A stretch of 64,000 nt of DNA from the NCBI RefSeq assembly GCF_053078305.1, contig NZ_CP166879.1; one strand, given 5' to 3'. Below the pieces are notes generated by a model. That model searched no databases, had not been told where the DNA came from, and worked only from the letters and a program-made list of their open reading frames with translations. This document shows positions 1-64,000 of this stretch, in pieces (the first letter of the stretch is position 1; the number at the start of each line of letters is the position of its first letter). The position numbers were made by a program, and so were the translations under genes.

Positions 1-1
1 A

Positions 2-625
2 TTAATCCAGTTGCGTAATATCAAAAGCGGCGCGGTCGATCACCGCAATGATCTTTTTTATTTGTGCATCAGTGATATCGCTCTGGTTGACGCGTAAATC
101 CAGCACCGCTTTAAAATTATCCAGCGCCCGCTTCATTTGCGGGTTCTGGCGCAGCGCAGCACCAACGCAACGCGCTTTGATGCGTTCTTCAATCATCTCC
201 ACCTGTTCGCGGTTTTCTTCCAGCCACTGCGCGCCTTGTTCGGTCAGCGCAATCTGCTTCTTACCACCTTCCTCTTCGCGGATGGTAATCAGCGACTGCT
301 CCTGCAGAAAATCCAGCGTCGGGTAGATGACGCCCGGGCTTGGGGTGTAATTCCCCTGGGTTAGATTCTCAATCGCTTTAATCAATTCGTAACCGTGGCT
401 GTCATCGCGCGAGAGAATATCCAGAATCACCAGACGCAATTCACCGTGACCAAAGAAACGTTGCCGACGACCGCCGCCGCGACCGTGGCGACCACCGCAA
501 CATTGACCGTGTTCATGCTGGTGACCGTGTCCGCAGTGCTCGTGTTCTGACTTCTCACCTTTGCAGCAGCCCTCATGGCGTGGCTGGCCTTCATGTTTAC
601 AACACCCTTCGTGATGATGGCTCAT
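2..625 (-). CDS. yqjI: PadR-family transcriptional repressor YqjI (His/Cys-rich N-terminus)
   Basis: Complete 207-aa ORF; N-terminal HHHEGCCKHEG...HEH metal-binding-like tract followed by PadR-type winged-helix core; divergent from yqjH as in E. coli. Confidence 0.9.
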   Translation of the reverse strand: MSHHHEGCCKHEGQPRHEGCCKGEKSEHEHCGHGHQHEHGQCCGGRHGRGGGRRQRFFGHGELRLVILDILSRDDSHGYELIKAIENLTQGNYTPSPGVIYPTLDFLQEQSLITIREEEGGKKQIALTEQGAQWLEENREQVEMIEERIKARCVGAALRQNPQMKRALDNFKAVLDLRVNQSDITDAQIKKIIAVIDRAAFDITQLD

Positions 626-645
626 ATCAGCCTCCTTTTGCTTAA

Positions 646-659
646 TTAGATATATCTAA
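646..659. promoter_or_regulatory. Perfect 14-bp palindrome TTAGATATATCTAA, candidate YqjI operator
   Basis: Palindrome read directly; near-copy TTAGATATATCTGA at 876-889 on the other side of the divergent promoter region. Confidence 0.5.
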
Positions 660-725
660 TTTATATCTGATATGAGCGCTCTTGCAAGTGTAAAAATGAT
701 TTTTAAATGTGGACTCATCTCACAC

Positions 726-760
726 GTAGGCCGGATAAGGCGTTCACGCCGCATCCGGCG
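726..760. repeat. REP (repetitive extragenic palindrome) element
   Basis: GCCGGATAAGGCGTTCACGCCGCATCCGGC-type palindromic unit typical of E. coli REP. Confidence 0.7.
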
Positions 761-837
761 TTGAGTAATGATGCCTGAGAAGAGGCGGTTCGTCTTGTCA
801 GACTATAGACATATCAGTTCTACAAATCGCTTGCATT

Positions 838-866
838 TATCATGATTAACAATCATTATCATTTGC
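838..866. promoter_or_regulatory. Fur-box-like site upstream of yqjH
   Basis: TCATGATTAACAATCATTATCATT resembles GATAATGATAATCATTATC consensus; yqjH is known to be iron/Fur regulated. Confidence 0.5.
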
Positions 867-875
867 GAAAATTAT

Positions 876-889
876 TTAGATATATCTGA
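876..889. promoter_or_regulatory. Second copy of palindromic operator (TTAGATATATCTGA)
   Basis: Near-identical to 646-659 palindrome; located just upstream of yqjH start. Confidence 0.45.
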
Positions 890-912
890 TTACCATCACG
901 AAGGCGATAACA

Positions 913-1677
913 ATGAATAACTCCCCCCGCTACCCGCAGCGCGTTCGCAATGATCTGCGCTTCCGTGAACTGACTGTGTTACGCGTTGAGCGCATCAGCG
1001 CCGGTTTTCAGCGCATTGTCCTCGGCGGCGAGGCGCTGGACGGTTTTACATCGCGCGGCTTTGACGATCACAGCAAACTCTTCTTTCCTCAACCTGACGC
1101 TCACTTTGTGCCGCCAACGGTAACGGAAGAGGGCATCGTCTGGCCGGAAGGACCACGCCCACCGTCGCGTGACTATACGCCACTGTATGACGAACTACGC
1201 CATGAACTGGCGATTGATTTCTTTATTCACGAAGACGGCGTCGCCAGTAGCTGGGCAATGCAGGCCCAACCGGGCGATAAACTCACGGTGGCAGGTCCGC
1301 GCGGTTCGCTGGTGGTGCCGGAAGATTACGCGTATCAGCTGTATGTCTGCGATGAATCCGGAATGCCCGCACTGCGCCGCCGCCTGGAAACGTTGAGCAA
1401 ACTTGCCGTTAAACCGCAAGTTAGTGCGCTGGTTAGCGTGCGGGATAACGCCTGTCAGGATTATCTCGCGCACCTTGATGGTTTTAATATCGAATGGCTG
1501 GCACATGATGAGCAGGCGGTAGATGCGCGTCTGGCGCAGATGCAAATCCCTGCCGATGATTACTTCATCTGGATAACCGGCGAAGGTAAAGTCGTTAAGA
1601 ATTTAAGCCGCCGCTTTGAAGCGGAACAGTATGACCCACAGCGGGTACGTGCAGCGGCTTACTGGCACGCAAAGTAA
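913..1677 (+). CDS. yqjH: NADPH-dependent ferric-siderophore reductase (siderophore-interacting protein family)
   Basis: 254-aa ORF, FAD-binding/ferredoxin-reductase-like fold sequence matching E. coli YqjH; followed by hairpin terminator. Confidence 0.9.
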   Translation: MNNSPRYPQRVRNDLRFRELTVLRVERISAGFQRIVLGGEALDGFTSRGFDDHSKLFFPQPDAHFVPPTVTEEGIVWPEGPRPPSRDYTPLYDELRHELAIDFFIHEDGVASSWAMQAQPGDKLTVAGPRGSLVVPEDYAYQLYVCDESGMPALRRRLETLSKLAVKPQVSALVSVRDNACQDYLAHLDGFNIEWLAHDEQAVDARLAQMQIPADDYFIWITGEGKVVKNLSRRFEAEQYDPQRVRAAAYWHAK

Positions 1678-1696
1678 CTGATATATAAAAAGAAAA

Positions 1697-1725
1697 AGGC
1701 TGACGATTTCTCGTCAGCCTTTGCT
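1697..1725 (+). terminator. Rho-independent terminator of yqjH
   Basis: Hairpin AGGCTGACGA-TTTC-TCGTCAGCCT followed by T-rich tract. Confidence 0.6.
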
Positions 1726-1803
1726 ATATCTGGCCCTGCTGTCTTTGAACTGAATGCATATTTTGTTGATAAATAAAGATTATGTGTTTTTGATTTTCGT
1801 TTT

Positions 1804-1827
1804 GTATGCCTTTTTGTATGCCTTTTT
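1804..1827. repeat. Left direct repeat GTATGCCTTTTTGTATGCCTTTTT (putative att)
   Basis: Exact 24-bp copy of 10389-10412. Confidence 0.75.
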
Positions 1828-1985
1828 TGAAAAAGATACCCTTGTTGTTTGATCGTCGATAACGGGTATCAATGTGCACATGCAAATCGATGGCGTTTAT
1901 GTGTGCGCTGTCGAACGTTTGAAAATGGTTTTAGGGCGGTTTTAATGCTGGTTGATGTGGCGCTCTGTGGCGCTCGTTTTGGTGT

Positions 1986-2066
1986 GCTGGTGGCGGGGGT
2001 CGAACCCGCATACATGATCAGCCTGTACAGGCTGGCACCGACTCTACCCGTTGAGCGTACACCAGC
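1986..2066 (-). other. tRNA-like remnant (7-bp acceptor stem GCTGGTG/CACCAGC, canonical T-arm GCGGG-TTCGACC-CCCGC, aberrant anticodon arm, no CCA)
   Basis: Hand-folded from sequence; anticodon region replaced by perfect palindrome CAGCCTGTACAGGCTG. Confidence 0.45.
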
Positions 2067-2090
2067 AAAAAAGCGATGAGGTTGTTGGCT

Positions 2091-2178
2091 GCTGGTGGTG
2101 GGGGTCGAACCCACATAAACATCCCGCTTTCTGGAAGCTATACAAGCGGACGCCGCTTTACCGATTAAGAGTACACCA
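2091..2178 (-). other. Second tRNA-like remnant (T-arm GTGGG-TTCGACC-CCCAC plus CACCAGC 3' acceptor strand; 5' acceptor strand incomplete)
   Basis: Read from sequence; paralogous to 1986-2066 element. Confidence 0.35.
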
Positions 2179-2261
2179 TACAGCCAGGTAAAATAGTAAT
2201 CATGCGTTATGTGCGGGTAAAGTCTGTTTCGTCTGGTAGCACCAGATGAACGGGTATCATT

Positions 2262-2330
2262 ATTTCACCTGATTTCACGTGATTTCGCTTAATTTCACAA
2301 AAATCACCTTCTTTCACCTTCTTTCACAAA
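2262..2330. repeat. Array of six TTTCAC(C) direct repeats (iteron-like, crr-like)
   Basis: TTTCAC at 2264, 2274, 2294, 2313, 2323 plus degenerate copies; resembles P4 type I iteron TGTTCACC. Confidence 0.5.
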
Positions 2331-2461
2331 AAACAAATCATCATTAAAGCGCCTGATTCGCTCTCTGATGCGTTTTGGTGTTTTTGTGGCGTCCGTGATG
2401 CCCTGAAAGGGGATTTTTGCGATAGCGGCGCAAATATAACGGTTGCTGCTGGTATCTGTGG

Positions 2462-2869
2462 TTAGTCTTGCGTGATTTTATTGGCGTGCTTCTTTCTCAG
2501 TCGTCGTATGATGTCGTAAATATGGGTTTCGGATATTGCGTACTCTTTGCGTAATGCCTGCAATTTTTCGCCGTTATCCCACCTGTAGTAAATCTCGTAT
2601 TCGCGCAATGCTGCGAAAAGTGATCTGCCTGTTGGAAGGTAAAGACTTCGCCCACCAGCATAGAAGGCGATTGCAGCGACAACCCGCTTTGCGATTCTGA
2701 AAGCGTCTGCCTCCTCCATGCCATTACGGGTAAGTTCCGCTACTGAATGCGACACGATATCAGCAAGCGAATCACACCATGCATCACCTGGTTTATCTCC
2801 GTTGTCTATGGCGTCGATGAATTTAAGCCGCTCGATGTCTTTTGGTACGTGATGGGTTTGCTCGTTCAT
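2462..2869 (-). CDS. Mor-family-like transcriptional activator
   Basis: 135-aa ORF; C-terminal ...LYLPTGRSL...ISETHIYDIIRR pattern resembles Mor/C-type HTH domain. Confidence 0.55.
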   Translation of the reverse strand: MNEQTHHVPKDIERLKFIDAIDNGDKPGDAWCDSLADIVSHSVAELTRNGMEEADAFRIAKRVVAAIAFYAGGRSLYLPTGRSLFAALREYEIYYRWDNGEKLQALRKEYAISETHIYDIIRRLRKKHANKITQD

Positions 2870-2982
2870 CCGGTAGCCTCTTGCGTTGGTGTATCTGGTC
2901 CTACCAGTTTAATTTAACGTCGCAATAAAACGATATACACGCACACAATCAGAAAAGCCGTCTGACTGTTCCGGTCCCGTGC

Positions 2983-3255
2983 TTACTTCTGGTAGCTACG
3001 CCAGATTTTTTTACATCTCCCTCCTATCCCCATTTCTGCGTAAGTGCGGTTTACTGCTTTCCTCAGGTCTGCGTAGTTCTCCTCTGGCGGCTCCGGTGGC
3101 CTCTGTGCCTTCCCGTAACATTCTGCCCTGCGCATTGCCACCCGTTCGCGTTCCCTGTCAGTCTCCACCAGCATCATCACTTCAGCCCATCGCGCCGCCG
3201 CTCTCCGGTAAAAGCCCTTCGCCTCCAGCTCTTCCGCTATGCTGTCATGTACCAT
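2983..3255 (-). CDS. PerC-family transcriptional regulator-like protein
   Basis: 90-aa ORF with AEELEAKGFYRRAAARWAEVM motif typical of PerC/Pch proteins of prophage-like elements. Confidence 0.6.
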   Translation of the reverse strand: MVHDSIAEELEAKGFYRRAAARWAEVMMLVETDRERERVAMRRAECYGKAQRPPEPPEENYADLRKAVNRTYAEMGIGGRCKKIWRSYQK

Positions 3256-3265
3256 CGTTCACCCC

Positions 3266-3676
3266 TCAGAACGGAATATTGTCACCGTAAGGGTCATCGC
3301 CTCCCACTGGTGGCTGATTACCCTGTGTGCCTGTGGTCCTGCGTCTGTTGCCACCTGGTCGCGCCGTTTTCGCACTGATTACGCTGTCTGCAATGACCTG
3401 ATAACCCTGCCGCGTTTCCCCGTTCTGTCCGGTCCACTGACTGACCTGCATCACACCGGATACGCTGATTACGTTGCCTTTCTCATGTCCTGCCAGTTGG
3501 TCGGCCTGTTTGCCAAATGCCAGGACAGACAGCCATAACGTTGCCTGCCCGTCCTGCGCCTGACTGCATGGCAGCGATACCGCCATACGTGCCAGCGTCA
3601 TCGGTGTGCCCTTACTGGTCTGTTTTGTCTGCGGGTCGTCAATCAGTCGCCCGTAAGCTGCTATCTGCGCTGTCAT
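3266..3676 (-). CDS. Single-stranded DNA-binding protein-like (OB-fold, acidic ...DDPYGDNIPF tail)
   Basis: 136-aa ORF; glycine-rich linker and C-terminal acidic tip ending IPF as in SSB. Confidence 0.55.
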   Translation of the reverse strand: MTAQIAAYGRLIDDPQTKQTSKGTPMTLARMAVSLPCSQAQDGQATLWLSVLAFGKQADQLAGHEKGNVISVSGVMQVSQWTGQNGETRQGYQVIADSVISAKTARPGGNRRRTTGTQGNQPPVGGDDPYGDNIPF

Positions 3677-3777
3677 GATTCCACCTCTCCGGTTTTAACG
3701 TTGATGGTTGTTACCTGTTCCGCTTCTGCAATCTCCCGCTCTGTCAGCGTGGTAAAGTTTGCCGCTGCTGTGCTCAT
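3673..3777 (-). CDS. Small ORF (34 aa, MSTAAANFTTLTEREIAEAEQVTTINVKTGEVES) translationally coupled to ssb-like gene (ATGA overlap)
   Basis: Hand-translated; not in ORF track because below length cutoff. Confidence 0.3.
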   Translation of the reverse strand: MSTAAANFTTLTEREIAEAEQVTTINVKTGEVES

Positions 3778-3915
3778 GAATGCACTTATCAGCCAGGGGG
3801 CTTTCGCGTGTCTTTCTGCCGTGTTGTGGCCCTTCGTTCATGAGCAAAACACTTAAATAAAACTAAAGTGATTTTCTGTGTTTTCGTGCTGCTCTGCTCT
3901 GTGTTTTTTTGCCGT

Positions 3916-4130
3916 TTACTCACCACTACTCACTTTTTTTACTCACTTTTTGGAATCGCTCACTTCGTCTCACCTGAGATTTTTGGTGTTTTTATGTGTG
4001 TGTTTTATAAGTGGTTTTTTACTACTCACTTTTTTGCCTATATACAGGTGAGAAAGTGAGTAATTTTGTTAATTTTTTGTAAAATTACTCACTTTACTCA
4101 CTTTTGCTCCTCACTTTTTTACAGCGGTAC
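3916..4130. repeat. Iteron array: at least 8 copies of ACTCACTTT (one inverted), AT-rich; candidate replication origin
   Basis: Repeats read directly (e.g. TACTCACCACTACTCACTTTTTTTACTCACTTTTT; AAAGTGAGTA inverted copy); immediately 3' of replication helicase gene. Confidence 0.6.
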
Positions 4131-5516
4131 TACGTCATCGCCGTCAATGCGTATAGTCTCGTCTTTCTCCAGTTTTGCTAACCATCGCCGCATGTTTTTC
4201 ACGTCATACCCAAGCCGTTTCATGTCGTCGCGCAACAACGAAATAGTGCACTTGTCGCCGTGCTGTGTGCGTGACCGGATGCAGCCCCATAGCGCGGTAT
4301 GGTTTTCCGTCTTGTTGCCAGCCTCCTCGATGCGCTCCACTTCAACGGGATGACGCGGCTTATCCACCACAACCAGAGACGTGATTAACTCCCCGTCAGC
4401 GTCGGTAAAAAGCTCAACTACCCGCAAATCGTAGGCAGCTTCTTTGAGTTCCTCTGCGTCCTTCATTTTGGTACATGAGATAACCAGCGCTTCGCTTCCT
4501 GCGTCCTCCCTGCGTATCCGGTATTCAGCATCCAGTGATGCACGAAATGCACTGGAACCACGCGCCCCCTTTGTTTCATCCTTGCCGGAATGGTGAACCA
4601 CCAGCACCGTTGCCCCTGTGCGCCGTTTCAGTTCGTCACACCCACGGATAAACGCCCCCATATCACGGGAATCATTTTCATCATTGCCACCAAAGCAACG
4701 CGCCAGCGTATCCAGAATAATCATGCGTACAGGTTTACCCGTTTCCCGTTCCACCTGGCGGGCAGCGATAACCATTTCATCAACATCAAGCGGGGCAGCC
4801 GGAAAGATGGGGCGGTTTACCAGATACAGATTTTTCACCTGCTCACCGTGCACAACCTCCCAGGCTTTTACACGACGCGGAACGCCGATACCGCCTTCAC
4901 CAACCACATAGAGAACAGCGCCATGCGCCACCCTGCGGCCTCCCCACTGGCGGCCCGTGGAAACGTGACACGCCCACGAACCCGCAAGGAACGATTTATA
5001 GGAACCGCTCGCCCCGTATATGCTGCACAGCGATACCGCCGGAATAATCCCCTTAACCACGTAATCCAGTTGCGTGTCATATCCGGCAGAACCAACGCTC
5101 ATCGGTAGCTTTGTTTTGCGCTGGTGGCCTTTTTCTTCCTGCTTTTCCCCGCGCTCCCGTTCCAGATATTCGCGCCAGTTCTCCCGCTTCTGGCTGTGCA
5201 TCCCATCGGGGTAGTAATTCGCATCCTGTACGCCTGCCGCTGCCAGTTTTTGCGCGATGGCATTAATATTTGATGGTCTGATATGGCTTGCTTTGTACAG
5301 CCGGACGCAATAGCGCCCCTCGTCAATGATTTTCGTGTCTGCCAGTTCTGCCAGTTGCTGCTCCCCAAGCCATACAGGTGGCACATTATCGCCAGCAAGT
5401 CGGCCCTCCTGCTCCTGCCACTGCTTCGCGTGTGCCCAGGCATCACTACCCACAAAAATAATGACCTCGGTCATTTTGTCGTAAGGCTGTTTTTTTAAGT
5501 TCGGTGCGCTTTTCAT
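4119..5516 (-). CDS. Replication initiator/helicase (RecA-fold, AAA_25/RepA-like; P4 alpha-like role)
   Basis: 465-aa ORF; Walker A GASGSYKS, Walker B MIILDTLARCF...; C-terminal putative DNA-binding region; adjacent iterons. Confidence 0.8.
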   Translation of the reverse strand: MKSAPNLKKQPYDKMTEVIIFVGSDAWAHAKQWQEQEGRLAGDNVPPVWLGEQQLAELADTKIIDEGRYCVRLYKASHIRPSNINAIAQKLAAAGVQDANYYPDGMHSQKRENWREYLERERGEKQEEKGHQRKTKLPMSVGSAGYDTQLDYVVKGIIPAVSLCSIYGASGSYKSFLAGSWACHVSTGRQWGGRRVAHGAVLYVVGEGGIGVPRRVKAWEVVHGEQVKNLYLVNRPIFPAAPLDVDEMVIAARQVERETGKPVRMIILDTLARCFGGNDENDSRDMGAFIRGCDELKRRTGATVLVVHHSGKDETKGARGSSAFRASLDAEYRIRREDAGSEALVISCTKMKDAEELKEAAYDLRVVELFTDADGELITSLVVVDKPRHPVEVERIEEAGNKTENHTALWGCIRSRTQHGDKCTISLLRDDMKRLGYDVKNMRRWLAKLEKDETIRIDGDDVVPL

Positions 5517-5812
5517 TTCTTACCCCTGAATGCGTTAATCATCTTTTTCATCTTCTGTATTTTTGCCAGTGCCTTTACGTTGCTGGTGGGCACGTTACGC
5601 GGTACCGCCTGCACCAGAGAAAAATCACGGGAAAACTGATAAACAGGCATCACGCAGTCATATTCGTAGCCTTTACGGCGGTAGGTGACGCACCGCCCCG
5701 CCACGCCCTTAATCATTACCGTGCCGCCGTACTGGTCGCGGTAAATATCACCGCGCTTAAATTCAGGGCGAGGCTTGCCGCTGGCAGTTAAGCCAGTTTT
5801 TTTCATGTTCAT
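5513..5812 (-). CDS. Hypothetical small basic protein
   Basis: 99-aa ORF, stop overlaps helicase start (ATGA); no family recognised with confidence. Confidence 0.45.
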   Translation of the reverse strand: MNMKKTGLTASGKPRPEFKRGDIYRDQYGGTVMIKGVAGRCVTYRRKGYEYDCVMPVYQFSRDFSLVQAVPRNVPTSNVKALAKIQKMKKMINAFRGKK

Positions 5813-5885
5813 TTTTTTATCCTTTGTTCTGGTCAGTTACGCCGTTGCTGCATAAATGCGGTTAGCGGTGCCTGTCGTTGCCTTA

Positions 5886-6200
5886 TCACGAATGGCGATA
5901 ATCAGCACTGATATCTCCGTTACGACAACGCCAGTTGTACACCTCCACAACCTCACTGAATCCGGCCACAAGTTCAGCCGTAACAGCGATGGAATCGCCC
6001 AGGCTGCGCAGTTCGTCCATGTCAGGATCAATGCTGTCACTCATGCCAGAAAGTAAGCGCCCTGTGATAGCCAGCCCTTCAAGCAGTTTGCGGGCGTAGA
6101 AATCAGCATCATCAAACATCGCTCTCGCTTCCCGTGCGTCAGCTGCTTTTATGGTTGTAACCAGTTGTTCAAGTATTCTGGTGTTACACACATCACGCAT
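5886..6200 (-). CDS. Hypothetical protein
   Basis: 104-aa ORF in co-oriented gene train; no recognisable motifs. Confidence 0.45.
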   Translation of the reverse strand: MRDVCNTRILEQLVTTIKAADAREARAMFDDADFYARKLLEGLAITGRLLSGMSDSIDPDMDELRSLGDSIAVTAELVAGFSEVVEVYNWRCRNGDISADYRHS

Positions 6201-6363
6201 GACTCACCCCCTCACGAATAAGGGTGACAAAAATCAGATGGGTGTGCGGAAGTTGTGCGCGTGCTTCGTGCTCAGTGGCAGCGGTAACGGTGAATATTGC
6301 AATGCTGCCTGTCAGGCACTGCATAAAGCGCCAGACAAAGTAAGGGCGTGCGGATACAGCCAT
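6193..6363 (-). CDS. Icd-like small protein, copy C (56 aa; MAVSARPYFVWRFMQC...)
   Basis: Internal Met of ORF 6193..6687 preceded by strong SD (AGGAG, ~8-nt spacer); conserved C-terminal block shared by three tandem copies. Confidence 0.5.
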   Translation of the reverse strand: MAVSARPYFVWRFMQCLTGSIAIFTVTAATEHEARAQLPHTHLIFVTLIREGVSHA

Positions 6364-6649
6364 GTGAAAGGCTCCTATGTTTGAGGTAAGGAGTCTCGCT
6401 ACTACGCTGCTAAACATGGTGGCGAGACGTAACAGGGTTAGCAGACTGGCAACATAGAAACCAGCGAGCGCAAAGGCTCCCCCGTTACGCCCCGCCATAA
6501 TGCGGGTATGGGTAGGTTTACGGACACAAAAAAACCGCATATCGGAATGTAAGCGGCTGTCCGCTATGTTATTCAGGCTGCTAAACCCGGTCGCCATGTG
6601 GGTGACTCCGGCATCATACAGCCCGAAAGAAGAGGCGATCAACATGTTT

Positions 6650-6820
6650 TTATCCATGTGATGCCTCCTGACGGATACGGGCGACAAAAATCAGATGTGC
6701 GTGCGGCAGCCGGGCGCGTGCTTCGTGCTCAGTGGCAGCGGTAACGGTGAATACATCGATGTTACTGTGGTGGCACTGCATAAAGCGCCAGACAAAGTAA
6801 GGGCGTGCGAATACAGCCAT
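6650..6820 (-). CDS. Icd-like small protein, copy B (56 aa; MAVFARPYFVWRFMQC...)
   Basis: As copy C; SD AGGAG upstream of internal ATG at 6820. Confidence 0.5.
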   Translation of the reverse strand: MAVFARPYFVWRFMQCHHSNIDVFTVTAATEHEARARLPHAHLIFVARIRQEASHG

Positions 6821-7106
6821 GTGAAAGGCTCCTGTAGTGAAATTAAGGAGTCTCGCTACTACGCTGTCAAACATGGTGGCGAGACGTAACAGGGTTGACA
6901 GACTGGCACTACAGGAACCAGCGAGCGCAAAGGCTCCCCCGTTACGCCCCGCCATAATGCGGGTATGGGTAGGCTTACGGACACAAAAAAACCGCATATC
7001 GGAATGTAAGCGGCTGTCCGCTGTAGTATTCAGGCTGTCAAACCCGGTCGCCATGTGGACGACTCCGGCATCATACAGCCCGAAAGAAGAGGCGATCAAC
7101 ATGTTT

Positions 7107-7295
7107 TTAAGCATGACTCACCCCCTGACGAATACGGGCGGCGAATACAGCGACACAACCGGACGGGCAACGGTTACGCGCTTCGCGTTCCGTCCAGGCG
7201 GTTACGTGGATGATTTGACGTTCTGACGTGCCAAAGGTGATAAAGCGCCAGATAAAGGCGGTTTGAGAATGTACGAGGGCAGGGGTAGTAGCCAT
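7107..7295 (-). CDS. Icd-like small protein, diverged copy A (62 aa; MATTPALVHSQTAFIWRF...)
   Basis: SD AGGAGG upstream of ATG at 7295; C-terminus ...TEREARNRCPSG...ARIRQGVSHA homologous to copies B/C. Confidence 0.45.
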   Translation of the reverse strand: MATTPALVHSQTAFIWRFITFGTSERQIIHVTAWTEREARNRCPSGCVAVFAARIRQGVSHA

Positions 7296-7825
7296 GATGG
7301 CAGCCTCCTTTATCGTTGGGATATACCCACCGCTGGAGGTTCCAATCTCGCTGGCGGTGGACTGCACGGAGTTGGAACTACTGGCGATAAAGGAAACCAG
7401 CCTGACCGAAGTCAGCCCCATACAGCCCACCATTGATAAGGTGTGCGTGTGCGCCGATACAAAAAAAGACGCGTTCGGCGTCTGTATCGCCTTTATCTCC
7501 AGCGGGGTTCCAATCCCGACACCCGTTTTATGAGGTGCGCGGGAATCATAGCCATTTTTGATACTGGCGATCAACTGATTTTCTCTGGCGGGTATTTGGC
7601 GCGGATGCCTGTTACCTGTGGCAATATACACACGACTGTATACAATACACATCGGTTAACTCCTTATATTCCGTTGATGGCCCGTAGTGTTATTGCATTG
7701 CGGGTATTTTTTACCTGCCGTTAATTGAATGCGGCAAGGCATCACGACGGTTAACCCGTTTTGCATAACGTGAGGCGTTTTATTTTCTGCGCTGGTGGCT
7801 TTTATATTTCACATATGGGAATTTA

Positions 7826-8029
7826 TTATTCCTGCTGATAACGCTCCTCTACTTTCTTCTCAAGCCATGATTTCACCTCATCCTCAAACCAGCCAACGCG
7901 GCGTAATCCACGCTTAAAACCAGGAATAAATTCACCAGCCTTAACCATTGTGTCAATGCTCGTTGTACTAAGGCGAAGAAGATTTGCGACTTCTCGTTTT
8001 GTAAGGATTTTCTTTTCTGTAATGTTCAT
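7826..8029 (-). CDS. alpA: AlpA-family phage transcriptional regulator (HTH)
   Basis: 67-aa ORF, LTKREVANLLRLSTTSIDTMVKAGEFIP HTH typical of AlpA/prophage CP4-57 regulator family. Confidence 0.8.
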   Translation of the reverse strand: MNITEKKILTKREVANLLRLSTTSIDTMVKAGEFIPGFKRGLRRVGWFEDEVKSWLEKKVEERYQQE

Positions 8030-8121
8030 ACTTTGCGTTCCTTTTGTTTCAGGCGCTAACTTGCCTAAACTTGTTCAAGGATATGCAAACACGGTAAAAG
8101 CTGGCATTGCGGAATATTACG

Positions 8122-8145
8122 AAAAAAGCCCGTAATATTACGGGC
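8122..8145 (-). terminator. Rho-independent terminator after int-cargo unit
   Basis: Hairpin GCCCGTAATATTACGGGC followed on minus strand by U6. Confidence 0.65.
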
Positions 8146-8166
8146 GGTCATATGTTCAGAAGTCTG

Positions 8167-9063
8167 TCAGTCGTCAACGTCTGCAAGCCACTTACCTATG
8201 CATGTTGGTGTGGCACCGATATCAACGCCTGCTTTGGTTAGTGCGCGGCTTAACTTGCTGTGACCGTTTTCAAGCGCCCTTCGTGGGTTTGACGCCTCTT
8301 CTTCTCCGGCTATAGCGGTGATTAGTCTTTTGATAACTCTGGCCTGAAGATTGGTTGTTTTCTTTGATGGGGGTGGTTTATTGATGTTTAATTCATCCAT
8401 GTTTTCAATAGAAGCGGTACGCCCTCCGTTTATGGCTAAATCTATCTCACTTCTGGAAATAAAAATATCGTTACGTGATATATCCCATCCCTGTAATAAA
8501 ATCGCAGCTTTAAAATCATCCTCGTCATCGTTATCGATTATCTGAATGTATTTAGTATTTGTTGTATCGTGAAATGATAATCTTTCAATGTCTGCGCTGT
8601 TAGCCTTTACATTAAGCAATCCATCAGCTTTAACATATATTTCTTTTGCGGGTGTTATTATTTGTGCGTTTTTTATCTCTGGCTCATCTTCAGCAAAAAT
8701 ATTCATGCTGAAATAATCACCATATGATGAGTAATGATAGTTTATGTTGAGTCCTGCATGTGCATAATAAAAAACATCTATTGGAGTGAGTAGCTTATTT
8801 ATAGATGTGGCATCAATGATTACATTGCAATATTCATTTGTGTAATGCTGGTATAATGTTTTATTAGCACTGATAAGCTCAGGCTTTACCCCTTCATAAT
8901 ACTTTAATGTCAGTTTTTCATTTATATTAATGCGATACAAAAAACGCATCCTCCTCGTAGCGATGAAATGAAGCAAATCATCAACGTCACACTCAAGCCT
9001 TCTGGCTGCCTTGTCTAACGGGTAATAATCCCTTTCAGGAAGGTTTATTTTTTTGTTTGCCAT
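8167..9063 (-). CDS. Hypothetical protein, low-GC cargo (possible N-terminal excisionase-like HTH); function unknown
   Basis: 298-aa ORF 4 bp downstream of integrase stop; markedly AT-rich (about one third GC by eye) versus flanking genes; N/I/D-rich; followed by terminator. Confidence 0.6.
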   Translation of the reverse strand: MANKKINLPERDYYPLDKAARRLECDVDDLLHFIATRRMRFLYRININEKLTLKYYEGVKPELISANKTLYQHYTNEYCNVIIDATSINKLLTPIDVFYYAHAGLNINYHYSSYGDYFSMNIFAEDEPEIKNAQIITPAKEIYVKADGLLNVKANSADIERLSFHDTTNTKYIQIIDNDDEDDFKAAILLQGWDISRNDIFISRSEIDLAINGGRTASIENMDELNINKPPPSKKTTNLQARVIKRLITAIAGEEEASNPRRALENGHSKLSRALTKAGVDIGATPTCIGKWLADVDD

Positions 9064-9067
9064 GCCC

Positions 9068-10348
9068 TTAACCGTTAACCATTTTTAACCCACGATAGCC
9101 ACCCGTGGCGCTTACGCTCCCGCTGGCAGCTGCCTCTACAAAATCCCCCCACCACGCCATTAACGGGCGTCGCTGCTCGAGATAGGTTGAGCGGTTGTAC
9201 GCACGGCGAACCTCGTTTTTATCTATGTGTGACAATGCCGCCTCGATTACGTCAGAGTCAAAACCTTGCTCGTTAAGTGCGGTACTTGCTATTGAGCGCA
9301 AGCCATGAGCAACCAGCCGCCCACTAAAACCCATGCGTTTTATTGCTGCGTTTGCTGTTTGTACGCACATATGGCGCTGCGGGTCGCTGTTGTGTGGAAA
9401 TATAAACTCACGATGCCCGCTTATTGGCTTCATGACGTCCAGAATGGCTAACGCCTGCTTCGAGAGTGGTATTACGTGTTCCCTGCGTTGTTTAAGTCTG
9501 TGCTCTGGTATGCGCCATTCCTTCACCTCAAAATCAATTTCACACCAGCGCGCGCCAGCTGCTTCACCTGGTCGGCAAATTGTCAGTAGCTGCCACTCAA
9601 TGACCAGCCGCGTTTGTCGTTCCACCCGTGCCGTTGCCAGCTTCTGCATAAATTCGGGGAGTTCTTCAGGGCGTATTGCTGGCATGTTCTTAACGCTTGG
9701 CGCGTTAAATGCCTTGCTTATCTCTGATGCCGGATTCGCGGCAATCATTCCGGTATTAACGGCGTAATACATGACCTCATTGATTCGCTGTGCTGTCCTT
9801 CTGACGGTATCTAATTTCCCCTGGGCGGCTAATGGTTTTAATGCTTCGATGAAATTGCTTGCTATCAGGTCTGCTATTGGCCTGTTACCGACTGACGGGA
9901 ATACATTACGCTCCAGCGAACGCCATATATCGCGTAGTGTATCTTCTGCGAGTCCTTGCCCTTTTTTAAGTTCAAACCAGAGCGTAGCTACATGCCTGAA
10001 GGTGTTCTCTCTCTTCATCACTTCACTAAGGCGCTGTTTCTCTCTGTGCTCTTTTGGGTCAATGCCACCAGAAAGAAGCGCTCTGTATTCGTCTTTTATC
10101 TTTCGCGCGCCCGCAATGCTGATTTCTGGATATGCGCCAATGCTTAACATGGCCCGTTTTTTTGTGTGTGGCTTGTAGTAGCGGTAACGCCACAAGCAAG
10201 AGGCGCTTTTGTGCTTAATCACCAGTTCCAGCCCTTCGCCGTCAGTGATGAAAAGGTCCTTTTTTTCGTTGCTGGCTTTTCGCTGGAGGCTTTTTATCGT
10301 TGCGGGTGATAAAGACTTAACTTTTTTGGTCACCGGTTCAACTCCCAT
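9068..10348 (-). CDS. int: Tyrosine site-specific integrase, P4-type
   Basis: 426-aa ORF; catalytic tail ...AHGLRSIASTAL...RAYNRSTY; adjacent to tRNA and att repeat. Confidence 0.9.
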   Translation of the reverse strand: MGVEPVTKKVKSLSPATIKSLQRKASNEKKDLFITDGEGLELVIKHKSASCLWRYRYYKPHTKKRAMLSIGAYPEISIAGARKIKDEYRALLSGGIDPKEHREKQRLSEVMKRENTFRHVATLWFELKKGQGLAEDTLRDIWRSLERNVFPSVGNRPIADLIASNFIEALKPLAAQGKLDTVRRTAQRINEVMYYAVNTGMIAANPASEISKAFNAPSVKNMPAIRPEELPEFMQKLATARVERQTRLVIEWQLLTICRPGEAAGARWCEIDFEVKEWRIPEHRLKQRREHVIPLSKQALAILDVMKPISGHREFIFPHNSDPQRHMCVQTANAAIKRMGFSGRLVAHGLRSIASTALNEQGFDSDVIEAALSHIDKNEVRRAYNRSTYLEQRRPLMAWWGDFVEAAASGSVSATGGYRGLKMVNG

Positions 10349-10388
10349 AAGCTGTTAAAGGCATATGCAAATCTGTGTTTTTTCCGGC

Positions 10389-10412
10389 GTATGCCTTTTT
10401 GTATGCCTTTTT
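10389..10412. repeat. Right direct repeat GTATGCCTTTTTGTATGCCTTTTT (putative att)
   Basis: Exact 24-bp copy of 1804-1827, 41 bp upstream of int start. Confidence 0.75.
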
Positions 10413-10454
10413 AATCTTGCTTATACGCTATCAAACTGGCCCAAACTGAACAAT

Positions 10455-10484
10455 AAAAAACCCGCGTTCCTTGTCTGGCGCGGG
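10455..10484 (-). terminator. Rho-independent terminator of ileX
   Basis: Hairpin CCCGCG...CGCGGG followed by U6 on minus strand, ~50 bp 3' of tRNA. Confidence 0.7.
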
Positions 10485-10531
10485 TTTGCTTTGTTTAACT
10501 TGCCGTAACTTGTCTTTACTTGGTGTCGATT

Positions 10532-10607
10532 TGGTGGCCCCTGCTGGACTTGAACCAGCGACCAAGCGATTATGAGTCGCCTGCTCTAACCACTGAGCTA
10601 AGGGGCC
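10532..10607 (-). tRNA. ileX: tRNA-Ile2 (anticodon CAU, lysidine-modified), 76 nt with encoded CCA
   Basis: Reverse complement reads GGCCCCTTAGCTCAGTGGTTAGAGCAGGCGACTCATAATCGCTTGGTCGCTGGTTCAAGTCCAGCAGGGGCCACCA; cloverleaf and CAT anticodon. Confidence 0.9.
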
Positions 10608-10731
10608 ATGGTAGCGGATTATAAAGTAACTCCGTGTCGCAATCCAGCCATTACCGCGCGCCTGCTGTTTTTATAAACAATGTATTTTCAATCCGTTATA
10701 CTTTTCCTGATGATGTTAGAAAGGAGTAAAT

Positions 10732-11238
10732 ATGGTTGAGGATATTTTGGCTCCAGGGTTACGGGTCGTGTTTTGCGGTATCAACCCTGGGCTTTCATCC
10801 GCCGGGACTGGTTTTCCCTTTGCTCATCCGGCAAATCGCTTCTGGAAGGTGATATATCAGGCCGGGTTTACCGACCGTCAGTTGAAGCCGCAGGAGGCAC
10901 AGCATCTGCTGGATTATCGTTGTGGCGTCACCAAACTGGTAGACCGTCCAACGGTGCAAGCCAATGAAATTTCAAAGCAAGAGCTACACGCAGGTGGGCG
11001 TAAGCTGATTGAAAAAATTGAAGATTATCAGCCGCAAGCGTTGGCGATTCTGGGTAAACAAGCATATGAACAGGGATTCAGCCAGCGCGGTGCACAGTGG
11101 GGGAAACAAACGCTCAGCATTGGTTCGACGCAGATTTGGGTGCTGCCAAATCCCAGTGGTTTAAGTCGCGTTTCACTGGAGAAACTGGTTGAAGCGTATC
11201 GCGAGCTGGACCAGGCGCTGGTGGTGCGTGGGCGATAA
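10732..11238 (+). CDS. mug: G/U mismatch-specific DNA glycosylase
   Basis: 168-aa ORF with GINPGL motif; matches E. coli Mug. Confidence 0.9.
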
Positions 11239-11240
11239 AA

Positions 11241-11263
11241 AACGCCACCGAAAAGGTGGCGTT
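11241..11263. terminator. Bidirectional hairpin between mug and rpoD
   Basis: AACGCCACC-GAAAA-GGTGGCGTT flanked by A-run and T-rich tract. Confidence 0.5.
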
Positions 11264-11280
11264 TGTGCAAAGGGACAGGT

Positions 11281-11313
11281 GCCGGGTGCGGCGTAACGCC
11301 TGATCCGGCCTAC
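11281..11313. repeat. REP-like palindromic element downstream of rpoD
   Basis: GCCGGGTGCGGCGTAACGCCTGATCCGGCCTAC. Confidence 0.5.
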
Positions 11314-11316
11314 CGA

Positions 11317-13158
<1,842 letters not shown>

Positions 13159-13352
13159 AAGACGGTATCCACACTTATTTCATGAGGTTGGTGTTGGGCG
13201 ATTGACCCGATGTCCTTCAGCCGTTAACGCTGAAATCCAACGGTTGTTTACCGCCAACGATAATTACGAGGGCGTACTTATATATTTGCCGCTGCCTCTC
13301 AGTGCGGCTGTCGGGGGCTTCCCGATCGCTCTTCGGCACTTAAGCCGTTAAA

Positions 13353-15098
13353 TCACTTTTTCGCCAGCTCCTGGTTTAATGTCCAGAGCTCCAGGCGTTC
13401 TTCGTTGCTTAAACCATGCGTGCGCTCACGAGCGATTAACTCTTCCTGGCGCAGTTCAAGCAGCGAATCAAACATATGGTTGAGTGAGTCGGTGAAGGTT
13501 TGCTCAGCAATATTCTTATCTGCTATATCGTCCCACATCGACAGTTTTTCAAGGGTGGCAGCATTATTTGTACCACGATAGTGCTCTAAAAGTTGCCCGG
13601 TGGTCAGACCTGGCTGGGAGAGACAAGTGTTGACCAGTTCTCTGAATAAGCCAAGTCCAGGGAGCTTATTTTCATCCAGATTCTCAAGCGGCGGGACCAA
13701 CGTCGCTAATTCTGGATTTTGCACCAGCAACCCTATAAGTATACGCATGGTCGTGCGTTTTAGCTGCGGAACAGGGCGAGAAACGCCGCTCTCTGCCGCT
13801 TTTGGCATTAATCGTTCAAGCTGGCTGTCATCAAGTATGCCTAATTTGTTGCCTAATTCCTGACGAAGATATATTCGCAGCGTTTCGCCCGGCACTTGCG
13901 ATATCAATGGCAGTGCCAGCGTACTCAAACGTGCGCGCCCGTCAGGGGTACTCAGATCAACTTGCGGCATCAGGCTGTTAAACAGAAATGCGGAGAGTGG
14001 CATCGCCTGCTCCATCCGCGCTTCAAACGCTTCTTTACCTTCTTTTCGTACCAGCGTGTCAGGGTCTTCGCCATCAGGCAAAAACATAAAGCGTAGCTGA
14101 CGGCCGTCTGTCATGTAAGGCAGCGCCGTTTCCAGCGCTCGCCATGCGGCATCACGGCCTGCACGGTCGCCGTCATAACAGCAAATGACATTGTTGGTCG
14201 CGCGGAACAACAGTTGTATGTGATCGGCGGTGGTTGACGTACCTAACGACGCAACGGCGTAATTAATGCCGTATTGCGCCAGCGCCACCACGTCCATATA
14301 GCCTTCGACCACAAGCAGACGATTGGGTTCAGCGTTATCCTGCTGCGCTTCATAAAGACCGTAAAGCTGGCGGCCTTTATGGAAAATGTCTGTTTCCGGC
14401 GAGTTCAGGTATTTGGGGGTATCGTTGCCCAGCACACGCCCGCCAAAACCAATCACCCGACCGCGTTTATCGCGAATGGGGAACATCACCCGCTCGCGGA
14501 AACGATCGTAACTGCGCCCCTGATCGTTAGTGACCAACATGCCCGCATCAATCAATGACTGGCGATTTTCTGGATTGCCGCCAAACCTCTTCAGGACGTT
14601 GTCCCAGCCGGGGGGCGCAAAACCAATCGCAAAGCGGGCGATAACCTCGTGGCTTAATCCGCGTTTTTCCAGATACTGGCGCGCAGACGTGGCAACAGGT
14701 TGCTGTAAAGATTGTTGGTAAAACGTATTCAGACCGTCCATCAACTGATAAAGCGTTTGCCGCTGATGGCGCTCGATCTGGCTGGGGCCGCTACCTGCTT
14801 CAAATGGCACTTCAAGATTGTGCATTGCTGCCAGCTCTTCGACCGTTTCGACGAACTCGAGCTTGTCGTAGTTCATCAGGAAGTCGATCGCGTTGCCGTG
14901 CGCGCCACATCCAAAGCAGTGGTAAAACTGTTTCTCACCGTTAACGGTGAAGGACGGGGTTTTCTCGTTGTGGAATGGACAACACGCGTGGAAATTCTTG
15001 CCCTGCTTTTTCAGCTTCACACGGGCATCGATCAGATCGACGATGTCGGTGCGTGCCAGCAGATCATTAATGAATACGCGTGGGATTCGTCCAGCCAT
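13353..15098 (-). CDS. dnaG: DNA primase
   Basis: 581-aa ORF; zinc-ribbon CPFHNEKTPSF, Toprim core. Confidence 0.95.
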   Translation of the reverse strand: MAGRIPRVFINDLLARTDIVDLIDARVKLKKQGKNFHACCPFHNEKTPSFTVNGEKQFYHCFGCGAHGNAIDFLMNYDKLEFVETVEELAAMHNLEVPFEAGSGPSQIERHQRQTLYQLMDGLNTFYQQSLQQPVATSARQYLEKRGLSHEVIARFAIGFAPPGWDNVLKRFGGNPENRQSLIDAGMLVTNDQGRSYDRFRERVMFPIRDKRGRVIGFGGRVLGNDTPKYLNSPETDIFHKGRQLYGLYEAQQDNAEPNRLLVVEGYMDVVALAQYGINYAVASLGTSTTADHIQLLFRATNNVICCYDGDRAGRDAAWRALETALPYMTDGRQLRFMFLPDGEDPDTLVRKEGKEAFEARMEQAMPLSAFLFNSLMPQVDLSTPDGRARLSTLALPLISQVPGETLRIYLRQELGNKLGILDDSQLERLMPKAAESGVSRPVPQLKRTTMRILIGLLVQNPELATLVPPLENLDENKLPGLGLFRELVNTCLSQPGLTTGQLLEHYRGTNNAATLEKLSMWDDIADKNIAEQTFTDSLNHMFDSLLELRQEELIARERTHGLSNEERLELWTLNQELAKK

Positions 15099-15126
15099 AG
15101 GCCCCGATTTTTAGCAATTCATAAAC

Positions 15127-15162
15127 GAAAATAAGCCGCGCATTCCTTTCGGAAGCACGGCC
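15127..15162 (-). terminator. Internal terminator T1 between rpsU and dnaG
   Basis: Hairpin GGCCGTGCTTCCGAAAGGAATGCGCGGC followed by U-rich tract on minus strand. Confidence 0.65.
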
Positions 15163-15208
15163 TTACAACTACAACTCGGTCTGATCGGAGAGCAACGCTC
15201 TCGGGGAA

Positions 15209-15463
<255 letters not shown>

Positions 15464-15661
15464 TCAACGCCAGCTTATTTCAAAATGGTGCGGAATTTTA
15501 CTGCAATTGCTGCTGCTTTGTAAAGCACCGCGGCCTTTTTTGAAAGGGACTTTTATAAGGGTGAGGAGTATACACGAGGCTTTCTCCAGGGGCGAACAAA
15601 GTTTTACATCAACCCGCATTGGTCCTACACTGCGCGGTAATAAAGCGAGGTAAAACAAGTC

Positions 15662-16675
15662 ATGCGTGTACTGGGTATTGAAACTTCCTGCGATGAAACC
15701 GGCATCGCCATTTACGACGATGAAAAAGGTTTGTTAGCCAACCAATTGTATAGTCAGGTGAAATTGCACGCTGACTACGGGGGCGTTGTGCCTGAGCTGG
15801 CCTCCCGCGATCATGTGCGTAAAACCGTACCGTTGATCCAGGCGGCGCTAAAGGAGTCTGGTTTAACGGCAAAAGACATTGATGCTGTGGCCTATACCGC
15901 AGGCCCTGGATTAGTCGGCGCGCTGCTGGTTGGCGCGACCGTGGGGCGTTCTCTGGCGTTTGCCTGGGACGTTCCGGCGATCCCTGTACACCATATGGAA
16001 GGGCATCTGTTAGCGCCGATGCTGGAAGATAACCCGCCGGAATTTCCGTTTGTTGCGCTGCTGGTTTCCGGCGGTCATACGCAGTTAATCAGCGTGACTG
16101 GCATTGGTCAGTACGAGCTGCTCGGCGAGTCTATCGATGATGCCGCCGGTGAAGCGTTTGATAAAACCGCGAAGCTGCTGGGGCTGGATTATCCTGGCGG
16201 ACCGTTACTGTCGAAAATGGCGGCTCAGGGTACTGCCGGGCGCTTTGTTTTCCCGCGTCCGATGACCGACCGTCCGGGGCTGGATTTCAGCTTTTCTGGT
16301 CTGAAAACCTTTGCGGCGAACACGATTCGTGACAACGGCACCGACGACCAGACGCGTGCTGATATCGCCCGCGCCTTTGAAGATGCGGTGGTCGATACGT
16401 TGATGATTAAGTGTAAGCGTGCGCTGGATCAGACGGGCTTTAAGCGACTGGTCATGGCGGGCGGCGTGAGTGCTAACCGCACGTTACGGGCGAAGCTGGC
16501 TGAAATGATGAAAAAACGCCGCGGCGAAGTGTTCTACGCGCGTCCGGAATTTTGTACTGATAACGGCGCGATGATCGCCTATGCCGGAATGGTGCGGTTT
16601 AAAGCAGGCGCGACGGCGGATCTCGGCGTTAGCGTACGTCCGCGCTGGCCGCTGGCGGAGTTACCGGCTGCGTAA
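15662..16675 (+). CDS. tsaD: tRNA N6-threonylcarbamoyladenosine synthase TsaD (Kae1/YgjD)
   Basis: 337-aa ORF matching E. coli TsaD. Confidence 0.95.
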
Positions 16676-16717
16676 AACTATTGGGTGCCGGAGAGCAATT
16701 TCCGGCACCGTCCTCAC

Positions 16718-18181
16718 TTAAAGCAACACCACGGGCATCCACAGTAAGCCGGTAATCACCAGCAACACGAGGAATATCAACCCAAAAATCGCCCCCAGTC
16801 GCCAGTAATCCGCCGTTGGCAGATAACCACTACCGTAGTAAATCGGACTGGGTCCGGTGGCGTATGGTGTAAGAATGCTCCCCAGACCAATTGCCGCGCC
16901 AACCATCAGGCAGAACACCGGCAGCGGGATTTCCGGCATCGCCAGCGCGGCGGCAATCATCATCGGTGCGAGGGCGGAGGTATACGCCGTGGCGCTGGCG
17001 AAAAAGTAGCGCAGTAGATAAAACACCACAATCAACGCCACCATCACCATCGTTGGCGAATAACCGCTTAAGCTGCCTGCTAACAGTTTGCCAAACCAGC
17101 TAATAAAACCGGTGTTGTTGAGTCCGGTCGCGAGGGTGATAAGCGAGGCCAGCCAGAAGAAAACGTTCCACGCCGCTTTATTACTGACAATGTCGTCCCA
17201 ACTGATAATGCGCAGAAGCAGCATCAGCGCCACCACGCTGTAACCGACCATCGCGGCATCGATATAATCACCGCCGAAAATCCACAGCACCAGCGCGCCT
17301 ACCATCAGCCCCAGCATCCGTTTTTCACGCGAACAGAGCGGGCCCATTGCCTGCAGTTCCGTCTCTGCCCAGCGCGGCACCTGATCGCCTGACTTCAGTA
17401 CAGGCGGGTACAACACGTAAGCCAGCCAGGGAATCAGCAGGACCAGTAAAATACTGAGCGGCAACATCCCGAGGAACCAGTCGCCCCAACTCAGCGTGGC
17501 GTGAGATGCACTTTTCATCAGTCCAATTAACAGCAAGTTTGGTGCCATCGCCGTCAGGAAAATGGCGCTGGTCACGCAGTCGGCAACAATCCCCATCCAC
17601 ATGATGTACGAGCCAATGCTGCGTGAACTGCTGTCGTTTGGTTGTGATTGATAGAGCGGCGGCAGGTTACGGATGATGGGATAGATAATCCCCGCACCAC
17701 GCGCCGAGTTGGACGGTGTGACAGGTGCCAGGATCAGCTCGGAGAACATCACCGCATAGCCAAGAAACAGCGTGCGATGCCCCATCTTTTTCACCAGAAT
17801 CAGCGCGATACGTCGCCCCAGCCCGGTTTTTTCATAGCCTGTGCCAAACATAAAGGCGGCGAAAATCAGCCAGATAACCGAATTAGAAAAACCGGAAACG
17901 GCCCACGAGAGGGATTTTGCAGTGAATTTAAAGCCTGGCTGAGCGAGCTGCTCCGGGCTGAACAGCAGCCAGGGAGAGAGTATGGCGATGATGGATATAC
18001 CCACCATCGCCACCACGGCACCCGGCACGGGTTCGAGGATCAGTCCAACGATTACGCCAGTAAAAACGGCAAAGTAGAGCCAGGTATGACTCTCCAGCCC
18101 TGCGGGAACCGGAATTAGAGCAATAATGGCGATGACCGCCAGCGGCGCAAGGTATCGCCACCATTCAGTGGAAGGTTTCAT
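16718..18181 (-). CDS. ttdT: L-tartrate/succinate antiporter
   Basis: 487-aa polytopic membrane protein, DASS family; synteny with ttdAB. Confidence 0.85.
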   Translation of the reverse strand: MKPSTEWWRYLAPLAVIAIIALIPVPAGLESHTWLYFAVFTGVIVGLILEPVPGAVVAMVGISIIAILSPWLLFSPEQLAQPGFKFTAKSLSWAVSGFSNSVIWLIFAAFMFGTGYEKTGLGRRIALILVKKMGHRTLFLGYAVMFSELILAPVTPSNSARGAGIIYPIIRNLPPLYQSQPNDSSSRSIGSYIMWMGIVADCVTSAIFLTAMAPNLLLIGLMKSASHATLSWGDWFLGMLPLSILLVLLIPWLAYVLYPPVLKSGDQVPRWAETELQAMGPLCSREKRMLGLMVGALVLWIFGGDYIDAAMVGYSVVALMLLLRIISWDDIVSNKAAWNVFFWLASLITLATGLNNTGFISWFGKLLAGSLSGYSPTMVMVALIVVFYLLRYFFASATAYTSALAPMMIAAALAMPEIPLPVFCLMVGAAIGLGSILTPYATGPSPIYYGSGYLPTADYWRLGAIFGLIFLVLLVITGLLWMPVVLL

Positions 18182-18228
18182 CGTGTTATGCCTGCGAAAA
18201 AGGAGAGGGGCGAGCCTCTCCGGGAGGG

Positions 18229-18834
18229 TTATTTGATGTAATGGACGTGCTCGCAGATCTCTTCCACGATGGGATCGCGGCGTTCGGCGAACAGCTTTTT
18301 GTTTTCGGCTATCAGGTTGTTGCCGTGGGTATCAATAGAGACAATCAGCGGGCCGAACTCTTTGACCCGGCAGACCCACAGTGACTCCGGCATCCCGAGT
18401 TCTGTCCAGTGCACCTCTTCAATCTCTTCCACCTGGGTTGCCGCCAGCACCGCGCAGCCTGCCGGGAAAATCACATGTAGCGCCTTGAATTTCTGGCAGC
18501 CTTCTTCGGTCAGCGGCCCCATTCCGCCTTTGCCGACCACCAGTTTCACGCCGGTCTGCTCGATAAATTCACGTTCAAAACTTTCCATACGCATACTGGT
18601 TGTCGGACCGACGGAAACCATCTCCCATTTGTCGCCGTTTTTGCGCACGATGGGGCCAGCGTGGAAAATCGCTTTGCCGTTGAGATCGTAAGGGATCGGA
18701 CGTTTCAGTTCGATCAATCGGCGGTGACAAACGTCACGGCAGGTCACCAGCGTACCGGTCAGATAGATCACATCGCCGACGTGAATATCTTGCAGATCTT
18801 CAGCTTTGATCGGGGTTGTCAGGATCTTTTTCAT
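18229..18834 (-). CDS. ttdB: L(+)-tartrate dehydratase beta subunit
   Basis: 201-aa ORF, fumarate hydratase class I C-terminal-like. Confidence 0.9.
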
Positions 18835-19742
18835 AACGCGCTCCGGGTGTGAGACAGATTTTCAAAGGTGAGATCGGCATGAACTCGCAGTGTGCCGCGA
18901 CGATGCGCCCAGCAGCCGGTAGAAACAGCAACGCCGATGGTTGACGGATGGCGGGCGGCAGATTCGATATGCACGCCCATCACTGAACTGTTGCCAGTCA
19001 GCCCTTGTGGACCAATCCCCAGACGGTTGAGTCCTTCTTCCAGGCGTAGCTCCAGCTCTGCCGCTTTTGGATTGGGGTGGCGGCTGCCAATCGGGCGCAA
19101 AATGGCTTTACGCGAGAGTACGGCGGCGGTTTCCACCGAGGTGGCGATGCCCACGCCCACCAGTACCGGTGGACAGGCGTTTACGGCGAGGGTGGAGATA
19201 TTTTCGAAGACGAATTTCACTACGCCTTCGTAGCCTTCTGACGGCATTAACACTTTCGAGCGGCCAGGTAGCGTGCAGCCGCCGCCTGCCATGTAAACTT
19301 CGATTTCCGCATCGTCACCGTCGGGGACGATATCCCAGGTGACCCACGGTACGCCGCTGCCGGTATTTTTGCCTGTGTTCACTTCGTCAAAAATTTCTAC
19401 CGCATTGTGACGTAGTGGCGCTTTGACGGTTGCCTCTTCCACGGCTTGTTTGAGTATGCTTTGCAGCTCGCCAAGCAGTGGGAAGCGGGAACCGACTTTA
19501 ACGAAGAACATAATCTCCCCGGTGTCCTGACAGGCAGGACGATTCAGGTCAATCGCTTTTTGCATGTTGTCGAACATCGTATGGTAGATAATTTTCCCCA
19601 TCGACGACGTTTCGGCATCCTTTAGCTGTTTTAGTTTATCCACCACGTCATCAGGCATTCGGGTAGAAATCATGGCGGTAAAGTTAGCGACAATCTCCGT
19701 CAACTTATTCACTGCCTGTTGCTTATTACTTTCGCTCATCAT
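18831..19742 (-). CDS. ttdA: L(+)-tartrate dehydratase alpha subunit (start trimmed to MMSESNKQQ; ORF track extends to 19796)
   Basis: 303-aa protein from internal ATG; Fe-S hydro-lyase alpha-type. Confidence 0.85.
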
Positions 19743-19948
19743 GGCAACTCCAGTTTCTGTATTTGTCTGGAAAAATTCACCGCCACAAACTACCACTAAA
19801 AATGTGGTTTTATATTTTTTGCCACCGTGAATATGTAATTAACAGTTCGTGAATCAACGCGAAAATAAGTATGAATATTGCGCCAGAGCAGGGAATGGCA
19901 ATGTTTTGCGAAATACACTGCGCTTATCACAACTGCGGATAATTAACG

Positions 19949-20881
19949 ATGCTGAATAGCTGGCCTTTAGCCAAAGATTTGCAGGTACTGGTAGAAATCG
20001 TCCACAGCGGGAGTTTTAGCGCCGCAGCGGCGACGCTTGGGCAGACGCCCGCATTTGTCACCAAGCGGATCCAAATCCTTGAAAATACGTTGGCAACAAC
20101 GCTGCTGAACCGCTCCGCTCGCGGCGTGGCGCTGACTGAAAGTGGTCAACGTTGTTACGAACATGCGCTGGAAATCCTCACCCAATATCAGCGACTGGTC
20201 GATGACGTCACGCAAATCAAAACGCGCCCGGAGGGGATGATTCGTATTGGTTGCAGTTTTGGTTTTGGGCGCAGCCATATTGCGCCAGCCATTACCGAAC
20301 TGATGCGCAATTATCCTGAGTTACAGGTGCATTTTGAATTGTTCGATCGACAAATTGATTTAGTGCAGGATAATATTGATCTGGATATTCGTATTAATGA
20401 CGAAATTCCTGATTATTATATTGCGCATCTTTTGACAAAAAATAAAAGAATATTATGCGCAGCACCTGAGTATCTGCAAAAATATCCGCAGCCACAATCC
20501 CTACAGGAATTAAGTCGTCATGACTGTCTGGTGACCAAAGAGCGCGATATGACCCACGGAATATGGGAGTTGGGGAACGGTCAGGAGAAAAAATCGGTGA
20601 AGGTTAGCGGGCATCTTTCCTCCAATAGCGGCGAGATTGTGCTGCAATGGGCGCTGGAGGGCAAAGGGATTATGCTGCGTTCCGAGTGGGATGTGTTGCC
20701 GTTTCTGGAGAGTGGCAAACTGGTGCAAGTATTGCCGGAGTATGCACAAAGCGCCAATATCTGGGCTGTTTACCGGGAGCCGCTCTATCGCAGCATGAAA
20801 TTACGTGTCTGCGTGGAATTTCTGGCGGCATGGTGCCAGCAACGGCTGGGCAAACCCGATGAAGGCTATCAGGTCATGTAG
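19949..20881 (+). CDS. ttdR: LysR-type transcriptional activator of ttd operon
   Basis: 310-aa ORF with N-terminal LysR HTH. Confidence 0.85.
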
Positions 20882-20893
20882 ATCCACCAGAAA

Positions 20894-21511
20894 TCACTCG
20901 GGATCCTTTTCGCGCTTTCTTTTGAATTTCGTCCAGATTTTTGTCTCCTGACGACGCCACAGACGCTGGATGTTGTCATGATGACGCAGCAGGATCAGGC
21001 AAGAGAGCATCGAAACCGGGAAGGTGAATTGTGGCTTAAACCACCAGACATAAAACGGAGCAATCAGTGCACTGACAATCGCTCCCAGCGACGAGTATCC
21101 GCTCAATAGCACGGTCAGTAACCAGGTTCCCGCCATTACTCCGGTGAGATCCCAGCCAATGGGTGCGATGGCACCAAAAGCGGTAGCAACGCCTTTTCCT
21201 CCTTTAAATCCGAAGAAAACGGGCCAGATGTGTCCAAGACAGGCGGCGATGGCAATTAAGCCTAGCCAGAAGGGGCTGACACCTAATTCATACGCGCCCC
21301 AGACGGGCAACATTCCTTTCAGAACGTCGAAAATCAGTACTGCTACGGCTGCTCCCTTGCCACCGATACGTAACACATTGGTTGCGCCTGGATTGCCGGA
21401 GCCGCTGGTTCGCGGATCGGGCAGCCCACACAAGCGGCAAACCAGAATGGCACTGGAAATGGAGCCGCAGAGGTACGCGATGAGGATCATTCCAGGCGCG
21501 ATTGCACTCAT
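20894..21511 (-). CDS. plsY: Glycerol-3-phosphate acyltransferase PlsY
   Basis: 205-aa membrane protein matching E. coli PlsY (YgiH). Confidence 0.9.
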
Positions 21512-21615
21512 AAGCTGTTCCGTTTTGAAAATTCGTGTTCAACGATGAATCTGTGGATAATACGCACATTTCGCCGGAAGTGGTATCCGGTTAGCCAAAA
21601 AGCAGGCAGGACGTG

Positions 21616-21984
21616 ATGGATATTGTATTTATAGAGCAACTTTCGGTAATCACCACTATTGGTGTTTACGACTGGGAACAGACCATCGAACAGAAGTTAG
21701 TGTTCGATATCGAAATGGCGTGGGATAACCGTAAAGCGGCGAAAAGTGATGATGTGGCGGATTGCCTCAGCTACGCTGACATTGCAGAAACGGTGGTCAG
21801 CCACGTCGAGGGGGCACGTTTTGCGCTGGTGGAGCGCGTGGCGGAAGAGGTGGCGGAGCTGCTGTTAGCACGCTTCAACTCGCCGTGGGTGCGTATCAAA
21901 CTCAGCAAGCCAGGCGCAGTGGCGCGGGCGGCGAATGTTGGCGTAATCATTGAGCGTGGCAATAATCTGAAAGAAAATAATTAA
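21616..21984 (+). CDS. folB: Dihydroneopterin aldolase
   Basis: 122 aa from ATG (ORF track starts at GTG 21613). Confidence 0.9.
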   Translation: MDIVFIEQLSVITTIGVYDWEQTIEQKLVFDIEMAWDNRKAAKSDDVADCLSYADIAETVVSHVEGARFALVERVAEEVAELLLARFNSPWVRIKLSKPGAVARAANVGVIIERGNNLKENN

Positions 21985-22074
21985 TTTTACAGCTGTTAAA
22001 CCAAACGGTTATAACCTGGTCATACTGCAGTAGTTCGGACAAGCGGTACATTTTAATAATTTAGGGGTTTATTG

Positions 22075-22896
22075 ATGAGCGATATGCACTCGCTGCTGAT
22101 AGCGGCAATATTGGGTGTGGTCGAAGGATTGACAGAATTTCTGCCGGTATCCAGCACGGGCCATATGATTATTGTCGGTCACTTGTTGGGGTTTGAGGGC
22201 GACACGGCGAAAACCTTTGAAGTTGTGATCCAGTTAGGATCAATTCTGGCGGTAGTAGTGATGTTCTGGCGGCGTCTGTTTGGCCTGATTGGCATCCACT
22301 TTGGCCGCCCGTTGCAGCACGAAGGAGAAAGCAAAGGTCGTTTAACGCTGATCCACATTTTGCTGGGGATGATTCCGGCGGTGGTACTGGGGCTGTTGTT
22401 CCACGACACGATTAAGTCATTGTTTAACCCGATAAATGTGATGTATGCGCTGGTCGTTGGCGGTTTGTTGCTGATTGCCGCCGAATGCCTGAAGCCGAGA
22501 GAGCCGCGTGCGCCGGGTCTTGATGATATGACCTATCGTCAGGCGTTTATGATTGGCTGTTTCCAGTGTCTGGCGCTGTGGCCGGGTTTCTCCCGTTCCG
22601 GGGCGACCATTTCAGGTGGGATGCTGATGGGGGTGAGCCGTTACGCTGCTTCCGAGTTTTCGTTCCTGCTGGCGGTGCCGATGATGATGGGCGCAACGGC
22701 GCTCGATCTCTACAAAAGCTGGGGCTTCCTGACAAGCGGCGATATCCCGATGTTTGCCGTTGGGTTTATCACCGCTTTTGTGGTGGCGCTGATAGCGATT
22801 AAAACCTTCCTGCAATTGATTAAGCGCATTTCGTTTATCCCGTTCGCCATTTATCGCTTTATTGTGGCGGCTGCGGTGTATGTCGTGTTCTTTTAA
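22075..22896 (+). CDS. uppP: Undecaprenyl-diphosphatase (BacA)
   Basis: 273 aa from [11 protein letters not shown] (ORF track starts at TTG 22072). Confidence 0.9.
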
Positions 22897-22935
22897 TTGA
22901 GGAATAGTGTCGGATGCCTGGCGTTGTCCACGATT

Positions 22936-23065
22936 GCGTAGGCCGAATAAGGCGTTCACGCCGCATCCGGCAATCAACGCCTGATGCGACGCTTGCGCGT
23001 CTTATCAGGCCTACAACTGTCGTTGACGTGTAGCCGGATAAGGCGTTTACGCCGCATCCGGCAAA
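22936..23065. repeat. BIME: cluster of three REP palindromes between uppP and cca
   Basis: TAGGCCGAATAAGGCGTTCACGCCGCATCCGGCA / GCCTGATGCGACGCTTGCGCGTCTTATCAGGC / GTAGCCGGATAAGGCGTTTACGCCGCATCCGGCA. Confidence 0.8.
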
Positions 23066-23076
23066 ATGCCCAATAC

Positions 23077-24315
23077 TCATTCAGGCTTTGGGCAACGTTG
23101 TTCCTTCCAGCTGGCTACCGCCGCAATCCGCCGTCGGGTCAGCTCCTCGCGAATCTCCACGCCTTTAAATCCCGCTTCAACGACGGCTTTTGTCGGCACT
23201 GACTGCGCCACTTCCCAGGCTTCGCGCAACCAACGGCCTTGCGGGTAGTCCGCTGATTCAAAACCGGTTCTGCCGCGCACGTCAGCCTCGCTGGTCAGCG
23301 CCAGTTGCTCGACACGCTGCGGTTTACGCCAGGCATCGATGGAATCAAATAATTTGACGATGGTTTTTGGGTTCAGCATTGGGAAGGTGTGGATGAGATC
23401 GTGAAACTCAGCCACCAGTCTGGCTAAATCGCGAATTTCATTTGGCACGCGCAGACGCTGGCATAGTTGTTCCACTAACTTAACACCCGCCGGGCCATGA
23501 CCATGATGACGCGGCCAGAGTTCTGGCGGCGTCAGTCCTTTACCGAGATCGTGGCATAAAGTTGCGAAACGGACATCGACCTGCGGACTCAGCATCGCCG
23601 CCATTGAGAGCGTCATTAAGGTATGAATACCCGTGTCGATTTCCGGATGCCACCTGGCAGGGGCCGGAACGCCAAACAGGGCGTCAATTTCCGGGAATAA
23701 AACGCGAAGTGCACCGCAATCGCGCAGTACCTGGAAGAACACCTGGGGATTGCTGGTGGTGAGGGCGCTTTCCGTCTCTTTCCACACCCGTTCAGGCGTC
23801 AGGTGTTCCAGTTCACCCGCATGGGTCATCTCGCGCATCAACGCCAGAGTTTCATCGGCAATACGAAAACCGAGGTGGGCATAACGCGCAGCAAAACGCG
23901 CCACGCGCAGTACGCGTAACGGATCTTCGCCAAAAGCGGGGGAAACATGGCGCAACAGACGATTTTGCAGATCGCCCAGACCGTTGTACGGGTCGATAAT
24001 CTCGCCGTTATCGTCCTGGGCCAGCGCATTAATGGTCAGATCGCGACGCTTAAGATCATCTTCCAGCGTGACATCCGGTGCGGCATAGCAGGTAAAACCG
24101 GTGTAACCGGAGCCGGATTTCCGTTCGGTACGTGCCAGCGCATACTCTTCATGCGTTTGCGGATGCAGAAACACAGGAAAATCGCGGCCTACCTGCTGGT
24201 AGCCCGCGTCGAGCATCTCCTGTGGCGTACTGCCGACCACTACCCAATCTCTGTCTTTGACCGGTAGCCCTAACAATGCATCCCGAACAGCACCACCGAC
24301 CAGATAAATCTTCAC
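23077..24315 (-). CDS. cca: CCA-adding tRNA nucleotidyltransferase
   Basis: 412-aa [33 protein letters not shown] domain. Confidence 0.95.
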
Positions 24316-24378
24316 GCCATCATCCCTTCGTCAAATACACAATTCCTAATAATAAGACAGTGCAACGAAGAAGGCGAT

Positions 24379-24999
24379 TTAGTTCATCCAGCGATCTTTG
24401 CGTTTGCGGCTTGGGATCAGGTGCGGCAGTACCAGACCGAGCAGCAAGCCAAGCCCCAGCACGCCGCCGCCATACATAAACCATTGCATGATGATGGTGC
24501 GCTGTTTGTCATCCAGCTGTACGCTGGCGGCATCGACCTTTTTCTGCGCGACAATCAGCTCGTTTTTCAGTTTCTGATTTTCTTCTTTTAACCCATTGAT
24601 CACGCTGTCGCTCTGCGCCACTTTTTGCTGCATTTCTGCGGTGCGCTGATTCCAGGTGTTATCGATATTGGTGAGTTTATCGGTCAGGGTTTTGACCTGA
24701 TTTTCCAGATCTGGCACACGGGAGCGCAGGCTTGGCTCAGTGCTAAGTTGTTTCAACGGGATCCAGGCGGTACGGCCAGAGCTGTCTTTCACCTGGGCAT
24801 AATTGGTGTTGGCGTCAGTTTGTAATAAGGTCACTTCCTCGCCGGCGTTAACCGTGCCCACGAGGCGATAATGATCTCCCGGACCGCTGCGGACCCAGGT
24901 ATTCAGTTCGTCGGAAACATAGCGCGTTTCTTCAGCGTGTGAGACGGCAGTCGCGCTAAGTGCGAGTAAAGTTAATCCGATCAGGCGTAATTTTGGCAT
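24379..24999 (-). CDS. ygiM: SH3-domain membrane protein YgiM
   Basis: 206-aa ORF with signal peptide, SH3b-like domain, coiled coil and C-terminal TM. Confidence 0.85.
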   Translation of the reverse strand: MPKLRLIGLTLLALSATAVSHAEETRYVSDELNTWVRSGPGDHYRLVGTVNAGEEVTLLQTDANTNYAQVKDSSGRTAWIPLKQLSTEPSLRSRVPDLENQVKTLTDKLTNIDNTWNQRTAEMQQKVAQSDSVINGLKEENQKLKNELIVAQKKVDAASVQLDDKQRTIIMQWFMYGGGVLGLGLLLGLVLPHLIPSRKRKDRWMN

Positions 25000-25240
25000 C
25001 AGGCTGTCGTTATTGTCATGGAAAGTGGAACGATAGTAGTGGCATCAGTGTCGCTACGCAAAGCATTCGACATCAATCGGAATCCTCTGTGTCAGGTCTT
25101 GCCACTGCTTCAAACTTTTACGCCCGTCAAATTGCCCGTTGCATGGCAATTTGGCGCAAAATACTATCTACTGACAAAAAAGATCGCATTAAGTTCGCCG
25201 TTCATCGTCACTTATGTGACATAACCGATAAGTAAAGGCC

Positions 25241-26542
25241 ATGGCTCAGGAAATCGAATTAAAGTTTATTGTTAATCACAGTGCCGTTGAGGCGTTGCGT
25301 GACCATCTCAATACGCTGGGCGGCGAGCACCATGACCCCGTGCAGTTGCTGAATATTTACTACGAAACGCCGGATAACTGGCTGCGTGGGCACGATATGG
25401 GCTTACGTATTCGTGGCGAAAACGGTCGCTATGAGATGACCATGAAAGTTGCAGGAAGAGTGACAGGCGGCTTACACCAGCGCCCGGAATATAACGTGGC
25501 GTTGAGCGAACCGACGCTCGACCTGGCGCAGTTTCCCTCGGAAGTCTGGCCGAACGGCGAATTGCCCGCCGATCTCGCTTCCCGCGTACAACCGCTGTTC
25601 AGCACCGATTTTTATCGCGAAAAATGGCTGGTGGCGGTCGATGGCAGCCGAATTGAAATCGCTCTCGATCAGGGTGAGGTGAAAGCGGGGGAATTTGCTG
25701 AACCTATCTGTGAGCTGGAACTGGAGCTGCTTAGCGGCGACACGCGCGCGGTGCTGAAACTGGCGAACCAACTGGTATCGCAAATCGGATTACGCCAGGG
25801 CAGCCTGAGCAAAGCGGCGCGTGGCTATCATCTGGCGCAGGGCAATCCGGCGCGTGAAATCAAACCGACCACCATTTTGCATGTTGCGGCAAAAGCCGAT
25901 GTGGAACAGGGGCTGGAAGCGGCGCTCGAGCTGGCGTTAGCGCAATGGCAGTATCATGAAGAACTGTGGGTACGCGGCAACGATGCGGCGAAAGAACAGG
26001 TGCTGGCAGCCATTAGCCTGGTCCGTCATACGCTGATGCTGTTCGGTGGTATTGTGCCGCGTAAAGCGAGCACTCACTTACGTGATTTGCTGACCCAATG
26101 CGAAGCGACCATTGCTTCTGCGGTTTCTGCCGTGACGGCGGTCTACTCTACCGAAACGGCAATGGCGAAGCTGGCGTTGACCGAATGGTTGGTAAGCAAA
26201 GCATGGCAGCCATTTTTAGATGCCAAAGCGCAGGGCAAAATCAGCGACTCCTTCAAACGCTTTGCCGATATCCATCTTTCCCGCCATGCCGCTGAACTGA
26301 AAAGCGTTTTCTGCCAGCCGTTAGGCGATCGCTACCGTGACCAGTTGCCACGCCTGACGCGTGATATTGACTCAATACTGTTGCTGGCGGGTTACTATGA
26401 TCCTGTCGTCGCGCAAGCCTGGCTGGAGAACTGGCAGGGGCTGCATCACGCTATTGCGACCGGGCAACGCATCGAAATTGAACATTTCCGTAATGAGGCA
26501 AACAATCAGGAACCGTTCTGGTTGCACAGCGGAAAACGTTAA
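25241..26542 (+). CDS. ygiF: Inorganic triphosphatase (CYTH + CHAD domains)
   Basis: 433-aa ORF matching E. coli YgiF. Confidence 0.9.
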
Positions 26543-26564
26543 TCAGGCAAGGATAAAATCGCTT

Positions 26565-29405
26565 ATGAAGCCGCTCTCTTCACCGTTACAGCAGTACTGG
26601 CAGACCGTTGTTGAGCGGCTGCCAGAGCCTTTAGCCGAGGAATCACTTAGCGCACAGGCGAAGTCAGTACTTACTTTCAGTGATTTTGTGCAGGACAGCG
26701 TGATTGCGCATCCAGAGTGGCTGACGGAACTGGAAAGCCAACCGCCGCAGGCCGACGAATGGCAGCATTACGCGGCATGGTTGCAGGAGGCGCTCAGTAA
26801 TGTGAGTGACGAAGCCGGGTTAATGCGCGAGCTGCGGCTGTTCCGTCGGCGCATCATGGTACGTATCGCCTGGGCGCAAACGCTGGCACTGGTTACTGAA
26901 GAGAGCATATTGCAGCAGCTCAGCTATCTGGCGGAGACGCTGATTGTTGCGGCGCGTGACTGGCTATATGACGCCTGCTGCCGCGAGTGGGGAACGCCGT
27001 GCAATGCGCAGGGCGAAGCGCAACCGCTGCTGATTTTAGGCATGGGTAAGCTGGGCGGCGGGGAACTGAATTTCTCCTCTGATATCGATCTGATTTTTGC
27101 CTGGCCGGAACATGGTTGTACGCAGGGGGGACGCCGGGAACTGGATAACGCGCAGTTTTTTACCCGCATGGGGCAGCGGCTGATTAAAGTGCTGGATCAA
27201 CCAACGCAGGATGGCTTCGTCTATCGCGTGGATATGCGGCTGCGTCCGTTTGGCGAAAGTGGCCCGCTGGTGCTGAGCTTTGCCGCGTTGGAAGATTATT
27301 ACCAGGAGCAGGGGCGCGACTGGGAGCGTTACGCGATGGTCAAGGCGCGTATTATGGGCGATAGCGACGGCGTCTATGCTAACGAGTTGCGTGCGATGCT
27401 GCGCCCGTTTGTTTTCCGTCGTTACATCGATTTCAGCGTGATTCAGTCGCTGCGCAACATGAAAGGGATGATTGCCCGTGAAGTGCGTCGACGTGGTTTG
27501 ACCGACAATATCAAACTCGGCGCAGGCGGCATTCGCGAAATTGAATTTATCGTTCAGGTGTTCCAGCTCATTCGCGGCGGGCGCGAACCGTCGCTGCAAT
27601 CGCGCTCTTTACTGCCAACGCTCAGCGCCATTGCCGAGCTGCATCTGCTTTCTGAAAACGATGCTGAACAATTGCGAGTGGCGTATCTGTTCCTGCGGCG
27701 TCTGGAAAACCTGCTGCAGAGCATTAACGACGAACAAACCCAGACGCTTCCTTCTGATGAGCTTAACCGTGCGCGGCTGGCGTGGGCGATGGACTTTGCT
27801 GACTGGCAGCAACTGACTGGGGCGCTGACCGGACATATGACCAATGTGCGCCGGGTGTTTAATGAATTGATTGGCGACGACGAAAGTGAAACTCAGGAAG
27901 AGTCGCTGTCGGAACAGTGGCGTGAGCTGTGGCAGGACGCGTTGCAGGAAGATGACACTACACCAGTGCTGGCGCATCTTAGCGAGGACGATCGCAAACA
28001 GGTGCTGACGCTGATTGCTGATTTCCGCAAAGAACTGGATAAGCGCACTATCGGGCCACGCGGGCGTCAGGTGCTCGACCATCTGATGCCGCATCTGCTA
28101 AGTGATGTCTGTGCGCGTGAAGACGCTGCCGTTACGCTGTCGCGCATTACCGCCTTGCTGGTGGGGATTGTTACCCGCACCACCTATTTAGAATTGCTCA
28201 GTGAATTCCCCGCGGCGCTTAAACATTTGATTTCTCTGTGTGCCGCGTCGCCGATGATTGCCAGCCAGCTGGCGCGTTATCCATTATTGCTGGATGAATT
28301 GCTCGATCCAAACACCCTTTACCAGCCGACGGCGACCGATGCCTACCGCGATGAGTTGCGCCAGTATTTGCTGCGCGTGCCGGAAGATGACGAAGAGCAA
28401 CAGCTTGAGGCGCTGCGTCAGTTCAAACAGGCGCAGCTGTTACGCATTGCGGCAGCGGATATCGCCGGTACGCTGCCGGTAATGAAAGTGAGCGATCACT
28501 TAACCTGGCTGGCGGAAGCCATGATTGACGCCGTTGTTCAGCAGGCGTGGGTTCAAATGGTTGCCCGCTACGGTAAGCCAAATCACCTGAACGATCGCGA
28601 AGGGCGTGGTTTTGCGGTGGTCGGCTACGGCAAGCTGGGCGGCTGGGAGTTAGGCTACAGTTCCGATCTTGACCTTATCTTCCTCCATGATTGCCCAATG
28701 GATGCGATGACTGACGGTGAGCGGGAAATCGACGGGCGGCAGTTTTATCTGCGTCTGGCGCAACGCATTATGCATCTGTTCAGTACGCGTACCTCTTCCG
28801 GCATTTTGTATGAAGTGGATGCTCGACTGCGTCCGTCCGGGGCGGCGGGAATGCTGGTGACATCCGCAGAAGCATTTGCCGATTATCAGAAAAACGAGGC
28901 CTGGACGTGGGAACATCAGGCGCTGGTGCGTGCACGTGTAGTGTACGGCGATCCGCAGCTCACCGCGCACTTTGACGCGGTGCGTCGTGAGATTATGGCG
29001 CTGCCGCGCGAAGGCAAAACCCTGCAAACAGAAGTGCGGGAAATGCGCGAGAAAATGCGCGCTCATCTCGGCAATAAACATCGCGATCGCTTTGATATCA
29101 AAGCCGATGAAGGCGGAATTACCGATATCGAATTTATTACCCAATATCTGGTGTTGCGCTACGCTCATGAAAAACCGAAGTTAACGCGCTGGTCAGACAA
29201 CGTGCGCATTCTGGAACTGCTGGCACAAAACGACATTATGGAAGAGCAGGAAGCGATGGCGCTGACCCGTGCTTACACGACGCTTCGCGATGAACTTCAT
29301 CATCTGGCATTACAGGAATTGCCGGGCCATGTGTCGGAGGATTGCTTCACCGCAGAGCGTGAACTGGTGCGGGCAAGCTGGCAGAAGTGGCTGGTGGAAG
29401 AATGA
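26565..29405 (+). CDS. glnE: Glutamine synthetase adenylyltransferase/adenylyl-removing enzyme (start trimmed to MKPLSSP; ORF track starts 26361)
   Basis: 946 aa from ATG at 26565; two nucleotidyltransferase domains. Confidence 0.95.
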
Positions 29406-29452
29406 AGTATGGTATTATCGCGCGCAAATTTTGAATCTCTCAGGAGACAGGA

Positions 29453-30886
29453 ATGAAAGTAACGCTGCCAGAGTTTGAACGAGCAGGAGTGATGGTGGTT
29501 GGTGATGTGATGCTGGATCGTTACTGGTACGGTCCCACCAGCCGTATCTCGCCGGAAGCGCCGGTGCCCGTGGTTAAAGTGAATACCATCGAAGAACGCC
29601 CGGGCGGCGCGGCTAACGTGGCGATGAATATCGCTTCTCTCGGTGCTAATGCACGTCTGGTCGGGTTGACGGGCATTGACGATGCAGCGCGCGCGCTGAG
29701 TAAATCTCTGGCCGACGTCAACGTCAAATGCGACTTCGTTTCTGTACCGACGCATCCGACCATCACCAAATTACGGGTACTTTCCCGCAACCAACAGCTG
29801 ATCCGTCTGGATTTTGAAGAAGGTTTCGAAGGTGTTGATCCGCAGCCGCTGCACGAGCGGATTAATCAGGCGCTGAGTTCGATTGGCGCGCTGGTGCTTT
29901 CTGACTACGCCAAAGGTGCGCTGGCAAGCGTACAGCAGATGATCCAACTGGCGCGTAAAGCGGGCGTTCCGGTGCTGATTGATCCAAAAGGTACCGATTT
30001 TGAGCGCTACCGCGGCGCTACGCTGTTAACGCCGAATCTCTCGGAATTTGAAGCTGTTGTCGGTAAATGTAAGACCGAAGAAGAGATTGTTGAGCGCGGC
30101 ATGAAACTGATTGCCGATTACGAACTCTCGGCTCTGTTAGTGACCCGTTCCGAACAGGGTATGTCGCTGCTGCAACCGGGTAAAGCGCCGCTGCATATGC
30201 CAACCCAGGCGCAGGAAGTGTATGACGTTACCGGTGCGGGCGACACGGTGATTGGCGTCCTGGCGGCAACGCTGGCAGCGGGTAATTCGCTGGAAGAAGC
30301 CTGCTTCTTTGCCAATGCGGCGGCTGGCGTGGTGGTCGGCAAACTGGGAACCTCCACGGTTTCGCCGATCGAGCTGGAAAACGCTGTACGTGGACGCGCA
30401 GATACCGGCTTTGGCGTGATGACCGAAGAGGAACTGAAGCTGGCTGTAGCGGCAGCGCGTAAACGTGGTGAAAAAGTGGTAATGACCAACGGTGTCTTCG
30501 ATATCCTACATGCCGGGCACGTCTCTTATCTGGCAAATGCCCGCAAGCTGGGTGACCGCTTGATTGTTGCCGTCAACAGCGATGCCTCCACCAAACGGCT
30601 GAAAGGGGATTCCCGCCCGGTAAACCCACTCGAACAGCGTATGATTGTGCTGGGCGCACTGGAAGCGGTCGACTGGGTAGTGTCGTTTGAAGAAGACACG
30701 CCGCAGCGTCTGATCGCCGGGATCCTGCCAGACCTGCTGGTGAAAGGCGGTGACTACAAACCGGAAGAGATCGCCGGGAGTAAAGAAGTCTGGGCCAACG
30801 GCGGCGAAGTGTTGGTGCTCAACTTTGAAGACGGTTGCTCGACCACTAACATTATCAAGAAGATCCAACAGGATAAAAAAGGCTAA
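29453..30886 (+). CDS. hldE: Bifunctional D-beta-D-heptose 7-phosphate kinase / heptose 1-phosphate adenylyltransferase
   Basis: 477-aa ORF; ribokinase-like N-domain and cytidylyltransferase C-domain (VFDILHAGH). Confidence 0.95.
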
Positions 30887-30965
30887 CCGGAAAGCGGTTC
30901 ACAGATCTCGCTTCGTACATGGCAGGCCTATTGACGCTGTTGTTTTTTCAACCTAGAGTAAAGGA

Positions 30966-31108
30966 ACAAGGGTAAGGGAGGATTTCTCCCCCCTCTGATG
31001 AGTTGTTAGTAAGTCGGGAAACTTAACAGTAACAACACAACCAGTATGATGACGAGCTTCATCATAACCCTTTCCTTCTATAAGGCCCCTTCCTCGGGAG
31101 GGGCTTTC
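30966..31108 (+). ncRNA. sibD: Sib-type antisense sRNA (antitoxin of ibsD); coordinates approximate
   Basis: Sigma70-like promoter TTGACG-17-TAGAGT at 30931-30959; transcript covers ibsD antisense; terminator hairpin GGCCCCTTCCTCGGGAGGGGC near 31083-31103. Confidence 0.6.
31006..31065 (-). CDS. ibsD: Type I toxin Ibs, 19 aa (MMKLVIILVVLLLLSFPTY)
   Basis: Hand-translated from reverse complement; hydrophobic 19-mer identical in form to E. coli Ibs toxins; missed by ORF track. Confidence 0.8.
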   Translation of the reverse strand: MMKLVIILVVLLLLSFPTY

Positions 31109-31341
31109 CCGTTTCAGCCCCTTGCTGACTCCCCGATTGTTGATGAGCGCCGGACCCCGCGCAACGCTTTCCCTGAAGCAGTTTTGCCTTCCCCGAGCGG
31201 TCACGCAAAACGCTGCAACGTCCTGAGCATTTGCACCTTTTAGCGGAACGCAGATATAAAAAATCCCCGGCTTTTTGGGCCAGGGATATGCGTTAATGAA
31301 ACCTTCTTGACGCTGATTTTTTTTCAACCTAAAGTAAAGGA

Positions 31342-31483
31342 ACAAGGGTGAGGGAGGATTTCTCCCCCTCTGATTGGCTGTTAATAAGCTGCGAAACTTA
31401 CGAGTAACAACACAATCAGTATGATGACGAGCTTCATCATAACCCTTTCCTTATACAAGGCCCCTTCTTCGGGAGGGGCTTTC
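31342..31483 (+). ncRNA. sibE: Sib-type antisense sRNA, second tandem copy; coordinates approximate
   Basis: Promoter TTGACG-17-TAAAGT at 31307-31335; tandem ~375-bp duplicate of sibD unit. Confidence 0.6.
31381..31440 (-). CDS. ibsE: Type I toxin Ibs, 19 aa (MMKLVIILIVLLLVSFAAY)
   Basis: Hand-translated; second copy in tandem repeat. Confidence 0.8.
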   Translation of the reverse strand: MMKLVIILIVLLLVSFAAY

Positions 31484-31678
31484 CCGTTTCAGCCCCTTGC
31501 TGACTTCCCGATTGTTGATGAGTGCCGGATCCCGCGCAATGCTTTCCCTGTGGCAGTTTTGCCTTCCCCGAGCGGTCACGCAAAACGCTGCAACGTCCTG
31601 AGCATTTGCACCTTTTAGCGGAACGCAGATATAAAAAATCCCCGGCTTTTTGGGCCAGGGATGTTCATAGCTGAAAAT

Positions 31679-33340
31679 TTATTCTACGTTTTCGGCGACG
31701 GGAGTTGTTGAGGTTAAGGGTGAAGTCAATGCCGCCAGCGAGCCGCCTGAAACGCCAATTTCATTGAGCAAGGAGTCAATCAGCGGTGCCTGTGTGCGGT
31801 AAGAAAGGGCGGCAGACAATGCCTGCTCTGCAAGGTTTCCTCCACTAACGCTACCTGCGCTCGCATCACCCGCAGTACCACCACGATTCAGTCCATCGAC
31901 CTGAATGATCTTAATACCATCGATCGACTTCATCGGCTCAACGGATTTCTCAATTACCGCAGGCAGCGCCTGCAATAATGCCAGTTTGAATTTAAGGCTG
32001 GTTTGTTCATCAGAAAGTACGTTGATAGCATCGTTCAGCGCACGTTGTGCTTCTGCTTCCGCCAGACCTTTTTTACGCGTAGCTTCAGCTAACTCAACGA
32101 TCGCCGCCGCCTGCATCTCTGCGGCTTCTTTTTCTGCTTTTGCCCGCACGGTCAGTTCAACCGCTTTGGTTTCTGCATCCTGCGCGGCAGCGATTAGGGC
32201 AACTTGTTTAGCACGATCGGCTTCTGCGGTCTGGCGAGTGGTTTCAACGTTTTGTTGGGCGCTTACTGCTTCTGCGAGTGCAAGGTTAGCACGCGCTTCT
32301 GCCTGGGACTGTTGTTCCGATTTGGCGGCAATAGCGATCGATTTCGTCTGGTTAGCGATTTCGGTGACCTGCTGCTGTTCGATCTCTTTAATGCGAACTT
32401 CACGTTCAGCTTCAACTTTTCTTGAGCGGACGGCCTGTTCGCGGTCGATTTCTGTTTCCTGAATCTGTCGTTCAGCCAGAATTCGCGTCTGCTCTGCTTC
32501 ACGACGACGTTCAGCTTCAAAAGCCGCAATTTTCGCATTCTGCTCAGCGGTACGGGTTTTAACCTGCTGCTCCTGCTCAAGCGTCATAAACGCTTCTTGT
32601 TGTTCAATCTCCAACTTGCGCGAAAGTGCATCACGGTTTTTCTCACGCACCGCAACTTCTACATCCTGTTCAACTTCGTTACGCTCGCGGCGACGGCGCT
32701 CCGTCTCCTGAGTCAGTTTGGTTAAACCTTCGGCGTCAAAGGCATTGTTCGGATTGAAATGTTCTTTCGAGGTCTGGTTAAAGTTGGTAAGTGAAACGCT
32801 TTCCAGTTCCAGGCCGTTTTTCGACAGATCTTCAGCTACGGTATTTTGTACTCCCTGCACGAAGTTCTCGCGGGTATCCTGTAACTCATGCATGGTCATT
32901 TGCGCAGCTGTTGCACGGAGGGCATCGACAAATTTATCTTCAACCAACATACGTAAGTCTTCAGGCGACAGGGTGCGTTGCCCCAGCGTCTGGGCAGCGG
33001 TGGCAATCCCTTCTACTGAAGGTTTTACCCGCACAAAGAAAGCGACTACTACATCGACGCGCATACGATCTTTCGTAATCAGGCTATCAATGGTTGAGCG
33101 GCTGACTTCCAGCTTCAGAGTATTCATATTGATGGGGATTATTTCATGAAAGATCGGCATCACGATTGCGCCACCGCTCATTACCACTTTTTGCCCACCT
33201 AAACCAGTACGAACAAAAGCTTGCTCTGCCGAAGCGCGACGATAGAGCCTGGCGAAAATAATTCCAATAATAAACAGAATGCATACGGCAATAATCGCGG
33301 TAAACATCCAGGAGGGCACAGAATTAACAATATCATCCAT
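31679..33340 (-). CDS. yqiK: Flotillin-family (SPFH/band 7) inner membrane protein
   Basis: 553-aa ORF, N-terminal TM, SPFH domain and long coiled-coil rich in E/A/Q. Confidence 0.9.
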   Translation of the reverse strand: MDDIVNSVPSWMFTAIIAVCILFIIGIIFARLYRRASAEQAFVRTGLGGQKVVMSGGAIVMPIFHEIIPINMNTLKLEVSRSTIDSLITKDRMRVDVVVAFFVRVKPSVEGIATAAQTLGQRTLSPEDLRMLVEDKFVDALRATAAQMTMHELQDTRENFVQGVQNTVAEDLSKNGLELESVSLTNFNQTSKEHFNPNNAFDAEGLTKLTQETERRRRERNEVEQDVEVAVREKNRDALSRKLEIEQQEAFMTLEQEQQVKTRTAEQNAKIAAFEAERRREAEQTRILAERQIQETEIDREQAVRSRKVEAEREVRIKEIEQQQVTEIANQTKSIAIAAKSEQQSQAEARANLALAEAVSAQQNVETTRQTAEADRAKQVALIAAAQDAETKAVELTVRAKAEKEAAEMQAAAIVELAEATRKKGLAEAEAQRALNDAINVLSDEQTSLKFKLALLQALPAVIEKSVEPMKSIDGIKIIQVDGLNRGGTAGDASAGSVSGGNLAEQALSAALSYRTQAPLIDSLLNEIGVSGGSLAALTSPLTSTTPVAENVE

Positions 33341-33366
33341 TATTAAATTTCCTTTTGATTAATAAA

Positions 33367-33996
33367 TTACAATATTTGGGGCCAGGGATTGTTTTCCGCC
33401 AAATATCGCGTTGCAGAAAGTCGGCAAATAATTAACACTTTGTCTCCTTTAGTGAAAATTTTTCCTTCTTCAGGCTCCAGTAGTAAATAATGTATTTGGC
33501 CAAATTGATCGGTGAGTTTTCCTTCGCAGGGATTACCTGAAGTGGCTTGATGACCGGTAATTAATGCCATGCTACCAATATATTCTTCTTCTGTAATAGC
33601 TGAACTATGGTCGCGTGGAATCCAGGGCGCAACTATTTTACCGGTATAATGCACCGCAATAATCGTAAACAGTAAACTGACAGGAACCACGAACAGGTTC
33701 GACAGTGGTGATTGCCAGACCATGATGCAGGCATGCTGCAACAGGATGCCAATAAGACCAAAAAAACCAGCCAGCAAGCAGAGAACGACGAGAGCTGGCA
33801 ATCTTCCGATATTGAGATAATGAAGTGCCTGGCTAATATGACCTGTGGTTATGGAATCATAATGGTCAAGATGTGCATCAAGAGCACCGGAGAGCATGTG
33901 ACCGCAGATAAGCGCAAAAATTTCTAAAAGGCCGATCAACAGTACAAAGGAAATAGCGAAAAGATAAGGGGTATTATAGTCGGCGAATAAAATCAT
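33367..33996 (-). CDS. yqiJ: NfeD-like inner membrane protein, partner of YqiK
   Basis: 209-aa ORF with N-terminal TM helices and C-terminal OB-like domain. Confidence 0.85.
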
Positions 33997-34264
33997 ATGT
34001 CACTCCAATGTCCATTTAGTGACGCAATATTTACTTTGGGATAGTTTCCTTGCTTACATTTATCTTTGTTAATAATAACACATGTTAGAGAAGTTCTGGA
34101 AGAGAAAGTCTTTTAATATGGTTTTTTATTTTTCACTAAAAAGTGTGATCGAGGACAATATATTTACGCACGTTATGTTTAAAGGCACTACACTGATTGG
34201 GGAATACTGAAATCAGAAAAAGCATATGGCCTTAAAAGGTATGCGATAACCGGAGGATGTGCTT

Positions 34265-34465
34265 ATGGATCATAGTCTTAATTCTTTAAATAATTTCGAT
34301 TTCCTGGCGCGTAGTTTTGCCAGAATGCACGCAGAAGGTCGCCCGGTCGATATTCTGGCCGTTACTGGTAACATGGATGAAGAACATAGAACCTGGTTTT
34401 GCGCACGTTATGCCTGGTATTGCCAACAGATGATGCAAACCAGAGAACTTGAATTAGAACACTGA
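34265..34465 (+). CDS. glgS: Surface composition regulator GlgS
   Basis: 66 aa from [16 protein letters not shown]; SD GGAGG 7 nt upstream. Confidence 0.9.
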
Positions 34466-34470
34466 TATTA

Positions 34471-34491
34471 CGGGCCGTCTGGCCCGTTTTT
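34471..34491. terminator. Hairpin terminator between glgS and ubiK
   Basis: CGGGCC-GTCT-GGCCCG followed by TTTTT. Confidence 0.6.
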
Positions 34492-34499
34492 GTGTTGCT

Positions 34500-34799
34500 T
34501 TATTCTGCTTTATCAATAGGCGGGATAGCCGGAGGAGATTGAAGATCTGCTACCGAATTATTGCGCGCTTCCAGTTCACTGATGCGCTGCTCCAGTAACG
34601 CCAGTTTTTCACGAGTCCGTAACAGGACTTGCGTCTGTACGTCGAATTCTTCGCGGCTCACCAGATCGAGACGCGTCAGCTGCGCTTGTAGGGTTTGGCG
34701 GATTTTTTTCTCCACATCTTCCCCGAACTCCCTGATTCCTTTAGGCATTGATTCGTGAACCTGGCGAGCGATTTGCTCAATTTTTTTCGGGTCAATCAT
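34500..34799 (-). CDS. ubiK: Ubiquinone biosynthesis accessory factor UbiK (YqiC); start trimmed to MIDPKK
   Basis: Coiled-coil small protein; internal ATG at 34799 preferred over ORF-track start 34859. Confidence 0.75.
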
Positions 34800-34920
34800 T
34801 GTAGTTTCCCTGTACTGATAGGTGTTGAGTGCCATTGTAGTGCGATAAGGGTAAGTCATAAACCAGAATTATGTGAAGCTATGCGTTGCTGCCGCTAATC
34901 ATTAGCGTTATAGTGAATCC

Positions 34921-35174
34921 GCTTATTCTCAGGGCGGGGCGAAATTCCCCACCGGCGGTAAATCAACTCAGTTGAAAGCCCGCGAGCGCTTTGGGTGCGA
35001 ACTCAAAGGACAGCAGATCCGGTGTAATTCCGGGGCCGACGGTTAGAGTCCGGATGGGAGAGAGTAACGATTCTGTCGGGCATGGACCCGCTCACGTTAT
35101 TTTGGCTATATGCCGCCACTCCTAAGACTGCCCTGATTCTGGTAACCATAATTTTAGTGAGGTTTTTTTTTACC
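34921..35174 (+). ncRNA. FMN riboswitch (RFN element) leader of ribB
   Basis: Conserved aptamer AGGGCGGGGCGAAATTCCCCACCGGCGGTAAATCAACTCAGTTGAAAGCCCGCGAGCGCTTTGGGTGCGAACTCAAAGGACAGCAGATCCGGTGTAATTCCGGGGCCGACGGTTAGAGTCCGGATGGGAGAGAGTAACG upstream of ribB. Confidence 0.85.
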
Positions 35175-35828
35175 ATGAATCAGACGCTACTTTCCTCTTT
35201 TGGTACGCCTTTCGAACGTGTTGAAAATGCACTGGCTGCGCTGCGTGAAGGACGCGGTGTAATGGTGCTTGATGATGAAGACCGTGAAAACGAAGGTGAT
35301 ATGATCTTCCCGGCAGAAACCATGACTGTTGAGCAGATGGCGCTGACCATTCGCCACGGTAGCGGTATTGTTTGCCTGTGCATTACTGAAGATCGCCGTA
35401 AACAACTCGATCTGCCAATGATGGTAGAAAATAACACCAGCGCCTATGGCACCGGTTTTACCGTGACCATTGAAGCGGCTGAAGGTGTGACTACCGGTGT
35501 TTCTGCCGCTGACCGTATTACGACCGTTCGCGCAGCGATTGCCGATGGCGCAAAACCTTCTGATCTGAATCGCCCGGGCCACGTTTTCCCACTTCGCGCG
35601 CAGGCAGGTGGAGTACTGACGCGTGGCGGTCATACTGAAGCGACTATTGATCTGATGACGCTGGCAGGCTTTAAACCGGCTGGTGTGCTGTGTGAGCTGA
35701 CTAATGACGATGGCACGATGGCGCGTGCACCAGAGTGTATTGAGTTTGCCAATAAACACAACATGGCGCTCGTGACTATTGAAGACCTGGTGGCATACCG
35801 TCAGGCACATGAGCGTAAAGCCAGCTGA
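35175..35828 (+). CDS. ribB: 3,4-dihydroxy-2-butanone 4-phosphate synthase (start trimmed to MNQTLLSSF; ORF track starts 35082)
   Basis: 217 aa from ATG at 35175. Confidence 0.95.
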
Positions 35829-35863
35829 AAACCGCTGCTTAATTTACTGCCTTAATCAAGAAA

Positions 35864-35895
35864 CCGAAGTTGTAGCAGGCTTCGGTTTTTATTTT
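35864..35895 (+). terminator. Rho-independent terminator of ribB
   Basis: CCGAAG...CTTCGG hairpin followed by TTTTT. Confidence 0.7.
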
Positions 35896-36089
35896 TCCCT
35901 GCTATGCAAGATGTTAATTCCGCTTCTCTTTCTATGAGAAAATTTCATTAATATCAGGCATTCTTTTTCATTATGATCAAAATCATATAATTGTTCCGTT
36001 ATTATGCGACCATATGAATATATCCGAAAAAGGATATGTGAAATTTATGCGCTAAATGTTTAGTATTGTTAAATATTAAGGGTAAAAGG

Positions 36090-36260
36090 ATGTTTATCGC
36101 CTGGTACTGGATTGTATTGATTGTTCTGGTTGTGGTGGGTTATTTCCTGCATTTGAAACGTTATTGTCGGGCATTTCGCCAGGACAGAGACGCACTGCTT
36201 GAAGCGCGGAACAAATACTTAAACAGTACGAGAGAAGAGACAGCCGAAAAGGTAGAATAA
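36090..36260 (+). CDS. Small membrane protein (single N-terminal TM helix), function unknown
   Basis: 56 aa from ATG with SD AAGG; ORF track begins at upstream TTG 36066. Confidence 0.5.
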   Translation: MFIAWYWIVLIVLVVVGYFLHLKRYCRAFRQDRDALLEARNKYLNSTREETAEKVE

Positions 36261-36317
36261 GGCTTTAGTGAAACTAGCAGAAGTTGTCCATGCGCTGGAC
36301 AACTTCTGATGTTGCTT

Positions 36318-37091
36318 TTAACCAATTCCCGCCGTTTGTAGCAGCACTAAACTGAATCCCATCACTGACATTCCACATAGTACGCCATAGCTGGGGTTAT
36401 TATTAGGGTCAATCTCTTTGGCGAGCGGCATTAATTCATCAACCGAGAGCGCCACCATAATTCCTGCAACCGCCGCCATGATTGCCGCCATGACCACGGG
36501 GGAAATCATGCTACCGAGGATTAACCACGCCAGCACACCACCAAGAATTTCTGCCAATCCAGAAATCCCCGCCCACAGAATTGCCGTGCGTTTAGAACCC
36601 GTTGCTGCATAAACCGGGCCTGCAACCGCCAGACCTTCAGGAATATTGTGCAACGCGACGGCCAGTGCGATGCCAAATCCCAGCTCCAGGTTGCTGCTTG
36701 CCGTGACAAAGGTGGCAATCCCTTCCGGGAAGTTATGCAGACTGATGCCGAGAGTGAGCAGAATGGCTGTGCGCTTGATCGATTTTGGCAACGGCTGCAC
36801 CGATTTTTGCATTAAATCCTGCGGATGCGCATGTGGCAACATGCGGTCCAGGCCAAAATAGCCAAGCAGACCGAAGATAAACATTCCATAACCCAACACA
36901 GGCGACATTCCTTCAGCTGCTAGTGCGGCAGGAAGCATTTCCATTAATGAGATGAGCAACATGATCCCCGCCGCAAATCCTAGCGAAAACGCCAGTAAGC
37001 GGTTCGAGGGTTTTTGCCCGAGAACGCCGAGAAACGCGCCAATAAACGTGGCTGCCCCCGCCAGTATGGTCAGAATGAGAGGTACTGACAT
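36318..37091 (-). CDS. zupT: Zinc transporter ZupT (ZIP family); start trimmed to [10 protein letters not shown]
   Basis: 257 aa from internal ATG; ZIP-family membrane protein. Confidence 0.9.
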
Positions 37092-37206
37092 CGACAACTC
37101 CTTATAAATCTTCACCTTCAGGCAGATCGTCAAAATAACTGATGATCATCATCATTGTTATCCGGGTTCTTACTCCGCCGAACAAGCGTATTGTGAGGAT
37201 ATCAAA

Positions 37207-38022
37207 ATGACACCTTTAGTTAAGGATATCATCATGTCTTCAACACGTATGCCAGCATTGTTTTTAGGTCACGGTAGTCCGATGAACGTGCTGGAAGATA
37301 ATTTGTATACCCGCAGCTGGCAGACGTTAGGGATGACATTGCCACGCCCGCAAGCGATTGTGGTAGTTTCGGCTCACTGGTTTACCCGTGGAACAGGAGT
37401 GACCGCGATGGAGACGCCGCCCACGATTCATGACTTTGGTGGCTTCCCGCAGGCGCTGTACGATACGCATTATCCTGCTCCGGGTTCGCCTGCGCTGGCA
37501 CAGCATCTGGTTGAGCTGTTAGCGCCGGTCCCGGTGACGCTGGATAAAGAAGCCTGGGGCTTTGACCACGGTTCCTGGGGCGTGCTGATTAAGATGTATC
37601 CTGACGCGGATATCCCGATGGTGCAGTTGAGTATCGATAGTAGCAAACCTGCCGCCTGGCATTTCGAAATGGGGCGAAAACTCGCGGCGCTGCGTGATGA
37701 AGGAATAATGTTGGTCGCCAGCGGCAACGTGGTGCATAACCTGCGTACAGTGAAGTGGCACGGTGATAGTTCACCGTATCCGTGGGCGACGTCGTTTAAT
37801 GAGTATGTGAAAGCGAATCTGACGTGGCAAGGGCCAGTAGAGCAGCATCCTCTGGTGAATTATCTCGACCATGAAGGTGGCGCGTTATCGAACCCAACGC
37901 CAGAGCACTATCTGCCGTTGTTGTATGTGTTAGGTGCGTGGGATGGGCAGGAGCCAATTACCATTCCGGTCGATGGTATAGAAATGGGCAGTTTAAGTAT
38001 GCTGTCGGTGCAGATAGGCTAA
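37207..38022 (+). CDS. ygiD: 4,5-DOPA dioxygenase extradiol-like protein
   Basis: 271-aa ORF (true start may be the internal MSSTRMPALF); extradiol dioxygenase class III fold. Confidence 0.85.
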   Translation: MTPLVKDIIMSSTRMPALFLGHGSPMNVLEDNLYTRSWQTLGMTLPRPQAIVVVSAHWFTRGTGVTAMETPPTIHDFGGFPQALYDTHYPAPGSPALAQHLVELLAPVPVTLDKEAWGFDHGSWGVLIKMYPDADIPMVQLSIDSSKPAAWHFEMGRKLAALRDEGIMLVASGNVVHNLRTVKWHGDSSPYPWATSFNEYVKANLTWQGPVEQHPLVNYLDHEGGALSNPTPEHYLPLLYVLGAWDGQEPITIPVDGIEMGSLSMLSVQIG

Positions 38023-38059
38023 CAATTACCGGATGGCGAATGCCATCCGGCATCATTGA

Positions 38060-39220
38060 TTATTCAACAAAAATATGTGGATAAAACCGAGACATATCCT
38101 GGGTGATCAATGCACGGTCTTCACGAATGCCAATTCCGGCGGGTTGATCGTTCACCAGCCAGCTACCAATCAGCATATAGCTGTCGCCGAATTTCGGTAA
38201 CGGGTGGAATTGCTGAACAATCATCCCTTCTTCGCCATACGGACCTTCCGCTGCTTCAATGGTTTTGCCGTTCTCAATGATCGACACGTTTGCGCCTTCA
38301 CGGGAGAAGATCGGTTTAACCACATATTTTTCCATTTGCGGATGATCATCTTCCGCAAAATAAGCGGGCAGCAGGTTCGGGTGATTCGGGAACATCTCCC
38401 ACAGTAGCGGTAGAAGTGCCTTGTTGGAGATAATGCTCTTCCACGCCGGTTCCAGCCAGCGTACGCCTGCATCCTCCAGCTTGGTGGAAAACATCTCACG
38501 CAACATAAATTCCCACGGATACAGCTTGAACAGGTTGGAAATTACCTGATCCTGTAAATCCGTGAACTGACCTTTTTCACCTAACCCGATATCGTCAATG
38601 TAGAGGAACTCGGTAGCGATTTCAGCTTCCGTCGCGCAGTCCTGCAAATACTGAATGGTACCGCGATCTTCCACCGTGTCGCGACAGCAGGTGAGATGCA
38701 GCAACTGGAAGCCATACTGTTCACGCAGCTCAACGAAGCGATCGATCAGTTTTTCTTGCAGACTGTTAAACTGGTCGCTGCCCTCCGGCAAGTTACCGGC
38801 GTTAAGCTGATCTTCCAGCCAGATCCACTGAAAGAACGCCGCCTCGTATAGTGACGTTGGCGTATCGGCGTTATTTTCCAGAAGTTTAGGTTCGCCAGTG
38901 CCATCCCACGCCAGATCAAGACGCGAATAAAGCGATGGCTGGTGCGTCAGCCATGACTGGCGCACAAAACTCCAGGTGTGTTTTGGTATGCGGAATTTGG
39001 TCATCAGCTCATCGCTGGCGATCACTTTTTCCACCACTTTCAGGCACATCTGGTGCAGTTTGGCGGTGACTTCTTCCAGCTTTTCAACCTGGGCGAGGGT
39101 CAACTTGTAGTAAGCATCTTCACACCAGTACGGCTCGCCGTACATGGTGTGAAAATTGAAACCGTATTCGTGGGCTTTCTCACGCCAGTCCGGGCGCTCG
39201 GTAATACTGACTCTTTCCAT
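38060..39220 (-). CDS. ygiC: Glutathionylspermidine synthase-like ATP-grasp protein
   Basis: 386-aa ORF matching E. coli YgiC. Confidence 0.9.
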
Positions 39221-39225
39221 CGGTA

Positions 39226-39897
39226 TCAGCCACCCATTGAACGAGAAGAGGTACCGGTTGCGCTACGCTGCATAGTGCTTTGTTTGGCAACAGATTCACC
39301 AAAACCGCCACGGGTAACGGTAGTGGTGGTCGCCGGTTTTGGTGCCATGGCTGTCTTCGGTACGGTCATGGTGCGGCCTGGCTGGGCTGCGCCATAGTTT
39401 TTACCCGTCGCGTCGGTATATTTACCGTAAGCCGGGCTGGCTGGGTTTTTCGAGGAGAACAGCGGCTGCTGTGCAAATCCCGCACCGCCGCCCATCAGAC
39501 GACCCATCATGTAACCGGCCATCAGCGGCATCCAGAAACTCCCGCTGGATTGCTGGGCCTGCGCCTGGTTTTCTGGTGCCATGCCAGCCTGGGCTGGTGC
39601 CTGCTGGCACTGACCTTCACCAAATTCAGCAACACAGTCTTCACGGGTGGCGTATTTCGGCGCAGTACGTTCGGCTTCTTTCAGCGCATTGTTGTACGCG
39701 GTGGTACATTCGGCGCTTTTGCCTGGGTTTGCAGCTGAACAGTCGTCAGCATTTTGATAGAGAGACACTGTTTCATCACTCTTTTCACAGCCAGCCAGCA
39801 TAAAAACAGTGGCAACTGCGAGAGCGACTGGTGTCAGATGGCGTGCGCTCCAGTTTTTGCGGAACGATGCGTGGCGTATGGATTTTGTCCGTTTCAT
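39226..39897 (-). CDS. ygiB: DUF1190 lipoprotein YgiB; start trimmed to [10 protein letters not shown]
   Basis: 223 aa from internal ATG; lipobox ...LAGC. Confidence 0.85.
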
Positions 39898-40044
39898 TTT
39901 TGTCTTCCGGGACCAGTGGTAAATACCCATCAGAATAGAGGATGGCTGGTCGAAATTGAAGCGAGAAGGGGGAAGAATGCGGCAGATAACCCGTATCTTT
40001 ACGTTGCCTTACGTTCAGACGGGGCCGAAGCCCCGTCGTCGTCA

Positions 40045-41526
40045 TCAGTTACGGAAAGGGTTATGACCGTTACTGGTGGTAGTGCGTGCGGATGTTTGCT
40101 GAACGACGGGTGCAGGGCTATCAGGCGCATAACCATCAGCAATAGCATTCTGTTCCGGCGTTTGCGGGGCAACGTTTTCCGGATTAGTGGAAACCGGTTT
40201 GCTCAGCGCATTGTTCAGTGCCAGCAGATCCTGCTCGTTCAATGTACCCAGGGCTGACTTAATATTCAGCTGATTAATCAGGTAGTTATAACGCGCATTC
40301 GCCAGCTCTTGCTTGGCGTTGTACAGCGTGGTGGTCGCATCCAACACATCAACAATGGTACGCGTACCGACCGAGTAGCCCGCTTCCATCGCGTCTAATG
40401 AGCTTTGGGCGGAAACCACGGCTTGTTTGTAGGCGTTAATACTACTGATAGAAGCATTAATGTTGTTGAAGGAGGAACGTACGGTTTGCACGACGCTACG
40501 ATGCGCGCTTTCCAGTTGCTCGCTGGCACCAACAAAGTTGTACTGGGCCTGTTTCACCTGCGAGTTAACCATTCCGCCCTGATAAATCGGCAGCGAGAAG
40601 CTCAGGCCAACTTTGTTCTGGCCCATATTGCTATCGTCATACTGGGTACCAGCGGCACCACGGGTTTTCGAACCGCTATAAGAGGTGTCAGAAATCCCGG
40701 TAGAAGCCGTTAAATCCAGAGTCGGTAAGTGACCATCCTGCGCCTGGCGAATTTGCTCGCGCGCCAGGTCCTGGCTCAAGCGTGCCTGTAACAGCGACAG
40801 GTTGCGTTTTTCGGCTTCTTTCAGCAGCGCGTTAACCGGCTGTGGTTTGTCGGTTTTAAAGTTTTCGACATTCAGCGCCGCCAGTTCCGGATAGTAGTTA
40901 CCGGTGATCTGGCGCAGCTGCTCTACCGCGTTATCAAGGTTATTACGTGCGGTCACTTCGTTCGCCAGCACGGTATCGTACTGCGCGCGGGCGTTCTGCA
41001 CGTCGGTGATCGCTACCAGGCCCACGTTAAAACGTTGGGTGGTTTGATCTAATTGACGGTAGATCGCTTCTTTTTGCGCCTGTGTATAGGAAAGAACGTC
41101 AATAGCATTCAACACGTTGAAATAAGCGGTCGCGGTGTTGAGGATCAAGGTTTGCTGATCGGTCTGATACGTGACGTCCTGAATCCCTGCTGCTTTTTCC
41201 TGCAGCGTTAACGCACGCCATTTCGACATATCAAAAATGGATTGAGTTAACTGCAGGGACGCACTGGTCGCGTTAGAGTTGATGCCGTTCGCGTCGCGGT
41301 AGCCGTTGCTATAGGTGTAATCTGCACCTAAACCAAGCTGTGGCAGTAATGGACTGCGCGCTTCATTAATTTTTTCAAAGGCAGCATCACGATCGGCGGC
41401 AGACTTACGCAATTCCGGGTTACTAAGGCGTGCTTGCTGATAAACTTGCATCAGGTTCTCGGCCTGGCTCAACGAACTGAACCCAGAAAGGCTCAGGCCG
41501 ATAAGAATGGGGAGCAATTTCTTCAT
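40045..41526 (-). CDS. tolC: Outer membrane efflux channel TolC; start trimmed to MKKLLPILIGLSLSGF
   Basis: 493 aa precursor with signal peptide; ORF track begins 13 codons upstream. Confidence 0.95.
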   Translation of the reverse strand: MKKLLPILIGLSLSGFSSLSQAENLMQVYQQARLSNPELRKSAADRDAAFEKINEARSPLLPQLGLGADYTYSNGYRDANGINSNATSASLQLTQSIFDMSKWRALTLQEKAAGIQDVTYQTDQQTLILNTATAYFNVLNAIDVLSYTQAQKEAIYRQLDQTTQRFNVGLVAITDVQNARAQYDTVLANEVTARNNLDNAVEQLRQITGNYYPELAALNVENFKTDKPQPVNALLKEAEKRNLSLLQARLSQDLAREQIRQAQDGHLPTLDLTASTGISDTSYSGSKTRGAAGTQYDDSNMGQNKVGLSFSLPIYQGGMVNSQVKQAQYNFVGASEQLESAHRSVVQTVRSSFNNINASISSINAYKQAVVSAQSSLDAMEAGYSVGTRTIVDVLDATTTLYNAKQELANARYNYLINQLNIKSALGTLNEQDLLALNNALSKPVSTNPENVAPQTPEQNAIADGYAPDSPAPVVQQTSARTTTSNGHNPFRN

Positions 41527-41730
41527 TTGCATTCCTTGTGGTGAAGCAGTATTTAGCGCGATCAAACTGTAAAATTATTGCGGATTCTAGCAGAAGCCGC
41601 TACCGCAAAAGGTTGGCGTTACGTGCCATAGGGCGTTAATGTGCCTCAATTTAACACATGACTGCTCAAACGGCAGTCAAACGTCGCTGAAATTCACATT
41701 TAATTCACTATTAGTGCCAGGACATTAACA

Positions 41731-42360
41731 ATGCTTAAGCCAGACAACCTGCCCGTTACATTTGGCAAAAACGATGTAGAAATTATTGCACGAGAAACAC
41801 TTTATCGCGGCTTTTTTTCATTAGATCTTTATAGATTTCGTCATCGTCTATTCAACGGGCAAATGAGTCATGAGGTACGGCGGGAAATTTTTGAGCGCGG
41901 TCACGCCGCAGTCTTGCTACCCTTTGACCCAGTGCGTGATGAAGTTGTGCTGATTGAGCAGATTCGAATTGCCGCGTACGACACTAGCGAAACCCCCTGG
42001 CTACTGGAGATGGTTGCCGGGATGATTGAAGAGGGTGAAAGTGTGGAAGATGTTGCCCGTCGCGAAGCGATTGAAGAGGCGGGGCTGATAGTCAAACGGA
42101 CCAAACCGGTGTTAAGTTTCCTGGCAAGCCCGGGGGGCACCAGTGAGCGTTCGTCAATTATGGTGGGCGAAGTGGACGCCACGACCGCAAGCGGTATTCA
42201 CGGTCTGGCTGATGAAAACGAAGATATTCGCGTTCATGTGGTAAGCCGGGAACAGGCATACCAGTGGGTAGAAGAGGGGAAAATCGACAACGCAGCGTCG
42301 GTCATCGCTTTGCAATGGCTGCAGCTGCATCATCAAGCGTTAAAAAATGAGTGGGCATAA
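41731..42360 (+). CDS. nudF: ADP-ribose pyrophosphatase (Nudix)
   Basis: 209-aa ORF with Nudix box. Confidence 0.9.
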
Positions 42361-42783
42361 ATGAAGCGTTACACACCTGACTTTCCTGAAATGATGCGCC
42401 TGTGCGAGATGAACTTTTCACAATTGCGCCGTTTGTTACCGCGCAATGACGCACCCGGCGAAACTGTAAGCTATCAGGTGGCAAACGCACAATATCGGCT
42501 GACGATTGTGGAATCGACCCGATACACTACCCTGGTGACAATAGAACAGACTGCGCCCGCGATCAGTTACTGGAGCCTTCCGTCAATGACGGTGCGTCTG
42601 TATCATGACGCGATGGTGGCTGAAGTGTGTTCAAGCCAGCAGATTTTTCGCTTCAAAGCGCGGTATGATTATCCTAATAAAAAGTTGCATCAACGCGACG
42701 AAAAGCATCAAATTAACCAGTTTTTAGCGGACTGGTTGCGATACTGTTTAGCACATGGAGCGATGGCGATTCCGGTTTACTAG
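42361..42783 (+). CDS. yqiB: DUF1249 protein YqiB
   Basis: 140-aa ORF immediately after nudF. Confidence 0.85.
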
Positions 42784-42807
42784 CGTCGTGAAACCTAAGG
42801 ACACCAT

Positions 42808-43635
42808 TTGGAAAGCCTGTTAACCCTTCCTCTGGCTGGTGAGGCCAGAGTCAGGATTTTACAAATTACCGATACTCACCTGTTTGCACAAAAGCACGAA
42901 GCCCTCTTAGGGGTAAACACCTGGGAAAGCTACCAGGCGGTGCTGGAGGCGATTCGTCCACACCAGCACGAATTCGACCTGATTGTCGCGACAGGTGATT
43001 TAGCGCAGGATCAATCCTCTGCGGCCTATCAGCATTTCGCTGAAGGCATCGCAAGTTTTCGTGCGCCCTGCGTCTGGCTGCCGGGCAACCACGATTTCCA
43101 GCCCGCGATGTACAGCGCGTTACAGGATGCGGGTATCTCCCCGGCGAAGCGGGTGTTTATTGGTGAGCAATGGCAAATCCTGTTGCTGGATAGCCAGGTG
43201 TTTGGCGTGCCGCACGGTGAGCTAAGCGAGTTTCAGCTTGAGTGGCTGGAACGTAAACTGGCTGATGCGCCAGAGCGCCATACGTTGCTGCTGCTGCATC
43301 ATCATCCGCTACCTGCGGGTTGTAGTTGGCTTGATCAACACAGCCTGCGTAACGCGGGCGAACTGGATACCGTGCTGGCGAAGTTTCCGCACGTCAAATA
43401 CTTGCTGTGCGGTCATATTCATCAGGAGCTGGATCTCGACTGGAACGGTCGCCGCCTGCTGGCAACGCCGTCGACCTGTGTGCAGTTTAAGCCGCACTGT
43501 TCCAACTTTACGCTGGATACTATCGCGCCCGGCTGGCGTACTCTCGAGTTACATGCTGATGGCACGCTGACCACCGAGGTGCATCGCCTGGCGGACACAC
43601 GTTTCCAACCTGATACCGCTTCAGAAGGCTACTGA
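42808..43635 (+). CDS. cpdA: 3',5'-cyclic AMP phosphodiesterase
   Basis: 275-aa metallophosphoesterase (GDLAQD, GNHD motifs). Confidence 0.9.
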
Positions 43636-44216
43636 TGTCTACGCTTCTTTATTTACACGGTTTCAACAGCTCGCCGCGCTCTGCAAAAGCGAGCTTGTTA
43701 AAAAACTGGCTGGCGGAACATCACCCTGACGTTGAGATGATCATTCCGCAGTTGCCGCCGTATCCTTCCGACGCGGCAGAGCTGCTGGAATCCATTGTCC
43801 TAGAACATGGCGGCGATTCGCTGGGTATTGTCGGTTCGTCACTGGGGGGATATTACGCCACCTGGTTGTCACAATGTTTTATGCTGCCCGCAGTGGTGGT
43901 AAACCCGGCGGTGCGCCCGTTTGAACTGCTGACGGACTATCTCGGTCAGAACGAGAACCCCTACACCGGGCAGCAATATGTGCTAGAGTCACGCCATATT
44001 TACGATCTTAAAGTCATGCAGATTGACCCGCTGGAAGCGCCGGATTTGATCTGGCTGCTGCAACAGACGGGAGATGAAGTGCTGGATTACCGCCAGGCGG
44101 TGGCGTACTACGCTTCCTGCCGCCAGACTGTCATAGAAGGCGGCAACCACGCATTCACGGGCTTCGAAGATTATTTCAACCCGATCGTCGATTTTCTTGG
44201 TCTGCACCATCTCTGA
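43635..44216 (+). CDS. yqiA: Esterase YqiA (alpha/beta hydrolase)
   Basis: 193-aa ORF, GSSLGG nucleophile elbow. Confidence 0.9.
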
Positions 44217-44241
44217 CGATCAACTCGAATTGCTAACTTAA

Positions 44242-46137
<1,896 letters not shown>

Positions 46138-46166
46138 TAATCCTCCCGCCAGAAGAATAAAACATA

Positions 46167-46198
46167 GCCCGGTATACAAGTGTATACCGGGCTTTTTT
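46167..46198. terminator. Bidirectional hairpin terminator between parE and receptor gene
   Basis: GCCCGGTATACAAGTGTATACCGGGC followed by TTTTTT. Confidence 0.75.
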
Positions 46199-46200
46199 GA

Positions 46201-48342
46201 TCAAAATTCCATTTTCACCGTGAATTGCACTTCACGCGGATCGCCAATCTGATTCCCCAGATTATTTGTGGCGATGGAAGAGGTGTAATACGTTTTATCA
46301 AACAGGTTTTTGACGTTTAATTGCAGTGTGACCGGATACTGCAATTTCATTTTGTATGCGGCGAAGGCATCGGCAACGAAATAGCCTGGCAGATAATAGT
46401 CAGCCCCATTGGTTGCCGAACGACGGCTTACGCCATGTCCACCACCGCCAAACGTCAGTGTGTTATTGCCAGGCATGTTATGAATGTCATAGGTCAGGAA
46501 TAGCGAACCGGTATGACGAGGAACATTCGGCAATGGTTTCCCTGCATAATCAGGATCTTCCAGAACCTTAGCATCGGTATAGCCGTAGCTGGCAATGATA
46601 TTAATGTTTTCAGTTAATGCTCCCGCAAGGTCGACTTCTACCCCTCTTGAACGAACGCGGCCTGCCGTTTTGGCGATGGTTTCATCACCAATACTTTCGG
46701 TATACAACACGTTACGTTTATGGATATCAAACAGCGCAATATCTGCGGTTATACCATCGAACAGCTCGAATTTTGCCCCGACTTCGTAAGCATTAGATGA
46801 TTCCGGTGGAAGATCTCCGATGTAGCTGGCAATTGACGATTGCGGCATAAATGTTTGCGAATAATTAGCAAATAAGGATACCGATGGCGTCAGTTTGTAG
46901 ACTAACCCCAGTTTGGGCGTCCATTGTTCATCGCGGCTGTCAGTATTGACATTAAAAGGACGGCCTTTACCCGCATACTGCGTGTAATACTGATAGCGGA
47001 TCCCGGCGACGGCAATCCAGTTATCGGTCAGATAGAGCGCATCCTGTGCATAAGCTGAGTAGCTCTCCTGTTTGATCGTCTGATCACTGTCCGACGCCGA
47101 AACCGTTGTGCATTTGCTGGTATTGCCATAAACGGGGTTGTAGATATTGAAATCTTTAGCGTTTTTACAGCGAATCATATCTGTGCGCAGAAGATCATAA
47201 TATTCATATGACACCCCACCCAGAATCTCATTATAGAACCCAGCAATATCAACATTCCCTTGCAGATCCGCACGAGTAGAATGCATACGCTGGGTAGATC
47301 CCTGAGTTGCATCAACACGCCGTGTCAGCGTTCCTGTCGTTGCATCATACGCGGTAACGCGAGCCTGATTGTCGCTGTATTTATCCTGGCTGTAGCTGTA
47401 ATCAAAGCGCGCTGTCCACTGGCTATTGAGATGATATTCTGCGTTGAGTTGCGCCAGATCGGACTGACCATCTGTAATATTAAACGGTTCGTCAAAACGT
47501 ATTTTTCGATCAACGTTTACGGGCTGTTTCGTCGTAAGGTCGAAAATCGTTCCACGATCGAACGGAGTTTTATAGTCCCGATGGGAATAGAGCATGGTTA
47601 CTGTTGCATTATCACCAAACCAGGTGAGTGACGGGGCAATAAATGTACTGCGCTCTTTACCGAAGTTTCGCCAGTAATCTTCATCCTGCACTTCCCCCGT
47701 CAGGCGGTATGCCAGCTGAGTGCCTTCAATGGGACCTGTGATATCAAGTTGCCCAGTGCCTCCGCCAAAACTGGAGGACGTGGCTGAGACAGAACCATGG
47801 AATGTTTTTTCCGGGCGCTTGGTCACGACGTTAATCAATCCACCAGGATCGAGAATGCCATACAGCGTGGAGGCCGGACCTTTTAGCACTTCCACACGTT
47901 CTGTGGCGGCGTTGAAACTGCGAGGAAGTACAGTTCGCAGGCCGTTGGTCATGATGGAGCCATCCCGGTTAGCACCAAACCCACGACGTACAAAGGCGTC
48001 CTGAGTTCCGCCTAATGTATTGGTCTGTACCACGTTACTGACGTTATAAAGCGCTTCATCCAGCGTCGTTGCATTCTGATTTTCCAGAACCTGATCGCTA
48101 ACCGTATTGACCACCTGCGGGATATCCAGCATCGGCATATCGGTTAATGTCGCCGTGGAAGTGCTCAGAGGTTGATAACCATCGGTCGCCTCAGTTGCGG
48201 TATTTGCATCCGCTGTAACAGTGATTGTTTCGCCATCTTTGGTCGTTGCAGTGTCGGTTGCATGAATCATTGGTGCTGCAAAGAGCAGTGAAAAGAGCGC
48301 CCGACCTTTGATTCCTGAGAATGAAGGTGTGAACTTAGCCAT
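46201..48342 (-). CDS. TonB-dependent outer-membrane siderophore receptor (Fit-like)
   Basis: 713-aa ORF; signal peptide, TonB box (ETITVTA), C-terminal ...FTVKMEF beta-barrel terminus. Confidence 0.85.
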   Translation of the reverse strand: MAKFTPSFSGIKGRALFSLLFAAPMIHATDTATTKDGETITVTADANTATEATDGYQPLSTSTATLTDMPMLDIPQVVNTVSDQVLENQNATTLDEALYNVSNVVQTNTLGGTQDAFVRRGFGANRDGSIMTNGLRTVLPRSFNAATERVEVLKGPASTLYGILDPGGLINVVTKRPEKTFHGSVSATSSSFGGGTGQLDITGPIEGTQLAYRLTGEVQDEDYWRNFGKERSTFIAPSLTWFGDNATVTMLYSHRDYKTPFDRGTIFDLTTKQPVNVDRKIRFDEPFNITDGQSDLAQLNAEYHLNSQWTARFDYSYSQDKYSDNQARVTAYDATTGTLTRRVDATQGSTQRMHSTRADLQGNVDIAGFYNEILGGVSYEYYDLLRTDMIRCKNAKDFNIYNPVYGNTSKCTTVSASDSDQTIKQESYSAYAQDALYLTDNWIAVAGIRYQYYTQYAGKGRPFNVNTDSRDEQWTPKLGLVYKLTPSVSLFANYSQTFMPQSSIASYIGDLPPESSNAYEVGAKFELFDGITADIALFDIHKRNVLYTESIGDETIAKTAGRVRSRGVEVDLAGALTENINIIASYGYTDAKVLEDPDYAGKPLPNVPRHTGSLFLTYDIHNMPGNNTLTFGGGGHGVSRRSATNGADYYLPGYFVADAFAAYKMKLQYPVTLQLNVKNLFDKTYYTSSIATNNLGNQIGDPREVQFTVKMEF

Positions 48343-48441
48343 TTAGTCTGTTATCCCAAAAACTCACGGATTGTCGTGAGTGAAAATTGTTTCTTGTTGC
48401 TCACTAAGCACTATCCGTTTGTTATTTCACCATCGGATATG

Positions 48442-48460
48442 TAATTGAGAATCATTCAAC
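48442..48460. promoter_or_regulatory. Fur-box-like site in divergent promoter region
   Basis: TAATTGAGAATCATTCAAC resembles Fur consensus (one or two mismatches in core). Confidence 0.4.
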
Positions 48461-48715
48461 CATGCGGTAATGTAGTAGTAAATGAGAAATAACAAAAAAT
48501 TGCTACATGTGTTTTTTTGAGAGGTTAATGCAATTCAATTGATGGTAATTTATTAATATTTAATGATTTTATTTTTATCTTTAAAAATATTTCACCTGTT
48601 ATTTACCTTGTTTTTGTATGGCTTTTAACTTCTTGACTACTACATTTTGTGGCGTCAAACTCTCAAAAGAGAATGAGTTTTATTTTTGTTTGTCTTTGAT
48701 TAAGTTGGCGTACAC

Positions 48716-49525
48716 GTGGCACATAACGCAAAAGGGCAGGGGCTGATCCTCGACAATGTTTCTGCCGGGTATCACAAGAAAATCATTGTTGATGGTGTTT
48801 CTTTCTCCGTTCCCACAGAAAAAATGACCGTTCTGGTTGGGGCAAACGGCTGTGGAAAGTCGACGTTGCTCAGCACCATTGCACGTATCTTGCAACCCAT
48901 GGGCGGCTCAATATTGCTGGATGGTAAAGCGATTCACGAGCAACCAACGAAAGCGTTATCCCGTAGACTTGGGATCTTGCCGCAGTCGCCATTATTGCCG
49001 GAGGGCTTAACCGTTTATGAACTGGTGTCGCGTGGGCGTTTTCCCTGGCAAAATTTCATACGTCAATGGAGCGACGCCGACGAGCAGGCGGTAGAAGAGG
49101 CCCTGAAATTAACCGGTACGCAGGAGTTTGCTCATTTACCTGTTGAAAAACTCTCTGGTGGGCAGCGCCAGCGTTGCTGGATTGCGATGGTGTTGGCGCA
49201 AAAGACGCCTTATATCCTACTGGATGAACCCACAACCTGGCTTGATTTACGTTATCAGGTTGAAATTCTTGAGTTATTACATGATTTAACGCGTCATCAC
49301 GGGCGTACAGTCGTCGTGGTGTTGCATGATCTGAATTTTGCCGTCAATTATGGTGATACGTTGATATTTTTACGCCAGGGGAAAGTGGTGCGTGTGTTGA
49401 ATGAGGGGGAGCATTGCACGCCTGAGCTGGTAAAAGCTGTCTTTGACGTTGATGTTCACGCATCAATAAATACTCTGACGGGAAAGCCGTTCTTCATGCC
49501 GTTTCGTGGTGTAGAAAAAGTATGA
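48716..49525 (+). CDS. ABC transporter ATP-binding protein (iron-siderophore type)
   Basis: 269-aa ORF; Walker A GANGCGKST, signature LSGGQRQR, Walker B ILLDEP. Confidence 0.85.
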   Translation: MAHNAKGQGLILDNVSAGYHKKIIVDGVSFSVPTEKMTVLVGANGCGKSTLLSTIARILQPMGGSILLDGKAIHEQPTKALSRRLGILPQSPLLPEGLTVYELVSRGRFPWQNFIRQWSDADEQAVEEALKLTGTQEFAHLPVEKLSGGQRQRCWIAMVLAQKTPYILLDEPTTWLDLRYQVEILELLHDLTRHHGRTVVVVLHDLNFAVNYGDTLIFLRQGKVVRVLNEGEHCTPELVKAVFDVDVHASINTLTGKPFFMPFRGVEKV

Positions 49526-50505
49526 TGCGCACAGGGCTGGTTACTGTAATTTTCCTCACCTTACTGCTGGTGGGATGCGTGGTATATCCAGGGATTGGTG
49601 CCCGATTTATTGCACCACAAACGGTGTTGCAGGCATTTCTTCATTTTGATCCGCAAAACTTCGATCACAGCGTAATTGTAAGACTCCGTTTGCCGCGTTT
49701 AGCGGCAGCATTGCTTACCGGTGCTTCTCTTGGTGTTGCCGGTGCTTTGTTGCAGGCTGTCATTCGTAACCCATTGGGGGAGCCACATATTTTAGGCTTA
49801 AATGCCGGAGCCGCTCTTGCTGTCGTTGCCGCCAGTGCGCTTGGACTGGCCTTTCCGGCTGGACGCCCACTGCTGGCATCTACGGGGGGCGCGTTATTGT
49901 TCCTGTTGATATTGCTGCTTTCCTCCGCAGGGCGTTCAGGGTTAACGCCAATGAAAGTTACTTTATGCGGCGTGGCGCTATCGGCGTTCGTGTCCTCAAT
50001 AACGGCTGCAATCCTGATTCTTGACGAACAAACACTGCTGGCGATGCGGACATGGCTAGCAGGTGATTTAGCGGGGCAGGATTGGGTGACGCTGGGTACG
50101 TCCGTCTGGTTTTCTCTGGGGGGATTTGTGTTAGCCATTTACCTTGCGCCCTCTCTTAACATGTTGGCACTGGGTGATCGCATGGCGCAGGGGCTGGGCG
50201 TCTCGGTACTCCGCACGCGAACATTCACCCTGCTTGCGATCGCGTTGCTCTGTGGCGCAGCCGTATCGATTGCTGGCCCCATTGGTTTTGTCGGCCTGCT
50301 AGTACCGCAGATTGTCCGGCGTCTGGTATCAGCGGATCTGCGCGTTCTGCTCCCTCTTTCAGCTTGTGTCGGCGCGCTTTTGTTATTACTGGCAGATATT
50401 ATTGCTCGGACGCTCTTCACGCCCCATGAGTTAGCGACCGGTGTCATGACGGCGTTAGTTGGTGCGCCTGTTTTTGTCATTATGGCGACGAGGATGTTCA
50501 AATGA
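49522..50505 (+). CDS. ABC permease (FecCD family)
   Basis: 327-aa polytopic membrane protein, overlapping stop/start with flanking genes. Confidence 0.8.
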   Translation: MMRTGLVTVIFLTLLLVGCVVYPGIGARFIAPQTVLQAFLHFDPQNFDHSVIVRLRLPRLAAALLTGASLGVAGALLQAVIRNPLGEPHILGLNAGAALAVVAASALGLAFPAGRPLLASTGGALLFLLILLLSSAGRSGLTPMKVTLCGVALSAFVSSITAAILILDEQTLLAMRTWLAGDLAGQDWVTLGTSVWFSLGGFVLAIYLAPSLNMLALGDRMAQGLGVSVLRTRTFTLLAIALLCGAAVSIAGPIGFVGLLVPQIVRRLVSADLRVLLPLSACVGALLLLLADIIARTLFTPHELATGVMTALVGAPVFVIMATRMFK

Positions 50506-51551
50506 GTCGGATAATGAACGTCGGGCTACGCCCACTACGTGTTGGTAAGTTTTCGACACTGGTACGCCCTAAAAATCTGGTGTTGCTTGGTGGGCTGTTT
50601 CTGTTTGCGGTTGGAATACTGATATTCGGTCTGATGCATGGTTCTTTTTCTGTCCCGGCATCGGAAGTAGGACGAGCGTTGTTTGCTCCAGAAAACGTAA
50701 GCACAGACGCACGTTATATTGTGCAGGATATTCGCTTGCCGAGAGTCATCATGGCATTGCTATGCGGAGCCATGTTAGGTATGGCGGGGGCCGCGATGCA
50801 ATCCATTGCGCGTAACGGCCTTGCCGATCCTGGTTTAATCGGCGTCAAAGAAGGATGTAGCGTGGCGGTGCTGTGGCTGATTTTCCAGTTTCCAATGCTG
50901 GGAATGTTCTGGCGTCCAGTGGCTGGTCTTGCTGGTGGCTTGTTGGTGGCTTTAATCGTGATTTTTTGTGCACGCGATATTTCCCGCCCGCGATTTGTTC
51001 TGATTGGTATTGGTGTTTCCTGGTTTTTCGCCGCCGGTATCGGTGTATTTATGACCACTGCAGATGTTCGAGATGTACAAACTGCATTGATGTGGTTATC
51101 GGGAAGCCTGCATGCAGCTAACTGGATGTTAGTCGGTATTTCAGCCTGTTGGATGTTGCCAGCCACTCTTTTATTGCTGTTCACCGCCAGGACGGCGGAT
51201 ATCGCTCTGCTTGGTCATCAGGTTGCAACCGGGTTAGGGGTGAATAGTTCTCGTCTGGCGTTGTTACGTGTCGCCGCACCAATAATCCTGACAGCCGTCT
51301 GCGTTTCGTGTGTTGGTAACATCGGTTTTGTCGGATTGATAGCACCCCATATATCACGTTTTATTCTACGTGGCGGGCAGACGACATTACTGCTGGGGAG
51401 CGCCGTATCGGGGGCGTTGTTAGTCATCCTGGCGGATAGCATTGGTCGTTTGGCTTTTTTGCCTTTGCAACTGCCTGCCGGAATCATTATTTCATTGATT
51501 GGTGGACCATTCTTTTTGCTACTGCTCTGGCAGTGCAGGAACAGTTTTTAA
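50502..51551 (+). CDS. ABC permease (FecCD family), second subunit
   Basis: 349-aa polytopic membrane protein. Confidence 0.8.
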   Translation: MSRIMNVGLRPLRVGKFSTLVRPKNLVLLGGLFLFAVGILIFGLMHGSFSVPASEVGRALFAPENVSTDARYIVQDIRLPRVIMALLCGAMLGMAGAAMQSIARNGLADPGLIGVKEGCSVAVLWLIFQFPMLGMFWRPVAGLAGGLLVALIVIFCARDISRPRFVLIGIGVSWFFAAGIGVFMTTADVRDVQTALMWLSGSLHAANWMLVGISACWMLPATLLLLFTARTADIALLGHQVATGLGVNSSRLALLRVAAPIILTAVCVSCVGNIGFVGLIAPHISRFILRGGQTTLLLGSAVSGALLVILADSIGRLAFLPLQLPAGIIISLIGGPFFLLLLWQCRNSF

Positions 51552-51561
51552 TGGGAGTTAT

Positions 51562-52509
51562 ATGCGTTTATTTTTTTCTCTGCTGATACTGTTGTCATTC
51601 TTTGCCCGCGCGACAGAACCTGTTCAGGTCTTTACTGATGATTTAGGGCGCAAAGTCACTGTTCCTGCTCATCCAAAGAGAATTGTCTCTTTACACGATC
51701 TTGATATCACTATTCCTCTGATTGAGCTCGGTGTACCTCCTGTCGCCAGCCACGGGCGAACTCGGCCTGACGGTAGCCATTTCATTCGATCAGGCGCGTT
51801 ATTGACAGGTGTCGACTTTGATAATTCATCGATCGCTTTTATTGGCACCGCTGATATTGATATTGAAGCGATTGTGGCGGCAAAGCCTGACCTGATTATC
51901 ACAGAACCGACCCGTAATACGCCCATTGAACAACTGGAAAAAATTGCGCCCACGGTGAGCATTGATCATCTCAAAGGAGGCGCGCCAGAAATCTACCGCA
52001 AGCTGGCAGAACTGACAGGAACGCAGTCGCAGCTGGCGATACTTGAACGCCGCTATCAGGCACAAATCAATGCGCTGAAGGCGACGCTGGACAGCCAAAA
52101 AATAACGGTATCGGTGATTCAGGCAAATCAGGGAAAAATTAATGTGATGCATAGCTATCATTCGCTGGGGCGGGTATTACGCGATGCTGGTTTTCGCTTT
52201 CCGCCGCTGATTGAGAGCATTCCTGAAGGTGGGCGAATGGATGTGAGCGCGGAGCGTTTACCTGAACTGGATGCCGATTTTGTTTTTGCAACCTGGCGCG
52301 GTGACACCGGTGGTAAACCTCAGGATGAGCTGGCAGCAATGGAAAAAGTCATGCCGGGATGGTGTCAGTTTCTGACTGCCTGTCGTTCCGGGCGTTATGT
52401 GCTGATTTCTCGTGAAGAGGCAATTTCTAACTCCTTTGCATCTCTGGGGCTGATGGCTGCGCAGATACAATCACAAATTGCGGGGCGACCTTTACCGGAG
52501 GCCAAATGA
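51562..52509 (+). CDS. Periplasmic iron-siderophore binding protein (start trimmed to MRLFFSLLIL signal peptide)
   Basis: 315 aa from ATG with SD GGGAG; FecB/FhuD-like binding protein. Confidence 0.75.
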   Translation: MRLFFSLLILLSFFARATEPVQVFTDDLGRKVTVPAHPKRIVSLHDLDITIPLIELGVPPVASHGRTRPDGSHFIRSGALLTGVDFDNSSIAFIGTADIDIEAIVAAKPDLIITEPTRNTPIEQLEKIAPTVSIDHLKGGAPEIYRKLAELTGTQSQLAILERRYQAQINALKATLDSQKITVSVIQANQGKINVMHSYHSLGRVLRDAGFRFPPLIESIPEGGRMDVSAERLPELDADFVFATWRGDTGGKPQDELAAMEKVMPGWCQFLTACRSGRYVLISREEAISNSFASLGLMAAQIQSQIAGRPLPEAK

Positions 52510-53393
52510 TTCAGAAAGACAAAACGCGGGTTGATATTTATGGTGAGCGTTTTCGCACTCGCGCGAGTCAGTTAACGCCTGGGTTAAGAGCTGTCGCCAG
52601 CTATATTAATGAGCATCGTGAAGTGGTACTCGAGCAAACGGCGATGGAAATTGCGGCCACGTTGAACACTTCCGATGCCACAGTTATCAGGGCTATACAG
52701 GCCCTGGGGTTTGCCGGGCTGCGTGATCTGAAACGCACTCTGGAACAGTGGCTTGGTCCAGCCCTTAGTTCCAGCGAAAAGATGTCTACGACGGTGAGTA
52801 ACTTGACGAGCGATGTTAACACCGCAATCGACTTTGTTCTTGAAGGGCATTTGTATACCTGTAATGTCCTGTCAGAGCCTGAAAACCGCCACGCGCTTGC
52901 GCAAGCGGTAGCGTTGTTGGTACAGGCACGGCAAGTCGCAATTTTTGGCATTGGCGCTTCGGGTATTCTGGCGGACTATACCGCACGACTATTCAACCGC
53001 ATAGGTTTGCCAGCCACGGCACTAAACCGTACGGGTATTGGCCTTGCCGAGCAACTGATCGCGCTTCAACGTGGCGATGTTCTGATCATGATGGCGCAAA
53101 AATCTGCGCACCGGGAAGGGCTGACAACGCTGCGTGAAGCGAGACGGCTGGGGATCCCTGTTATTTTGCTGACAAACGCGCTGGATTCACGTTTTAGCAA
53201 AGACGCCAGTATCGTGATTCATGTTCCGCGCGGGGATGAAAAGGGGAAAACGCCACTACATGGTACGGTATTGTTGTGCCTGGAAATGATTGTCTGGTCG
53301 GTGGCTTCCGCGGTGCCGCAGCGTGCGGTTAAAACCATTAAGCGAATTAACGATTTCCATCGGGGGCTGAAAACGGGAAGAAAGAATGGCTAA
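52506..53393 (+). CDS. RpiR/MurR-family transcriptional regulator (HTH + SIS domain)
   Basis: 295-aa ORF; N-terminal HTH and central SIS fold. Confidence 0.75.
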   Translation: MIQKDKTRVDIYGERFRTRASQLTPGLRAVASYINEHREVVLEQTAMEIAATLNTSDATVIRAIQALGFAGLRDLKRTLEQWLGPALSSSEKMSTTVSNLTSDVNTAIDFVLEGHLYTCNVLSEPENRHALAQAVALLVQARQVAIFGIGASGILADYTARLFNRIGLPATALNRTGIGLAEQLIALQRGDVLIMMAQKSAHREGLTTLREARRLGIPVILLTNALDSRFSKDASIVIHVPRGDEKGKTPLHGTVLLCLEMIVWSVASAVPQRAVKTIKRINDFHRGLKTGRKNG

Positions 53394-53437
53394 TCTGACC
53401 TGAGGCCGGTAGCAACACCGGCCTCTTTTCAGGAATG

Positions 53438-53752
53438 TTAAATCCCCGGTTGCAGAATACGGATATTCATCTCCAGCACGTCGCCTTTTACGGCTTCGCT
53501 GTACGCCTTCATGTGCGGGGTTTGCAGATGCGCTTCAAGGTGCGCGATGCTTTCCCACTGCTCAATCATCACGATAGAGTCCGGTGCCATAGACTGGAAA
53601 CTCACGCCAGCAGCGCAATCCACCATTGGCGCATAGCCGTGGCAACCTTCTTCTTTCAGTACGGTTGGAACGATTTTAGCAAACTGATCCAATACCGCCT
53701 GACGGTGATGTTGACCAGGACGAGTACGGATTTCTGCGATTACGGTAAGCAT
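53438..53752 (-). CDS. ygiN: Quinol monooxygenase YgiN
   Basis: 104-aa ORF, ABM-domain protein. Confidence 0.9.
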   Translation of the reverse strand: MLTVIAEIRTRPGQHHRQAVLDQFAKIVPTVLKEEGCHGYAPMVDCAAGVSFQSMAPDSIVMIEQWESIAHLEAHLQTPHMKAYSEAVKGDVLEMNIRILQPGI

Positions 53753-53782
53753 GGTTAACTCCTTCTAAAGCCTGAGCTCTAG

Positions 53783-54364
53783 TTAACCAAAAATTTCCAC
53801 AAGATGCTTGCGATATTCTTCAGTATAGCGGGGAACATCAGGCATTTTTATCACGTCATTAGCGATAAATGTCGGCAGCGGTTCCATGCCAAGGAATTGG
53901 TTTGCTTTATGGAACGGCAGATACACACCGTCGACGCCAACGCCGTGGAAGAATTGATCTTTTTCGGTGAAGGCTTCCATTGGTGCGTTCCAGGTCAGAG
54001 AAAGCATATATTTTTTGCCCTGTACCAGGCCGCCGGAACCGTATTTTTTCGACGGATCTTTGCGGGTACGACCATCGCTGGCATACAGCGTCCCGTGACC
54101 TTCGGTGAATACATCATCAATGTATTTTTTCACTGTCCACGGCGCGCCCATCCACCAGCCTGGCATCTGCCAGATCACCACATCAGCCCAGAGAAAGTTT
54201 TGTACTTCCGCTTTGACATCGTAGTCGCTGTCGGCGCGAACGATGCGAACATCATGCCCGAGGTCGCGCAGTGTGCCATCCGCGACTTCGGTCAGGGTGT
54301 CGTTCAGTTGACCATTGGAGTGGGCGAATTTTTTCGCGCCGTTGATAATCAGGATGTTGCTCAT
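53783..54364 (-). CDS. mdaB: NADPH:quinone oxidoreductase MdaB
   Basis: 193-aa flavodoxin-like ORF. Confidence 0.9.
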   Translation of the reverse strand: MSNILIINGAKKFAHSNGQLNDTLTEVADGTLRDLGHDVRIVRADSDYDVKAEVQNFLWADVVIWQMPGWWMGAPWTVKKYIDDVFTEGHGTLYASDGRTRKDPSKKYGSGGLVQGKKYMLSLTWNAPMEAFTEKDQFFHGVGVDGVYLPFHKANQFLGMEPLPTFIANDVIKMPDVPRYTEEYRKHLVEIFG

Positions 54365-54473
54365 TTTTTAACCTCAAGGTGAGACGTTTGCCGACTATAG
54401 TACGTCACAGAGCGGTACGGTGAAATTAGCAAAATGTGCAAAGTCTTTTGCGAATTTAGCAAAAGTCTTACCC

Positions 54474-55823
54474 TTACCAGCTTACCTTCGCCTCAAATCC
54501 ACCTTGTTCCGCATTCCCAAACTCAACATTCATGCCATGCAGCTTGGCGATTCGCTGGACAATCGATAGCCCAAGTCCACTGCCGGTAGCGGTTTGTCCG
54601 GGTGGGCGATAGAAGCGTTCGCCAATTCGCGCTAGTGCCTCTGGCGTCACACCGGGGCCGTTATCCCTCACGATGAAATTATCGGCATTCAGCGTGACGT
54701 CTACCACGCTGCCCTGTGGACTGTAGCGCACGGCGTTATCCAGCAAATTTCGCACCAACAAACTTAGCAATAGCGGTTGCCCGGTGCGTTTGATGCTGTG
54801 GGCATTGAGTGTCAGTCGCACGTCAATTTTCGCCTGCTGCGCCGTGTGGTAAATATCCATCACCGACGATTGCAGGAGATCTTCAAGCGGGATCTCCGCG
54901 ACGTCCTGAAGGTTATCCAGTGAGTCCAGCCGCGATAGCGTGAGCAGTTGATCAACCAGACGAGTAGCGCGATCGATCCCGTAATGTAATTGAAGCAGTG
55001 CTTTTTTCCGCGCCTGCGGATCATCGTCAGAGAGCTGCGCAACTTCGGTTTGCACTTTCAGCGCCGTTAACGGGCTACGAAGTTCGTGAGCTGCGTCGGA
55101 GGTAAAGCGTCGTTCACGAACCATCATCGCATGTGTGCGGGCGAACAGTTGATTTAGCGACTCAACCAGTGGTCGCACTTCGCTGGGTACGCCAGTCGCG
55201 TTTAGTGGTTTTTCCGAGTCAGGGTCACGCATACGTAGTGCCAGCGCCAGTTTGTTCAGCGGCGCGAGTTCACGACCCAGTAGTACCATCATGATGATTA
55301 ACATAATCGGCAGTGCGACCAACCACGGGATCAATTGCCCGGCAACAATCGCCAGCGCCATGTCTTCACGGTATTCCCATTCCTGACCAACAACGATGCG
55401 ATATTTGCCATCAGGTGAGGTCATCCAGACAAAACGCCATTGATCTTTATCGCCCACCAGTTGCCCGTCAGCAAAACCTTCCCGTTGATAGCTATAGGGA
55501 ATATCTTCTCCGTTATCGCCATCGTTAAGGACCATTCTGCCGTCGTGGGTAAAGATGGCAAAGGTCAGCGCATCGTCATCAACATGACCGTGTTTTAATT
55601 TATTTGGCGTCTGTGCCATGCGATCCGCCGCGTTGATTTCGTTGAGATCGAGCGTACTTAACCGCTTGGCAAACAGCATCAGTTGGGTGTCGAACAACTC
55701 ATCGACGTTATCCGTTGTTTGTTTCCAGGCGACAAAGCTGGAAAGCAGCCAGGTCACCGAGGCCAGAATTAAAAAGATTAGCGTCAGCCTGACGCGCAGA
55801 CTAAGACGTTGGGTAAATTTCAT
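54474..55823 (-). CDS. qseC: Sensor histidine kinase QseC
   Basis: 449-aa ORF; two TM segments, HAMP, H-box ...HELRSPL, HATPase. Confidence 0.9.
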
Positions 55824-56479
55824 TTCTCACCTAATGTGTAGCCAATACCATGCACGGTACGAATAAAATCACTACCGAGTTTGCGTCGCAGATGATGCAC
55901 ATGCACTTCAACGGCATTACTGGTGACATCTTCGTCCCAGGTATACAGTTTCTCTTCAATCAGTTTGCGCGGCAGTACCCGACCAGCGTTACGCATCAGT
56001 AATTCCAGCAGGGCAAATTCTTTTGGTTTCAGCGTTAAGGGTTCGCCAGCCAGCGTGGCGATACGTTTGCCGGGGTCGAGCATGACGTTCCCGTGGCGCA
56101 GTTCGTTGCTGGCCTGGCCGTTGGTTCGGCGCATCAGTGCTTCCAGCCTGGCGGCGACTTCTATCAACGCAAAAGGTTTACACAGATAATCGTCAGCTCC
56201 CAGACGCAGCCCCTCTACACGTTCCGCCAGCGCATCGCGCGCGGTCAGGATCAGTACCGGCTCACGCTGACCTTTTTCTCGCCATTCGCGCAAAATATCG
56301 CGACCATCCATGCCTGGTAAGGTTAAATCCAGGATCACCGCATCATAAGGCGCGCTATAAAGCGCCTCTTTTCCCTGACGACCTTGTGTAAACCAGTCGA
56401 CGCTAAAACCCATTTTACTAAGGCCCGTTTTGATGCCGTCGCCAATCAGCATGTCATCTTCTATCAGTAAAATTCGCAT
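55820..56479 (-). CDS. qseB: Response regulator QseB (OmpR family)
   Basis: 219-aa ORF, receiver domain MRILLIEDD..., winged helix. Confidence 0.9.
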
Positions 56480-56630
56480 TTTTTCATCCCTGCGATAACC
56501 GTATTTGCTGCCAGTAAACCGTGTTGTAACGCGCTCTGTACAGCATTAAATTTTATTTTTTTCCCTTAAGAAGTTGTTAAGGACTATCTTGTTAAATGCT
56601 CGGAAACAGACATTAAAGGGAGTAACAAAC

Positions 56631-57023
56631 ATGAAAAAATTCGCAGCAGTAATCGCAGTAATGGCCCTGTGCAGTGCACCGGTGATGGCAGCAGAGCAGG
56701 GCGGTTTTTCTGGCCCATCGGCAACGCAAAGTCAGGCTGGAGGATTCCAGGGGCCGAACGGCAGCGTAACGACTGTAGAAAGCGCAAAATCCCTGCGTGA
56801 CGACACCTGGGTAACCCTGCGCGGCAATATCGTTGAACGCATCTCTGACGATCTCTACGTGTTCAAAGATGCCAGCGGTACTATCAATGTTGATATCGAT
56901 CACAAACGCTGGAACGGCGTGACGGTGACGCCGAAAGATACGGTTGAGATTCAGGGTGAAGTCGATAAAGACTGGAATTCTGTTGAAATTGACGTCAAAC
57001 AGATCCGCAAAGTAAATCCGTAA
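56631..57023 (+). CDS. ygiW: BOF/YgiW-family periplasmic OB-fold protein (start trimmed to MKKFAAV)
   Basis: 130 aa with signal peptide; SD AAAGGGAG. Confidence 0.85.
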   Translation: MKKFAAVIAVMALCSAPVMAAEQGGFSGPSATQSQAGGFQGPNGSVTTVESAKSLRDDTWVTLRGNIVERISDDLYVFKDASGTINVDIDHKRWNGVTVTPKDTVEIQGEVDKDWNSVEIDVKQIRKVNP

Positions 57024-57075
57024 TTGTTACCGCTCCCGGGATGCGTTCCCGGGAATAATTTCGCAGGGAGGCAAC

Positions 57076-57558
57076 ATGACAAACCTGACACTGGATGTAA
57101 ACATTATCGATTTCCCATCAATCCCTGTGGCGATGTTGCCGCACCGCTATAGCCCTGAGTTGCTCAACTACAGCGTGGCGAAATTTATCATGTGGCGTAA
57201 AGAGACGGGGCTTTCTCCTGTTAACCAAAGCCAGACTTTTGGCGTCGCCTGGGACGACCCTGCCACCACCGCACCGGAAGCGTTTCGCTTTGATATCTGC
57301 GGCAGCGTTAGCGAACCGATTCCCGATAATCGTTATGGTGTGAGCAATGGTGAACTTACCGGTGGACGTTATGCCGTGGCCCGCCACGTTGGCGAGCTGG
57401 ACGATATTTCACACACGATATGGGGCATTATTCGCCACTGGCTGCCTGCAAGCGGCGAGAAAATGCGTAAAGCACCGATTCTGTTTCACTACACCAATCT
57501 TGCCGAAGGGGTGACGGAGCAGCGACTGGAAACGGATGTTTATGTGCCGTTAGCGTGA
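57076..57558 (+). CDS. ygiV: GyrI-like/AraC effector-domain protein YgiV
   Basis: 160-aa ORF matching E. coli YgiV. Confidence 0.85.
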   Translation: MTNLTLDVNIIDFPSIPVAMLPHRYSPELLNYSVAKFIMWRKETGLSPVNQSQTFGVAWDDPATTAPEAFRFDICGSVSEPIPDNRYGVSNGELTGGRYAVARHVGELDDISHTIWGIIRHWLPASGEKMRKAPILFHYTNLAEGVTEQRLETDVYVPLA

Positions 57559-57666
57559 TGGGGAATCTTTACCGGAGTGTGAGCCAAATCACTCGCGATA
57601 AGTTTGAGCGAACAATGCCACAGGCGTATTGTTGTTGGGCTTATAATTTCTCCGGTAAGGAATACC

Positions 57667-59274
57667 ATGTATACGCGAAATTTATTATGGCTGGTCAGCC
57701 TGGTAAGTGCGGCTCCTCTCTACGCTGCTGACGTTCCCACCAACACACCGCTCGCTCCGCAACAAGTCTTTCGTTACAACAATCATAGCGACCCAGGTAC
57801 GCTCGACCCGCAAAAGGTGGAGGAGAATACTGCCGCGCAGATTGTGCTGGATCTGTTTGAAGGTCTGGTATGGATGGACGGTGAAGGCCAGGTGCAGCCC
57901 GCTCAGGCTGAACGCTGGGAGATAATGGACGGCGGCAGGCGCTATATTTTCCATCTGCGTAGCGGTTTGCAGTGGTCCGACGGTCAGCCTCTGACGGCAG
58001 AGGATTTTGTCCTCGGCTGGCAGCGCGCGGTTGACCCGAAAACGGCAAGCCCTTTTGCTGGCTATCTGGCACAGGCGCACATTAACAATGCCGCGGCTAT
58101 TGTTGCGGGTAAAGCAGATGTTACATCGCTGGGTGTCAAAGCGACGGATGATCGAACTCTTGAAGTTACGCTTGAGCAGCCGGTTCCTTGGTTCACGACG
58201 ATGCTCGCCTGGCCGACGCTCTTCCCGGTTCCTCATCATGTCATCGCTAAACATGGCGATAGCTGGAGTAAGCCAGAGAACATGGTTTACAACGGTGCCT
58301 TTGTGCTTGATCAGTGGGTAGTTAACGAAAAGATTACTGCACGCAAAAATCCAAAGTACCGCGATGCGCAACATACAGTATTGCAACAGGTTGAGTATCT
58401 GGCGCTGGATAATTCGGTCACCGGCTATAACCGCTATCGCGCGGGAGAGGTCGATCTCACCTGGGTTCCGGCGCAGCAAATTCCCGCCATTGAAAAATCA
58501 CTGCCTGGCGAGCTACGAATTATTCCGCGTCTGAACAGCGAATATTACAACTTCAACCTTGAGAAACCGCCATTTAACGATGTGCGAGTGCGTCGGGCGC
58601 TATATCTTACGGTTGATCGACAGCTTATTGCGCAAAAGGTACTGGGGTTGAGGACGCCCGCAACCACGCTGACGCCGCCAGAGGTAAAAGGCTTTAGCGC
58701 GACGACGTTCGATGAACTGCAAAAGCCAATGAGTGAGCGCGTCGCGATGGCAAAAGCCTTGCTGAAACAGGCGGGATACGACGCCTCTCATCCGCTACGC
58801 TTTGAGCTGTTCTACAACAAGTACGATCTGCATGAAAAGACCGCGATAGCGTTGTCTTCCGAATGGAAAAAATGGCTGGGTGCACAGGTGACGCTGCGCA
58901 CAATGGAGTGGAAAACCTATCTTGATGCCCGACGAGCCGGTGATTTCATGCTGTCTCGGCAGTCGTGGGATGCGACGTACAATGATGCTTCCAGCTTCCT
59001 GAACACGCTCAAAAGCGATAGTGAAGAAAACGTCGGTCACTGGAAAAATGCGCAGTATGACGCCTTACTAAACCAGGCCACGCAGATCACTGATGCGACA
59101 AAGCGTAATGCGTTGTATCAGCAGGCAGAAGTGATCATCAACCAACAGGCACCGCTGATTCCTATCTACTATCAGCCGTTAATCAAACTGCTTAAACCCT
59201 ACGTTGGCGGTTTTCCGCTGCATAATCCCCAGGATTATGTCTACAGCAAAGAGTTGTATATCAAGGCACATTGA
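57667..59274 (+). CDS. ygiS: Periplasmic oligopeptide-binding-like protein YgiS (start trimmed to MYTRNLLWL)
   Basis: 535 aa with signal peptide; ABC family-5 solute-binding fold. Confidence 0.85.
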   Translation: MYTRNLLWLVSLVSAAPLYAADVPTNTPLAPQQVFRYNNHSDPGTLDPQKVEENTAAQIVLDLFEGLVWMDGEGQVQPAQAERWEIMDGGRRYIFHLRSGLQWSDGQPLTAEDFVLGWQRAVDPKTASPFAGYLAQAHINNAAAIVAGKADVTSLGVKATDDRTLEVTLEQPVPWFTTMLAWPTLFPVPHHVIAKHGDSWSKPENMVYNGAFVLDQWVVNEKITARKNPKYRDAQHTVLQQVEYLALDNSVTGYNRYRAGEVDLTWVPAQQIPAIEKSLPGELRIIPRLNSEYYNFNLEKPPFNDVRVRRALYLTVDRQLIAQKVLGLRTPATTLTPPEVKGFSATTFDELQKPMSERVAMAKALLKQAGYDASHPLRFELFYNKYDLHEKTAIALSSEWKKWLGAQVTLRTMEWKTYLDARRAGDFMLSRQSWDATYNDASSFLNTLKSDSEENVGHWKNAQYDALLNQATQITDATKRNALYQQAEVIINQQAPLIPIYYQPLIKLLKPYVGGFPLHNPQDYVYSKELYIKAH

Positions 59275-59411
59275 TGCCTTTATCGCCGTCGGAGCACGTC
59301 CGGCGGCGCTATTCACGCTGATCTCCTGTGACTCGACGCGGCAGATAATGTAGTATCTCCGGCAATATTGCCCCTTTGAAGGCTGGCGAATAAGTTGAGG
59401 AATCAGAATTA

Positions 59412-61670
59412 ATGAGCGATATGGCAGAGCGCCTTGCGCTACATGAATTTACGGAAAACGCCTACTTAAACTACTCCATGTACGTGATCATGGACCGTGC
59501 GTTGCCGTTTATTGGTGATGGTCTGAAACCTGTTCAGCGCCGCATTGTGTATGCGATGTCTGAACTGGGCCTGAATGCCAGCGCCAAATTTAAAAAATCG
59601 GCCCGTACCGTCGGTGACGTACTGGGTAAATACCATCCGCACGGCGATAGCGCCTGTTATGAAGCGATGGTCCTGATGGCGCAGCCGTTCTCTTACCGTT
59701 ATCCGCTGGTTGATGGTCAGGGGAACTGGGGCGCGCCGGACGATCCGAAATCGTTCGCGGCAATGCGTTACACCGAATCCCGGTTGTCGAAATATTCCGA
59801 GCTGCTATTGAGCGAGTTGGGGCAGGGGACGGCTGACTGGGTGCCAAACTTCGACGGCACTTTGCAGGAGCCGAAAATGCTACCTGCCCGTCTGCCAAAC
59901 ATTTTGCTTAACGGCACCACCGGTATTGCCGTCGGCATGGCGACCGATATTCCACCGCATAACCTGCGTGAAGTGGCTCAGGCGGCAATCGCATTAATCG
60001 ACCAGCCGAAAACCACGCTCGATCAGCTGCTGGATATCGTGCAGGGGCCGGATTATCCGACTGAAGCGGAAATTATCACTTCGCGCGCCGAGATCCGTAA
60101 AATCTACGAGAACGGACGTGGTTCAGTGCGTATGCGCGCGGTGTGGAAGAAAGAAGATGGCGCGGTGGTTATCAGCGCATTGCCGCATCAGGTTTCAGGT
60201 GCGCGCGTACTGGAGCAAATTGCTGCGCAAATGCGCAACAAAAAGCTGCCGATGGTTGACGATCTGCGCGATGAATCTGACCACGAGAACCCGACCCGTC
60301 TGGTGATTGTGCCGCGTTCCAACCGCGTGGATATGGATCAGGTGATGAACCACCTCTTCGCTACCACCGATCTGGAAAAGAGCTATCGTATTAACCTTAA
60401 TATGATCGGTCTGGATGGTCGTCCGGCGGTGAAAAACCTGCTGGAAATCCTCTCCGAATGGCTGGTGTTCCGCCGCGATACTGTGCGCCGCCGACTGAAC
60501 TATCGTCTGGAGAAAGTCCTCAAGCGCCTGCATATCCTCGAAGGTTTGCTGGTGGCGTTTCTCAATATCGACGAAGTGATTGAGATCATTCGTAATGAAG
60601 ATGAACCGAAACCGGCGCTGATGTCGCGGTTTGGCCTTACGGAAACCCAGGCGGAAGCGATCCTCGAACTGAAACTGCGTCATCTTGCCAAACTGGAAGA
60701 GATGAAGATTCGCGGTGAGCAGAGTGAGCTGGAAAAAGAGCGCGACCAGTTGCAGGGCATTTTGGCTTCCGAGCGTAAAATGAATAACCTGCTGAAGAAA
60801 GAACTGCAGGCAGACGCGCAAGCCTACGGTGACGATCGTCGTTCGCCGTTGCAGGAACGCGAAGAAGCGAAAGCGATGAGCGAGCACGACATGCTGCCGT
60901 CTGAACCTGTCACCATTGTGCTGTCGCAGATGGGCTGGGTACGCAGCGCTAAAGGCCATGATATCGACGCGCCGGGCCTGAATTATAAAGCGGGTGATAG
61001 CTTCAAAGCGGCGGTGAAAGGTAAGAGCAACCAACCGGTAGTGTTTGTTGATTCCACCGGTCGTAGCTATGCCATCGACCCGATTACGCTGCCGTCGGCG
61101 CGTGGTCAGGGCGAACCGCTCACCGGCAAATTAACGTTGCCGCCTGGGGCGACCGTTGACCATATGCTGATGGAAAGCGACGATCAGAAACTGCTGATGG
61201 CTTCCGATGCGGGTTACGGTTTCGTCTGCACCTTTAACGATCTGGTGGCGCGTAACCGTGCAGGTAAGGCTTTGATCACCTTACCGGAAAATGCCCATGT
61301 TATGCCGCCGGTGGTGATTGAAGATGCTTCCGATATGCTGCTGGCAATCACTCAGGCAGGCCGTATGTTGATGTTCCCGGTAAGTGATCTGCCGCAGCTG
61401 TCGAAGGGCAAAGGCAACAAGATTATCAACATTCCATCGGCAGAAGCCGCGCGTGGCGAGGATGGTCTGGCGCAACTGTACGTTCTGCCGCCGCAAAGCA
61501 CGCTGACCATTCATGTTGGGAAACGCAAAATTAAACTGCGTCCGGAAGAGCTACAGAAAGTCACTGGCGAACGTGGACGCCGCGGTACGTTGATGCGCGG
61601 TTTGCAGCGTATCGATCGTGTTGAGATCGACTCTCCTCGCCGTGCCAGCAGCGGTGATAGCGAAGAGTAA
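59412..61670 (+). CDS. parC: DNA topoisomerase IV subunit A
   Basis: 752-aa ORF; GyrA-like with active-site Tyr region. Confidence 0.95.
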
Positions 61671-61903
61671 TATGCCGGGGAGGGCGCTGTTTCCTCCCGC
61701 TTGCAAGGAACGCCGGATGAAACGTTAAGTCGTCATCCGGCAGCGTATTCAACCCCCGGAAACGATAAAAATTCCCTTGAAACCGTTGTTTATTCATGCG
61801 TTGCGATTAACAATACGCTTTTCCAGAGAGCGGCTTTTAACAATGCCCTAACCTGATTTCAGGTGACGTACAATGCCAGTCTCTCAGACCTTCAGAGGGT
61901 GTT

Positions 61904-62641
61904 ATGCTATATATCTTTCGTCTTATTATTACCGTGATTTACAGCATCTTAGTCTGTGTATTCGGCTCCATTTACTGCCTTTTCAGCCCGCGTAACCCGA
62001 AACATGTGGCCACCTTTGGGCATATGTTTGGTCGTCTTGCGCCGCTGTTCGGCCTGAAAGTTGAGTGCCGCAAACCTGCAGATGCTGAAAGCTACGGCAA
62101 TGCTATCTATATCGCTAACCACCAGAACAACTATGACATGGTGACAGCATCGAACATTGTGCAACCGCCGACGGTGACGGTAGGTAAAAAGAGCTTGCTG
62201 TGGATCCCCTTCTTCGGGCAGTTGTACTGGTTAACCGGCAACTTATTGATCGACAGAAACAATCGCACTAAAGCTCACGGCACTATTGCGGAAGTAGTGA
62301 ATCATTTCAAAAAACGCCGTATTTCCATTTGGATGTTCCCGGAAGGTACCCGCAGCCGTGGTCGCGGCCTGCTACCGTTCAAGACCGGGGCATTTCACGC
62401 GGCAATTGCGGCGGGCGTCCCGATTATTCCCGTGTGCGTCTCTACAACTTCGAATAAGATTAATCTTAATCGACTGCACAACGGTCTGGTGATTGTCGAA
62501 ATGCTGCCGCCAATTGACGTCAGTCAGTATGGCAAAGATCAGGTTCGTGAGCTGGCTGCCCATTGTCGTTCGATAATGGAACAAAAAATCGCCGAGCTCG
62601 ATAAAGAAGTCGCAGAGCGCGAAGCCGCCGGAAAAGTTTAA
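61904..62641 (+). CDS. plsC: 1-acyl-sn-glycerol-3-phosphate acyltransferase
   Basis: 245-aa ORF with HX4D motif (NHQNNYD) and PEGTR. Confidence 0.95.
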   Translation: MLYIFRLIITVIYSILVCVFGSIYCLFSPRNPKHVATFGHMFGRLAPLFGLKVECRKPADAESYGNAIYIANHQNNYDMVTASNIVQPPTVTVGKKSLLWIPFFGQLYWLTGNLLIDRNNRTKAHGTIAEVVNHFKKRRISIWMFPEGTRSRGRGLLPFKTGAFHAAIAAGVPIIPVCVSTTSNKINLNRLHNGLVIVEMLPPIDVSQYGKDQVRELAAHCRSIMEQKIAELDKEVAEREAAGKV

Positions 62642-62715
62642 GTCGGCAATCTGTATTTTTGCGGGGAACACTTTCCTGCACGGTATTACTTTAGCCAGTT
62701 TTACATGGAGCAAAT

Positions 62716-64000
62716 ATGTCACTCAGTCGGCGTCAGTTCATTCAGGCATCGGGGATTGCACTTTGTGCAGGCGCTGTTCCCCTGAAGGCCAGCGCAGCCG
62801 GGCAACAGCAACCGCTACCCGTTCCGCCGCTGCTTGAATCTCGCCGTGGGCAACCGCTGTTTATGACTGTACAACGTGCGCACTGGTCATTTACGCCAGG
62901 GACACGCGCGTCGGTCTGGGGAATCAATGGTCGTTACCTGGGGCCGACTATCCGCGTCTGGAAGGGCGACGATGTTAAGCTTATTTACAGCAACCGCCTG
63001 ACAGAAAATGTCTCAATGACGGTGGCCGGGCTACAGGTACCAGGCCCGCTGATGGGCGGTCCGGCACGGATGATGTCGCCAAACGCTGACTGGGCACCCG
63101 TACTGCCCATTCGCCAGAACGCAGCTACTCTGTGGTATCACGCCAATACTCCCAACCGCACGGCTCAGCAGGTCTATAACGGCCTTGCCGGAATGTGGCT
63201 GGTGGAAGATGAAGTCAGCAAGTCGCTGCCTATCCCCAACCATTATGGTGTGGATGATTTTCCGGTCATTATCCAGGATAAACGGCTGGATAACTTTGGT
63301 ACGCCAGAATACAACGAACCGGGAAGCGGCGGCTTTGTTGGTGATACGCTGCTGGTTAACGGTGTGCAAAGCCCGTACGTTGAAGTCTCGCGTGGCTGGG
63401 TGCGCTTGCGACTGCTGAACGCGTCGAACTCTCGTCGCTATCAACTACAGATGAGCGATGGTCGCCCGTTACATGTGATTTCTGGCGATCAGGGATTCCT
63501 GCCTGCTCCTGTATCGGTGAAGCAACTTTCGCTGGCACCGGGCGAGCGCCGCGAGATTCTGGTGGATATGAGCAACGGTGATGAAGTGTCGATCACCTGT
63601 GGTGAAGCGGCGAGCATTGTTGATCGTATTCGCGGCTTCTTTGAGCCATCCAGTATTCTGGTTTCTACCCTGGTGCTAACGCTGCGCCCAACCGGCCTTC
63701 TGCCGCTGGTCACAGACAGTCTTCCGATGCGCCTGCTGCCAACTGAAATCATGGCCGGTTCGCCGATTCGCAGTCGCGATATCAGTCTGGGTGATGACCC
63801 GGGTATTAATGGACAGCTGTGGGACGTCAACCGTATTGATGTCACCGCGCAGCAAGGAACGTGGGAACGCTGGACGGTACGCGCGGACGAGCCGCAAGCG
63901 TTCCATATTGAAGGCGTGATGTTCCAGATCCGTAACGTGAATGGTGCGATGCCGTTCCCGGAAGACAGAGGCTGGAAAGATACCGTTTGGGTTGACGGAC
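62716..64000 (+). CDS. ftsP: Cell division protein FtsP (SufI), 5' portion; truncated by window end
   Basis: ATG at 62716 followed by Tat signal MSLSRRQFIQASGIALCAGA; multicopper-oxidase-like fold; no stop within window. Confidence 0.85.
   Translation, partial: MSLSRRQFIQASGIALCAGAVPLKASAAGQQQPLPVPPLLESRRGQPLFMTVQRAHWSFTPGTRASVWGINGRYLGPTIRVWKGDDVKLIYSNRLTENVSMTVAGLQVPGPLMGGPARMMSPNADWAPVLPIRQNAATLWYHANTPNRTAQQVYNGLAGMWLVEDEVSKSLPIPNHYGVDDFPVIIQDKRLDNFGTPEYNEPGSGGFVGDTLLVNGVQSPYVEVSRGWVRLRLLNASNSRRYQLQMSDGRPLHVISGDQGFLPAPVSVKQLSLAPGERREILVDMSNGDEVSITCGEAASIVDRIRGFFEPSSILVSTLVLTLRPTGLLPLVTDSLPMRLLPTEIMAGSPIRSRDISLGDDPGINGQLWDVNRIDVTAQQGTWERWTVRADEPQAFHIEGVMFQIRNVNGAMPFPEDRGWKDTVWVDG

Follow-up and report, generated by a model that had tools for sequence, protein, structure and literature searches.

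The window analysed here (the whole 64-kb stretch of DNA) is part of a non-K-12 Escherichia coli chromosome and, with a probability of about 0.9, has the ancestral state, without insertion, at two small indels that are polymorphic in the E. coli parE-parC region, foreign modules having been inserted later in other lineages. The junctions, the frequency of each allele, the state in outgroups and the base composition are observed directly, and the insertion history and its mechanism are inferred. Compared with K-12, the window strain has one toxin-antitoxin pair fewer and no YgiZ. There is no functional loss in the window: the genes on either side of the slots are intact, and so are the regions upstream of them.

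Open reading frames and tblastn indicate that each of the seven genes around the two slots is of full length. The minus strand carries mdaB (NADPH:quinone oxidoreductase, 53783-54364, intact, 193 aa), whose product is 100% identical to K-12 MdaB and which bears this name in the annotations of K-12 and of the closest genome, as well as the intact qseC (sensor histidine kinase, 54474-55823, 449 aa) and qseB (response regulator, 55820-56479). On the plus strand are ygiW (OB-fold stress protein, 56631-57023), which is annotated in strain D8 and matches K-12 YgiW at 100% by tblastn, ygiV (GyrI-like/AraC-family protein, 57076-57558, intact, 160 aa), ygiS (ABC-type substrate-binding protein, 57667-59274, intact, 535 aa) and parC (59412-61670). 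The shared parts of the window and K-12 are 98.9% identical. Among complete genomes, the best matches at this locus are those of strains D8 and 2018-05-2CC (99.3-99.4% identity), and over positions 1-25000 of the window the highest identity reached by a complete genome is 98.2%. Between parE and ygiN the window also contains a 7.3-kb island for iron uptake, which K-12 does not possess.

The gaps of about 110 bp noticed in a preliminary description of this DNA are exactly 109 bp between mdaB and qseC (54365-54473) and 108 bp between ygiV and ygiS (57559-57666). The K-12 gene order given there, with ygiZ and the mqsR-mqsA toxin-antitoxin genes in these positions, is borne out by the annotated K-12 record NZ_CP047127, which reads mdaB-ygiZ-qseC and ygiV-mqsR-mqsA-ygiS. 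Over the same interval MG1655 records measure 4,726 bp and the window 3,217 bp, and the shortfall of 1,509 bp is fully explained by two inserts (587 + 922). A base-level comparison of the junctions locates both insertion points. Directly downstream of the qseC stop codon the window has TACCC (54469-54473), whose K-12 counterpart is a 592-bp ygiZ segment (positions 5032-5623 of locus L001); B2 strains have hcp, a gene for a 236-aa protein and ygiZ in this spacer. The second 5-mer, GGGAA (57561-57565), lies 2 bp past the ygiV stop codon, and its K-12 counterpart is the 927-bp mqsRA segment (L001 8711-9637). Together with the 98.9% identity and the parE-ygiN island, this comparison supports the earlier proposal of a non-K-12 lineage devoid of ygiZ and mqsRA at the sites that they occupy in K-12.

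YgiZ from both K-12 and UTI89 matches DUF2645 (PF10840) in a Pfam profile search. No DUF2645 reading frame of about 110 aa was found between mdaB and qseC, where the spacer is only 109 bp, and a tblastn search of the whole 64-kb window with YgiZ gave a best E of 0.72, which is at chance level. In the window there was also no reading frame for MqsR_toxin (PF15723, matched by K-12 MqsR with an E of 5.5e-35), all tblastn matches having E >= 0.8, or for the MqsA antitoxin (PF15731, zinc finger plus HTH; best tblastn E 1.3). The paired MqsA operator palindromes lie inside the K-12 insert (L001 8834-8882); the mqsRA promoter with these paired ACCTTTTAGGT palindromes was not found in the window by blastn of the 927-bp insert (word size 7). 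Searches of the 64 kb for remnants of ygiZ, mqsR, mqsA, hcp and the gene for the 236-aa protein (tblastn, E <= 10; blastn, word size 7) returned chance-level matches only, and no part of the Hcp-effector-YgiZ cassette is present in the window. The observation is one of presence or absence, to which a chance model does not apply. A simple promoter scan of both empty spacers revealed no sigma-70 consensus promoter, and the single weak terminator-like site detected in them (57615-57627) is uninformative.

The population sample consisted of 5,426 complete E. coli genomes. DNA of ygiZ is present in 4,601 of these genomes and the empty mdaB-qseC junction in 824, O157:H7 included, while mqsRA is present in 2,299 (42%) and the empty ygiV-ygiS junction in 3,122; genomes without mqsRA are thus the majority (58%). 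Carriers and empties together amount to 5,425/5,425 for ygiZ and 5,421/5,423 for mqsRA. Because the two kinds of counts are complementary, the genes are not carried elsewhere in empty-slot genomes. Both slots are empty, as in the window, in about 15% of the genomes, and a systematic sample (n = 60) contained every combination of the two slots, with nine doubly empty genomes, O157:H7 among them.

These counts also bear on whether ygiZ or mqsRA could reside in this strain outside the window, as the preliminary description had allowed. The inspected portion of the genome is 64 kb, and plasmids of other genera harbour mqsRA-family pairs. However, no copy was found within the window, and the interrupted junctions (4,601 for ygiZ and 2,301 for mqsRA) agree within two with the gene carriers (4,601 and 2,299) among the 5,426 genomes, so that the objection fails at the species level. 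Matches on plasmid-labelled records are few: within the E. coli genome set such records have no mqsRA and the ygiZ segment at two places, and in the plasmid collection mqsRA occurs in two E. coli records, one of which (4.9 Mb) is probably a mislabelled chromosome. Relocation is therefore very improbable. Still less credible, to the point of being negligible, is an assembly or sequence artefact collapsing both intergenic regions, since the same or nearly the same empty junctions recur in 824 and 3,122 independently finished genomes and in other species.

The ancestral state of both slots can be read from related bacteria. Gene spacing was used for all outgroup qseC-mdaB loci, and sequence was compared in twelve of them. 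This spacer is 109 bp in E. albertii, in three other Escherichia species and in most of the Citrobacter loci compared by sequence, C. sedlakii having 108 bp, whereas Kluyvera and Pluralibacter range from 104 to 112 bp. By gene spacing, most loci of Citrobacter, Kluyvera, Pluralibacter and Intestinirhabdus lie within 104-112 bp. At the ygiZ insertion point the outgroups have TACTC, TACCG, GACCG or AACCG, 5-mers homologous to TACCC, indicating that the latter is orthologous to them rather than the scar of a deletion. The ygiV-ygiS spacer measures 108 bp in E. albertii as well as in UTI89, EC19 and D8, and E. whittamii and locus L032 have 110 bp; homologous G-rich sequence occupies the GGGAA position in the outgroups, and neither MqsR nor MqsA was found in 37 outgroup loci. 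These comparisons indicate that the empty slots are ancestral and that K-12 is the carrier of two derived small foreign insertions. Consequently, the absence described at first stands in so far as the genes are missing from their slots, but the loss that it implied does not, since the outgroups show the empty state to be ancestral.

A secondary loss, in which ygiZ and/or mqsRA were once present and were then removed, whether by a precise deletion or because recombination brought in an empty allele from another lineage, is unlikely. The empty spacers match the outgroups in length and in sequence down to the 5 bp of the insertion point, which a spontaneous deletion would not restore, and no remnant of either insert is present in the window. 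Replacement by an empty allele would yield a sequence no different from the ancestral one and is less parsimonious. Some observations do agree with such a loss: the presence of all combinations of the two polymorphisms in E. coli implies that recombination shuffles the region, and in some strains IS1 has mediated disruptions and deletions of these genes. In addition, the ygiZ cassette may be old, given that Citrobacter werkmanii carries an hcp-X-ygiZ cassette in the same qseC-mdaB slot (62-75% protein identity) and E. whittamii the ygiZ-only form. In view of these occupants, the hcp-X-ygiZ insertion could date far back and have been lost precisely many times, or could have been swapped between genera through its flanks.

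Base composition sets both K-12 inserts apart from their surroundings, the GC content being 34% in the ygiZ segment, 41% in the mqsRA segment and 51-53% in the flanking genes. Neither target-site duplications, terminal inverted repeats nor flanking direct or inverted repeats were found around the two K-12 inserts, and no mobility genes were found inside them. The only structured elements seen are the known MqsA operator repeats and terminator-like hairpins, both inside the inserts (the hairpin of the ygiZ insert lies at L001 5584-5615), and one more in the ygiS leader, an inverted repeat common to empty and occupied alleles. All 2,299 copies of mqsRA are at least 99% identical, whereas the flanking 3.2 kb are 95-99% identical in most genomes, a difference consistent with one recent acquisition. 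Pairs resembling mqsRA, with 66-73% DNA identity, are carried by plasmids of Rahnella, Rouxiella and Pectobacterium, and plasmids from Yersinia and other genera have shorter matches to an annotated mqsA or to mqsRA-family pairs; no mqsRA-like DNA was found in the phage collection. The inserted alleles thus bear the hallmarks of foreign DNA, namely atypical composition, low diversity (in the case of mqsRA) and relatives on mobile elements.

According to the history that we favour, the Escherichia ancestor would have had qseC followed by about 109 bp and mdaB, and ygiV followed by about 108 bp and ygiS. Two AT-rich foreign modules without mobility genes would later have entered right at the 3' ends of qseC and of ygiV. 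The first would be a type VI secretion "orphan" cassette comprising hcp, a lysozyme-like effector gene and ygiZ, most E. coli, K-12 among them, carrying its ygiZ-only form; the second would be the mqsR-mqsA toxin-antitoxin operon, a self-contained unit that includes operators and a terminator of its own. The inserted alleles may then have spread to part of E. coli, both by descent and by homologous recombination through the conserved flanks. Lineages such as O157:H7 and that of the window either would never have received the inserts or would have regained the empty allele by recombination.

The slot between qseC and mdaB is occupied by a cassette encoding Hcp, a lysozyme-like protein and YgiZ in 1,262 of the 5,426 E. 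coli genomes, so that its states are ygiZ-only in 62%, full cassette in about 23% and empty in 15%. The full cassette is found mainly in B2-type strains, for instance UTI89 and Nissle. When the ygiZ-only allele was examined as a possible simple deletion derivative of the full cassette, the two proved to share their ends, and the middle part of the former (131-180 bp) has a marginal match (E 0.001-0.07) to the 3' ends of the effector and DUF2645 genes. The hcp-X-DUF2645 trio also exists in unrelated contexts in Pectobacterium, in Chania and on a 75.6-kb Serratia record, probably a plasmid, which carries a RepB-family gene. In E. coli, C. werkmanii, Pectobacterium, Serratia and Chania, the DUF2645 gene (110-112 aa) lies directly after the putative effector gene, and this conserved synteny across contexts agrees with a candidate immunity role. 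The recurrence of the trio in other genera points to ygiZ as an orphan immunity gene of type VI secretion. Its product is small and reportedly located in the inner membrane, and the sequence contains hydrophobic segments.

Fold comparison assigns a toxin fold to the putative effector encoded after the Hcp gene in the slot. At the sequence level the 236-aa family had no significant match in Pfam or PDB, the fold comparison being the one informative result; the 236-aa protein contains a WIESGG motif that includes E82. We tentatively propose, as a serious possibility that falls somewhat short of probable, that the slot is the landing site of an undescribed mobile type VI secretion system (T6SS) module consisting of Hcp, a lytic-transglycosylase-like peptidoglycan-degrading effector and a membrane-bound YgiZ/DUF2645 immunity protein, K-12 ygiZ being an orphan immunity gene. 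The module was compared with orphan T6SS Hcp-effector-immunity modules, with the Tge/Tgi peptidoglycan glycoside hydrolase pairs and with Tse3-Tsi3 (PDB 4luq). The module differs in that no Pfam family recognises the 236-aa protein. YgiZ, reportedly an inner-membrane protein, also differs from the known Tgi proteins, which are soluble and periplasmic. The Hcp of the slot was considered as the published Hcp2B and rejected as such, Hcp2B belonging to the hcp2B-vgrG2-xmtU/xmtV operon (PMC5874247). Literature searches for DUF2645, for hcp with qseC and mdaB, and for three RefSeq protein accessions retrieved no report. If the proposal is true, full-cassette strains would be armed, ygiZ-only K-12 would be immune, and empty-slot strains such as the window strain and O157:H7 would be unarmed and unprotected against the cassette, a polymorphism that would predict killing outcomes among gut E. 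coli. Immunity of YgiZ to an Hcp-linked muramidase-like effector would also provide a role for a K-12 gene of unknown function and for a Pfam DUF.

Both absences are common E. coli alleles, and their description, although correct, is ordinary. The presence or absence of toxin-antitoxin systems in E. coli was reportedly treated by Ramisetty and Santhosh in 2016. The uneven distribution of these systems in the species has been reviewed by Fraikin et al. (2020; PMC7167474), no system being common to MG1655, W, EDL933 and UTI89, and the AIEC strain NRG857c is reported to be devoid of mqsRA (PMC7232551). As in the published surveys, mqsRA is found in only part of the species and behaves like a horizontally acquired islet; those papers dealt with presence and absence, and the exact mqsRA junction, the outgroup polarity and the count complementarity are added here. 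The finding itself has little weight beyond marking a non-K-12 lineage with an ancestral qseBC neighbourhood. It illustrates that K-12-centred gene maps contain lineage-specific insertions; mqsRA is lacking in 58% of finished E. coli genomes, which is relevant to the view of MqsRA as a general stress-response regulator in this species.

The window shares its empty slots with O157:H7 genomes, the empty mdaB-qseC junction being 100% identical, the empty ygiV-ygiS junction 99.2% identical and the 3.2 kb between them 99.0% identical. It is not O157:H7 itself, its best matches (D8 and 2018-05-2CC) reaching just 99.3-99.4%. The mdaB-qseC spacer is identical in the window, D8 and O157:H7. Upstream of mdaB it contains, on the minus strand, a conserved block, GGTGAAATTAGCAAAATGTGCAAAGTCTTTTGC (54419-54451), that is present in empty and occupied alleles alike. 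A simple sigma-70 scan found no promoter at this block. Its core, GCAAAATGTGCAAAGTCTTTTGC, hardly changes between Escherichia and Kluyvera or Pluralibacter, with variable sequence on either side, and the block is probably an mdaB promoter or regulator-binding DNA.

The window derives from an E. coli chromosome: an 8-kb query around the two spacers finds a match of 95–99% identity in 5,425 of the 5,426 complete genomes of the species; strain D8 is the closest genome at this locus (99.4%). According to the ORF listing, the D8 annotation and tblastn mapping, the region contains ygiN (53438-53752), mdaB (53783-54364), qseC (54474-55823) and qseB (55820-56479) on the minus strand, and ygiW (56631-57023), ygiV (57076-57558), ygiS (57667-59274) and parC (59412-61670) on the plus strand, all of them full length. 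The coordinates that the preliminary description gave for the mdaB-qseC and ygiV-ygiS gaps are exact (109 and 108 bp, respectively). The K-12 gene order given there was also correct: in the annotated K-12 record NZ_CP047127, ygiZ separates mdaB from qseC, and mqsR-mqsA separates ygiV from ygiS.

Exact junctions were set by base-by-base extension of the identical flanks and by alignments. In the mdaB-qseC spacer (slot 1), a 592-bp stretch of the K-12 locus L001 (5032-5623) has as its counterpart in the window only TACCC (54469-54473), immediately behind the qseC stop codon. In the ygiV-ygiS spacer (slot 2), 2 bp past the ygiV stop codon, the window has GGGAA (57561-57565) versus 927 bp (L001 8711-9637). 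The two junction probes are 4,726 bp apart in MG1655 records and 3,217 bp apart in the window, a difference of 1,509 bp (587 + 922). No ygiZ, mqsR, mqsA or any insert fragment was found elsewhere within the 64-kb window. ORFs, K-12 annotation and base-level junctions thus agree that both slots are empty, and they support a non-K-12 lineage lacking ygiZ and mqsRA at the K-12 positions. This reading is refined here: what the window shows is the ancestral condition, which is widely shared, rather than a loss.

The 927-bp mqsRA segment is present in 2,299 of 5,426 genomes (42%), all copies being chromosomal and at least 99% identical, and the empty junction, called when a 125-bp probe matched as a single piece, in 3,122. 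The 592-bp ygiZ segment was matched in 4,601 genomes (85%) and the empty slot 1 in 824 (15%), including O157:H7, whose junction is 100% identical to the window. These counts are complementary (5,421 of 5,423 matching genomes for mqsRA and 5,425 of 5,425 for ygiZ), and therefore empty-slot genomes hold no copy elsewhere; the possibility, raised at the outset, that the genes lie at another site was not borne out across the 5,426 genomes. Among 60 genomes sampled at even steps down the ranking, 23 carried ygiZ and mqsRA (K-12 type), 14 ygiZ only, 11 an hcp cassette without mqsRA, 1 this cassette with mqsRA and 1 mqsRA only; 9, including several of O157:H7, had neither slot filled, and 1 was disrupted by IS1. 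The two slots therefore vary largely independently of each other, and the window haplotype represents roughly 15% of finished genomes. Several E. coli genomes have IS1 inside or beside mqsR or ygiZ, or show an IS1-associated deletion of the qseBC-ygiV block (matches H31, H61, H201, H216, H242 and H30 cover both classes).

The accessory nature of E. coli chromosomal toxin-antitoxin (TA) systems is already published. No TA system is common to MG1655, W, EDL933 and UTI89 (review PMC7167474); as summarized in that review, TA distribution is uneven across phylogroups (Fiedoruk et al. 2015) and TA systems are horizontally transferred (Ramisetty & Santhosh 2016). MqsRA has been reported absent from the AIEC strain NRG857c (PMC7232551). 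The two empty slots are therefore a correctly recognised strain difference, already known in kind. YgiZ is described only as a 110-aa inner-membrane protein with no function assigned, its promoter being activated by BglJ-RcsB (PMC3950696).

Outgroups, namely 37 loci from one QseC scan of species-representative genomes mapped by tblastn, bear on the direction of change. The qseC-mdaB spacer measures 109 bp in E. albertii, Escherichia sp. MOD1-EC7003, sp. E1V33 and locus L032, and 104-112 bp in the printed Citrobacter, Kluyvera, Pluralibacter and Intestinirhabdus loci; in loci not printed, the mapped gene spacing is alike. Five homologous bases occupy the slot-1 insertion point across taxa (TACCC, TACTC, TACCG, GACCG or AACCG). 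In E. albertii, E. whittamii, L032 and E. coli B2 the ygiV-ygiS spacer is 108-110 bp, with homologous sequence at the slot-2 insertion point, and none of the 37 loci encodes MqsR or MqsA. The K-12 inserts have GC contents of 34% and 41% versus 51-53% in neighbouring genes, and the diversity of the mqsRA insert is far below that of its flanks. Plasmids from Rahnella, Rouxiella and Pectobacterium carry pairs resembling mqsRA (66-73% DNA identity), and plasmids from Yersinia and other genera give shorter matches; the phage collection has none. Taken together, these comparisons argue that the empty allele is ancestral at both slots and that K-12 carries two derived insertions. Less probably, the window lineage was occupied once and later received an empty allele by recombination, a swap that would yield an identical sequence. 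For the two derived insertions, neither K-12 insert shows target duplications, terminal repeats or mobility genes; the simplest explanation would be spread within the species by homologous recombination via the conserved flanks. Compared with mqsRA, the slot-1 insertion is either older or more promiscuous. The same slot holds ygiZ alone in E. whittamii and the full cassette in Citrobacter werkmanii (62-75% protein identity).

This full cassette occupies slot 1 in 1,262 genomes (23%), including UTI89 and Nissle, and ygiZ without the other two genes in 3,339 (62%). It consists of three co-directional genes, encoding Hcp (159 aa, PF05638), a 236-aa protein with no Pfam family, and YgiZ (DUF2645); the window has none of them. 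Homologues of the 236-aa protein form about 30 clusters in Enterobacterales, all without a name. Most positions of the motifs WIESGG, SFGSxxxQ and RYNRG are invariant in 25 aligned members, and these motifs resemble the ES / GLMQ / AYNxG signature of family-1 lytic transglycosylases. The trio stays together in otherwise unrelated surroundings, lying between pagP and an eamA-family gene in Pectobacterium, adjoining a RepB-family gene on a 75.6-kb record in Serratia, and next to a transposase fragment in Chania. From synteny and fold, the most economical reading is a putative orphan Hcp-effector-immunity module, in which YgiZ would be the immunity protein and K-12 would retain the immunity gene alone. 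A T6SS-immunity role of ygiZ is tentative, at slightly less than even odds. The hydropathy profile of YgiZ includes at least two stretches of strong hydrophobicity (about residues 52-79 and 81-109), and a membrane-embedded immunity protein against a muramidase-like effector would be unusual. No published description of the module was found in the literature; the slot-1 Hcp differs from the published Hcp2B, and this identification was rejected. The ygiZ-only alleles of K-12 and locus L004 share their outer ends with the full cassette, and a 131-180-bp segment (L001 5105-5235; L004 slot 176-355) replaces hcp and the effector gene. With only marginal matches to the 3' ends of the effector and DUF2645 genes (E 0.001-0.07), this segment may represent decayed remnants.

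Upstream of mdaB, the window contains a block, GGTGAAATTAGCAAAATGTGCAAAGTCTTTTGC (54419-54451), whose core, GCAAAATGTGCAAAGTCTTTTGC, shows almost no variation across the genera compared, from Escherichia through Kluyvera and Pluralibacter, the remaining spacer being variable. It resembles a marbox-type activator site or an mdaB promoter. The K-12 ygiZ insertion lies just upstream and leaves the block intact. The K-12 insert ends with a near-perfect 15-bp hairpin, TCTATGAGAGTCGTT / AACGGCTCTCATAGA (L001 5584-5615), just downstream of the converging qseC and ygiZ; the qseC-mdaB spacer of the empty allele contains nothing terminator-like, so that qseBC read-through into mdaB-ygiN may differ between alleles. 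The ygiS leader contains an inverted repeat, TCTTTACCGGAG / CTCCGGTAAGGA (57566-57577 and 57650-57661), common to empty and occupied alleles. Its left arm starts at the exact mqsRA insertion point and its right arm overlaps the ygiS Shine-Dalgarno region; it may form a translational control hairpin.

A deletion of ygiS is a third indel polymorphism within the same 8 kb. Most of the gene is gone from two Escherichia species other than E. coli (L005 7687-8268; L034 7681-8272), whose ygiV-parC interval is only about 580 bp with a ygiS 3' remnant, and ygiS is missing from the match in E. coli genomes H24-H29 (63% coverage class). Between parE and ygiN, 51 bp apart in K-12, the window carries a 7.3-kb insertion (46134-53437) encoding a TonB-dependent siderophore receptor (46201-48342, minus strand), an ABC ATPase, two FecCD permeases, a substrate-binding protein and a MurR/RpiR regulator (52506-53393), which is probably the 'fit' iron-uptake system. 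Positions 1-25000, from rpoD-dnaG to ttdT, include an island that carries integrase, RepA-family helicase and primase-family genes. Coverage of this stretch reaches 80% or more in just 5 of 5,426 complete genomes, the best (bovine isolates) being 98.2% identical, which indicates that the strain has no close relative among finished genomes.
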